DNA of 64,000 nt. Source: Octopus vulgaris (Eukaryota). A model generated the notes under the pieces. That model was not told where the DNA came from, ran no database searches, and worked only from the letters and a program-made list of their open reading frames with translations. Below are positions 1 to 64,000 of the stretch, piece after piece. Within the stretch, counting starts at the first letter, position 1; the number at the start of each line of letters is the position of its first letter. The position numbers were made by a program, and so were the translations under genes. The DNA lies in assembly GCA_951406725.2 (NCBI GenBank), contig OX597842.1, forward strand, positions 20,212,001 to 20,276,000. The letters are read 5' to 3'.

Positions 1-540
1 TGAAATCGTCACAGATAGAGCTTTTCGGAGTGACCCTGCAGCCGACACTCTGGAGCAGGAGTGAAGAACATCTCTTCCGAGAGGTTACTTTGTTGTTTAT
101 TGAAATTACACTTGCGCTCCATACTTTCTTTAACAGGTGAAAAACGGTCCTTGCCTTACTTATTCTCACCTTAATATCTTCATCGGTGACACCTGAAAAC
201 GTTATCTTACTACCTGAATACATAAACTTGGCTACATCCTTCAGTTCACCGGTTTCTAGTTGAATACATTCAATGTTTACTACATTAACGTGCATAATTT
301 TTGATTTGAGGTTGACTTTCAATCCTAGTTTGGCAGCTATTGCTTCTAATTTTGACATTTTATTTTGCATTTGGCTATGTTTGTGAAAGCAGCGCTATAT
401 CATCTGCAAAGTCGAGATCTTCTACAGCTTCTAAATCCGTCCATTCAATGACTGTTTGGCTTTCAATCGTAGTTTCCTTCATGATCCAATCTATGACTAA
501 TAGAAATAAAACGGGAGAAAGTATACAGCCCTGTCCTATT
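1..540 (-). mobile_element. RTE-clade LINE RT fragment in gene A intron
   Basis: Near-identical to 6415-6950 and 45055-45590, which encode QGCILSP...LDFADD motifs on the minus strand. Confidence 0.8.
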
Positions 541-658
541 AAATCTAAATAATTAGTTAATAAATTATATGAATTGGTATTATCTGGAAGTTGATGATTG
601 AAAGGAATCTATTCATCCATTTTCTTATTTTGTGTGTATATGTATATATATATATGTG

Positions 659-722
<64 letters not shown>

Positions 723-959
723 AAAGAGTATTTGCCAACATAATGTGGCAGTCTTGGTTAGGACGAATGATACCGTAAATTTAGTCTCAGGAAACATCAT
801 CTCCGGCTGGTGATACAGCACACTATCTGCATACCAATGGTCTCTGTGTTATTTCCCTTCATCAGCACAGAATAACTGCTCGGCTAGAGATGACTCCACT
901 AAACTCTTGTCCAAAATATATACTTTCCAAAGTGACACACAGTCACTGATCTAAAAAAT

Positions 960-1335
960 AGAAAATTATTTCTAAATCTCTGAACAAAAGACATTGAGTA
1001 ACAGTACTCTAGGTTAAAGATTATTTGCCAACATAATGTGGCAGTCCTGGTTAGGACGATTGTTACTGTTCTTTAGCCCTAGGAAACATCGTCTCCAGCT
1101 GGCTATATGACGCACTAGCTGCATCCTTATATTTTCAAACAAGGAAGTTTAGCATCCCATAGGACATAGATAATGTGTCATATACCCAGCTGGAGGCAGT
1201 GTTTCCTAGGGCTAGATAACAGTAACAATCATCCTAACTAGGACTGCCATATTATGTTGGCAAATAATCCTTACTCTCGAGTAATGTTACTGAATGTTTC
1301 TCATTCAGTGACTTAGAAATAATAATTTTCTATTT
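960..1335. repeat. Long imperfect palindrome (fold-back), repeated at about 8630-9005 and 42835-43205
   Basis: attatttgccaacataatgtggcagtcctggttagga...cagctgg is mirrored by ccagctgg...tcctaactaggactgccatattatgttggcaaataat. Confidence 0.8.
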
Positions 1336-1521
1336 ACATATATATATACATTTATATAAACAATGGGCTTCTTTCAGTTTCCATCTATCAAATACACTCA
1401 CAGGGCTTTGGTCGGCCTGAGGCTATGGTGGAAGACACTTGCCCAAGGTGTCATGCAGTGGAACTGAACCCGGAACAATGTGATTGGTAAACAAGCTACC
1501 CACCACACAGCCACTCGTGAA

Positions 1522-1576
<55 letters not shown>

Positions 1577-1839
1577 AATGGGCTTCGCTCAGTTTCCATC
1601 TATCAAATCCACTAACAAGGCTTTGAAACACGCAAGTGTGTATGTATATACATATATACACACACACATATACATACACACACACACACACATACATACA
1701 ATGGGCTTCTTTCAGTTTCCATCTAGCAAATCCACACAGGCTGTAGTAGAAGACACTTTCTCAAGGTGCTGTGTAGTGGGACTGAACCCGGGATCGTATG
1801 ATTTGGAAGCAAACTTCTTAACTGATTTCTTTATTTCAG

Positions 1840-2088
1840 GAATTGCTCTGCTCAATGGATGTCTCACCCTTTCAATAACAATACCTAATATGAAACGACC
1901 GGTGGTTTGGAAATGCGGCAATTATAAATATGAATGTGACAGGACATGCGCTGATGGCCCTGACTATAAAGTGACACAGGATGGAAATACCTCCACGCTT
2001 TGGATCAGAAAAGTAACTAAGGAATGTTCAACTTGGAAATTTGATGATGGCAACCTTAATGTTGGAAAAATTGATTTGGAGATAAAGA
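1840..2088 (+). CDS. Gene A internal exon: Ig-like domain A1 (upstream exons lie before the window)
   Basis: Acceptor ttatttcAG|G at 1838-1840 and donor A|GTAAGA at 2089; 249 nt, phase 1-1. Translation GIALLNGCLTLSITIPNMKRPVVWKCGNYKYECDRTCADGPDYKVTQDGNTSTLWIRKVTKECSTWKFDDGNLNVGKIDLEIK. Same length and splice sites as three paralogous exons. Confidence 0.88.
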
Positions 2089-2107
2089 GTAAGAAATGAT
2101 TTATAAT

Positions 2108-2620
2108 AATTTCTTTATTAACCACAGAGGGCTAACACAAAGGAAAACATTCAGGAGGGTTCAGCGTGGGTTTTAGCATGTAAAAAGTCATACAAAGAAT
2201 AAAAGAAATTCAAAGTAAGATCTCTGATAGTGGGGGGACTGTCAAGGGCTACGCGTTACGAAAGCCCAGTAAATCCAATGTCTCCCTGACCAACAGGGTG
2301 GATGCCCTCTCTCGGTCTTTCCTCTGCAATATACAGGTACACTCTGAGAGAAGGCCCATTCACTCAGGTAATGCTCACCTCTCTCACCCACCTTTCAACA
2401 AACTGCTTGGAAGCCAGCACTTACCTCTCCACCCTGATTTTGCTCTTCAAGTGAAACCTGAATAAGTTTATTAGGGTTTTGACAAAATGGCAGTTGCTGG
2501 TCTTCAGCCCTTTCAGACTTGTCCACTGTATGATCCCCTTTGCCATGGGGCCCGAGCAGATAAAAACTGGTTGCCCTTCCTGGTTGAGGGAAAGTAGAGG
2601 GGCCATCTTCACAATGGACT
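2108..2620 (-). mobile_element. Tx1/L1-like LINE 3' end just downstream of each Ig exon (other copies about 9541-10060, 43768-44275, 46306-46825)
   Basis: Minus-strand LINLFRFHLKSKIRVER...FVERW followed by a 3' UTR ending cctctgtggttAATAAAgaaat. Family assigned from motif recall. Confidence 0.55.
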
Positions 2621-2724
2621 CAGCTGATAGTTGTATATAATAAGGGTTTCTTTTATTTGCCACAAGGGCAAAGGATGAGGGGGTCAATACCAAGGTGTGT
2701 GTGTGGGGGGGTTATATTCTTTTT

Positions 2725-3113
2725 CTCTTTTTACTTGTTTCAGTCATTTGACTGTGGCCATGCTGGAGCACCGCCTTTTGTCGATCAAATCGACGCTAGG
2801 ATTTATTCTTTGTAAGCCTAGTACTTATTCTATCGGTTCTCTTTTGCCGAACTGCTAAGTAATAGGGACGTAGACACACCAGCATCAGTTGTCAAGCGAT
2901 ATTTGGAGGACAAACAGACACACAAACACACATATATATATACATATATACGACGGGCTTCTTTCAGTTTCTGTCTACCAAATCCACTCACAAGGCTTTG
3001 GTCGGCCCGAGGCTATAGTAAAAGACACTTGCCCAACATGCCACACAGTGAGACTGAACCCGGAACCATGTGGTTCGTAAGCAAGCTACTTACCACACAG
3101 CCACTTCTGCGCC
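2725..3113 (-). mobile_element. tRNA-derived SINE family A (CORE-like central motif); more copies near 10160, 15174, 16880, 20155, 20688, 22090, 26765, 29701, 39048, 46920, 61088
   Basis: Sense head aggcgcaggagTGGCTGTGTGG...GGTTCAGTCCC (A/B-box-like), then gcaccttgggcaagtg, internal (TA/TG)n and an AAAGAGT-type tail. Confidence 0.85.
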
Positions 3114-3924
3114 TATTGATAACTCTTACTATAACTTTGTAAGTAGGGTTTGCAATTATTAAAATTTTTAAACTAAAGATTGGGGTGACTGGATGTCAAA
3201 AAAATACCAAATACCAAACTTCCAGTTTCTGCTTTCTAGTAAACATTGCAGAAAAGTTTCCATAACAAATTTAAAACTGAAAAGCCCAGGTCCAGGGTAT
3301 GCCATGGACTACCGATACACCACTTCAGATCCCTGTAATATCTATTGGATAGGTTGTGCCCCTGATTTTTATCTAAATTTTTGGTGAAAAAAAGTGAGAC
3401 CTATTTGTGAGTATGGATGGTACATCTACCAAAGATGAAGTAACCCCGATCGCCAAGAAAGGAGCTGTAACACCATACATTCTTCCCTTTGATTTTCTGT
3501 GCCTTTCTAGTCTGTGTAAGTTTGCTCTGTTAATATTTAATTCAGATTTCTGATGCTTGAATATTCTCCGTCTGAAATTTTTCAGTCTTTGCTTCCTCTC
3601 TATTAACGTGTACGCATGGATGTATATCTAACCCACTCAGTTTTATTTGTTTATTTACATCGTTATCTCCATATCTGCCCACCTGGATTCCCCTTATAGC
3701 CACTCTTTACCCCATGGACTTTGTTCTTGGTAAAGATTTCAGAGTGTAGGGTCATTTGAGTAGGGCTAAGTGTTTTCAATACAGACTGTCCCAGAATTAA
3801 TTATCTATTTCAGTGAAATTGGACCCTTTTTTTTTAAAGGTCCTTTTTGTTTCTGCTTCACATATTTAATATATGTTAATTGATTAAATTTTTAATTTTG
3901 TTTATAATTTTATTTTCGACACGC

Positions 3925-4764
3925 GTGACACTTGTGAAGACCTGTTGAGGCAAGTGAAAATCAAACCAAATCAAAATAGATGAACATCAATGGAATTTGT
4001 ATCTTTGTGGTTCCAGTACCGGTGGCACACAAGAAAACCATCCGATCGTGGCCGTTCGCCAGCCACATCTGGCACCTGTGTCGGTGGCACATAAAGACAC
4101 CATCCGAAGACCCGGCGACGTAGACAGTCCACCTGTGCATACCTTCCTTCTTGTGACACTTGTGAAGACCTGTTGAGGCAAGTGAAAATCAAAAAAAAAA
4201 TCAAATCAAAACAAATCAAAATAGATGAACATAAATGGAATTTGTATCTTTGTGGTACCAGTGCCGGTGGCACACAAGAAAATCATCCGAACGTGGCCGT
4301 AGCCAGTACCGCATAGACTGGCCTCCGTGCTTTGGGGACGTAACAAACACCATCCGATCGTGGCCGTCCGCCAGCCTCATCTGGCACCTGTGTCGGTGGC
4401 ACATAAAAACACCATCCGAGCGTGGCCGTCTGCCAGCCTCGTCTGGCACCTGCCAGCCTCATCTGGCACCTGTGTCGGTGGCACATAAAAACACCATCCG
4501 AGCGTGGCCGTCTGCCAGCCTCGTCTGGCACCTGTGTCGGTGGCACATAAAAACACCATCCGAGCGTGGCCGTTCGCCAGCCTCGTCTGGCACCTGTGTC
4601 GGTGGCACATAAAATCACCCACTACACTCTCGGAGTGGTTGGCGTTAGGAAGGGCATCCAGCTGTAGAAACACTGCCAGATCTGACTGGCCTGGTGCAGC
4701 CTTCGGGCTCCCCAGACCCCAGTTGAACCGTCCAACCCATGCTAGCATGGAAAACGGACGCTAA

Positions 4765-4795
<31 letters not shown>
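3925..4795 (+). mobile_element. SINE-like family C with (TGA)n tail and internal tandem repeats; copies near 7435, 27750, 31890, 36350, 37318, 50390, 54268, 59148
   Basis: Shared aggaagggcatccagctgtagaaac...ccaacccatgctagcatggaaa..g(atg)n; variable number of internal ccatccga(g/t)cgtggccg...ggcac units. Confidence 0.8.
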
Positions 4796-4797
<2 letters not shown>

Positions 4798-5690
4798 CTT
4801 TATCTGTCCATGACAACTTTTTTCAATACGATTGCAATTAATTTCTTTCCCACAATGCCCCAGATGGAGCAATCTTTTAGCTGAACTTAAAGAATGCATT
4901 CAGTTAGCAGTGCAGAAGATAAACTCCTCAAATACTTCCAAATGTGTTTCACAAGTCTACAGATACATTTGAAATATCCAGGGGGCCGATGGAGCACATT
5001 TTGAAAATTCTCAATAAAGTTTTGATGAAAGATTTATAAATTACACGTCACCGGCACAGGTGCCTTTTACTAATTACCGACACTGGCCACATCCTTGATT
5101 TCCATTAGCTTGACATATCTTATGAAGAAGAGCAAATCCCCAGGAATTGCAGTCACTTATCAATACATGTCAGCCTCAACATCCAAAGCCCTCATGTTCC
5201 ACCGTTTTGTCCTGCACCTTCCAGGGTCCACCTCTTCCACAGATTGCCTCCGCAGCTAGAGATCAGCACTTCTTTACATAGCAGTCCTTGTCTGTTCATT
5301 TTTAGAATGACATTGTAAGACAGGTGTAAAAGGCTGACCCATTACCAGTTTAAACACGAAACAGGTAGAATCTTTGTGCCAGGTATGGCTACTTTAACTT
5401 CGTTAGCAATCAGTTTATTCCGTTTAATGTAATGCTCATTTAGCCTTGGTTTTCGAATTAATCATTCATTTTCTTGTAGTTTTGACATTTTGATGATGTG
5501 GTTGTTTATTTTTAGACTGACATTGTTGGGTAGGTGTGGGGGGCTGGACCCGGCCACTTAGAACATAAAACAGATATTGCTGGTTTAATCATTTAGCAAT
5601 CAAATTACTGTGAAATATAATGTTCATTTATTCACATTATTTTGAAATATTTCATCTTAAAATCAAAATTTTTGTTTTCATCTTTTACAG

Positions 5691-5729
5691 GTTTCTCAAG
5701 TGATAGCATTTATAAGATCTACCAAAGTG
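5691..5729 (+). CDS. Gene A 39-nt microexon (linker/A-strand)
   Basis: tttgttttcatcttttacAG|GTTTC...CAAAGTG|GTAAAT; phase 1-1, (S)FSSDSIYKIYQS(G). Homologous to the microexons at 41477 and 44322. Confidence 0.82.
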
Positions 5730-5749
5730 GTAAATATATTCTTCTTTCC

Positions 5750-7430
5750 TACCTTTGACCCTCCAACGTGGAGTATAGGCCACTCATAATTGACTTCCAT
5801 GTTTCATAATTTTTCACTTCTGTACTTATACTCTGCCATGAATGTCCCCCTTTCTCTAGTTCCTTTTGTGTTGATCTACGCCACGAGTTCTTAGGCCTAC
5901 CTTTCTTTTTACATCCAACCGGTTTCCACTTTAAACACTTTACGCTACATTTAGTGTGTCTTTTCTAATCGTGCTACCTATCCACTTCCACTCTTTCTTA
6001 AATATTTGCTCCCTAATCGAAACTTGATTTGTTCTTTACCATAGTTCCATATTGCGTATGTGTTCGGGCCATCTAATTTTAAGTATACTACGCAAGTATC
6101 TGTTGATGAATGGTTGTATTTGCTTATTTGACTTAACTTTTGTTCGCCATGTCTCAGCCCCATACAAGAACATCGCTTTAACATTAGTGTTAAAAAATCT
6201 TAAGTTAATATTTTGGCTCAAAAAGCAAAAGCAAAAGGCCATGTAGGGGGACATGGAGTTATGTACAGGGTGGTGTTCATGCAAAGAGTTCAGGCCATTT
6301 GTGGTCGAGGGAGACTTTGGACCGACCGGTCGTCGGCATCTTCACTATCTCGTCCGGCAGCTTATTCCACGGATCTGCAACCTTGACAGAGAAGGCCCCT
6401 CTCCTTCGATTGAGATGAAATCATCACAGACAGAGCTTTTTGGAGTGACTCCGAGCTGACGCTCTGGAGCAGGAGTTAAGAACAGCTCTTTCGACAGGTT
6501 ATTTTGTTGTTTATTGAAATTACACTTGCGCTCCATACTTTCTTTAACTGGTGAAAAACGGTCCTTGCCTTACTTATTCTCACCTTAATATCTTCGTCGG
6601 TGCCACCTGAAAACGTTATCTTACTACCTGAATACATAAACTCGGCTACATCCTCTAGTTCACCAGTTTCTAGTTTAATACATTTGATGTTTACTTCATT
6701 AACGTGCATAATTATTGATTTGAGGTTGACTTTCAATCCTAGTTTGGAAGCTATTGCTTCTAATTTTGACATTTTATTTTGCATTTGGCTATGTTTGTGA
6801 AAGCAGCGCTATATCATCTGCAAAGTCGAGATCTTCTACAGCTTCCACACCCGTCCATTCAATGCTTGTTTGGCTTTCAATCGTAGTTTCCTTCATAATC
6901 CAATCTATGACTAATAGAAATAAAACGGGAGAAAGTATACAGCCCTGTCGAACTCCTGTTTTTATATCGAATTTATCCGTAGCTCCGTTTCCTTGCAAGA
7001 CTCGGCATGACATTCCTTGGTAAGTTGCTCTTATTATAGATATGTACTTGTCTGGTATGCCATAGTGCTGCATAATTTTCAATAAGCCTTCCCTATCTAC
7101 ACTATCGAATGCTTTTTCGAATTCAATAAATCGGTGCATTCCACTCTGCGCTTTGCTCTACGATGATACAAAGAGTGGCGATTTGATCTCTTCCTAAATC
7201 CAGCTTCTTCTTTACACAATAATTTGTCAACTGCTGTCCTCATCATCTCTAAAAGTATTCTGTTAAAATCTTTTCCGGGAGCTGATAATAGCATAATCCG
7301 TTTATAATTTCCGCAAAAGCTTAAATCTCCTTTTTTGGCAATTTCACAATGAGTCCCTCTTTCCAGTCATTAGGCACATTTTCTTCCTGCCCTATCTTAG
7401 AAAATAATGGATGAAACATTTCTACTGCTA
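5750..7430 (-). mobile_element. Degenerate RTE (BovB-like) LINE with a nested CR1-like 3' fragment at about 6200-6480
   Basis: ORFs read FEKAFDSVDR, GVRQGCILSPVLFLLVIDWIM, LDFADD, DIKVRISKAR, LYGAETW. The nested piece has the (R)VADPWNKLP motif typical of CR1 ORF2 ends. Confidence 0.85.
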
Positions 7431-7589
7431 TTTCATCATCATCATCATCATCATCGTTTAACGTCCGCTTTCCATGCTAGCACGGGTTGGACGGTTCGAC
7501 CGGGGTCTGGGTAAGCCAGGAGGCTGCACCAGGCTCCTGCCTGATCTGGCAGTGTTTCTACAGCTGGATGCCCTTCCTAATGCCACTGC

Positions 7590-7845
7590 ACCTTCTTTTA
7601 ATTGGTAAGCTCCCAGACAAACTGAAAGAAGGAATAATATGCTGTATTCATAAAGGAGGAAGCAGGGCAGGTGCTAAAAATTATAGGCCTGTCTCTCTGA
7701 CCTCAGACATCAGCAAAGTCATGGAATGAATAGTCTGCAAGAAACTAATCATGTTCCATGAAGAAAATTACTTGCTGACTGATACCTAGCATGGATTCCG
7801 GCCAGGTAGAAGCTGCCTCTTACAATATTATGACTGGGTGTTAAG
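7590..7845 (+). mobile_element. CR1/L2-type LINE RT fragment
   Basis: LPDKLKEGIICCIHKGGSR...NYRPVSLTSDISKVME. Confidence 0.75.
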
Positions 7846-7937
7846 TATTTTGTTATTTTGTCCCTTGCTTATCTCTTGTGTGTTTATATATTTATAACTT
7901 GCCAGTGATGCCCTGCACTTAATATATATATATATAC

Positions 7938-7979
<42 letters not shown>

Positions 7980-8007
7980 TCAAAATAAGCAACAAGAATA
8001 ACTCCGG

Positions 8008-8101
8008 TAATTTGGTACGATCGTTTCGTACTACATCACTTTATTAAATGTTGTAAGTATTACAACAGATTTAAGAATGCTGAGTACTCATCAGCCAATT
8101 A
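8008..8101 (-). ncRNA. Minimal type I hammerhead ribozyme motif, inverted partner copy
   Basis: Reverse complement reads taattgg-CTGATGA-gtact...agtac-GAAAC-gatc-GTA-ccaaatta. Confidence 0.7.
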
Positions 8102-8168
8102 TAGAGGCTTTCTTCTCTATCATGTTGCCACTCGACATGAAAATTTTTGTATTAATGGAAAACCTCTA

Positions 8169-8260
8169 TAATTGGCTGATGAGTGCTCAGTATTTTAAAA
8201 CTGTTGTAATACTTACAACATTTAATAAAATGATGTAGTACGAAACGATCGTACAAATTA
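8169..8260 (+). ncRNA. Minimal type I hammerhead ribozyme motif (Penelope-type)
   Basis: taattgg-CTGATGA-gtgct...agtac-GAAAC-gatc-GTA-caaatta: core boxes, stem II, palindromic stem III loop, stem I pairing. Confidence 0.65.
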
Positions 8261-9272
8261 CCGGAGTAATTCTTGTTGCTTATTTTCATTATAATCACCC
8301 CACGGATTTCTATGGATAACACCATACAAAATTCTGGTGCATCTAAATTAAGTACCATTTTCATTTGAACTCATATATATATATATATATAAAGTAAAGA
8401 TTATTTGCTAACATAATGTGGCAGTCCTGGTTAGGACGAATGGTACTGTTATTTAGTCTCAGGAAACATCATCTCCAGCTGGTTATACAGCACATTATCT
8501 GCATACCAATGGTCTCTGGGTTATTTCCCTTCATCAGCACCGAATAACTGCTCGTCTAGAGATTACTCCACTAAACTCTTGTCCAAAATATATACTTTTC
8601 AAAGTGACACACAGTCACTGATCTAACAAATAGAAAATTATTTCTAAATCTCTGAACAAAAGACATTGAGTAACAGTACTCTAGGGTAAAGATTATTTGC
8701 CAACATAATATTGCAGTCCTGGTTAGGACGATTGTTACTGTTCTTTAGCCCTAGGAAACGTCGCCTCCAGCTGGCTATATGACGCACTAGCTGCATCCTT
8801 ATATTTTCAAACAAGGGAGTTTAGCATCCCATAGGACATAGATAATGTGTCATATACCCAGCTGGAGGCAGTGTTTCCTAGGGCTAAATAGCAGTAACAA
8901 TCACCCTAACTAGGACTGCCATATTATGTTGGCAAATAATCTTTACTCTCGATTAATGTTACTGAATGTTTCTCATTCAGGGACTTAGAAATAATAATTT
9001 TCTATTTACATATATATAAACAATGGGCTTCTTTCAGTTTCCATCTATCAAATACACTCACAAGGCTTTGAAAGACACAAGTGTGTATGTATATATATAT
9101 ATACACACACATACACACAATTATACATAGAATGGGCTTCTTTCAATTTCCATCTTGAAAATCCACTCACAAGGCTGATGCTGTAGTAGAAGACACTTTC
9201 CCAAGGTGCTGTGTAGTGGGACTGAACCCAGGACCATATGATTTGGAAGCAAACTTGATTTCTTTATTTCAG

Positions 9273-9521
9273 GAACTGCTGAGCTCTATAGAGATCTCAA
9301 CCTTAAGATATATATACCACACATGAAACGACCGGTGGCTTGGATTTGCCAAGATAATAGATATGAATGTGACAGGACATGCGCTGATGGCCCTGACTAT
9401 AAAGTAACACATTTTGGAGGTATCTCCAAGCTTTGGATCAGAAAAGTAACTAAGGAATGTTTGACTTGGAGATTTGAAGACGACAACCTTAAAGTTGGAA
9501 GAATTGATTTGGAGATAAAGA
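9273..9521 (+). CDS. Gene A exon: Ig-like domain A2
   Basis: tttatttcAG|GA at 9271-9274 and donor A|GTAAGG at 9522; 249 nt. GTAELYRDLNLKIYIPHMKRPVAWICQDNRYECDRTCADGPDYKVTHFGGISKLWIRKVTKECLTWRFEDDNLKVGRIDLEIK. Confidence 0.88.
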
Positions 9522-10635
9522 GTAAGGAAATGATTTATAATAATTTCTTTATTAACCACAGAGGGCTAACACAAAGCAAAACATTCGGGAGGGTCCAGTG
9601 TGGGTTTTAGCATGTAAAAAGTCATACAAAGAATAAAAGAAATTCAAAGTAAGATCCCTGATAGTGGGGGGACTTTCAAGGGCCACACGTAAAGAAAGCC
9701 CACAAAATCCAAGGTCTCCCTGACCACCAGGGTGGATACTCTCTCCCAGTCTTTCCTCTCCAATATACAGGTACACTCTGAGAGAAGACCCATTCTCTCA
9801 GGTAATGCTCACCCCTCTCACCCACCTTTCAACAAACTGCTTGGAAGCCAGTACTTACCTCTCCACCCTGATTTTCCTCTTCAAGTGAAACCTGAAAAAG
9901 CTTATTAGGGTTTTGAAAAAATGCCAATTGCTGGTATTCAGCCCTTTCAGACATGTCCACTGTATGATCCCCTTTTGCCATGGGCCCCGAGCAGATAAAA
10001 ACTGGTTGCCCTTCCTGGTTGAAGGAAAGTAGAGGGGCCATCTTCACAATGGACTCAGCTGATAGTTGTATATAATAAGGGTTTCTTTTATTTGCCACAA
10101 GGGCAAAGGATGAGGGGGTCAATACCAAGGTGTGTGTGTGGGGGGGTTATATTCTCTTTCTCTTTTTACTTGTTTCAGTCATTTGACTGTGGCCATGCTG
10201 GAGCACCGCCTTTTGTCGATCAAATCGACTCTAGGATTTATTCTTTGTAAGCCTAGTACTTATTCTATCGGTTCTCTTGCTGAACTGCTAAGTGACGGGG
10301 ACATAGACACCCCAGCATCAGTTGTCAAGCAATGCTAGGGGGACAAACAGACACACAAACACACATATATATATACATATATACGACGGGCTTCTTTCAG
10401 TATCCGTCTACCAAATCCACTCACAAGGCTTTATATAACCAAGCTCATGTGTGCAACATAGTGTTACTGGAAATTTTGATGGGGACTTTTCCTTTAGATC
10501 ACTTTGAAATGGAATTTGTATAACAGAAACAAAAGTATTTTTTAATAGTTTAGTATGAAAATGGTCAAACTTGGGAGATATTACTATTTTTATTAAAAAG
10601 CAAAAGGTATATATTTTATTGTTTGTCAATTACAG

Positions 10636-10760
10636 ATCCGTAACCTGAACCTAATGGACTAACTACACTCGAGATTGTCGGAATCATTTTTGGCTCACTC
10701 TTCCTTGCTGCAATCCTTGTTGGACTCGCTTTGTTCGGCTACAAATATTTTAAGAAATAA
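10636..10760 (+). CDS. Gene A terminal TM exon with early in-frame TAA at 10641-10643 (secreted form or pseudogenised)
   Basis: Acceptor caattacAG|AT CCG TAA. The frame then continues PEPNGLTTLEIVGIIFGSLFLAAILVGLALFGYKYFKK* (TAA 10758-10760). The paralogous codon in gene B is AAA. Confidence 0.78.
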
Positions 10761-11765
10761 ACATTTGTATAAGAACGCTACAATTTGTGTTTTTTTATCT
10801 ATATTTATCCTCTAAAAGGAAAAAATAATTCTATTTATCAGATTAAGACTTTCACTGACTGCATTGGCATAGTTGGTTTTTTAAATAAATTATATCCATA
10901 TTTTAGCAATATTTCTTCCAAAACTCTGCTCCGTCTTTTACTGGGAATTTAAAAATCTTAAAAGCTATTAACTGTATATTTATCAATTTAGGACAACAAC
11001 TAATTTCATTTATATAATTAACAGACAAAACTACATCAATACACTAAACTTGAAATCAATAAATTTGAAACCGAAGGAGCTGAAGGGAAAAACACAAACA
11101 GAAAAGGTCCACTTTTTAAAAAATTATGTCCAGAAAAAGTGAGCGGTAGCAGATTCAGCATGGAAAATTACATGAATATTCCAAATTTGAAAATTTTGAC
11201 TGAATCTTAGAATGCAAAAGAATGTGTATGTGTGTGTGTGGTGTCCCACCAACATGTGCTATTCCAATATAATTGCAATCTACACTTTCTTAAAGGTATT
11301 TCTCAAAATTTTCATTTAAAAATACCCATTTTTCCAGAAGTTATGAAGAAACAAAGTCGGTGGGGTACATTTGCATATGTATACCCATTGCTTTAGCATA
11401 AATATCTTCAATTATAATCAAAGGGTCACTGCTTCCGTAGCCAACGAGAACAAAATCCTTAAGCATAGGAAATGAAGTGTGACCCATTTCTTCCACCTGT
11501 GACATTTGCCACAGTGAAGTTCTTACCATTGTTGGCGCCTTGCCTTACAGAATGCGTTCGGTGATCCCTATAAGGGTACTTGCTGCACCTCCTGTTTGTG
11601 TTTCTTTTGGTTTAGGATTTGTATTTTAATGTGGTATTGTATTATACGTGTATCATGTAAAGACATGTTATATAAGATAAAAACAACAGAAAAATAAGCA
11701 AACAAAATCAAAATATTTATTTATTAAAAAAAATAAAGACTCTTTACAGAATTTGCAAGAAAAAT

Positions 11766-11960
11766 ACGAGATGGTATCAAAAAGTTCTCGGACAAGCTAT
11801 GTTTCATAAAAATTACTAATTTACCAAAGTTTTAACAACATCTCCTGTGAAATACTCACCTTTCACAGCAATACACTGGCCCCACAATTCCTACTGCTTC
11901 GGGAATCTGGCCTGGAAGATGTTTTCTTTAAGCAAGTCAAGGACCTTTTGCGATTTTATT
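11766..11960 (+). mobile_element. Tc1/mariner-like terminal fragment (paralogue at about 48841-49030)
   Basis: Begins TA-CGAGATGGTATCAAAAAGT, resembling mariner TIRs. Confidence 0.4.
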
Positions 11961-12126
11961 TCCTTTTCTGTATAATTGTTTATTTATTTTTATATCTGAA
12001 ACGCTGATTATTTCTTGCATAAAATTATAAGTTATTATCAAGTGTCCAACTTTTTTTGTGTTATTGGATGGTTGTGAATGCCATAAAAGGTGCAAAATCT
12101 TTCCTTTCAGGTTCACAGTGAACTGT

Positions 12127-12510
12127 GGAGGTGCAATGGCCCAGTGGTTAGGGCAGCGGACTCGCGGTTGTAGGATCGCAGTTTCGATTCCCAGACCGGG
12201 CGTTGTGAGTGTTTATTGAGTGAAAACACCTAAAAGCTCCACGAGGCTCCGGCAGGGATGGTGGTGATCCCTGCTGTACTCTTTCACCACAACTTTCTCT
12301 CACTCTTACTTCCTGTTTCTGTTGCACCTGTATTTCAAAGGGCCGGCCTTGTCACTCTCTGTGTCACGCTGAATATCCCCGAGAACTACCTTAAGGGTGC
12401 ACGTGTCTGTGGAGTGCTCAGCCACTTACACGTTAATTTCACAAGCAGGCTGTTCCGTTGATCGGATCAACCAGAACCCTCGTCGTCGTAACCGACGGAG
12501 TGCTTCCACC
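12127..12510 (+). mobile_element. tRNA-derived SINE family B (copies about 39990-40570 with internal duplication, 49204-49590, 53243-53595)
   Basis: Head ggagg(c/t)gcaaTGGCCCAGTGG...gtttcgattccc and a conserved body in dispersed copies. Confidence 0.8.
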
Positions 12511-12557
12511 ACAGTGAACTACGACAGACAAATGGTAAAATTGGGAGAGAATTAGAT

Positions 12558-12955
12558 ATCATCATCATCATTGTTTGACCGTGGTCAAGACAATGGAATT
12601 TACCATGCTACGCCAGACTTCACAGTCCATCATAGCATTACGGAAGTCCTGTTGCTGGATGCCTGTATCCCTGGAGATTACATCAGGGTAGGAGAGTGTG
12701 CGCCCTCTGGTATCGTGACCGTGGTCGAGACAATGGAATTTACCATGCTACACCAGACTTCACGATCCATCATAGCATTACGGAGGTCCTGTTGCTGGAT
12801 GCCTGTACACCTGGAGATTACATCAGGGTAAGAGAGTGTGCGCCCTCTGGTATCGCGACCGTGGTAGAGACAATGGAATTTACCATGCTACGCCAGACTT
12901 CACGATCCATCATAGCATTACGGAGGTCCTGTTGCTGGATGCCTGTATCCCTGGC
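12558..12955 (-). mobile_element. RTE-type LINE 3' end with about 3 tandem copies of a 140-bp unit
   Basis: (TCA)n tail, then gaccgtggtc(a/g)agacaatggaatt...ccctctggtatc repeated near 12577, 12717 and 12857. The single-copy paralogue is at 49635-50040. Confidence 0.8.
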
Positions 12956-12974
12956 TGTTTAGTTACGTGGAAAT

Positions 12975-13160
12975 TAGAGAAACCATGTCATTGTGATATC
13001 TGTGGTGAATGGTTCTCTCAAATAAATCTCTTAGATAAACACAGACACACATTGATATGGAAGAGAAACCATGTAACTGATTCTGTGGTATATCCTTCTC
13101 TGAAAAAAGACAATTAACTACAGATATATTTCTCATCATAGAGAAGAGTGACTGTATCAA
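12975..13160 (+). pseudogene. C2H2 zinc-finger remnant (inverted copy at about 14225-14300)
   Basis: EKPCHCDICGEWFSQINLLDKHRHT, then a frameshift and a decayed second finger. Confidence 0.65.
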
Positions 13161-13217
13161 TATTGTTCATGGCCTTCAGGAAATTCTTCTTTTAATGAAG
13201 AAACCACTACAGAAAAT

Positions 13218-14198
13218 GGGATTTTTTTCTAGCAGTGTGATATCAAAATGTCACCCATAATTATGACCCTAGTATCGATCTATTGCATTTCAATCTGCTC
13301 TAGGGTTAGGTTAGGGGTGCGGGGAAGGTATCTTATTTCTTCAGAAATGTTAATAAACCCAATCTGTTTCTTAAACGAGGGACATATTCATACGGCAGAG
13401 AATGTTTTCACCTCAAGAGACGTCATTGATTGGTTGAAATTGCAGAAATTGAAGGAAAAAACAACAAATATCTTATAAACTATGGAATTTTCTCAATAAA
13501 GCCAAGAGAAAAAGATGTTTTATAAACACATTCTACCAGTATACGAAGTTTGAAAGTGCTTAGTTACGTGGAAATTATTTTTAAAAACTGCCGGTCAAAC
13601 CGAAAAGATCCCAAATATCTTACAAACTATAGAATTTTCTCAATAAAACCAAGAGAAAAAGATGTTTTATAAACACATTCTACCAGTATACAAAGTTTAA
13701 AAGTGCTTAGTTACGTGGAAATTATTTTAAAAAACTGCCGGTCAAACTGAAAAGATCCCAAATATCTTACAAATTATAGAATTTTCTCAATAAAGCCAAG
13801 AGAAAAAGATGTTTTATAAACACATTCTACCAGTATACAAAGTTTAAAAGTGCTTAGGTACGTGGAAATTATTTTTAAAAACTGCCGTTCAAACCTAAAA
13901 GATCCCAAATATCTTACAAACTATAGAATTTTCTCAATAAAGCCAAGAGAAAAGATGTTTTATAAACATATTCTACCAGTATACAAAGTTTAAAAGTGTT
14001 TAGTTACATGGAAATTATTTTAAAAAACTGCCGTTCAAACCGAAAAGATCCCAAATATCTTACAAACTATAGAATTTTCTCAATAAAGCCAAGAGAAAAA
14101 GATGTTTTATAAACACATTCTACCAGTATACAAAGTTTAAAAGTGTTTAGTTACGTGGAAATTATTTTTAAAAACTGCCGGTCAAACCGAAAAGATCC
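13218..14198. mobile_element. GGATC-ended MITE with 5 tandem copies of its ~147-bp terminal unit
   Basis: Units end in aaagatcc at about 13611, 13758, 13905, 14051 and 14198. The same element is at 16365-16774, 60130-60315 and 62096-62390. Confidence 0.8.
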
Positions 14199-15629
14199 CT
14201 GACCTGTATTACTGGAAACCTTCCTGAAACCATTCACCACAGATATCACAATGACATGGTTTCTCTCCTAATGAATGAGTCTGTGAGTGGTCAAGTGATC
14301 TACTTCAGAGAGTAATTCACCAAAGAGGAAGGCTCTCAGAATGATGCAGATGCCTCTAATGAGAACCCATTAATGTTGTTTATATTTAAAGGTGCAGGAG
14401 TGTCTGTTAATTACAGAAACAGGATTCTTCTGTCAGGTTCTGTGTAACATCGACTTCAAAATATGATAAATATTGATGACGCTTCTGCAGTAAAATTCCT
14501 CTCATGCCAATGTCCTCTGATATTCTGAAATAAGAGAGAAACAACAGTTTAAGACAGAGTGTAGCTTTGGTTATGACAAAGGCTTGGGGTTCATTTATAT
14601 ACGACATTTACTGCTAGATTCTTTTTAAACAAGGCTTCATGAAAATACAGACTCAATCTTATATGAACATTGTATTTGAGAGGGGTTGAAGGCCTTCAAC
14701 AGATAACATTGTGTAACACAGTTTTTGTCCTTGGGTAGCAACAAAGCAAAATCGTCATTTCTTTTCATTTCTAAATAGAATCAAATAGGAAATAACACTT
14801 ACAAACCAAAGACTAAAATAATAAGACTTTCGTTTCACAGCCATTTGAAAAATCAAGCTGGGTTGAGTATGAAGCTGTGAAAACAGTTACGAGAACGGAA
14901 TTTACCAAGGACTGTGAAGAATTTTTTTTCGCTCTGAGGTAAGTATGTGAATAGGTGTCTTTTACTAATTTTGATGTGGTGAATTCAAATTTCTGAACTG
15001 TCTTGCTCTATCACTTCTAGTTTTTTTTTTTGCTTTCACATATCCCATTTTAATTATACTGCATATAGTTTCAGAATATAATGTGTTTATTTCATCTGTT
15101 ACAAAGGCAAAAAAAAAAAAAAACGGCATAGATACAGAACATTGATGGAAGTAAATTACTTGGATAATACAATAGGCGCAGGAGTGGCTGTGTGGTAAGT
15201 AGCTTGCTTACCAACCACATGGTTCCGGGTTTAGTCCCACTGCGTGGCACCTTGGGCAAGTGTCTTCTGCTATAGCCTCGGGCCGACCAATGCCTTGTGA
15301 GTGGATTTGGTAGACGGAAACTGAAAGAAGCCCGTCGTATATATGTATATATATATATATATGTGTTTGTGTGTCAGTGTTTGTACCCCTAGCATTGCTT
15401 GACAACCGATGCTGGTGTGTTTACGTCCTCGTCACTTAGCGGTTCGGCAAAAAGAGACCAATAGAATAAGTACTGGGCTTACAAAGAATAAGCTCGATTA
15501 AAGGCGGTGCTTCAGCATGGCCGCAGTCAAATGACTGAAACAAGTAAAAGAGTAAAAGAGAGTATACACAAATCACAGTACAGCAGACAGAAGTGAATTT
15601 TTGGGGGGCAATCTTGTATACTTTGTCTC

Positions 15630-15880
15630 TGGGATGTCATACAAGAGCATCCAGCAAATGTCCCCCATCATGCAGGGTTTCCACTTTGCCTTGGTAGTTG
15701 CTCTCCATCTCAGTAATATCTAGGTAGAACCTTCCTCCATGCCCATCACTCACTACTCCAAGCTTGAGACGAAAGAAGTTGAGATGGGAGTGGTGAAAGT
15801 GAATTTTGAGTGACATTTGGCATCCCAGATCCTCAGAAGACAGTAACAACTTCTCCATATACTCTTGGTAATTTAGTAAA
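15630..15880 (-). mobile_element. DNA-transposase C-terminal remnant (superfamily uncertain, possibly Sola-like)
   Basis: MSLKIHFHHSHLNFF...LGVVSDGHGGRFYLDITEMESNYQG resembles the widespread HFLHSHLDFFP-LG-VSDE-GERFHQDI-ME-RYQG motif. Confidence 0.55.
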
Positions 15881-17332
15881 GTGAAAACTAGTTTTTGTAT
15901 CTAAAATTATGCTAGAACAACTATTTCTAATTTATTGTGTCTGGGGAAAGTCATTCTCTGTTAGTGCTTTATTATTTAACACACTCACTGGTTTGATTTC
16001 CACTCATTTACTTATTTATTTTTTCTAAAATTTTCATTGCGTCTTGCAATCTTTTCAAGAGTCATTGACTCTGTACATTATCCAAGCTGCGTTCTCTTTG
16101 TTTGTGCGCATATGTGTGGGTCAGTGTGTGTGTGTGCATATACAGATGTATGTATGTTTGCATGCATTTATCTGTGTGTCTATGTTTGTATGCATGTATT
16201 CTGCATATTCATGTTTGTGTGTGTGTGTGTGTACCTCTGTCTCCTTATGTGTGTCTGTGTATGGGTTTTTGTGACAATGTACATATGTCTATATTACCTA
16301 TGTACCTATCTATCTGTTTACTTACATATCCATTTACCTACATATATATGCATACACACACATGGGATCTTTTCAGTTTGAACGGCAGTTTTTTCTAGCG
16401 GTGTCATATGAAATTGTCACCCATAATTATGACCCTAGTATCGATCTATTGCATTTCAATCTGTTTTAGGGTTAGGGGTGGGGAGAAGGGTATCTTTTTT
16501 CTTCACAAATGTAAATAAACTCAATCTGTTTCTTAAACGAGGGACATATTCATACGGCATATAATGTTTTTTACCTCAATAGACGTCCATTGTTTGGTTG
16601 AAATTGCAGAAGTTAAAGAAAAAACAACAACAAATATCTTACAAACTATAGAATGTTCTCAATAAAGCCAAGAGAAAAAGATGTTTTATAAACACATTCT
16701 ACCAGTATACGAAGTTTAAAACTTTTTAGTCACCTAGAAATTGTTACAAACTGCCGTTCAAAAGGAAAAGATCCGATTTCATGTTTCTCCATAGTGTGTG
16801 CGTGCTTGTTCTTGTGTGTGTGTGTGTGCCTGTTCTGTTTTTATCTACCGTAAATCCTCGAGTATAGTCTGCGATGTTGGTGGGGGGACAAACACATAAA
16901 CACACACACATACATTATATACGACAGGCTTCTTTCAGTTTCCGTCTATCAAATCCACTCCCAAGGCTTTGGTCGTCCCATGGCTATAGTAGAAGACACT
17001 TGCCCAAGGTGCCACGCAGTGGGAATGAACCCGGAACCATATGGTTCGTAAGCAAGCTACTTACCACACAGCCACTCCTGGGTTGATATCTAACAATAAT
17101 CCCTGTTGGAAATTCCACGGTTTTGGGTGCTGTCTTACGTTTGAATATTATATAAGGTTTAAGTTTTATACCGTCAGCCATACAAGCTAACATGACAGTA
17201 AAACGATTTCTTTCGTGGCCCGTGGTTTTAATTGTAATTGACGATGTACCACTGAAATCTAGTATTGTGCTATCTGCAGGAATACCAAAAGTTAATGGGG
17301 TCTGGTTCGCTTTACCAAGCAATGACAACGGG

Positions 17333-18114
17333 GGATCTTTTCCTTTTGAACGGCACGTGTCAACACAATTTCTAGTTAACTAAACACTTTTAAACTTCGT
17401 ATACTGGTAGAATATGTTTATAAAACATCTTTTTCTCTTGGCTTTATTGAGAAAATTCTATAGTTTGTAAGATATTTGGGATCTTTTCGGTTTGAACGGC
17501 AGTTTTTTAAAATAATTTCCACGTAACTAAACACTTTTAAACTTCGTATACTGGTAGAATGTGTTTATAAAACATCTTTTTCTCTTGGTTTTATTGAGAA
17601 AATTCTATAGTTTGTAAGATATTTCGTCTGAAAATCCGAGCATTTCGGCAATTTTAACCAATCAATTACCTCCATTCAACTAAAATCATTTGCTGCGTCT
17701 AAAACTTAGACAACATCCTGTAACTAACCCTAAACCTGACCCTAACCCTAACCCTAATTTTTTTTCTTAATTGTTAAATTAATTTAATTCCATTGCTTTA
17801 ATTTTCTTTACACGCGTAACAATTAAATTAATTTAATAATTAAGAAAAAAAAATTAAGGTAAGGGTTAGGGGAGGATTAGGGTTAGTTACAGGATGCTGT
17901 ATCAGTTTTAGACGCAGCAAATGATTTTAACTCAAAAGAGAGCATAGGATTGGTTAAAATTCGAAAAATTAAACTACGTTAAACTTACAAATTACAATTT
18001 TCTCAAGAAAGCCAAGAGAAAAAAATGTTTTATTTTGACACATTCTACCAGTATACGAAGTTTAAAAGTGTTTAGTTAACTAGAAATTGTCTGCCGTTCA
18101 AAACGAAAAGATCC
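17333..18114. mobile_element. GGATC...GATCC MITE inserted in pogo, 8-bp TSD, internal palindrome with TTAGGG-like repeats
   Basis: TIR GGATCTTTTC/GAAAAGATCC; flanks ACAACGGG / ACAACGGA. Confidence 0.8.
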
Positions 18115-18392
18115 ACAACGGATAATCCTTTTTCCATCGCATTTTAATAATAAACTTCTGAAAGTTCATTAACTTCTCTTCAATATCAGCTGGTAACTTT
18201 TTGTGAAATGTGGGTTCGCCTCCTAATAGACAAGTCGTGCCTTGACATAAAGTTACTGGCCCAGCCATGGGATGCTTTAAATTCTGACCCATTAAGTTTT
18301 ATCTTTTTGGCAACGAATTTTGCCTGTATCCCCAAATGTTATTAATGGCTATTCCACCAAGTCTTCTTTCCTCTACACATTCAAGCAAATTT

Positions 18393-18972
18393 GGATCTTT
18401 TCCTTTTGAATGGCAGACAATTTCTAGTTAACTTTCACTCGGATTTTCAGACGAAATATCTTACAAACTATAGAATTTTCTCAATAAAGCCAAGAGAAAA
18501 AGATGTTTTATAAACACATTCTACCAGTATACGAAGTTTAAAAGTGTTTAGTTACGTGGAAATTATTTTTAAAAATCTGCCGTTCAAAGCGAAAAGATCC
18601 GGTATTTCTATAAAATTTCATTGAAAAAACCCATTTTCCTAAAAGTTTAGAGAAAAACTCGGATCTTGTGATTTTTTCCAAGTCCTCACCCCACCCTCCT
18701 GTTGCTTTACGCGCATTTTCCCCCCTGTTCGTTGCCTACACATTGTTTTACACCTATTCGAATATTTTTTCTATTTTTTGGATTTTCAGTTCCGGGTCTA
18801 GATATGAACATTAAACAAAACTCTTAAAAAGTTTTATTGTCAAATGTTTTGTCATAAATAGGCAATCGGGATCTTTTCGGTTTGAACAGCAGTTTTTTCA
18901 GTATACGAAGTTTAAAACTTTTTAGTTACCTAGAAATTATGTTACAAACTGCCGTTCAAAAAGAAAAGATCC
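18393..18972. mobile_element. Composite MITE insertion (two MITE pieces around unrelated DNA), 8-bp TSD
   Basis: Flanks GCAAATTT / GCAAATCT; internal GATCC end at 18600 and GGATC start at about 18869. Confidence 0.75.
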
Positions 18973-19340
18973 GCAAATCTTTTTCAAGTTCAGGATGTTT
19001 GGCTTTTCCCCCCTTCTTGCCTTCTTTATCTTTGGCATCTGTTTAATTTCAGCTTTATTTCTTCTCCATAACCTGAACATTGCTTTCGTCCGCATCAAAT
19101 TTTCTACCATGCTCTTCAGCAAAGTTTAAACATAGCTGAATAAGATCTACGAGGCATTTTATGGGCGTGTAATGTATAAAATGGTTTATTAGAGATTAAT
19201 GTACATGTTTAAGTCTCGCTTATAAAAGAAAAACCCTAGTAAAGACCCACAGTAGTTCAAACATTTAATACTGGTATTTGATTAAGTATCGTTTGCCACG
19301 ATAATGGCTAACAGTAGATGCTTATATCTTTATATATATA

Positions 19341-19853
19341 CTAGCAGTATCGGCCGGCGTTGCTCGGGTTTGTAAGGGAAATAACTATATAAGCATTTTT
19401 AGAGAGTTACTTCCCTTATAGATGCCAATTCGGGCTTTCTTAGCCATTTCTGTTTTGGTGTCTTCAAGCCATGAAGTCGTTGTTCTAAAAGAACGCTGGT
19501 CTCCTTGACAACGCTTTACGACGTTGATTTCCTTACACTCCCTTCCCCACAGCTTCACGAGGGAGGGAAGAAGGGGGAGAAGCAAACAGGTGCAGGTGTG
19601 ACCATGGACGCCAACTCCGCCGCCATCGACACACGATAAAATATGCATTAAAATGGAATAAAAAATGATGTTAAATTATTTTTAAAATCGTAGACTCATC
19701 GTAGACGCGCGCTAATACTCAGATGGGCTCGATATGAATCACGACTATAAGATAGCCGAATTTGGTTAAACTGCACCGCAAAATGTGGGAGTAGTTAGGA
19801 ATCTAAATCGAAGGGGACAGACACTCACACAACTACAGTTTTATATATATAGA
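19341..19853 (-). mobile_element. Non-autonomous Helitron
   Basis: On the minus strand: 5' TC, 3' hairpin cccgagcaacgccggc followed by CTAG, inserted at A|T. Confidence 0.75.
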
Positions 19854-20539
19854 TTAATGTACATGTTTAAGTCCCGCTTAAAAAAGAAAAACCCTAGCAA
19901 AGACCCACAGTAGTTCAAACATTTAATACTGGTATTTGATTAAGTATCGTTTACCACGATAATGGCTAACAGTAGATGCTTATATCTTTATATATAATTA
20001 TGTATACATAAAAGCAGAACAGACACGCACACACAACCCAATTAGCCTTCTTCTCGTCCTCCCATTTCAGCAATTATCACGGAAATACCCGAAATCAAAT
20101 GTCAAATTTTGTCGAGTTATAGTGATGGAATGCCAATTTATTATTATTATTACTCTGTACTTGTTTCAGTCATTTGACTGCGGCCATGCTGGAGCACCGC
20201 CTTTAATCGAGCAACTCGACCCCGGTACTTATTCTTTTTGTAAGCCCAGTACTTATTCTATCAGGGTTTTTTTGCCGAACCACTAAGTAACGGGGAGATA
20301 AACACACAATGCTAGGGGGACAAACACAGACACACAAACACACACGCACATACATATATATATATATACATATATACGACGGGTTTCTTTCAGTTTCCGT
20401 CTACCAAATCCACTCACAAGGCTTTGGTCGGCCTGAGGCTATAGTAGAAGACACTTGCCCAAGGTGCCATGCAGTGGGACTGAACCCGGAACCATGTGGT
20501 TGGTAAGCAAGCTACTTACCACACAGCCACTCCTGCGCC

Positions 20540-20585
<46 letters not shown>

Positions 20586-22465
20586 CATTATTATTATTAT
20601 TATTATTATTTGTTTTGAAAACGAAAGAAATTTCGTTCAGAGATTTATTATTGAAAGAATTTCTTTTACTCAAAAAATCTTCAGATAGGCGCAGGAGTGG
20701 CTGTGTGGTAAGTAGCTTGTTTACCAACCACATGGTTCAGGGTTCAGTCCCACTGCGTGGCACCTTGGGCAAGTGTCTTCTGCTATAGCCTCGGGCCGAC
20801 CAAAGCCTTGTGAGTGGATTTGGTAGACGGAAACTGAAAGAAGCCCGTCGTATATATGTATGTTTGTGTGTCTGTGTTTGTCCCCCCACCACCACCACCA
20901 ACATCGCTTGACAACTGATGCTGGTGTGTTTCTGTCCCCGTTACCTAGCGGTTCGGCAAAAGACACCGATAGAATAAGTACTGGGCTTACAAAAGAATAA
21001 GTCCCGGGGTCGAGTTGCTTGATTAAAGGCGGTGCTCCAGCATGGCCGCAGTCAAATGATTGAAACAAGTAAAAGAGTAAAGAGAGTATATGCTCAATCT
21101 ACAGGGCATAAGCGATTATTTGGTAAAAGTTTCGTTAAAAAGTATCTGTTTTTCTGGCGGTTTTGATGCAACAAAGTCGGTGGGGTATTAAACTGTAGGT
21201 ATGCCTCTTGTTCAATAAACCTTAACGGTAACCTTCGTTGAATTTTCAAAGAATTAACGAAGTTAACTTTTAGATTAACCCTGCCCACCTCTGTATATAT
21301 GTATAGGCTTGTTTGGGTCCGTATGTAAAATACGTATGTATACGAGAATCAATTGAGACGGTAATAGACCAAATGATGTTTATTTTTGAACATAGTACCC
21401 CCTCGCCCACACATCCCAACCGTCGAAGCTGCAGTGTTTAATTCTATTGGTGGAGAACTTTGCATCCTTTTTAGTCTTCGACAGCAGATGCTACGTCGTC
21501 GTTACTGGAATACTTGTTCTCGGGTAAGTGTTTTTAAATTCCAATGTTGGGCAGGGCCGTCGAGGCCCTAAGTTCTTAAAAGATTTGGGTATCTCCGTAA
21601 AAGATTATGTAATTCGAAATATTAAACGAATCTTTTCGGTTTGAATCGGAACAACATTTTCTATGAATTCCTATGATTTCCTAATATGCTATAAAATCCT
21701 TTTTCGAGTCCCGAAATCGGGGTGGGGTGAGGTGGAAACCTCAGAAATTTCACCCGCACCCCTATTAAGCTTTTCACCTGCACGATTTTCACCGAGGGAA
21801 AAAAACTCCAGCAAAATAATAACAACAACAAGAACAACAATAATAATAATGGAATTATTGTATACAGTGCTCAGGTGCACCACAACTTGTCAAAACAAAA
21901 AACCATTATACATCTTCATCATCTTTTAACATCTACTTTCCATGCTGGCATGGGTTGGATGGTTTGATAAAGGACTCTGTGTGTGTGTGTGTGTGAGCCT
22001 GTACATCTGAGAGAAAAGAAAATATTTGTCAACAGAAAAGTTTACAAATTTTGCATCAAAATAAGGGCGATCCTTCGGCATTTCTCTACCGGGTTCAGTC
22101 CCACTGCGTGGCACCTTGGGCAAGTGTCTTCTGCTATAGCCCCGGGCCGACCAATGCCTTGTGAGTGGATTTGGTAGAAGGAAACTGAAAGAAGCCTGTC
22201 GTATATATGTATATATATATATGTGTGTGTTTGTGTGTCTGTGTTTGTCCCCCTAGCATTGCTTGACAACCGATGCTGGTGTGTTTACGTCCCCGTCACT
22301 TAGCGGTTCGGCAAAAATGAAACCGATAGAATAAGTACTGGGCTTACAAAGAATAAGTCCCGGGGTCGATTTGCTCGACTAAAGGCGGTGCTCCAGCATG
22401 GCCGCAGTCAAATGACTGAAACAAGGTAAAGAGTGCCTGTATTCGGGTGTGTGTGTGTTTTAAAA

Positions 22466-22849
22466 CTAGCAGTATCGCCCGGCGTTGCTCAGGTTTGTAA
22501 GGGAAATAACTATAAAGCATTTTTAGAGAGTTATAGCCAAAAAATAGCAAAAAAATGGAAAAAAATGATGGTAAATATTTTTTTGAGAGTAAAAAAAGGA
22601 TGGAGTTGCGTCCCCTAGACAGTTTGTGGTTCGTGTTTCCGATTCTCGACCCCATGTCGAATTTATCGATTTTTTTCAGAACTGGGGAAACTTTTCAAAA
22701 TTTTCGCTAAGTTAGTTTTGAATTATGACATTGGGCTATGTGTGTGTCAAGTTTCATCAGAATCGGTTGAAAGCCGCGGTCGGGGTGAGGGTACAAGCAA
22801 ACAGACACACAGAAACACGCACAGACAAACTGCCGTTTATATATAGAGA
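22466..22849 (-). mobile_element. Non-autonomous Helitron
   Basis: Same CTAG/hairpin end (ctagcagtatcgcccggcgttgctc) and a TC...tatatataaac start. Confidence 0.7.
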
Positions 22850-23054
22850 TGATACACACACCCATATTCCCTCTCTTTCACCTTCTCCCTCCCTATACTC
22901 CCCATTATACACACACACTCTCTCTCTCTCTCTCTCTCCACTTCATTTACCAATAATGTAAATACAGAAAACGCACACACCCATATTCCCTCTCTTTCAC
23001 CTTCTCCATCCCTCTATCTCCCTATCACTCCCTCTGAATCCACAGCATCTAAGC

Positions 23055-23276
23055 CAGTGCTTTTCAGCCTTTTTGCTGGAGCGGAACCCCAAGGAAGCAT
23101 TCCACTGGCTCGAGGAACCCCTGTGCAATAATTTAATTGACTTATTATGCACACATATCTGTACAGGAGAATTAAAAATTACTGTCGATTTTAGCAGTTT
23201 TGTAACAGCTTGCGGAACCCCTGGACTGTACTGACGGAAGCCTAAGGTTCCGCGGAACCCTGGTTGAAAACCACAG
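23055..23276. mobile_element. hAT-like MITE
   Basis: Ends CAGTGCTTTTCA / TGAAAACCACAG, internal gcggaacccc repeats, catctaagc on both flanks. Confidence 0.6.
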
Positions 23277-24692
23277 CATCTAAGCAGTATTCGTTGCATC
23301 CATTTTTCTGGAAGTTACGACGCACCAAAGTCGAGGAGGTCACGCATCTGGAGTTACGCCAAATAAAATTACGTATTTTATTTATATAGAAATAGCAAGT
23401 AATTCGTACTGAAAACTGAAACTTATGGGCAAAGGCAATGTTTCGTTTGTAGTAGCACGCTTGTAGCAATACTTACACACACACACACATACATATACAC
23501 ATACACCGAGTAAAAAATCAGTTATCTCTCTCTTTCACACATTACTCTCTCTGTCTCTTCGCACACACTAACAGAAGCACTTCACTTACACAACATACTG
23601 TCTGTCTCCCACACCCCATCAAACACACACACGGGGACTACAAAGAGAAACCTTCTCGTCGTAAAATCGCTTCCTCTTAGTCTCTTTCGCTCTCATTACT
23701 TATGTAAAAAAATAAAAGTATTTTACGGAAATCGACGGAAATCTGAGCTACGACATACGAAACTTCGCCTAAATTAATTTATCAATTAAGAAAAAAAGAC
23801 GAAAGGCTAAAAGTAGGGTCAGGTTTAGTGTTAGTGAATGTTTTGAAAACAAAGTCAATAAAACTCAAAGTATGGATCGACTAGTCATGACTAGCTTGTG
23901 CGGATGCATGACTACACAAGTGCGCGCACCGTGACGTCTGTGGCGTAAAAGGATCTATTATCGAAGCACTGGAAGGGTGTCGAGATCCTTTCTAGTCACA
24001 TACAAAATTCTTGCAGAAAACAAACAGACGAAACTCAGATTAAAGGTGAACAGACAACTTGGTTTATTGATTCATGGTTGTACGTTGTCTGATGGGGGAA
24101 TAGACAGCCTCTGATATATTGCTGGTGTTGGTCTTGAGGTTGGTTGAAGCTGGTGTGTGGCTGTCAGAGCCAGGAAAACCGTGACCGATCGCAGGGCTGT
24201 CTTGAGCCGAAGAGAGAGATTTGAGGTTCGCGGGCTCGAGAGATGTTTTCCCGCACATGCACATGGGGAAGACTTCCGGTGGCCACCCGCATGCGCGCCG
24301 AACCCTACACGTCTATACTCAAGTAGTCCCGCCTCTTCGTCTGTGCCATAAGAGAAGCTTGTGTCAGTGGCTGACGTTGTTTACCAAAACTGAAGAATTA
24401 CGTCTGGAAATCTTTCGGCTTTGGCTGCAGAAGCGTCGAATTTGATCAGCGGATTGTTCGTAAATTCCCGTAAAAAATTATTTTATTTTCTTTTATTTTG
24501 ATGATGAGTGGAAGGCGATATTTGCTTCTGAGAGGAGAAAGTGAAAGATGTGTGTCCCTGTTTATGAAAGATAACGGATGTACGCGCAATCACGCCATAT
24601 TCAGTGTATCTACTTGTAGTTAGTCACACCCAAACACACATCTACACTCATTATCTTTCATATACATCAGACAGTTTTTGCTCCATTCTAGC

Positions 24693-24740
24693 AAAAACTG
24701 TCTGATGAACGGCAACGAGAAACTCAGAGTAACAGATTTT
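24693..24740 (+). ncRNA. Degenerate hammerhead motif in a Penelope-like terminal repeat
   Basis: aaaactgt-CTGATGA-acg-gcaa-cga-GAAAC-tcaga-GTA-acag-atttt, followed by a short AATAAA-containing tail and (TA)n. The stem II closing pair is mismatched. Confidence 0.5.
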
Positions 24741-24837
24741 GTTGAATTTTCTGCTGCTTTAAATAAAGCATATTACTCTACCACTGGTATTTGAGTACTC
24801 TTTTTTCCACCTTGTTTCACATTTATGTGTTTACTCC

Positions 24838-24886
<49 letters not shown>

Positions 24887-26122
24887 TTTAGGGTAGCAAA
24901 AAATTCTAGAAAAAAATTCTCCGCTACCAGCAGTCAAGTGAGAGAGAAAACATAGTCAATAGACTCTGTAATATACATTCAGGCATATAAGGAATGGTCA
25001 TAATAGGACATCCGACTCACTAGAAAGAGCAGTTAAACTCCAAACCACTAATAGTTGTAATTCTGAAATGGAAAGAGAAATAAAAGGGTAAACGTTTTGG
25101 CGATCTTTCGTCTCTAGTAGACCTTTCCGTCGATTTCCGTAAAAAAAATTTTTTTTTTACATATGGGCTTGCGGGAACTTTTGAAGTAATATACATACAT
25201 ATACACATACACCGAGTACAAAATTTCAGTTATCTCTTTCTTTCACACATTACTCTCTCTGTCTCTTCACACACACTAACAGAAGCACTTCACTTACACG
25301 ACATACTGTCTGTCTCACACACCCCATCAAACACACACACACATGTACATCAATGCTTCGGTAACTTCAAAAGAACTTCCCTCGTCATACAATCGCTTTC
25401 TCTTAGTCTCTTTCGCTCTCATTACTTCAAAAGTTCCCGCAAGCCCATATGTAAAAAAAAATTTTTTACGGAAATCGACGGAAAGGTCTACTAGAGATGA
25501 AAGATCGCCAAAACGTTTACCCTTTTATCTCTCTTTCCATTTCAGAATTACAACTATTAGTGGTTTGGAGTTTAACTGCTCTTTCTAGTGAGTCGGATGT
25601 CCTATTATGGCCATGCCTTATATGTTTGCAATTATATATATATATAAAACTTAGAACTTAGATAGATGTTTCGACCAAGGATTGGTCCAGGCCATGTCTA
25701 ACTTAATAGCACCACCTGATAGGATTATCTAAATCCTGTTTGAGTCAAGTTTTGTTCAAGTAGTGAGTTCTTGTTGGGTGAGTTGTATCCAATTATGGGT
25801 GGCTTATCTGGTATTCTTTGAAGGAATCTATCCAGACTCCGTTTAAAGTTGATGGGATCCTTTTCCTCTTTGATCTCCCTCGGGACAATGTTAAATAGGG
25901 CAGGGCCTGTTGAGGAAAAGAAATTATGTTGCAGTGTATATATATATATATATATATATATATTAATTTATCTCCCTCATTATTTATATATATATATATC
26001 GACTACTTACTTGGACGATGAAACCGTCCAGCACGCTTTTGTACATTGTCGGCAGCTGTCAAGCTTCATAAGTTACGCAGAATACGTGTTATCGCATCTG
26101 GGACGAGTACAGCTGTCGGCTG

Positions 26123-26311
26123 AGTCTATAATTAAGATGATACCTATTTAGTCTATAATTAAGATGATACCTATTTAGTCTATAATTAAGATGATACCTA
26201 TTTAGTCTATAATTAAGATGATACCTATTTAGTCTATAATTAAGATGATACCTATTTAGTCTATAATTAAGATGATACCTATTTAGTCTATAATTAAGAT
26301 GATATCTATTT
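26123..26311. repeat. 27-bp tandem repeat x7
   Basis: (agtctataattaagatgatacctattt)7. Confidence 0.9.
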
Positions 26312-26440
26312 CTTTATTACCCACAAGGGGCTAAACATAGAGGGGACAAACAAGAACAGACATAGGTATTAAGTCGATTACATCGACTCCAGTGCGTAAC
26401 TGGTACTTAATTTATCGACCCCGAAAGGATGATAGGCAGG
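26310..26440 (-). mobile_element. SINE family D fragment (Nin/Deu-domain-like); copies about 58937-59050 and 60755-60895
   Basis: Shared ggtcgactttgcc..tcatcctttcggggtcgat..aataagtacc motif. Domain assignment is from memory. Confidence 0.55.
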
Positions 26441-28189
26441 CACTAGTCGTGAAGACTGGACCCTGTACGCGCATCCGCGCTAGCTAGTCGCCAAAAAATT
26501 ATTTACTTTGTTCGACATAAAAGGTCAGAAGTCTAAACACTTCAGCATCATAAATTTCCCAGAACTAAATAATACCACTTGACATTTGAACTGTACCTAC
26601 TTAATATAGAGTGTAGAATTCACGTACGCATGCTTTTATGTATGTATGCATGCACACACACACACATACACACATTGTGTACGCTCAACCTTAAGGCTAA
26701 CTTTCCACTAAAATTTCCTTCTAAAAATTCTTGTGGCCAAATATTATGTTATCTATTCTCTTTTACTCTTTTACTTCTTTCAGTCATTTGACTGAGGCCA
26801 TGCTGGAGCACCGCCTTCAGTTGAGCAAATCGACCCCTGGACTTATTCTTCGTAAGCACAGTACTTATTCTATCGGTCTCTTTTGCTGAACCACTAAGTT
26901 ACAGGAACATAAACACACCAGCATCGGTTGTCAATCTATGTTGGGGGGACAAACACAGACACACAAACATACACATATATATATATATATATATGACAGG
27001 CTTCTTTCAGTTTCCGTCTACCAAATCCACTCACAAGGCTTTGGTCAACATGGGGCCACTTGCCCAAGGTGTCACACAGTGGGACTGAACCCGGAACCAT
27101 GTGGTTGGTAAACAAGCTACTTACCACACAGCCACTCCTACACCTACATATATACGACAGGCTTCTTTCAGTTTCCGTCTACCAAATCCACTCACAAGGC
27201 TTTGATCGGCCCGAGGCCATAGTAGAAGACACTTGCCCAAGGTGCCACGCAGTGGGACTGAACCCGGAACCATGTGGCTGGTAAACAAGTTACTTACCAC
27301 ACAGCCACCCCTGCACCTATTCGTGTATGTAGTTTTAATTTAGAATGGATCGCTTGAAATAATTAAGAATAAGACTGTTAATTAGCTTATTTTAATTAAG
27401 TAATGTAAACGTTTTATAAAATATATTTATGGTATTTCATTATCGTTATTTCAATCAGTCATCATCATTAATTTTAACAGCTTGAAATAATTAAGAATAA
27501 GATTGTTAATTAGGTTTATTTTGCAGCTTATTTCTTTAAGCGATTTAGGATGGCTGTGTGGTAAGAAGCTTGCATTCCAGCCACATTGGTTCGGTCACAC
27601 TGCGTGGCGCTTAGATCAGGTGTTTGCTACTAAAACCATGGGGCACTCAAAGCCTTGTGAGTGGATTTGGTAGAAAGAAAATGAAAGAAGCCTGTCACGA
27701 GTATATGTGTGTATATACATATATATATAGATATATACAAAATAAGAAAAATCAAAATCAAAAATCAAAATCGATCAACATGAATGGCAATTGTAGCTGT
27801 GATACCAGTGCCGGTGGCACATAAGAGAACCATCCGAACGTGGCTGTTGCCAGCGCCGTCCCGACTGGCCTCTGTGCTGGTGGCACGTAAAAAGCACCAT
27901 CCGATCGTGGCCGTTTGCCAGCCTCGCCTGGCCTCCGTGCCAGTGGCATGCCAGATCGTGGCCGTTTGCCAGCCGCACTTCGCCTCCGTGCCCTCCGTGC
28001 CAGTGGCACGTAAAAAGCACCCACTACACTCACAGAGTGGTTGGCGTTGGGAAGGGCATCCAGCTGTAGAAACATTGCCAGATCAGACTGGGCCTGGTGC
28101 AGCCTTCTGGCTTCCCAGACCCCAGTTGCACCGTCCAACCCATGCCAGCATGGAAAGCGGACGCTAAATGATGATGATGATGAGGAGGA

Positions 28190-28660
28190 GGAATAGATTC
28201 CTTAGAATCATCATCTTACAGATAATACCAATTCATATAATTTATTAACTAATTAAATAGGAACATCCAAATCCAACAGAGTAAAACAGAATAAAACAAT
28301 ATACATCAATGAGATTATACCATAAAAATAATACATATAAAATGGATCTTACAGCTGTTTCAGCCTGTAGATAAGGGTATCTCATTATGCCCATATTAGT
28401 CAGATGTATTGAGGTAATATGCAGTTAAAAATGAGTTACTTATATATATATATCTCAAGGCCTAGGCTGAAACAGCTTTAAGATCCATTTTATGTGTATT
28501 ATTTTTATGGTATTATCTTACTTATAGATGTATATTGTTTTATTCTGTCTTATTCTGTTGGATTTGGATGTTCCTATTTAATTAGTTAATAAATTATATG
28601 AATTGGTATTATCTGGAAGTTGATGATTGAAAGAAATCTATTCCTCCATTTTCTTATTTT
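28190..28660. repeat. Long palindrome (Penelope-like fold-back)
   Basis: ataccaattcatataatttattaactaattaaataggaacatccaaatcc is mirrored at 28560-28612; both arms carry GAAACAGCT(G/T)TAAGATCC. Confidence 0.75.
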
Positions 28661-28825
28661 GTATTATGAATTTCAGGTAAAACATTTTACCTTCGCCCAT
28701 ATAATACAATAAATGAATTGCATTGCAATTCTTAGCATTTTCTGGGTACTTTACTGGCAGTATATTGGATAAATGATATCCCATAGTGGGTTACACTCAT
28801 AACCCCTATCTCACTCTGTACTATA

Positions 28826-29217
28826 TCTTTATATATAAAAGAGAGGTTGTGTGCTGTCTGTCTCCTATGATTTAGATTCCTAACTACTCCCACATTTTGC
28901 GGTGCAGTTTAACCAAAACCGGGTATCTTATAGTCATGATTCATATCAAGCCCTTCTGGGTATTAGCACGCGTCCACGATTTAAAAAAAAATTTACCATC
29001 ATTTTTTTCCATTTTAATGCATTTTTTTCGCTATTATATAAGGGAAGTAACTCTCTAAAAATGTCTACGATGAGTCAACGATTTAAAAAAAAATTTACCA
29101 TCATTTTTTTTCCATTTTTAATGCATTTTTTGGCTATTTTTTTGGCTATAACTCTCTAAAAATGCTTATATAGTTATTTCCCTTACAAACCCGAGCAACG
29201 CCAGGCGATACTGCTAG
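28826..29217 (+). mobile_element. Non-autonomous Helitron
   Basis: a|TCtttatatataaaa ... cccgagcaacgccaggcgatactgCTAG|t. Confidence 0.75.
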
Positions 29218-32200
29218 TATATATATATATATATTTACACGATAGGCTCTTTTCAGTTTCTATGTGTGTGTGTGTGTTTATCTTTGGTCTCTGTTTAATC
29301 ATCCTGTCCCCACTTGTCAGCAGGTGTTGATGTGATAAGGTCCCCCTAATTTAGTGTTTCGGCAAAAAGATATCAATACAATTAGTTCTAGGCTTAAAAA
29401 TAAGTCCTGGGGTCAATTTGTTTGACTAAATCGCTTTGAGATGACGCTCCAGCATGGCCACAGTCAAATTGCTGAAAGACGTAAAGGCATATCTACACAA
29501 GTTGTGGTGCACCTGAGCACTGTATACAATAATTTCATTATATTTAAGTGCACCCCCCCCCCATGTCCATACACCTTTCTTTCCTCATATCGTCCAGAAA
29601 AATGAATATTCTTTTAAAGGAAATTTGCAACAAATATGCTTCAGATGTTGTAGATTACAATTATATTGAAATCTATTCTAAAAAAAAAAAAAAAATTGAT
29701 GGGCACAGGAGTGGCTGTGTGGTAAGTAGCTTGCTTACTAACCACATGGTTCCGGGTTCAGTCCCACTGCATGGCATCTTGGGCAAGTGTCTTCTGCTAT
29801 AGCCTCGGGCCGACCAATGCCTTGTGAGTGGATTTGGTAGACGGAAACTGAAAGAAGCCTGTCGTATATATGTGTGTGTTTGTGTGTCTGTGTTTGTCCC
29901 CCTAGCATTGCTTGACAACCGATGCTGGTGTGTTTACATCCCCGTAACTTAGCAGTTCGGCAAAAGAGACCGATAGAATAAGTACTGGGCTTACAAAGAA
30001 TAACTCCTGGGGTCGATTTGCTTGATTAAAGGCGGTGCTCCAGCATGGTCGCAGTCAAATGACTGAAACAAGTAAAAGAGTAAAAAGAGTAAACCTAGCG
30101 GTTCGGCATAAGAGACCGATAGAATAAGTACTGGGCTTACAAAGAATAAGTCCTGGGGTTGATTTGCTCGATTAAAGGCGGTGCTCCAGCATGGCCGCAG
30201 TCAAATGACTGAAACAAGCAAAAGAGAAAGAGATGGGTTTGCACACACACACACACACACATACTGACAGATAACATTTTTCTATCAAAATTTCAAGTTT
30301 CAATTCACGATGTGTATGTAATTAAGTATGTGTGTGAGCCCACAAATTTTGTTTACATATTAAATTCTGGTATAATCGTCACCTTCACAATCCGAATAAT
30401 ATTTGTAGAAAATTCCACTAAAGAAATATCCATTTTTCCAAAAATTATGAGGAAATAAAACCAACTGATGTGAATTTTCCAAAACTTTTCACCCAACCCT
30501 CGGAAAACTTTTTCACAACAAATTCCAATACATCCATTAATATCCATTTGTCAGAAAGTTATGAGTAAAGAAAGGTTTGTGATTTAAGGGAGATCTGCCT
30601 GTTGTTTCTAACACATCCCACAACCACCTTTCTTGTTTCTTCCTCACTCTAACATGTATTCATGTTTTTCAATATTTTTGTCCCCATCAAAGCATTTATG
30701 CTGTTAAAACAAATTGGTTTTAAAATTTGATTTTTGGTAGAATTCTGGTTTAAGAACCCCATATAACCCCTCATAACCTTTTTTAACTTTTTGGAATAAA
30801 AAAAAAAAATTCAGTACATTTTCAGTAAAATATTCAAAACTAAAGTTTTTCAATTTTATATTTCAGCTTATGTAGAGAAACTAAGTTCCTTTTGTTGCTT
30901 GTATTTCCCAGTTGATTCTTGAAAATTTCCATTGCATCAAGCCATATGTACAAGGTATGTTGGAATAAAAGAGATTTTGCTGTAAATGTTTGTAGTGGAT
31001 CTTGCTAGCATGAAGTGGATTCGATCCACCATAGCCGAATTTAAATTAACACTGCAACAAAACTTTTCCCATGGTGGAACAATGGTTTTTTTTTCTCTGA
31101 CAGCAGTTTTACATTTTCCAGATGCCTTTAGCTAGGCCGAAATAATGTCTTCACTACTTGACCCTTTCTAACCTTTTCTACTTCACCAAAAGCTAGAATA
31201 GAGATAACAAAACCACCAACTAAATCTATGATATATCTATCCTTCTGGTTAGTTATAAAAGCAAGAACACCCCAAGCAAAAATCAGTAAGTCAACTCCTG
31301 TGATAACTCAACAAGTTCAGTCACTTCGGTGATGACTCACCAAGTTAGCCACTACAATGATAACTCAGTGAGAACAAAGTCTGGCTGACCAGCTAGAACC
31401 TTGTTCAGAGGGAGAAATGAAGTTTACTGTCAGCAACTGCGAGACAACGTCCCACACCTTACAACTCTCTCTAGCTCTAATTCTGTTCTCTTACAACATC
31501 ATTCTATCTCTCTCTCTGGAATTACTACTAAACAATGAAGAGGATACAAACACAAACTTTACTTCGCATGCTTTTGGATTTTTCAAAACCTGCCCGTCGA
31601 TGCAAGTTATTGGTAATGTAACAATAAATAAATATTTCCTTAAAACTTCATGCCTTGTTCCTCTTTGACATCCTACAGTATGCAATTATAACAACAAATT
31701 TTCATCGTCACAAATGCTGACAATTGACACATCGTAATATTGTTTACTAATCAATTTCTACCGTTACAATTACTGACCCTCAACTTCAACTAAAAATTTT
31801 ATCGTTACAAATAGTCTAATAAAAATATACCCGTTACAACTTGTGGCCCCGAACAAGAGCATTGTAGCCTTCACAAAGATTAACTGCAAGCCAGCGCTGG
31901 CCTCGACTGGCTTCCGTGCCGGTATCACGTAAAATACACCAATCCGACCGTGGCCGTTGCCAGCCTCGCCTGGCACCTGTGCAGGTGGCATGTAAAAAGC
32001 ACCCACTGCACTCACGGAGTGGTTGGCATTAGGAAGGGCATCCAGCTGTAGAAACATTGCCAGATAAGACTGGAGCCTGGTGCAGCCTTCTGGCTTCCCA
32101 GATCCCCGGTCGAACCGTCCAACCCATGCTAGCATGGAGAACGGATGTTAAACGATGATGATGATGATGATGATGATGAAACTGGCGAGCCCGTGGAAAA

Positions 32201-32748
32201 AGATTGGCTGCCTTCTGAACCTATGTTACCAACAATTTGGTGAACCCGTGTAAAGAGAAATAATACCTTTTCATGCTAGATGCTGATTCGAATTAAAGAA
32301 CTGGACCATCTACAGTCGCTAAACCAAAGGAAAATGAATGACAACCTTCGACACCACCATGATGCACCCTCCATCGATCTGCTACAGGAAGCACTATTCT
32401 GCAATGCAATCTACGATGCACTTCGCTGCAATGCAACACAGCCGACGCACAAGGTATTCGCTTACATGCCAAGAAACTAACTGGAAGAAAATATGGAAGC
32501 CCGCACATGCAACCTTTTCAGCACACACACGCTTTTCGTCTCATCCTGATGTACAAACCCTGCATGGTTTGTGAACTTTTGCATGGACGTAAGTCTCTCA
32601 CATAGACTTTCAGCAACTCTTTTTATTTGCATGCACATCTATTCACTTTCAGCTGTAGACAAAGGACACTATTTTCAGCTAAGTTTGTTATTTTTGCTTA
32701 TTTTATTATTGTTCTGTTTGCACTGCACACTTTCATTTGTTTACGAGT

Positions 32749-35140
32749 TACACATATTCCACGATGCACACATTCCGATATGCACATATTCCACGAAGCA
32801 CATTCTGCGATGAACATATTCCCTGATGCACATATTCCACAATACATATATTCCACGTTGCACATATTCCATGAAGTGCATTCCACGATGCACATATTCC
32901 ACAAAGCACATTCCCCGATGCACATATTCCACGAAGCACATTCTGCGATGCATATATTCCACAAAGCACATTCCCCGATGCACATATTCCACGATGCACA
33001 TATTCCACGAAGCACATTCTGTGATGCATATATTCCACAAAGCACATTCCCCGATGCACATATTCCACGATGCACATATTCCACAAAGCACATTCTGCGA
33101 TGCATATATTCCACGAAGCACATTCTGTGATGCATATATTCCACGAAGCACATTCTGTGATGCATATATTCCACAAAGCACATTCCCCCGATGCACATAT
33201 TCCATGAAGCACATTCTGTGATGCATATATTCCACAAAGCACATTCCCCCGATGCACATATTCCACGAAGCACATTCTGTGATGCATATATTCCACAAAG
33301 CACATTCCCCGATGCACATATTCCACGAAGCACATTCTGTGATGCATATATTCCACAAAGCACATTCCCCCGATGCACATATTCCACGAAGTACATTCTG
33401 TGATGCATATATTCCACAAAGCACATTCCCCGATGCACATATTCCACGATGCACATATTCCACGAAGCACATTCTGCGATGCATATATTCCACGAAGCAC
33501 ATTCCCCCGATGCACATATTCCACGAAGTACATTCTGTGATGCATATATTCCACAAAGCACATTCCCCGATGCACATATTCCACAATACATATATTCCAC
33601 AAAGCACATTCTGCGATGCATATATTCCACGAAGCACATTCTGTGATGCATATATTCCACGAAGCACATTCTGTGATGCATATATTCCACAAAGCACATT
33701 CCCCCGATGCACATATTCCATGAAGCACATTCTGCGATGCACATATTCCCTGATGCACATATTCCACAATACATATATTCCACAAAGCACATTCTGTGAT
33801 GCACATATTCCACGAAGTGCATTCCCCGATGCACATATTCCACGAAGCACATTCTGTGGTGCATATATTCCACAAAGCACATTCCACGATGCACATATTC
33901 CACGATGCACATATTCCCTGATGCACATATTCCGCAATACATATATTCCACGTTGCACATATTCCACGAAGCGCATTCCACGATGCACATATTCCACAAA
34001 GCACATTCCCTGATGCACATATTCCACAATACATATATTCCACAAAGCATATTCCGCGATGCACATATTCCACAATACATATATTCCACAAAGCACATTC
34101 TGTGATGCACATATTCCACGAAGTGCATTTCCCGATGCACATATTCCACGAAGCACATTCTGTGATGCATATATTCCACAAAGCACATTCCACGATGCAC
34201 ATATTCCACGATGCACATATTCCCTGATGCACATATTCCGCAATACATATATTCCACGTTGCACATATTCCACGAAGCGCATTCCACGACGCACATATTC
34301 CACAAAGCACATTCCCTGATGCACATATTCCACAATACATATATTCCACGTTGCACATATTCCGCGATGCACATATTCCACAATACATATATTCCACAAA
34401 GCACATTCTGTGATGCACATATTCCACGAAGTGCATTCCCCGATGCACATATTCCACGAAGCACATTCGGTGATGCATATATTCCACAAAGCACATTCCA
34501 CGATGCACATATTCCACGATGCACATATTCCCTGATGCACATATTCCGCAATACATATATTCCACGTTGCACATATTCCACGAAGCGCATTCCACGATGC
34601 ACATATTCCACAAAGCACATTCCCTGAGGCACATATTCTACAATACATATATTCCACGTTGCACATATTCCGCGATGCACATATTCCACAATACATATAT
34701 TCCACAAAGCACATTCTGTGATGCACATATTCCACGAAGTGCATTCCCCGATGCACAAATTCCACGAAGCACATTCTGTGATGCATATATTCCACAAAGC
34801 ACATTCCACGATGCACATTCCACGATGCACATATTCCCTGATGCACATATTCCGCAATACATATATTCCACGTTGCACATATTCCACGAAGCGCATTCCA
34901 CGATGCACATATTCCACAAAGCACATTCCCTGATGCACATATTCCACAATACATATATTCCACGTTGCACATATTCCGCGATGCACATATTCCACAATAC
35001 ATATATTCCACAAAGCACATTCTGTGATGCACATATTCCGCGTTGCACACATTCCACGTTACACATATTCCACGAAGCACATTCCACAAAGCACATACTG
35101 TGTTGCACACATTCCACGAAGCACATTCCACGTTGCACAA
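32749..35140. repeat. 2.4-kb complex minisatellite of 15/17-bp units (gcacatattccacga / gcacattc) with ~306-308-bp higher-order repeats
   Basis: Directly visible tandem structure; it explains the long Cys/His-rich ORFs. Confidence 0.95.
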
Positions 35141-35277
35141 ATTATTCGACGATTCGTTTCACTATAGCAGCTAAATCCATTTGCATATCTTTTTGAATGT
35201 TCCTTATTATTATTATTCATATTTTGAATGTACATTTTTTTTTGTTCACTTTGAAAATGTTTGTATTGTTGCATAGA

Positions 35278-35462
35278 CACACGCATGCACCTTTCTTCAC
35301 AGCCTTGCGCATGCATCTGCACACTTGATTCATACACACACGCATGCACCTTTCTTCACAGCCTTGCGCATGCATCTGCACACTTGATTCATACACACAC
35401 GCATGCACCTTTCTTCACAGCCTTGCGCATGCATCTGCACTCTTGATTCATACACACACACA
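35278..35462. repeat. ~60-bp tandem repeat x3
   Basis: acacgcatgcacctttcttcacagccttgcgcatgcatctgcacacttgattcatac repeated. Confidence 0.9.
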
Positions 35463-35649
35463 TGCTATCTCTGCCACATTCATGCTCTACACATGCCTTT
35501 CTCTCTAACGGGAAATAAATATCTCCTTAAAACTTCATGCATTTTTCCTCTTTTACATCCTGCATTATGCAATTATAACAACAAATTTTTATCGTCAGAA
35601 CTACTGACGATCGACACATCATAATATTGCATGCCTGATCAATTTCTAC

Positions 35650-37800
35650 CATTAAAAACAAATTGGTTTGAAAATTTGATTTTTGGTGGAATTCTCGTTT
35701 AAGAACCCCATATGACCCCTCATAACCTTTTTTAGCTTTTTGGAATTTAAAAATAAATTCAGCACATTTTCAGTGAAATATTCAAAAATATAGTTTTTTA
35801 AATTTTATATTTCAGCTTATGTAGAGAAACTAAGTTCCTTTTCTTGCTTGTATTTCAATATTTTTATCCCCATAAAAACATTTATGCTATTAAAACAAAT
35901 TGGTTTGAAAATTTGATTTTTTGTGGAATTCTTGTTTAAGTACCCCATATGACCCCTCATAACCTTTTTTAACTTTTTGGAATTTAAAAATAAATTCAGC
36001 ACATTTTCAGTGAAATATTCAAAAATATAGTTTTTTAATTTTATATTTCAGCTTATGTAGAGAAACTAAGTTCCTTTTCTTGCTTGTATTTCAATATTTT
36101 TATCCCCATAAAAACATTTATGCTATTAAAACAAATTGGTTTGAAAATTTGATTTTTGGTGGAATTCTGGTTTAAGAACCCCATATGACCCCTCATAACC
36201 TTTTCTAACTTTTTGGAATTTAAAAAAAAATTCAGCACATTTCCAGTGAAATATTCAAAAATATAGTTTTTTAATTTTATATTTCAGCTTATGTAGAGAA
36301 ACTAAGTTCCTTTTCTTGTTTGTATTTTCCAGTTGGTTCTAACATGTATTCATCATCATCATCATCATCGTTTAGCGTCCGCTTTCCATGCTAGCATGGG
36401 TTGGACGGTTCAACTGGGCTCTGGGAAGCCAGAAGGCTGCACCAGGCCCAGTCTGATCTGGCAATGTTCTACGGCTGGATGCCCTTCCTAACACCAACCA
36501 CTCCATGAGTGTAGTGGGTGCTTTTTACATGTCACCGGCACAGGTGCCAGGGGAGGCTGGCAAACGGCCACGATCGGATGGTGCTTTTTATGTGCCGTCC
36601 CCATAAAAACATTTATGCTATTAAAAAAAATTGGTTTGAAAATTTGATTTTTTGTGGAATTCTTGTTTAAGAACCCCATATAACCCCTCATAACATTTTC
36701 TAACTTTTTGGAATTTAAAAAAAAATTCAGTACATTTTCAGTGAAATATTCAAAAATATAGTTTTTTAATTTTGTATTTCAGCTTATGTACAGAAACTAA
36801 GTTCCTTTTCTTGCTTGTATTTCAATATTTTTATCCCCATAAAAACATTTATGCTATTAAAACAAATTGGTTTTAAAATTTGATTTTTGGTGGAATTCTC
36901 GTTTAAGAACCCCATATGACCCCTCATAACCTTTTTTAACATTTTGGAATTTAAACATAAATTCAGTACATTTCCAGTGAAATATTCAAAAATATAGTTT
37001 TTTAATTCTGTATTTCAGCTTATGTACAGAAACTAAGTTCCTTTTCTTGCTTGTATTTCAATATTTTTATCCCCATAAAAGCATTTATGCTATTAAAACA
37101 AATTGGTTTGAAAATTTGATTTTTGGTGGAATTCTGGTTTAAGAACCCCATATGACCCCTCATAACCTTTTCTAACTTTTTGGAATTTAAAAAAAAATTC
37201 AGTACATTTCAAGTGAAATATTCAAAAATATAGTTTTTTAACTTTATATTTCAGCTTATGTAGAGAAACTAAGTTCCTTTTCTTGTTTGTATTTCCCAGT
37301 TGGTTCTAACATGTATTCATCATCATCATCATCGTTTAGCGTCCGCTTTCCATGCTAGCATGGGTTGGACGGTTCAACTGGGGTCTGGGAAGCCAGAAGG
37401 CTGCACCAGACCCAGTCTGATCTGGCAATGTTTCTATGGCTGGATGCCCTTCCTAATGCCAACCACTCTGTGAGTGTAGTGGGTGCTTTTTACGTGTCAC
37501 CGGCACAGGTGCCAGACGAGGCTGGCAAACGATCACAATCAGATGATGCTTTTTATGTGCCATCCCCATAAAAACATTTATGCTATTAAAAAAAATTGGT
37601 TTGAAAATTTGATTTTTTGTGGAATTCTCGTTTAAGAACCCCATATAACCCCTCATAACCTTTTCTAACTTTTTGGAATTTAAAAAAAAATTCAGTACAT
37701 TTTCAGTAAAATATTCAAAAATATAGTTTTTTAATTTTATATTTCAGCTTATGTAGAGAAACTAATTTCCTTTTCTTGCTTGTATTTCCCAGTTGGTTCT
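35650..37800. repeat. ~236-bp AT-rich tandem repeat (about 7 units) with a co-duplicated SINE
   Basis: Unit aaaacaaattggtttgaaaatttgatttt...cagcttatgtagagaaactaagttcc. SINE C sits at the equivalent position at 36350 and 37318. Confidence 0.85.
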
Positions 37801-39708
37801 AACATGTATGGTTTTTCAATCATCACCTTCACAATCCGAATGATATTTGTAGAAAATTCCACTAAAGAAATATCCATTTTTCCAAAAGTTATGAGGAAAT
37901 AAAGCCAACTGATGTGAATTTTCCAAAACTTTTCACTCCACCCTCGGAAAACTTTTTCACATCAAATTCCGATATATCCATTAATATCCATTTGTCAGAA
38001 AGTTATGAGTAAAGGAAGGTGTGTGATTTAAGGGAGATCTGCCTGTTGTTTCTAACACATCCCACAACCACCTTTCTTGTTTCTTCCTCATTCTAACATG
38101 TATTCATGTTTTTCAATATTTTTGTCCCCATAAAAACATTTATGCTATTTAAAAAAACTGGTTTGAAAATTTGATTTTTGGTGGAATTCTCGTTTAAGTA
38201 CCCCATATAACCCCTCATAACCTTTTTACTTTTTAAATTTTAAAAAAATTCAGTACATTTTCAGTAAAATTCTAAAAAATAATATCTTTTATTTTTTTCT
38301 TTCAGAAACTAAGTTCTTTTCGTTGTTTGTATTTCCCAGTTGGTTTTTGAAACTTCCCATTGCATCAAGCCACAACTATAAGGTATGTCCAAATAGAAGA
38401 GATTCTGTTGTAAATATTGGATTGTATAGTCATAAAAACACAAGATATATATATGAGGGAGATTTAGCTGTTGTGTCTTGCACATCACACAGACTTTCAC
38501 AGAATTACATGTAGACATAGATTAAAGAACAAACAAAATGTGAAAACTAATTCCTTATTTTAAGCATTAAAAATGTAAATTCAGGACTCTATCAATATCT
38601 GTAACTTACTGCAAACTCATTAGGAGATGTGGAGAGAGAGAGAGACAACCCAAAGCAAAACGACCAAGGAGCCGCCGGTTGCCGAAACAGACACTCCGAG
38701 GATTTTCACCAGAGCCCCGTCTGCCGGGTTGTGGGCCTAATACCACTCGGTGTCAGACCAAACTGCCTTGGGTGGCCCTACCAGGAACCAAAGTTCCCGA
38801 CAGCATAGCTCTGACACTACCCGTTGCCAGTGTCCCCACCACGGTGAGGAGGGGATGGACTTCGGGGACGCATGATTTTTGAATGCAACATGAGTTATGG
38901 TGCTTGAGTGCATTGAACTAGAATGAGGGTTGTCATTCAAAAGTCCAAGAAAAAAACAAAGTTTGTAAATGCGAGGAAATACCATGGAGTTTCAGGGAAC
39001 CTGACATGATCTGTAACTGTTGGATTTTCAGAAAAACTATACAAGAAGGTGCAGGAGTGGCTGTGTGGTAAGTAGCTTGCTTACCAACCACATGGTTCCG
39101 GGTTCAGTCCCACTGCGTGGAATCTTGGGCAAGTGTCTTCTGCTATAGCCCCGGGCCGACCAATGCCTTGTGAGTGGATTTGGTAGACGGAAACTGAAAG
39201 AAGCCTTTCATATATATGTATATATATATATGTATGTGTGTGTCTGTGTTTGTCCCCCTAGCATTGCTTCACAACCGATGCTGGTATGTTTACGTCCCCG
39301 TCACTTAGCGGTTCGGCAAAATAGACCGATAGAATAAGTACTGGGCTTACAAAGAATAAGTCCCAGGTTCGATTTGCTCGACTAAAGGTGGTGCTCCAGC
39401 ATGGCCGCAGTCAAATGACTGAAACAAGTAAAAGAGTAAAGAGTAAGAAGAATGTTCACAGTTAGAAGTTTCAAATGATTTAGAATTTTCTTCAGAAAAC
39501 GTTTATTTTGACGTGAAAATGCTGTAGCAAAAAGTGTTTGTGCAAGTTCAAACTGCACTTGTCTCTACTGTACAGCGTTCTGTAGTATTCGAAATAGTTA
39601 AGAATAAGATCTCCAATGCCACAGGCTCGACCACAAATCTATTAAAGAGTGACTGATGATATTGTGACTGTTTGTTTTTCTCAGCCTGACCAGCCTCGGA
39701 CCCTGGGC

Positions 39709-39714
39709 TATAAA
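39709..39714 (+). promoter_or_regulatory. Possible TATA box of gene B (alternatively the AG at 39751-39752 is an acceptor after a non-coding exon)
   Basis: TATAAA 47 nt upstream of the ATG; weak evidence in AT-rich DNA. Confidence 0.25.
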
Positions 39715-39755
39715 CTTTGTTATTTTGCAGCTTTTCAAAATTATTTTTTCAGATC

Positions 39756-39801
39756 ATGGCTAAATGGATCTTGTTCTGCTGTTTGTTTGTAACATTTGAC
39801 C
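39756..39801 (+). CDS. Gene B exon 1: signal peptide
   Basis: ATC ATG G start context; MAKWILFCCLFVTFD + C, then donor GTAAGT at 39802 (phase 1). Splices in frame to the microexon giving MAKWILFCCLFVTFDHLSRA|QKY, a plausible cleavage site after S-R-A. Confidence 0.8.
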
Positions 39802-40739
39802 GTAAGTTTTATTTATATTTTATTTAATTTCTTTCCATAACTTATTTTTGTTAAGGCAAACTTACTCAGGTGCACAGGGGTCTGGAATGGGGTCACTCAC
39901 ATAAGGAGGATTTTCTTTGTTTTGGTAGGGATTTTCCCAATTTTGTTTTCATCACAGCTTTAGAAATGATGCATTTTATGGAAGAAAATTTGGTCCAGTG
40001 GTTAGGGCAGCGGACTCGCGGTTTCGATTCCCAGACCGGGCGTTGTGAGTGTTTATTGAGCGAAAACACCTAAAGCTCCACGAGGCTCCGGCAGGGGATG
40101 GTGGTGATCCCTGCTGTACTCTTTCACCACAACTTTCTCTCACTCTTACTTCCTGTTTCTGTTGTACCTGTATTTCAAAGGGCCGGCCTTGTCACTCTCT
40201 GTGTCACGCTGAATATCCCCAAGAACTACGTTAAGGGTACACGTGTCTGTGGAGTGCTCAGCCACTTACACGTTTATTGACGAAAACACCTAAAAGCTCC
40301 ACGAGGCTCCGGCAGGGGATGGTGGTGATCCCTGCTGTACTCTTTCACCACAACTTTCTCTCACTCTTACTTCCTGTTTCTGTTGTACCTGTATTTCAAA
40401 GGGCCGGCCTTGTCACTCTCTGTGTCACGCTGAATATCCCCGAGAACTACGTTAAGGGTACACGTGTCTGTGGAGTGCTCAGCCACTTACACGTTAATTT
40501 CACGAGCAGGCTGTTCCGTTGATTCGGATCAACCGGAACCCTCATCGTCGTAACCGACGGAGTGCTTCCATCCATCCACCGTCTTATTTCTGGAGTGCAG
40601 TCACCATCTCGATTTCTTTTGGAGCCAAGGAAGATGAAATCATCAACCACTTCAATCTCTTCATTATCGATCTTGATGCTGGTGTTTGTTGTGGCTGCTG
40701 TTGACATGATCTTCGTTTTCTTAACCACAACCCGTCACT

Positions 40740-40930
40740 ATTTAATAAATTCTCAGATGTCTTTACTTTAACAGCTTCGTTTCCCTCTGTGTCTGCTGTA
40801 GTGTTTCCTGGTTTATCGAAATACGTGGGAATTTCATTTATGTATCCAATATTTCCTGGGGAGAACCCAAACATTTTACCTCCTTCAGAACAAATTTTTC
40901 AGTTTCTGAGCAATATGAGTTTTTTTTTGG
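40740..40930 (-). mobile_element. pogo-like DDE fragment, next to an RTE fragment at 40575-40730
   Basis: IGYINEIPTYFDKPGNTTADTEGNEAVKVKTS; KKTKIM...IEVVDDFIFLGS. Confidence 0.6.
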
Positions 40931-41476
40931 CAGTCGCAGTCACTTATCAATACATGTCAGCCTCAACATCCAAAGCCCTCATGTTCCACCATTTTGTCCT
41001 GCACCTTTCAGGGTCCACCTCTTCCACAGATTGCCTCCGCAGTTAGAGATCAGCACTTCTTTACATAGCAGTCCTTGTCCGTTCATTTTTAGAATGACAT
41101 TGTAAGACAGGTGTAAAAGGATGACCCATTACCAGTTTAAACATGAAACAGGTAGAATCTTTGTGCCAGGTATGGCTACTTTAACTCGTTAGCAATTAGT
41201 TTATTCCGTTTAATGTAATGCTCCTTTAGACTTGGTTTTTGAATTAATCATTCGTTATCTTGTAGTTTTGACATTTTGATGATGTGATTGTTTATTTTTA
41301 GACTGACATTGTAGGGTAGGTGTGAGGGGCTGGACCCAGCCACTTAGAACATAAAACAGATATGGCTGCTTTAATCCTTTAGCAATCAAATTACTGTGAA
41401 ATGTAATGTTCATTTATTCACATTGTTTTGAATTATTTCATCTTAAAATCAAAAATTTTGTTTTCATCTTTTACAG

Positions 41477-41515
41477 ATTTGTCAAGGGCACAAAAGTATA
41501 ATATCACCCAAAGTG
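41477..41515 (+). CDS. Gene B exon 2: 39-nt microexon
   Basis: ttttcatcttttacAG|AT TTG TCA AGG GCA CAA AAG TAT AAT ATC ACC CAA AGT G|GTAAAT; (H)LSRAQKYNITQS(G). Confidence 0.85.
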
Positions 41516-41529
41516 GTAAATATATTCTT

Positions 41530-42130
41530 CTTTCCTACATTTGACCCTCCAACATGGAGTATAGGCCACTCATAATTGAATTCCATGTTGCATAATTTTT
41601 CACCTCTGTACTTATACTCTGCCATGAATGTCCCCCTTTCTCTAGTTCCTTTTGTGTTGATCTACGCCACTAGTTCTTAGGCCTACCTCTCTTTCTATAT
41701 CCAAGTTAAGCTAAGTTAAGGTAAGTTAAGTTAATTTTTGGGCTCAAAAAGCAAAAAAGCAAGGCCATGTAGGGGGACATGGAGTTATGTACAGGGTGGT
41801 GTTCATGCAAAGAGTTCAGGCCATTTGTGGTCAAGGGAGACTTTGAACCAAGCAGTCGTCAGCATCTTCACTATCTCGTCCGGCAGCTTATTCCACGGAT
41901 CCGCAACCCGGACGGAGAAGGCCCCTCTTCTTCGATTGAGATGAAATTGTCGCAGATAGAGTGCATTCCACTCTGCGCTTTGCTCTACAATGATACAAAG
42001 AGTGGCGGTTTGATCTCCACATGAACGGTTCTTCCTAAATCCAGCTTCTTCTTTACTGCTGTCCTCATCATCTCTAAAAGTATCCTGTTAAAATCTTTTC
42101 CGGGAGCTGATAATAGCCTAATCCCTCTAT
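41530..42130 (-). mobile_element. Deleted copy of the RTE+CR1 composite in gene B intron 2
   Basis: Colinear, with deletions, with 5740-6430 and 7130-7300. Confidence 0.75.
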
Positions 42131-42393
42131 AAGATGCTGAGTACTCATCAGCCAATTATAGAGGTTTTCCATTAATAAAAAAGTTATCAAATCAGTGGCA
42201 ACATTATAGAGAAGGTAGATATATAGACAAAGATGTGGATTTAAATTTTAAGAACATATGAGGTACTAAGATTTGGTTGTTCCACTACATCATACGTTCT
42301 TAAAATTAAAATCCACATCTTTGTCTATATATCTACCTTCTCTATAATGTTGCCACGTGATATGAACATTTTTGTATTAACAGAAAACCTCTA

Positions 42394-42486
42394 TAATTGG
42401 CTGATGAGTGTTCAGCATTTTAAAACTGTTGTAATACTTACAACATTTAATAAAATGATGTAGTACGAAACGATCGTACCAAATTA
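42394..42486 (+). ncRNA. Hammerhead ribozyme motif in gene B intron 2
   Basis: taattgg-CTGATGA-gtgtt...agtac-GAAAC-gatc-GTA-ccaaatta; stem II has G-U pairs. Confidence 0.6.
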
Positions 42487-43499
42487 CCGGAGTCATTCTT
42501 ATTGCTTATTTTCATTATAATCACCCCACGGATTTCTATGGATAACACCATACAAAATTCTGGTGCATCTAAATTAAGTACCATATTCATTTGAATCTAA
42601 ATTTTTGCTGAACTTATATATATATATATTTGCCAACATAATGTGGCAGTCTTGGTTAGGACGCATGATACTGTAAATTTAGTCTTAGGAAACATCATCT
42701 ATCTGCATACCAATGGTCTCTGGGTTATTTCCCTTCATCAGCACAGAATAACTGCTCGGCTACAGATGACTCCACTAAACTCTTGTCCAAAATATATACT
42801 TTCCAAAGTGACACAAAGTCTCTGATCTAACAAATAGAAAATTATTTCTAAATCTCTGAACAAAAGACATTGAGTAACAGTACTCTAGGGTAGAGATTAT
42901 TTGCCAACATAATGTGGCAGTCCTGGTTAGGACGATTGTTACTGTTCCTTAGCCTAGGAAATATCGTCTCCAGCAGGCTATATGACACACTAGCTGCATT
43001 CTTATATTTTCAAACAAGGGAGTTTAGCATCCCATAGGACATAGATAGCGTGTCATATACCCAGCTGGAGGCAGTGTTTCCTAGGGCTAGATAACAGTAA
43101 CAATCATCCTAACTAGGACTGCCATATTATGCTGGCAAATAATCCTTACTCTCAGTAATGTTACTGAATGTTTCTCATTCAGTGACTTAGAAATAATAAT
43201 TTTCTATTTACATATATATATATATACATATATATAAACAATGGGCTTCTTTCAGTTTCCATCTATCAAATCCACTCACAAGGCTTTGAAACACACAAGT
43301 GTGTATGTATATATATACACACACATATACATACACACACATATACATACAATGGGCTTCTTTCAATTTCCATCTAGAAAATCCACTCACAAGGCTGATG
43401 CTGTAGTAGAAGACACTTTCCCGAGGTGCTCTGCAGTGGGACTGAACCCAGGACCATGTGATTTGGAAGCAAACTTCTTAACTGATTTCGTTATTTCAG

Positions 43500-43748
43500 G
43501 ACCTGCTGTGCTCAATAGAAACCTCACCCTTTCGATAACAATACCTGATATGAAACGACCGGTGGTTTGGAAGTGCCACAATTATAAATATGAATGTGAC
43601 AAGACATGCGTTAATAGCTCTTGGTATAAAGTGACTCATTTTGGAGATACCTCCACGCTTTGGATCAAAAAAGTAACTGAGAAATGTTTGACTTGGATAT
43701 TTGAAGATGACAACCTTAATGTTGGAAAAATTGATTTGGAGATAAAGA
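43500..43748 (+). CDS. Gene B exon 3: Ig-like domain B1
   Basis: ttatttcAG|GA ... AAG A|GTAGGA; 249 nt. GPAVLNRNLTLSITIPDMKRPVVWKCHNYKYECDKTCVNSSWYKVTHFGDTSTLWIKKVTEKCLTWIFEDDNLNVGKIDLEIK. Confidence 0.9.
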
Positions 43749-44321
43749 GTAGGAAATGATTTATAATAATTTCTTTATTAACCACAGAGGGCTAACACAA
43801 AGCAAAACATTCGGGAGGGTACAGTGTGGGTTTTAGCATGTAAAGTCATACAAAGAATAAAAGAAATTCAAAGTAAGATCCCTGATAGTGGGGGGACTGT
43901 CAAGGGCTACGCGTTACGAAAGCCCAGTAAATCCAATGTCTCCTGACCACCAGGGTGGATGCCTCTCTCGGTCTTTCCTCTCCAATATACAGGTACACTC
44001 TGAGAGAAGGCCCATTCACTCAGGTAATGCTCACCCCTCTCACCCACCTTTCAACAAACTGCTTGAAGCCAGCACTTACCTCTCCACCCTGATTTTCCTC
44101 TTCAAGTGAAACCTGAAAAAGTTTATTAGGGTTTTGACAAAATGGCAGTTGCTGGTCTTCAGCCCTTTCAGACATGTCCACTGTATGATCCCCTTTGCCA
44201 TGGGCCCCGAGCAGATAAAAACTGGTTGCCCTTCCTGGTTGAGGGAAAGTAGAGGGGCCATCTTCACAATGGACTTCCAAAATTTTCCAAAAATCAAAAT
44301 TTTTGTTTTCATCTTTTACAG

Positions 44322-44360
44322 GTTTGTCAAGGACACAAAAGTATAACATCACCCAAAGTG
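44322..44360 (+). CDS. Gene B exon 4: 39-nt microexon
   Basis: atcttttacAG|GT TTG TCA AGG ACA CAA AAG TAT AAC ATC ACC CAA AGT G|GTAAAT; (S)LSRTQKYNITQS(G). Confidence 0.85.
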
Positions 44361-44384
44361 GTAAATATATTCTTCTTTCCTACC

Positions 44385-45666
44385 TTTGACCCTCCAACGC
44401 AGAGTATTGGCCACTCATAATTGAATTCCATGTTGCATAATATTTCGCGTCTGTACTTATACTCTGCCATGAATGTCCCCCTTTCTCTAGTTCCTTTTGT
44501 GTTGATCTACGCCACGGAGTTCTTAGGCCTACCTTTCTTTTTACATCCAACCGGTTTCACTTTAAACACTTTTTGCTACATTTAGTGTGTCTTTTCTAAT
44601 TGTGCTACCAATCCACTTCCACTTTTTCTTAAATATTTGCTCCCTAATCGAAACTTGATTTGTTCTTTGCCATAGCTCCATATTGCTTATGTGTTTGGGC
44701 CATCTAATTTTAAGTATACTACGCAAGCATCTGTTGATGAATGGTTTTATTTGCTTATTTGATTTAACTGTTGTTTGCCATGTCTCAGCCCCATACAATA
44801 ACACCGCTTTTACGTTCGTGTTAAAAATTTTAACTTAAGTTAAGATAATTTTTGGGCTCAAAAAGCAAAAAAGCAAGGCCATGTAGGGGGACATGGAGTT
44901 ATGTACAGGGTGGTGTTCATGCAAGAGTTCAGGCCATTTGTGGACAAGGGAGACTTTGAACCGAGCGGTCGTCGGCATCTTCATTATCTCGTCCGGCAGC
45001 TTATTCCACGGAACCGCAACCCGGATGGAGAAGGGCCCTCTCCTTCGATTGAGATGAAATCGTCACAGATAGAGCTTTCGGAGTGACCCGCAGCCGACGC
45101 TCTGGAGCAGGAGTGAAGAACAGCTCTTTCGAGAGGTTATTTTGTTCTTTATTGAAATTACACTTGCGCTCCATACTTTCTTTAACAGGTGAAAACGGTC
45201 CTTGCCTTACTTATTCTCACCTTAATATCTTCGTCGGTGCCACCTGAAAACGTTATCTTACTACCTGAATACATAAACTCGGCTACATCCTCTAGTTCAC
45301 CAGTTTCTAGTTTAATACATTCATTGTTTACTTCATTAACGTGCATAATTTTTGATTTGAGGTTGACTTTCAATCCTAGTTTGGCAGCTATTGCTTCTAA
45401 TTTTGACATTTTATTTTGCATTTGGCTATGTTTGTGAAAGCAGCCCCCTATCATCTGCAAAGTCGAGATCTTCTACAGCTTCCACATCCGTCCATTCAAT
45501 GCTTGTTTGGCTTTCAATCGTAGTTTCCTTCATAATCCAATCTATAACTAATAGAAATAAAAAGGGAGTAAGGATACAGCCCTGTCGAACTCCTGTTTTT
45601 ACTTCAAATTTATCTGTAGCTCCGTTTCCATGTAAGACTTGGCATGACATTCCTTGGTAAGTTGCT

Positions 45667-45670
<4 letters not shown>
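44385..45670 (-). mobile_element. RTE+CR1 composite in gene B intron 4
   Basis: LLYGAETW, DIKVRISKAR, GVRQGCIL, LDFADD motifs; colinear with 5750-7035. Confidence 0.85.
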
Positions 45671-45726
<56 letters not shown>

Positions 45727-45841
45727 TACACACATACATATAAATATATATATACACACACACACATACATACAATAGGCTTCTTTTAGTTTCCATCTAT
45801 CAAATCCACTCACAAGTCTTTGAAACACACAAGTGTGTATG

Positions 45842-45875
<34 letters not shown>

Positions 45876-46038
45876 TATACATACACACACACACACATAC
45901 ATAGAATGGGCTTCTTTCAATTTCCATCTTGAAAATCCACTCACAAGGCTGACACTTTCCCGAGGTGCTGTGTAGTGGGACTGAACCCAGAACCATATGA
46001 TTTGGAAGCAAACTTCTTAACTGATTTCGTTATTTCAG

Positions 46039-46287
46039 GACCTGCTGTGCTCAATAGAAATGTCACCCTTTCGATAACAATACCTTATATGGAACGACCG
46101 GTGGTTTGGATGTGCAGCAATTATAAATATGAATGTGACAAGACATGCGTTAATAGCTCTTGGTATAAAGTGACACAGGATGGAAATACCTCCACGCTTT
46201 GGATCAAAAAAGTAACTGAGAAATGTTTGACTTGGATATTTGAAGATGACAACCTTAATGTTGGAAAAATTGATTTGGAGATAAAGA
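46039..46287 (+). CDS. Gene B exon 5: Ig-like domain B2
   Basis: tatttcAG|GA ... AAG A|GTAGGA; 249 nt. GPAVLNRNVTLSITIPYMERPVVWMCSNYKYECDKTCVNSSWYKVTQDGNTSTLWIKKVTEKCLTWIFEDDNLNVGKIDLEIK. Confidence 0.9.
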
Positions 46288-47656
46288 GTAGGAAATGATT
46301 TATAATAATTTCTTTATTAACCACAGAGGGCTAACACAAAGCAAAACATTCGGGAGGGTACAGTGTGGGTTTTAGCATGTAAAAAGTCATACAAAGAATA
46401 AAAGAAATTCAAAGTAAGATCCCTGATAGTGGGGGGGACTGTCAAGGGCTACGCGTTACGAAAGCCCAGTAAATCCAATGTCTCCCTGACCACCAGGGTG
46501 GATGCCCTCTCTCGGTCTTTCCTCTCCAATATACAGGTACACTCTAAGAGAAGGCCCATTCACTCAGGTAATGCTCACCCCTCTCACCCACCTTTCAACA
46601 AACTGCTTGGAAGCCAGCACTTACCTCTCCACCCTGATTTTCCTCTTCAAGTGAAACCTGAAAAAGTTTATTAGGGTTTTGACAAAATGGCAGTTGCTGG
46701 TCTTCAGCCCTTTCAGACATGTCCACTATATGATCCCTTTTGCCATGGGCCCCGAGCAGATAAAAACTGGTTGCCCTTCCTGGTTGAAGGAAAGTAGAGG
46801 GGCCATCTTCACAATGGACTCAGTTGATAGTTGTATATAAGGGTTTCTTTTATTTGCCACAAGGGCAAAGGATGAGGGGGTCAATACCAAGGTGTGTGTG
46901 TGTGGAGGTTATATTATCTTTCTCTTTTTACTTGTTTCAGTCATTTGACTGTGGCCATGCTGGAGCACCGCCTTTGGTCGAGCAAATCAACCCCAGGATT
47001 TATTCTTTGTACTTATTCTATGAGTTCTCTTTTGCCGAACCACTAAGTAACGGGGATGTAGACAAACCAGCAACGGTTGTCAAGCGATGTTTGGAGGACA
47101 AACAGACACACAAACACACACATATATACGACGGGCTTCTTTCAGTTTCCATCTACCAAATTGGTTCTCTTGCTGAACCGCTAAGTAACGGGGACGTAGA
47201 CACCCCAGCATCGGTTGTCAAGCAATGCTAGGGGGACAAACAGACACACAAACACACACATATATACGACGGGCTTCTTTCAGTTTCCATCTACCAAATT
47301 GGTTCTCTTGCTGAACCGCTAAGTAACGGGAATGTAGACAAACCAGCATCGGTTGTCAAGCAATGCTAGGGGGACAAACAGACACACAAACACACACATA
47401 TATACGACGGGCTTCTTTCAGTTTCCGTCTACCAAATCCACTCACAAGGCTTTATATAACCAAGCTCATGTGTGCAACATAGTGTTACTGGAAATTTTGA
47501 TGGGGACTTTTCCTTTAGATCACTTTGAAATGGAATTTGTATAACAGAAATGAAAGTATTTTTTAATAGTTTAGTATGAAAATGGTCAAACTTGGGAGAT
47601 ATTACTATTTTTTATTAAAAACAAAAGGTATATATTTTATTGTTTGTCAATTGCAG

Positions 47657-47787
47657 ATCCGAAACCTAAACCTCATGGACTAACTACACTTGAGATTGTC
47701 GGAATCATTTTTGGCTCACTGATCCTTGCTGCAATCCTTGTTGGACTCGCTTATTTCGGCTACAAATATTTTAAAAATAACGATTAG
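47657..47787 (+). CDS. Gene B exon 6: Pro-rich stalk, transmembrane helix, short cytoplasmic tail
   Basis: caattgcAG|AT CCG AAA ...; (N)PKPKPHGLTTLEIVGIIFGSLILAAILVGLAYFGYKYFKNND* (TAG 47785-47787). A long hydrophobic run is followed by Lys residues. Total CDS 753 nt = 250 aa plus stop. Confidence 0.88.
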
Positions 47788-47955
47788 TATAAGAATGCTA
47801 CAATTTGTGTTCTTTTCATCATCATCATCATCATCATCGTCTGCTTTCCATGCTAGCATGGGTTGGACGGTTCAACTGATGTCTGGAAAGAAGAAATAAT
47901 TCTATTTATCAGAATAAGACTTTCACTGACTGCATTGGCATAGTTGGTTTTTTTA

Positions 47956-47961
47956 AATAAA
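47956..47961 (+). other. Candidate polyadenylation signal of gene B
   Basis: AATAAA about 170 nt after the stop; the same motif is in the gene A copy near 10884. Confidence 0.35.
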
Positions 47962-49634
47962 TTATATCCATATTTTAGCAATATTTTTTCCAAAACTCTG
48001 CTCCGTCTTTTACTGGGAGTTTAAAAATCTTAAAAGCTATTAACTGTATATTTATCAACTTAGGACAACAACTAATTTCATTTATATAATTAACAGACAA
48101 ATCTACATCAATACACTAAACTTGAAATCAATAAATTTGAAACCGAAGGAGCTGAAGGGAAAAACACAAACAGAAAAGGTCCACTTTTAAAAAATTATGT
48201 CCAGAAAAAGTGAGCGGTAGCAGATTCAGCATGGAAAATTACATGAATATTCCAAATTTGAAAATTTTGACTGAATCTTAGAATGCAAAAGAATGTGATG
48301 TGTATGTGTGTGTGTGGTGTCCCACCAACATGTGCTATTCCAATATAATTGCAATCTACACTTTCTTAAAGGTATTTCTCAAAATTTTCATTTAAAAATA
48401 CCCATTTTTCCAGAAGTTATGAAGAAACAAAGTCGGTGGGGTACATTTGCATATGTATACCCATTGCTTTAGCATAAATATCTTCAATTATAATCAAAGG
48501 GTCACTGCTTCCGTAGCCAACGAGAACAAAATCCTTAAGCATAGGAAATGAAGTGTGACCCATTTCTTCCACCTGTGACATTTGCCACAGTGAAGTTCTT
48601 ACCATTGTTGGCGCCTTGCCTTACAGAATGCATTCGGTGATCCCTATAAGGGTACTTGCTGCACCTCCTGTTTGTGTTTCTTTTGGTTTAGGATTTGTAT
48701 TTTAATGTGGTATTGTATTATATGTGTATCATGTAAAGACATGTTATATAAGATAAAACAACAGAAAAATAAGCCAACAAAATCAAAATATTTATTTATT
48801 AAAAAAAATAAAATCTCTTTACAGAATTTGCAGAGAAAAATACGAGATGGTATCAAAAGTTCTCGGACAAGCTATGTTTCATAAAAATTACTAATTTACC
48901 TAAGTTTTAACAACATCTCCTGTGAAATACTCACCTTTCACAGTAATACACTGACCCCACAATTCCTACTGCTTCGGGAATCTGGCCTGGAAGTTGTTTT
49001 CTTTAAGCAAGTCATGGACCTTTTGCGATTTTATTTCCTTTTCTGTATAATTGTTTATTTATTTTTATATCTGAAACGCTAATTATTTCTTGCATAAAAT
49101 TATAAGTTATTATCAAGTGTCCAACGTTTTTTTGTGTTACTGGATGGTTGTGAATGCCATAAAAGGTGCGAAATCTTTCCTTTCAGGTTCACAGCCGAAC
49201 AGTGGAGGTGCAATGGCCCAGTGGTAAGGGTAGTGGACTCGCAGTCGTAGGATCGCGGTTTCGATTCCCAGACCGGGCGTTGTGAGTGTTTATTGAGCGA
49301 AAACACCTAAAGCTCCACGAGGCTCCGGCAGGGATGGTGGTGATCCCTGCTGTACTCTTTCACCACAACTTTCTCTCACTCTTACTTCCTGTTTCTGTTG
49401 TACCTGTATTTCAAAGGGCCGGCCTTGTCACTCTCTGTGTCATGCTGAATATCCCCGAGGACTACCTTAAGGGTGCACGTGTCTGTGGAGTGCTCAGCCA
49501 CTTACACGTTAATTTCACGAGCAGGCTGTTCCGTTGATTTGGATCAATCGGAAGCCTCGTCGTCGTAACCGATGGAGTGCTTCCACCACAGTGAACAACG
49601 ACAGACAAATGGCAAAATTGGGAGAGAATTAGAC

Positions 49635-50040
49635 ATCATCATCATCATTGTTTGACCGTGGTCAAGACAATGGAATTTACCATGCTACACCAGACTTCAC
49701 GGTCCATCATGGCATTACAGAGGTCCTGTTGCTGGATGCCTGTATCCCTGGAGATTACATCAGGGTAGGAGAGTGTGCACCCTCTGGTATTATGAGTAGA
49801 TGGCTTCCAGAGGAGAAGAGCAGAAATTACCTCGTTTTCAGCTCTACAATAATGTCCAGCAAACTGGACTCTTCTACCTTTTACAAGAGATGACACGGGT
49901 GGTAGTTTCCCATATATATGTACTTTGGTTGGATGACGCTTCCACAAGAGATTTTGAGCTCTCATAAGGAGGCGAGTGTAGGTTCCATCCAACCGCCTCT
50001 CAAGCTTCTTTGATAACATCCAGGTTTCTGAGCCATAGAG
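49635..50040 (-). mobile_element. RTE-type LINE 3' end
   Basis: LDGTYTRLLMRAQN...RRVQFAGH...LLLWKP...AMMDREVW with a (TGA)n tail. Confidence 0.85.
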
Positions 50041-53000
50041 TAGAAAACTTGAAGACTTGAATTAGACATAGAAGAATGAGAATCATTTCTTGACGAAGAA
50101 CCAAATGAAGAGGAATCTGAAGAGAATTGAACCTGGTACCTCCAAGATGTTATCATGAAGATTCCATAAAAAGATGCTTGTTGTGCCCCAGGTCAAAAGA
50201 TCGTAAGACAAGAAATTTCTTCCAAAAGAAGAGAGTAAAGCTGAGGAAGAAATAAGAGATGATGAGGAGGAACTGAAGCAGATGGCATGTTGCAGACTTC
50301 ACCAGATGATTCTTTAGAAGGAAGGGAAGAAGCTGATGATGAAAATGAACAGCAGACTTCCAGGAACAGAGAAAAACATTTTTGGAGCAAATCAAAATCA
50401 AAATTGCAATCGATCAACATCAATGGAAATTGTAGCTGTGATACCAGTGTCGGTGGCACGTAAGGGAACCATCCGAACGTGGCCGTAGCCAGTGCCGCCC
50501 TGACTGGCCTCCGTGGTGTTGGCACATGAAAAGCACCATTCAAACGTAGCCAATGCCAGCGCTGCCTTGACTGGCTTCTGTGCCGGTGACACATTAAAAG
50601 CACCTACTACACCCACGGAGTGGTTGGCATTAGGAAGGGAATCCAGCTATAGAAACACTGCCAGATCAAACTGGAGCCTGGTGCAGCCTCCTGGCTTCCC
50701 AGACCCCAGTTGAACCATCCAACCCATGCTAGCATGGAAAACAGACGTTAAACGATGATGATGATGATAATGGAACTTTCTGGAAAGGAATTCCCCCATG
50801 CCTTCCACGGCATACACGTGCACAGAACAATTACCAGGATTCCCCAGGACCAAAGAGGAGCAGCAAAACCTGTGTCTGCTGTAAAGGTCTTTGTTTCTCA
50901 GACAAGAACTTCTGAATAAATTCAGAAGCTTGCAGTAATATCTACATTGAAAATAAACAATGAAAATATGAAGATAGGTGAAAAGAGACACTTAGGTGCA
51001 GGAGTGGCTGTGTGGTAAGTAGCTTGCTTACCAACCACATGGTTCTGGGTTCAGTCCCACTGCCTGGCATCTTGGGTGAGTGTCTTCTACAATAGCCTGG
51101 GGCCAACCAAAGCCTTGTGAGTGGATTTGGTAGACGGAAACTGAAAGAAGCCCGTCGTATATATGTAGGCGCAGGAGTGGCTGTGTGGTAAGTAGCTTGC
51201 TTACCAACCACATGGTTCCGGGTTCAGTCCCACTGCCTGGCATCTTGGGCAAGTGTCTTCTACTATAGCCTCAGGCCAACCAAAGCCTTGTGAGTGGATT
51301 TGGTAGACGGAAACTGAAAGAAGCCCGTCGTATATATGTAGGCGTAGGGAGTGGCTGTGTGGTAAGTAGCTTGCTTACCAACCACATAGTTCTGGGTTCA
51401 GTCCCACTGCGTGGCATCTTGGGCGAGTTTCTTCTACTATAGCCTGGGGCCAACCAAAGCCTTGTGAGTGGATTTGATAGACGTAAACTGAAAGAAGCCC
51501 GTCGTATATATGTAGGCATAGGAGTGGCTGTGTAGTAAGTAGCTTGCTTACCAAACACATAGTTCCGGGTTCAGTCCCACTGCGTGGCATCTTGGGCGAG
51601 TTTCTTCTACTATAGCCTGGGGCCAACCAAAGCCTTGTGAGTGGATTTGATAGACGTAAACTGAAAGAAGCCCGTCGTATATATGTAGGCGTAGGAGTGG
51701 CTGTGTGGTAAGTAGCTTGCTTACCAACCACATAGTTCTGGGTTCAGTCCCCACTGCGTGGCATCTTGGGCGAGTGTCTTCTACTATAGCCTGGGGCCAA
51801 CCAAAGCCTTGTGAGTGGATTTGATAGACGTAAACTGAAAGAAGCCCGTCATATATATGTAGGCATAGGAGTGGCTGTGTAGTAAGTAGCTTGCTTACCA
51901 ACCACATAGTTCCGGGTTCAGTCCCACTGCGTGGCATCTTGGGCGAGTGTCTTCTACTATAGCCTGGGGCCAACCAAAACCTTGTGAGTGGATTTGATAG
52001 ACGTAAACTGAAAGAAGCCCGTCGTATATATGTAGGCGTAGGAGTGGCTGTGTGGTAAGTAGCTTGCTTACCAACCACATAGTTCTTGGTTCAGTCCCAC
52101 TGTGTGGCATCTTGGGCGAGTGTCTTCTACTATAGCCTAGGGGCCAACCAAAGCCTTGTGAGTGGATTTGATAGACGTAAACTGAAAGAAGCCCGTCGTA
52201 TATATGTAGGCATAGGAGTGGCTGTGTGGTAAGTAGCTTGCTTACCAACCACATAGTTCTGGGTTCAGTCCCACTGCGTGGCATCTTGGGCAAGTGTCTT
52301 CTACTATAGCCTCAGGCCAACGAAAGCCTTGTGAGTGGATTTGATAGACGGAAACTGAAAGAAGCCCGTCGTATATATGTAGGTGTAGGAGTGGCTGTGT
52401 GGTAAGTAGCTTGCTTACCAACCACATGGTTCTGGGTTCAGTCCCACTGCGTGGCATCTTGGGCAAGTGTCTTCTATACTATAGCCTCAGGCAAACCAAA
52501 GTCTTGTGAGTGGATTTGATAGACGGAAACTGAAAGAAGCCCGTCGTATATATGTATATAAACGTGTGTGTTTGTGTGTCTATGTTTGTGCCCCCAACAT
52601 CACTTGACAACCGATGCTGGTGTGATTACATCCCCGTAACTTAGCAGTTCGGCAAAAGAGACCGATAGAATAAGTACGAGGCTTACAAAGAATAAGTCTT
52701 GGGGTCGATTTGCTCGACTAAAAGGCGGTGCTCCAGCATGGCCGCAGTCAAATGACTGAAACAAGTAAAAGATTAATGAAAGGGAGATGAAAGCTACAAT
52801 AGGACTTCTTTATCTGTTGGGAGTTTTACAGGCAACCGAACGAATATGGAAGATGTTTGGGCAACGGACGGTACAGGAATTAAAATTTTTCCAGCAACTA
52901 TATATTTGCAGAAGTTTCATTTCTCGCTGGGGTCTCTGAGGTTTGATGACATCCACACCTGAGCTGAAAGGAGGCGAGAGGATAAGATTGCACCTTTTAG

Positions 53001-54944
53001 AAAGTCCTTTGAGAAATTTATGGCTAAGTGTATCTTGAATTATAATGTCTCAGTGTATGCGACAGTAGATGAAATGTTGGCTGCCTTTACAGAGAACTAT
53101 CCATTTTAAACCAGCAAAATATGGCATAAAAATTTTTAATTTTGGCCGATGCTAAAACTTTCTATGCATCATATATGGAGGTCTACTTGGGGAAACAAGC
53201 AGAAGGCCCTTCTATAGGTAATTCAGGAGCACCAGTGCTAGTGGAGGCGCAATGGTCCAATGGTTAGGGCAGCGGACTCGTGGTCAGAGGATCGCGGTTT
53301 TGATTTCCAGACCAGGCGTTGTATGTGTTTATTGAGCGAAAAACACCTAAAGCTACACAAGGTTCCGGCAGGGGATGGTGGGGACCCCTGTTGTACTCTT
53401 TCGCCCCAACTTTCTCTCACCTTTTCTTCCTGTTTCTTGTCCCCGACTTCCTACGCAACCACTGAGCCTGGATGCGCATTCATCCATCCGTCGATGCTCT
53501 CGGTGTCGGGGGTTGACCTGCTTTCTCTCCTGCGGGTCTTACAAATAGCAAAAGAACCCCTTTCGGACTTCTCCCACAAGGACGGAGATCACTACACTCA
53601 ACAGCAACAGCAGCAGTGGTAAAATGGTTGGGGTCTCATATAAAAGGGTCTGGAAGAAATATTACCATGGATAATTGGTTTACAAGTTATGGATTTAGAG
53701 TTAATCTCTTGGAGAATTATAGATTAACATTTGTTGACCCTTTCAGAAAGAACAAGATAGAACTTCCCCCTCAGTTTGTTGCCACAAGAGGCAGAACTGA
53801 ATATACAAGCTTGTTTGGTTTCCAGAAGGATGTTACACTGACCCCATATGTTCCCACGAAAGGTAAAAATGTCGTCCTATGGAGTACAATGCATCATGAT
53901 GCTGCAATTGATGTAAGTACAAAAGAAAAAGAAAACCAGAGATTAGAACCTTCTACAACATTACTAAAGGAGGGGTTGGACCCGTGGTGGATCAATTGTG
54001 TTCCATGTACGATGTTTCCAGAAATACTCGATGCTGGCCAGTTACAGTTTTCTTCACCATACTCAATGTTGCAGGAATAAATGCATACAATATGTTCATG
54101 GCAAACCCTCAAACAGCTATCAGGGTCTGAAAGTTTCTGAGGGAATCGGGACTGAAGTTGGTGGAGGACCAAATTCATCATTGCAAGACAAAACCCATCC
54201 ATATTTGAGGAAAGACATGGAAAATAAGATTCGACATTTCTCAGCATCTAAAGTATTACCTCCAAGATGGCATGTAAAAAGCACCATCCGATTGTGGCCG
54301 TTACCAGCCTCCCCTGGCACCTGTGCCGGTGGCACGTAAAAAGCACCCACTACACTCATGGAGTGGTTGTCGTTAGGAAGGGCATCCAGCCATAGAAACA
54401 CTGCCAGATAAGACTGGGCCTGGCACAGCCTTCTGGCTTCCCAGACCCCAGTTGAACCGTCCAACCCATGCTAGCATGGAAAGCGGACGTTAAACGATGA
54501 TGATGATGATGTTATCATGAAGATTTCATACAAAGATGGTCATTATGCTCCAGGTCAAAAGATCACAAAACAAGAAATTTCTTCCAAAAGTTCTCCAAGC
54601 CAATCTGCTTGCAACATGCGATGCACATCTGCATCGACTTCTTTGCTCAGAGTGATGAGGATGAGAGTGCAAACAATGAGTAAACAGTGAATATGAAAGG
54701 ACCACTCTCCCCTCCATAAGATACTTTTATCTAGTTTCACTTTCATTTTCAAAGAGTACTCGCTCGTTTTTGTTTACATGTTAAACACATTATATCAGAA
54801 TATGGTTTTTGGTAATATTATTGCTTAGGAACACATCAAAATCATAGAAAATATTAAAAAATAAGCTAAAACTATTAATGGGGTTCTCCATACCCCAACC
54901 ACACCAATGATGAAAAATACAGAACTACCCCACCAGTGGGTTAA
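50040..54944 (+). mobile_element. Degenerate piggyBac transposon interrupted by four SINE insertions
   Basis: Pieces LRFDD, DKIAPFR, TVDEML, GSGRNITMDNWFTS, RKNK, LWSTMH; right end ...ccaccagtGGG|TTAA at 54938-54944. A second right end is at 55785-55791; the left TIR was not found. Confidence 0.88.
50994..52775 (+). repeat. Head-to-tail array of 9 SINE-A 5' halves (~173 bp) ending in one full tail
   Basis: Units start near 50994, 51167, 51340, 51514, 51687, 51861, 52034, 52208 and 52381. Confidence 0.92.
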
Positions 54945-56739
54945 GATGGTTCATCATAAAGCCATTGGAAGACATTTTAAAATAGTTTTGCAGAGAACTT
55001 TGCAAGTTTCTTTGCTTGTGAATCAGTTGTCACGTCTACAAATGATGGTGTCCCTGAGTCTTTTCAGAGTGATTCAGAAAACAATTATATATTTTTTGTC
55101 TATTCTAAATGATCTTGACATTGTTTTTGACTTTACATAAAATATTCTTTACATTCTACTGTTGTTTTATTGTCATTTATTTACAAGTATTATAAATTTT
55201 ATTGGTAAAATATTTTTCTGGGAATGAATTACAATTTATAACATTGCTTCTATGGGAAATTATTGCTTTGCTTTATGAGTTTTCACTTTAGGAGCAATCT
55301 CCAGTAAGAAATTAACTCATATATCAAGGCATTATTGTATCTGACTGTATTTTGGCACAAGGCCAGCAATTTCAGGGGAAGGAGTAAGTTGAATAACCAC
55401 ATGGATCAGCATGTGTGCTTTTTACATGAACTGGCACAAATGCTTCTTACAGGGAGTGGCATTGCATGATATATCTATATATATAAAGCTGAAGTTGTCT
55501 GTGTGTGTGTGTGGCAGGTTTTGCAGCCTTCAACTAACACTATCTCTACCGAGACACTGTGATGTCATTTATTTACAAGTTTTATAAATTTTAGAGGTAA
55601 AATATTTTTCTGGGAATGAATTAGGATTTATATCATTGCTTCTAGAATACAGTTTTTGGTAATATTATTGCTTAGGAACACATCTAAAGTCATAAAAAGT
55701 ACTAAAAAATGGCTAAAACTATTAATGGGGTTCTCCATACCCCACTGCATTAATCATGAAAAAATACAGAACTACACCACCAGTGGGTTAATATTTTATC
55801 ATAAAGCCATTGGAAGACATTTTTAAGTAGTTTTGCAGAGAAAATATGGCAAAAGTTTGCTTTAAGCTCAGCATATAACTTCTCGTAACTTCTATATTTT
55901 TAGGAATATTTTTTTTGCATAATCGTACGATTGTGATTATACAAGTAAAGAAACAAAATTGGTGCATGTTTTAAGGGCCATTTAGCTTACAGTAGTGTCC
56001 CCTTTTCCCTGTTTAGAAATTGAACCCACAGCAGTTTACAGCATTGACTTCACAGATCTTGCAAACTTTGATCCCCCATTTGCTATTTTGCCAAGCATGT
56101 ACTGTGGGAAACATACTCTGCCTTTGTACCTCACCCTACCCTCATAGATGGATAGGCATTTATGAGGGAATATCAGAATATGGTTTTTGGTAATAGTATT
56201 GCTTAAGAACACATAAAAAGTATAGAAAATAATGGCTTAAACTATTATATTAACATATAAACAAAAACAAATGAGTACTCTTTGAAAATGAAAGTGAAAC
56301 TAGATAAAAGTATCTTTTGGTTAGAGACTCATTTATAAGCATTATGATGAAGGTCTTATTTTAAATAAGGGACCAGTTTGGTTCTCCACCTACTGGCCCA
56401 CTACTAGTGTCTTCAGTGTAGGTATTGTGACAGTTTTAAAAATCCTGTCTCTATCTTGATACTGGAAACATGCAGGTCTCCAAAAGCTTCTTTGCTGCTC
56501 CAATCGTTTGCTATTCTGGGTAACTTGCTTATTCTCATTATTATATTTATAGCAGAAAATGCTCAGATTTCATCTAAGCATGTGGGAGGTCAGAAATGGC
56601 CCTTTCTACCACATTGCTTATATTCTGTGTAGCAATGGTTCTGCACAGTAATCGCTTCCAACAAACTAGGAGGGAAAAAATAAAAAGAAGGTCAAATGGT
56701 TTTGTCTCCTGGAAATCACTGTGACTAGGTCCAATCTCT

Positions 56740-58580
56740 TTTCTCTTTTTACTTGTTTCAGTCATTTGACTGTGGCCATGCTGGAGCACTGCCTTTAATT
56801 GAGCAACTCGACCCCGGAACTTATTCTTTGTAAGCCCAGTACTTATTCTATCGGTCTATTTTGCCGAACCGCTAAGTAACGGGGACATAAACACACCAGC
56901 ATCGGTTGTCAAGCAATGCTAGGGGGACAAACACACACGCACATATATATATATATATATATACATATATACAACAGGCTTCTTTCAGTTTCCGTCTACC
57001 AAATGCACACACATGGCTTTGGTCGGCCCGAGGCTATAGTAGAAGACACTTGCCCAAGGTGCCATGCAGTGGGACTGAACCCGGAACCATGTGGTTGGCA
57101 ACCAAGCTACTTACCACACAGCTGCTCCTACACATATATATATATATACATTCGATGGGCTTCTTTCAGTTTCCGTCTACCAAATCCACTCACAAGGCTT
57201 TGGTCGTCCCGAGGCTATAGTAGAAGACACTTGCCCAAGGTGCCATGCAGTGGGACTGAACCCGGAACCATGTGGTTGGTAACCAAGCTACTTACCACAC
57301 AGCCGCTCCTACACCTATATATATATATACATACGATGGGCTTCTTTCAGTTTCCGTCTACCAAATCCACTCACAAGGCTTTGGTCGTCCCGAGGCTATA
57401 GTAGAAGACACTTGCCCAAGGTGCCATGCAGTGGGACTGAACCTGGAACCATGTGGTTGGTAAACAAGCTACTTACCACACAGCCACTCCTACACCTATA
57501 TATATATATACATACGATGGGCTTCTTTCAGTTTCCGTCTACCAAATCCACTCACAAGGCTTTGGTCGTCCCGAGGCTATAGTAGAAGACACTTGCCCAA
57601 GGTGCCATGCAGTGGGACTGAACCCGGAACCATGTGGTTGGTAAACAAGCTACTTACCACACAGCCACTCCTACACCTATATATATATATATACATACGA
57701 TGGGCTTCTTTCAGTTTCCGTCTACCAAATCCACTCACAAGGCTTTGATCGTCCCGAGGCTATAGTAGAAGACACTTGCCCAAGGTGCCATGCAGTGGGA
57801 CTGAACCCGGAACCATGTGGTTGGTAACCAAGCTACTTACCACACAGCCGCTCCTACACCTATATATATATATACATACGATGGGCTTCTTTCAGTTTCC
57901 GTCTACCAAATCCACTCACAAGGCTTTGGTCGTCCCGAGGCTATAGTAGAAGACACTTGCCCAAGGTGCCATGCAGTGGGACTGAACCCGGAACCATGTG
58001 GTTGGTAACCAAGCTACTTACCACACAGCCGCTCCTACACCTATATATATATATACATACGATGGGCTTCTTTCAGTTTCCGTCTACCAACTCCACTCAC
58101 AAGGTTTTGGTCGTCCCGAGGCTATAGTAGAAGACACTTGCCCAAGGTGCCATGCAGTGGGACTGAACCCGGAACCATGTGGTTGGTAAACAAGCTACTT
58201 ACCACACAGCCACTTCTACACCTATATATATATATACATACGATGGGCTTCTTTCAGTTTCCATCTACCAAATTCACTCACAAGGCTTTGGTCGTCCCGA
58301 GGCTATAGTAGAAGACACTTGCCCAAGGTGCCATGCAGTGGGACTGAACCCGGAACCATGTGGTTGGTAAACAAGCTACTTACCACACAGCCACTCCTAC
58401 ACCTATATATATATATATACATACGATGGGCTTCTTTCAGTTTCCGTCTACCAAATCCACTCACAAGGCTTTGGTCGTCCCGAGGCTATAGTAGAAGACA
58501 CTTGCCCAAGGTGCCATGCAGTGGGACTGAACCCGGAACCATGTGGTTGGTAAACAAACTACTTACCACACAGCCGCTCC
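56740..58580 (-). repeat. Head-to-tail array of 9 SINE-A 5' halves (~181 bp), opposite orientation
   Basis: gggcttctttcagtttcc...ccacacagcc..cctac repeats with ~181-bp period from 56975 to 58580; one tail at 56740-56975. Confidence 0.92.
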
Positions 58581-59353
58581 TAAACAGTATTCAAACATTT
58601 GTTACAGTCAGATACAAGTTCGTTTTCTTTGTCACTGAGTTATTGTCTGAATTACTTTCACTTTCATAAACAGAAATATCTCATTCGTTTTCACACAACA
58701 GGATTTTGTTTTTGCTGAATATTTTGTTCGATTTTATTTCTATGTCTTCAGACAACAAATTCTGATTTACTCGACAACATAAAACAGTTATTGGTCTCTA
58801 ATCAGTATTAAAAAAGTCTCAAAACCACAATGTAGAAAATATGTGTTTGCGTGCGTTTGTGTGGAGGGTGGGGGGGGATCTTAAGAAATTCACAGAGGTC
58901 GGATATCTCATCAAATATCAGAATTTCATCTGTCTTTACATTCTGGGTTCATATCCTGCCAAGGTCGACTTTGCCTTCCATCTTTCGGGGATCAATGAAA
59001 TAAATACTAATTGAACAATGGTGTCTGATGTAATTGACCTATCTGCTCCTGGGTAAAAGTAAAAAACCTGAACACCTCTGCCAGGCCATGTTGGAACAGT
59101 GTGGTTCAGATATACATTTATTACATATATATATATATATATATATATCATCATCATCATCATCATCATTTAGCGTCCGCTTTCCATGCTAGCATGGGTT
59201 GGATGGTGCAACTGGGGTCTGGGAAGCCAGAAGGCTGCACCAGGCCCAGTCTGAATTGGCAATGTTTCTATGGCTGGATGCCCTTCCTAATGCCAACCAC
59301 TCCATGAGTGTAGTGGGTGCTTTTTACGTGCCACACGACGCTGGCAAACGGCC

Positions 59354-59384
<31 letters not shown>

Positions 59385-59413
59385 GTATATATATACATGT
59401 ATACATATATATG

Positions 59414-59469
<56 letters not shown>

Positions 59470-59829
59470 CATGTATACATATGTATGTATACATATGTAT
59501 GTATATATATATATATGTATGTATATGTATATATATATATATATATGTATATGTATACATATATATGTATGTATATATATATGTATGTATATGTATATAT
59601 ATATATATATATGTATATGTATACATATATATGTATGTATATATATATATGTATATATATATGTATACATATATATGTAAGTATATGTATATGTATATAT
59701 ATATATGTATACATATATGTACGTATATATATATGTATGCATATATGTATACATATATAAGTATATGTATATATATATATGTATACATATATGTACGTAT
59801 ATATATATATATATATGTATGCATATATG

Positions 59830-59860
<31 letters not shown>

Positions 59861-60085
59861 GTGTATATGTAAATATATATATATATATATGTGTGTATAT
59901 ATATATATGTATATATATATATGTATATATATATACATGTATATATATATGTGTGTGTGTATGTATATATATGTGTGTGTGTATATATATATATATATGT
60001 GAGTATATATATGTGTATATATATATGTGTGTATATATATATATATATGTGTGTGTGTATATGTACATGTATATATATATATGTA
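59354..60085. repeat. Compound (TA)n/(TG)n/(TATG) microsatellite
   Basis: Direct inspection. Confidence 0.97.
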
Positions 60086-61491
60086 TACTAAGCAATTATC
60101 CCAGTATATATGTATATATACATATGTCCCTCGTTTAAGAAACAGATTGGGTTTATTTACATTTCTGAAGAAAAAAAAGATACCCTTCCCCCACCCCTAA
60201 CCCTAACCCTAACAAAAAAGTGAAATGCAATAGATCGATACTAGGCTCATAATTGTGGGTGACAATTTCATATGACACCGCTAGGAAAAAACTGCCGTTC
60301 AAACCGAAAAGATCCGAACCTCTATATTTAGCCCCTTGTGGGCAATACCCCAAAAAAAGTCCCAGGACTACCACGTGTAACTGATATTTTAACTGAACTC
60401 GAAATAACCCCAGGTGTGAATTAAAGAATTCTCTAAATGCAGAGTTACTTCCCCATTGTACGTTTTCCCGCAATATTTTTCATTCCCTGCCGTTGATGGA
60501 CCCTCGCCTACATTATTACTTGTCTCGTTCGTTTAACAGATAATTAGCCAACATTTAATTTAATAGACGTGATTGCAAATTAACAATATCAATAATTTAT
60601 CTCCTGCATTCTTTACTACGTTGATCTTTAAAATATAAATCAGCATTCATGGTAAAACCTAGAATTTCTTACGAAGCCATCATTCGCTTCCTTGGCTAAA
60701 GTTCTGACTGCCTCAACGTTCTGCGACTTCGTTGCCGGATCCTATATACCTATTTCTTTGCTACCCACCAGGGGCTAAACACAGAGGGGACAAACAAGGA
60801 CAGACAGACAGATTAAGTCGATTATATCGACACCAGTACGTAACTGGTACTTATTTAATCGACCCCGAAAGGACGAAATGCAAAGTCGACCTCGGTTTAA
60901 TTTCTGACTTGCTTGAACGTACTGCGACTTGTTCCTTGCTGGATCTCTATGTTACCTGCTTACTGTCATTGTCCACCTTGGATTTATTGTGATATCTTCC
61001 TCCTCTACACTGGGTCTATTATATAATACGTAAGTGTTATATTTATTCTGTCATTGTCTACCTTGGCTGGGCATCTCTCTTTAGATTTATCATTAATGTG
61101 TCAGTATTGCGCAGGAGTGGCCGTGTGGTAAGTAGCTTGCTTACCAACCACATGGTTCCGGGTTCAGTCCCACTGCGTGGCACCTTGGGCAAGTGTCTTC
61201 TACTATAGCCTCGAGCCAACCAAATCCTTGTGAGTGGATTTGGTAGACGGAAACTCAAAGAAGCCTGTCGTATAGATGTATATATATATGTGTGTGTGAC
61301 TGTGTTTGTCCCTCTAGCATTGCTTGACAACCGATGCTGGTGTATATATATGTGTTTGTGTGTCTGTTTGTCCCCACCAAAACCACATGGTTTCGGGTTC
61401 AGTCCCACTGCGTGGCACCTTGAGCAAGTGTCTTCTACTATAGCCTTGTCAGTGGATTTGGTAGACAGAAACTGAAAAGAAGCCCGTCGTA

Positions 61492-61523
<32 letters not shown>

Positions 61524-62553
61524 CGTGTGTGTTTGTCCCCCTAACATTGCTTGAGAATTGCTGGTGTGTTTATGTCCCCGTTACTTAGCGGTTCGGCATA
61601 AGTGACCGATAGAATAAGTACTGGGCTTACAAAAACAATAAGTCCCGGGGTCGAGTTGCTCGATTAAAGGCTGTGCTCCAGCGTGGCCGCAGTCAAATGA
61701 CTGAAACAAGTAAAAGGGTAAAGAGAGAGTATTATTCACTTGAACTTTTTGTGTGTGTGTGTTCAGTGAGTTATCGGAAAGAAACTGAAGGAGGAAAATA
61801 ATTGTTTTAATCCATACACGGAAGGGTCTCGCACAATGTAAATGCGAATTTAAAAATTGGAATAACTAAGATGTTGGTACTATTTAAGAAGAGTGGTCCC
61901 GGTGCGCGCACTCACACAAGCTAGTCGTGACTAGTCGATCCTAAAACGACTACCTATCCTATAACAAATGTTCATAAAAATTCGGTTGAAAGTTTTTAGA
62001 AGAACGTAAAACGATGTTTTAAGAGTATGATGAAGGGGGGGGGGGGGGGGGGTTACCAAAAACAGGTACTGTGTGTTGTTTTTATCTAATCTGTTGGATC
62101 TTTTCGGTTTGAACGGCAGTTTTTTCTAGTGGTGTAATATGAAATTGTCACCCATAATTATGACCCTAGTATCGATCTATTGCATTTCCATCTAATTTAG
62201 GGTTAGGGTTTGGGGGGAAGGGTATCTTATTTTCTTCAGAAATGTAAATAAACCCAATCTGTTTCTTAAACGAGGGACATATTCATACGGCACAGAATGG
62301 TTTCACCTCAATAGACGTCATTGATTGGTTGAAATTGAAGAAAAAAAACAACAAATATCTTACAAACTTTAGAATTTTCTCAATAAAACCAAGAGACTGA
62401 ACCCGGAACCATGTTGTTGGTAAACAAGCTACTTACCACACAGCCACAGACGTTTTCAATTTAATTTGGATTCTTTGCCATCAAATTTGAATTCTTCAAT
62501 TGGTGCTCAAGCCTTCAAAAAAAAGAGAGTTAAACTACATCAGCCGTATGTCT

Positions 62554-64000
62554 GGATCTTTTCCGTTTGACCGGCAGTTTTTTAAAATAATTCCCACGTA
62601 ACTAAACACTTTTAAACTTCGTATACTGGTAGAATGTGTTTATAAAACATCTTTTTTTTCTTGGCTTTCTTGAGAAAATTCTATAGTTTGTAAGATATTT
62701 GGGATCTTTTCGGTTTGAACGGCAGTTTTTTTAAATAATTTCCACGTAACTAAACACTTTTAAACTTCGTATACTGGTAGAATGTGTTTATAAAACATCT
62801 TTTTTTTTCTTGGCTTTATTGAGAAAATTCTATAGTTTGTAAGATATTTGGGATCTTTTCGGTTTGAACGGCAGTTTTTTTAAATAATTCCCACGTAACT
62901 AAACACTTTTAAACTTCGTATACTGGTAGAATGTGTTTATAAAACATCTTTTTTTTCTTGGCTTTCTTGAGAAAATTCTATAGTTTGTAAGATATTTGGG
63001 ATCTTTTCGGTTTGAACGGCAGTTTTTTTAAATAATTTCCACGTAACTAAACACTTTTAAACTTCGTATACTGGTAGAATGTGTTTATAAAACATCTTTT
63101 TTTTCTTGGCTTTATTGAGAAAATTCTATAGTTTGTAAGATATTTGGGATCTTTTCGGTTTGAACGGCAGTTTTTTTAAATAATTCCCACGTAACTAAAC
63201 ACTTTTAAACTTCGTATACTGGTAGAATGTGTTTATAAAACATCTTTTTTTTCTTGGCTTTCTTGAGAAAATTCTATAGTTTGTAAGATATTTGGGATCT
63301 TTTCGGTTTGAACGGCAGTTTTTTTAAATAATTTCCACGTAACTAAACACTTTTAAACTTCGTATACTGGTAGAATGTGTTTATAAAACATCTTTTTTTT
63401 CTTGGCTTTCTTGAGAAAATTCTATAGTTTGTAAGATATTTGGGATCTTTTCGGTTTGAACGGCAGTTTTTTTAAATAATTTCCACGTAACTAAACACTT
63501 TTAAACTTCGTATACTGGTAGAATGTGTTTATAAAACATCTTTTTTTTCTTGGCTTTATTGAGAAAATTCTATAGTTTGTAAGATATTTGGGATCTTTTC
63601 GGTTTAAACGGCAGTTTTTTTAAATAATTTCCACGTAACTAAACACTTTTAAACTTCGTATACTGGTAGAATGTGTTTATAAAACATCTTTTTTTTCTTG
63701 GCTTTCTTGAGAAAATTCTATAGTTTGTAAGATATTTGGGATCTTTTCGGTTTGAACGGCTGTTTTTTTAAATAATTTCCACGTAACTAAACACTTTTAA
63801 ACTTCGTATACTGGTAGAATGTGTTTATAAAACATCTTTTTTTTTCTTGGCTTTATTGAGAAAATTCTATAGTTTGTAAGATATTTGGGATCTTTTCGGT
63901 TTGAACGGCAGTTTTTTTAAATAATTTCCACGTAACTAAACACTTTTAAACTTCGTATACTGGTAGAATGTGTTTATAAAACATCTTTTTTTTCTTGGCT
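62554..64000. repeat. ~148-bp satellite derived from the MITE terminus (about 10 copies, runs off the window)
   Basis: Each unit starts ggatcttttc(g/c)gtttga; reverse complement of the units at 13465-14198. Confidence 0.95.

Follow-up and report, generated by a model that had tools for sequence, protein, structure and literature searches.

A stop codon ahead of the transmembrane segment marks a likely secreted class in an octopus cluster of Ig-fold genes

What does a stop codon immediately ahead of an intact transmembrane (TM) segment mean for an octopus gene whose neighbour carries a sense codon at the same place? The question is raised by a 64,000-nt stretch of Octopus vulgaris DNA, C29:20212001-20276000 (the window; coordinates without a prefix count from its first base), in which two genes with Ig-like domains, A and B, lie on the plus strand. 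The last exon of gene A opens at its acceptor as AG|AT CCG TAA (10636-10643, the TAA being 10641-10643), and the equivalent exon of gene B as AG|AT CCG AAA (47657-47664). The exon upstream of 10636 joins in phase 1, so that the protein of gene A ends ...IKNP-stop, and beyond the TAA the frame stays open across the TM segment and a short basic tail. An earlier note, made from the letters of the window, had seen here, among other possibilities, a soluble decoy beside its membrane receptor. The base difference on which it built is confirmed, the TAA being found at three loci, in a sister-species protein model and in contigs from three studies. Its description of the downstream frame as open and nearly identical in the two genes is right for the openness and for the TM stretch, where 5 of 90 bases differ, and wrong for the tails, as a 1-nt deletion in gene B gives it a tail unlike that of gene A. 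Our own view is that gene A is intact and likely encodes a secreted three-domain Ig-fold protein, which we infer to be a soluble recognition molecule of a fast-evolving family.

Is gene A otherwise a sound gene? Gene A and its close paralogues begin with a signal-peptide exon of 46 nt and close with a last exon; between these stand one to four exon pairs, of 39 and 249 nt, each pair encoding one domain. The first four exons of gene A (signal peptide, short exon 1, domain exon 1 and short exon 2) lie upstream of the window, at C29:20204013-20211300. Within the window follow Ig-domain exon 2 (1840-2088; 249 nt, phase 1-1, with an extra cysteine in an NGC motif), a 39-nt short exon encoding the first strand of domain 3 (5691-5729; joined to 9272 in an X8 contig), the terminal Ig-domain exon, of a type we call TAELY (9273-9521), and the coding part of the last exon (10636-10643). 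Gene B lies wholly inside the window, with its signal-peptide exon at 39756-39801, short exons at 41477-41515 and 44322-44360, domain exons at 43500-43748 and 46039-46287, and the coding part of its last exon, with AAA for the stop and an intact TM segment, at 47657-47787. The splice sites of gene A are canonical and its frames open, and the possibility that it is broken upstream can be set aside. Its predicted product of 305 aa consists of a signal peptide and three Ig-fold domains and ends two residues past the final Ig strand; after the signal peptide, which carries I5N and was assessed by hydropathy only, no hydrophobic 19-mer exceeds 1.37. The earlier prediction of complete Ig-like domains in a secreted ectodomain is thus supported, the exons being intact and secretion being predicted from them.

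The window also contains repeats. At 32751-35143 lies a minisatellite with units of 14-16 nt, both strands of which have long open frames, and a similar repeat makes up the spurious N-terminus of an annotated protein of the family, P0011. Tandem arrays of 147-181-nt units lie at 13465-14199, 50993-52556, 56953-58586 and 62554-64000, two of them made of a dispersed repeat common in the introns of the cluster described below. A 187-codon open stretch at 53517-54080 seems to resemble a piggyBac-type transposase fragment.

The TAA lies close to the end of the transcript. An AATAAA at 10756-10761 overlaps the old stop codon of the TM form, and a loose end of 25 A behind 10780 in run X1, 19 nt past the AATAAA and assignable to the cluster copies as a group, marks a poly(A) site about 137 nt from the TAA. 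Stops in last exons escape nonsense-mediated decay (NMD) as an established rule; the stop of gene A is within its last exon, and therefore NMD is not expected, just as the earlier note had argued. The AATAAA over the old stop is kept in 11 of 12 paralogues, gene B having lost it through its 1-nt deletion, and the overlap is a further constraint on the tail sequence.

Is the stop-bearing exon used? The five runs that we searched, out of 23 listed, consist of assembled contigs, presumed to be RNA, in which rare variants are lost in assembly. The joint from 9521 to 10636 (GT..AG) is present in three of four runs (X1, X6 and X8); it was not seen in X7, and X19 yielded no match, but neither is counted as evidence. 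In these three, which come from three studies, the letters past the joint read ATCCG TAA CC, unedited; two X8 contigs cross the joint, and the stop letters were read from one of them. The expression that the earlier note had wanted sought is therefore found, in the form of spliced presumed-RNA contigs carrying the stop exon. One X8 contig is identical to gene A across 9376-9453, a span that includes gene A's private loop. Within the domain exon the X1 junction contig differs from gene A 9 times and the X6 one 7 times, yet in both the A-type last exon follows. The listed differences are states of two paralogues, g20018342 or g19828508, and a sister-type domain exon joined to an A-type last exon indicates that other individuals hold other mosaics. 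The loop itself (9410-9424) is hypervariable, with four sequences among gene A, these two sisters and an O. sinensis model. We considered A>G differences in contigs at 9305 and 9352 as editing and rejected them, the same letters being DNA states of paralogues.

How many such genes are there? The earlier note had envisaged a two-gene pair, but a genome search with the last exon finds 12 close copies in C29 19.75-20.33 Mb, plus five more distant ones. We modelled the 12 genes from 664 kb of sequence, window included, and our counts over 12 exclude two more genes at the right edge of the cluster and 40 kb there. In every one of the 12 the splice sites are AG/GT and the frames are open. Their last exons fall into three classes, five with a TM segment, four with the TM segment truncated by TGA, and three, gene A among them, with a TAA ahead of it. 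The five TM genes stop 5-8 residues past the TM segment, within the same exon, and have no ITIM/ITAM cytoplasmic exons. The TGA genes (g20325453, g20149494, g19983089 and g19955009; L005, L003, L004 and L002) are all single-domain, and a GGA within the TM segment has become TGA. On inspection their ends consist of NGS or SGS, a 5-residue spacer and an 18-residue hydrophobic stretch (hydropathy 2.35-2.79) without a tail, which makes them candidate GPI precursors. Judged by sequence, one shared last exon thus likely yields TM, GPI-anchored and secreted forms.

Several further features surround this cluster. At its edge, two family genes (C29:20403402 and 20421021) have a different, GPI-signal-like last exon, which O. 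sinensis models use as an alternative end. Some genes have another kind of signal-peptide exon, of MDILK type, upstream of them (C29:19972820, 19989725, 20156389 and 20391190), which suggests alternative first exons. The Ig family as a whole is far larger than the 19.75-20.33 Mb cluster, with 79 domain-exon matches genome-wide; others on C29 are at 0.33-0.36, 7.2-7.6, 16.5, 18.2-18.6, 19.6, 22.4-23.4 and 27.4 Mb, and there are more on C2, C4, C5, C14, C16, C23 and C28.

Where did the TAA come from? By pattern search, the same TAA is present at exactly three loci of the genome, gene A (305 aa), g20018342 (305 aa) and g19828508 (401 aa). Five distant outgroup last exons (L013-L017) all carry AAA at this position, so the TAA is derived. 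The three stop genes form one lineage. Within the cluster the TAELY terminal domain is confined to them (clade support 1.0), their inner domains group together (support 0.988), and the 400 nt of intron sequence just ahead of the stop unite them (support 95/93). No such grouping is given by the 5' part of that intron or by the downstream flank, and grouping by some segments and not by others fits mosaicism. Two extra cysteines, sited in the two domains preceding the terminal one, are present in all three stop genes and in none of the nine others. At the amino acid level the domains of gene A are 60-73% identical to those of gene B, 71-80% identical to their best membrane-type match and 93-94% identical to those of the other stop genes; as an exception, domain 3 of g19828508 is 89% identical to domain 1 of gene B. 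Genes A and B are thus not the near-identical ectodomains of a paired receptor and decoy, and the idea of gene A as the soluble partner of B is not supported. Since gene A is not a near-copy of B, any decoy role would be class-wide. Nor does the peptide TCADGPDYK, proposed earlier as specific to A, distinguish it, since 12 of the 24 domain exons contain this peptide, among them exons of membrane-type genes.

Are these genes under selection? The stop-gene clades have 57 variable sites, all of which lie outside the 21 positions of Cys/Trp codons (P 0.003). Nonsense changes are likewise not seen within these clades, a count that is weak alone (P 0.02-0.07). Omega is 1.9 across 10 stop-gene domains (LRT against 1, P 0.015), about 2.0 across all 22 domains (P 8e-5) and 2.3 for the 12 membrane-type domains, values to be read with the knowledge that recombination inflates dN/dS tests. 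Divergence is 0.118 in exons versus 0.055 in adjacent introns. Taken together, these results agree better with genes that function and diversify than with pseudogenes.

How has gene A come to have an open TM frame past its stop? Gene B and g19802479 can be told from the two other stop genes at 31 sites, and at each we asked to which side gene A belongs. The first 3 are of stop-gene type, the next 12 (10659-10741) of TM type and the last 16 of stop-gene type again, and none of 200000 permutations was as clustered as the run of 12. The relic is only 2 of 90 bases off g19802479, with no private change, and 14-18 off its own sisters. Twelve consecutive TM-type sites between flanks of stop-gene type identify the relic as a conversion patch of about 85 nt in the 3' UTR, derived from a TM-type paralogue of the B or g19802479 kind. 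The two sisters carry the same stop, and past it g20018342 shows a 12-nt deletion and a TGA in frame, g19828508 His and Ser within its TM segment. The open frame in gene A does not, then, point to readthrough or editing, and in clusters of this kind an intact TM segment behind a stop can be a patch left by gene conversion.

What sort of domain do these exons encode? An AlphaFold2 model of P0011, built from 45 homologous rows, is a confident beta-sandwich, with pLDDT 90-97 over the domain core. The best match by VIA has Z 11.2 (teleost pIgR; rmsd 2.5, 94 aligned), with many ties near Z 10. In Foldseek, 458 of at least 500 matches have E<=0.001, and among the matches listed most are antibody or Ig chains. 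The domains are therefore predicted to have an Ig fold, V/I-set like. They share with V/I-set Ig domains (pIgR, CD300, NCAM2, titin) the predicted beta-sandwich and the strand C Trp (W23 of the domain exon, conserved in at least 90% of 44 homologues and located in model strand E120-124), but unlike these they lack the canonical B-F disulphide. The model strands 107-112 and 163-167 are without Cys, and four cysteines lie elsewhere, at 124, 131, 135 and 161. Over the 44 homologues Cys positions 25 and 62 co-occur (Fisher P 3e-6, not kinship-corrected) and positions 32 and 36 are nearly invariant, suggesting two non-canonical disulphides. In a model of the sister-species isoform that ends at the stop, the last strand is complete ahead of NP. 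The five-domain AlphaFold2 model has pTM 0.29, and the arrangement of the domains was not read from it. Pfam gave no family for three single domain exons and placed I-set above its cut-off solely on the whole five-domain protein; the nearest ESM Atlas clusters, a lead only, are unnamed and mollusc-rich, then V/I-set.

Do other octopuses have such genes? The closest named proteins are uncharacterised O. vulgaris, O. sinensis and O. bimaculoides predictions; gene A itself was absent among 11 protein matches. A profile search gave 52 matches at E<=0.001, and the 10 looked up were nine octopus records and one unnamed; the weak tail of that search includes generic multi-Ig proteins. The O. sinensis loci LOC115225115 and LOC115225116 belong to the same Ig family, and isoform X6 (XP_036369926.1) ends ...IKNP after the same type of terminal domain as gene A. 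Among the 14 O. sinensis RefSeq isoforms with a TAELY domain, one ends at NP and 13 join an intact TM exon. These models chain exons over what are separate genes here, each with its own signal-peptide exon, and so the TM-joined isoforms may be artefacts; current annotations merge separate genes of the cluster. Among titles and the starts of abstracts we found no paper on this octopus Ig family, though supplementary tables of octopus transcriptome or single-cell papers may list its genes under other identifiers, and there was no full-text mention of three LOC identifiers.

Could gene A nonetheless be something other than a gene for a secreted protein? One locus might give two products, the terminal domain being spliced either to the stop exon or to a downstream TM exon such as that of gene B, or stop-less alleles might segregate. 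The 13 TM-joined isoforms of the sister species agree with such an arrangement, as does the position of the TM exon of gene B, 37 kb downstream of gene A's on the same strand and in the same phase. A unitig boundary in X1 falls exactly at 10641/10642 and may mark a second letter at 10641, that is, a stop-less A-type last exon; it could equally be an out-branch at 10672. Short-read cross-mapping could explain the chained RefSeq models, the three junction contigs whose letters were read all show TAA, and in both X1 and X6 a unitig runs unbroken from within the terminal domain exon past the stop, so that we regard this alternative as unlikely. We find it doubtful, too, that the three stop genes are transcribed pseudogenes of recent origin, in which a loss-of-function stop was carried on by duplication. 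Birth-and-death clusters do hold pseudogene copies, and the three genes differ by only about 4% in their flanking introns. Ten of ten stop-gene domain exons are intact, however, with their Cys/Trp codons untouched, omega is above 1 and not equal to 1, the extra cysteine pair is specific to the class, and the stop is common to the sister-species model; the very recent pseudogenisation suggested in the earlier note is accordingly improbable.

One might think instead that the stop leaks, readthrough or double A-to-I editing (UAA to UGG, Trp) restoring the membrane form. RNA editing is extensive in coleoids, the relic has kept a TM frame without private change, and contigs would hide low-level editing. 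The frame is, however, that of a conversion patch, and the sisters' TM segments are broken or contain His and Ser. Moreover, a single edit would yield only UAG or UGA, both adenosines are predicted to be unpaired (0.71-0.90 across three folds), no complementary stretch longer than 13 nt lies within 27 kb, and the three junction contigs whose letters were read, in which editing at a low level would be invisible, have an unedited UAA. No in-frame acceptor bypassing the stop of gene A was found, and a literature search on UAA recoding in cephalopods gave unrelated matches only. A leaky stop, and with it the recoding that had been put forward as a speculative alternative, thus seems very improbable. 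As for an assembly or base-calling error at 10641, or an allele private to one animal, a TAA found at three loci, in the protein model of a sister species and in contigs of three studies leaves either with practically no chance.

We return to the reading of gene A as a member of a secreted class. A probable path is that an ancestral AAA changed to TAA once and that the stop-bearing gene then duplicated. The stop lineage would have acquired a terminal domain of its own and two additional cysteines, the latter allowing disulphide-linked, multivalent forms. Positive selection would be diversifying its exposed residues, in keeping with the binding of a partner that itself changes, for instance microbes or non-self cells. 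Once released, the protein would compete with the membrane forms as a class, or complement them, rather than act as the private decoy of B.

How does this compare with known systems? Molluscan FREPs, related Ig-lectin proteins and chordate VCBPs are secreted, diversified Ig-domain proteins with proposed recognition roles. These proteins have a fibrinogen, lectin or chitin-binding domain at the C-terminus; gene A, in contrast, ends directly past its final Ig domain, and its siblings include membrane-bound forms. A closer parallel in design is the mammalian CEA family. In outline, its CEACAM and PSG genes form a tandem Ig cluster with TM, GPI-anchored and secreted members that change rapidly, and their soluble forms have been proposed as decoys (PMC2832619, PMC5856374). 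In that family stops in the TM exon give GPI forms, nonsense or splice changes give secreted forms, and conversion links the members, according to the account in PMC2832619. The octopus cluster resembles it, at the level of sequence, in having TM, GPI-like and pre-TM-stop genes and a conversion patch. It differs in that the octopus TM genes have no ITIM/ITAM tail, the cysteine pattern is another one, a domain spans two exons, and the secreted and the GPI-like class each go back to a point stop of their own in a single shared last exon. According to PMC5856374, horse CEACAMs whose TM exon contains a stop are predicted not to be GPI-linked, which advises caution in our reading of the TGA paralogues. 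CEACAM1 and CEACAM7 chains score Z 9.9 and 9.6 at 8-9% identity, tied with unrelated Ig domains. There is no sign in the structural comparison of CEACAM homology beyond the fold, and the shared design would be convergent.

What does the cluster mean for octopus biology? The stop genes are real and most likely a functional secreted subfamily, representing a known design in a new lineage, within an undescribed octopus Ig cluster. A bolder view, to which we give only a modest chance, is that octopuses have independently built a recognition system like CEACAM/PSG. Two single-base stops would set three locations, conversion would reshuffle ectodomains and ends between copies and individuals, and the secreted class would be disulphide-linked multivalent binders in blood, mucus or skin, acting as antibody-like innate recognisers or as decoys. 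Little is known about immune and self-recognition receptors in cephalopods, and the cluster offers a concrete family, expressed and under positive selection, in which putatively secreted, GPI-like and TM members differ by single bases. Class-specific peptides and expression tests can address whether octopuses have soluble, diversified Ig recognisers.
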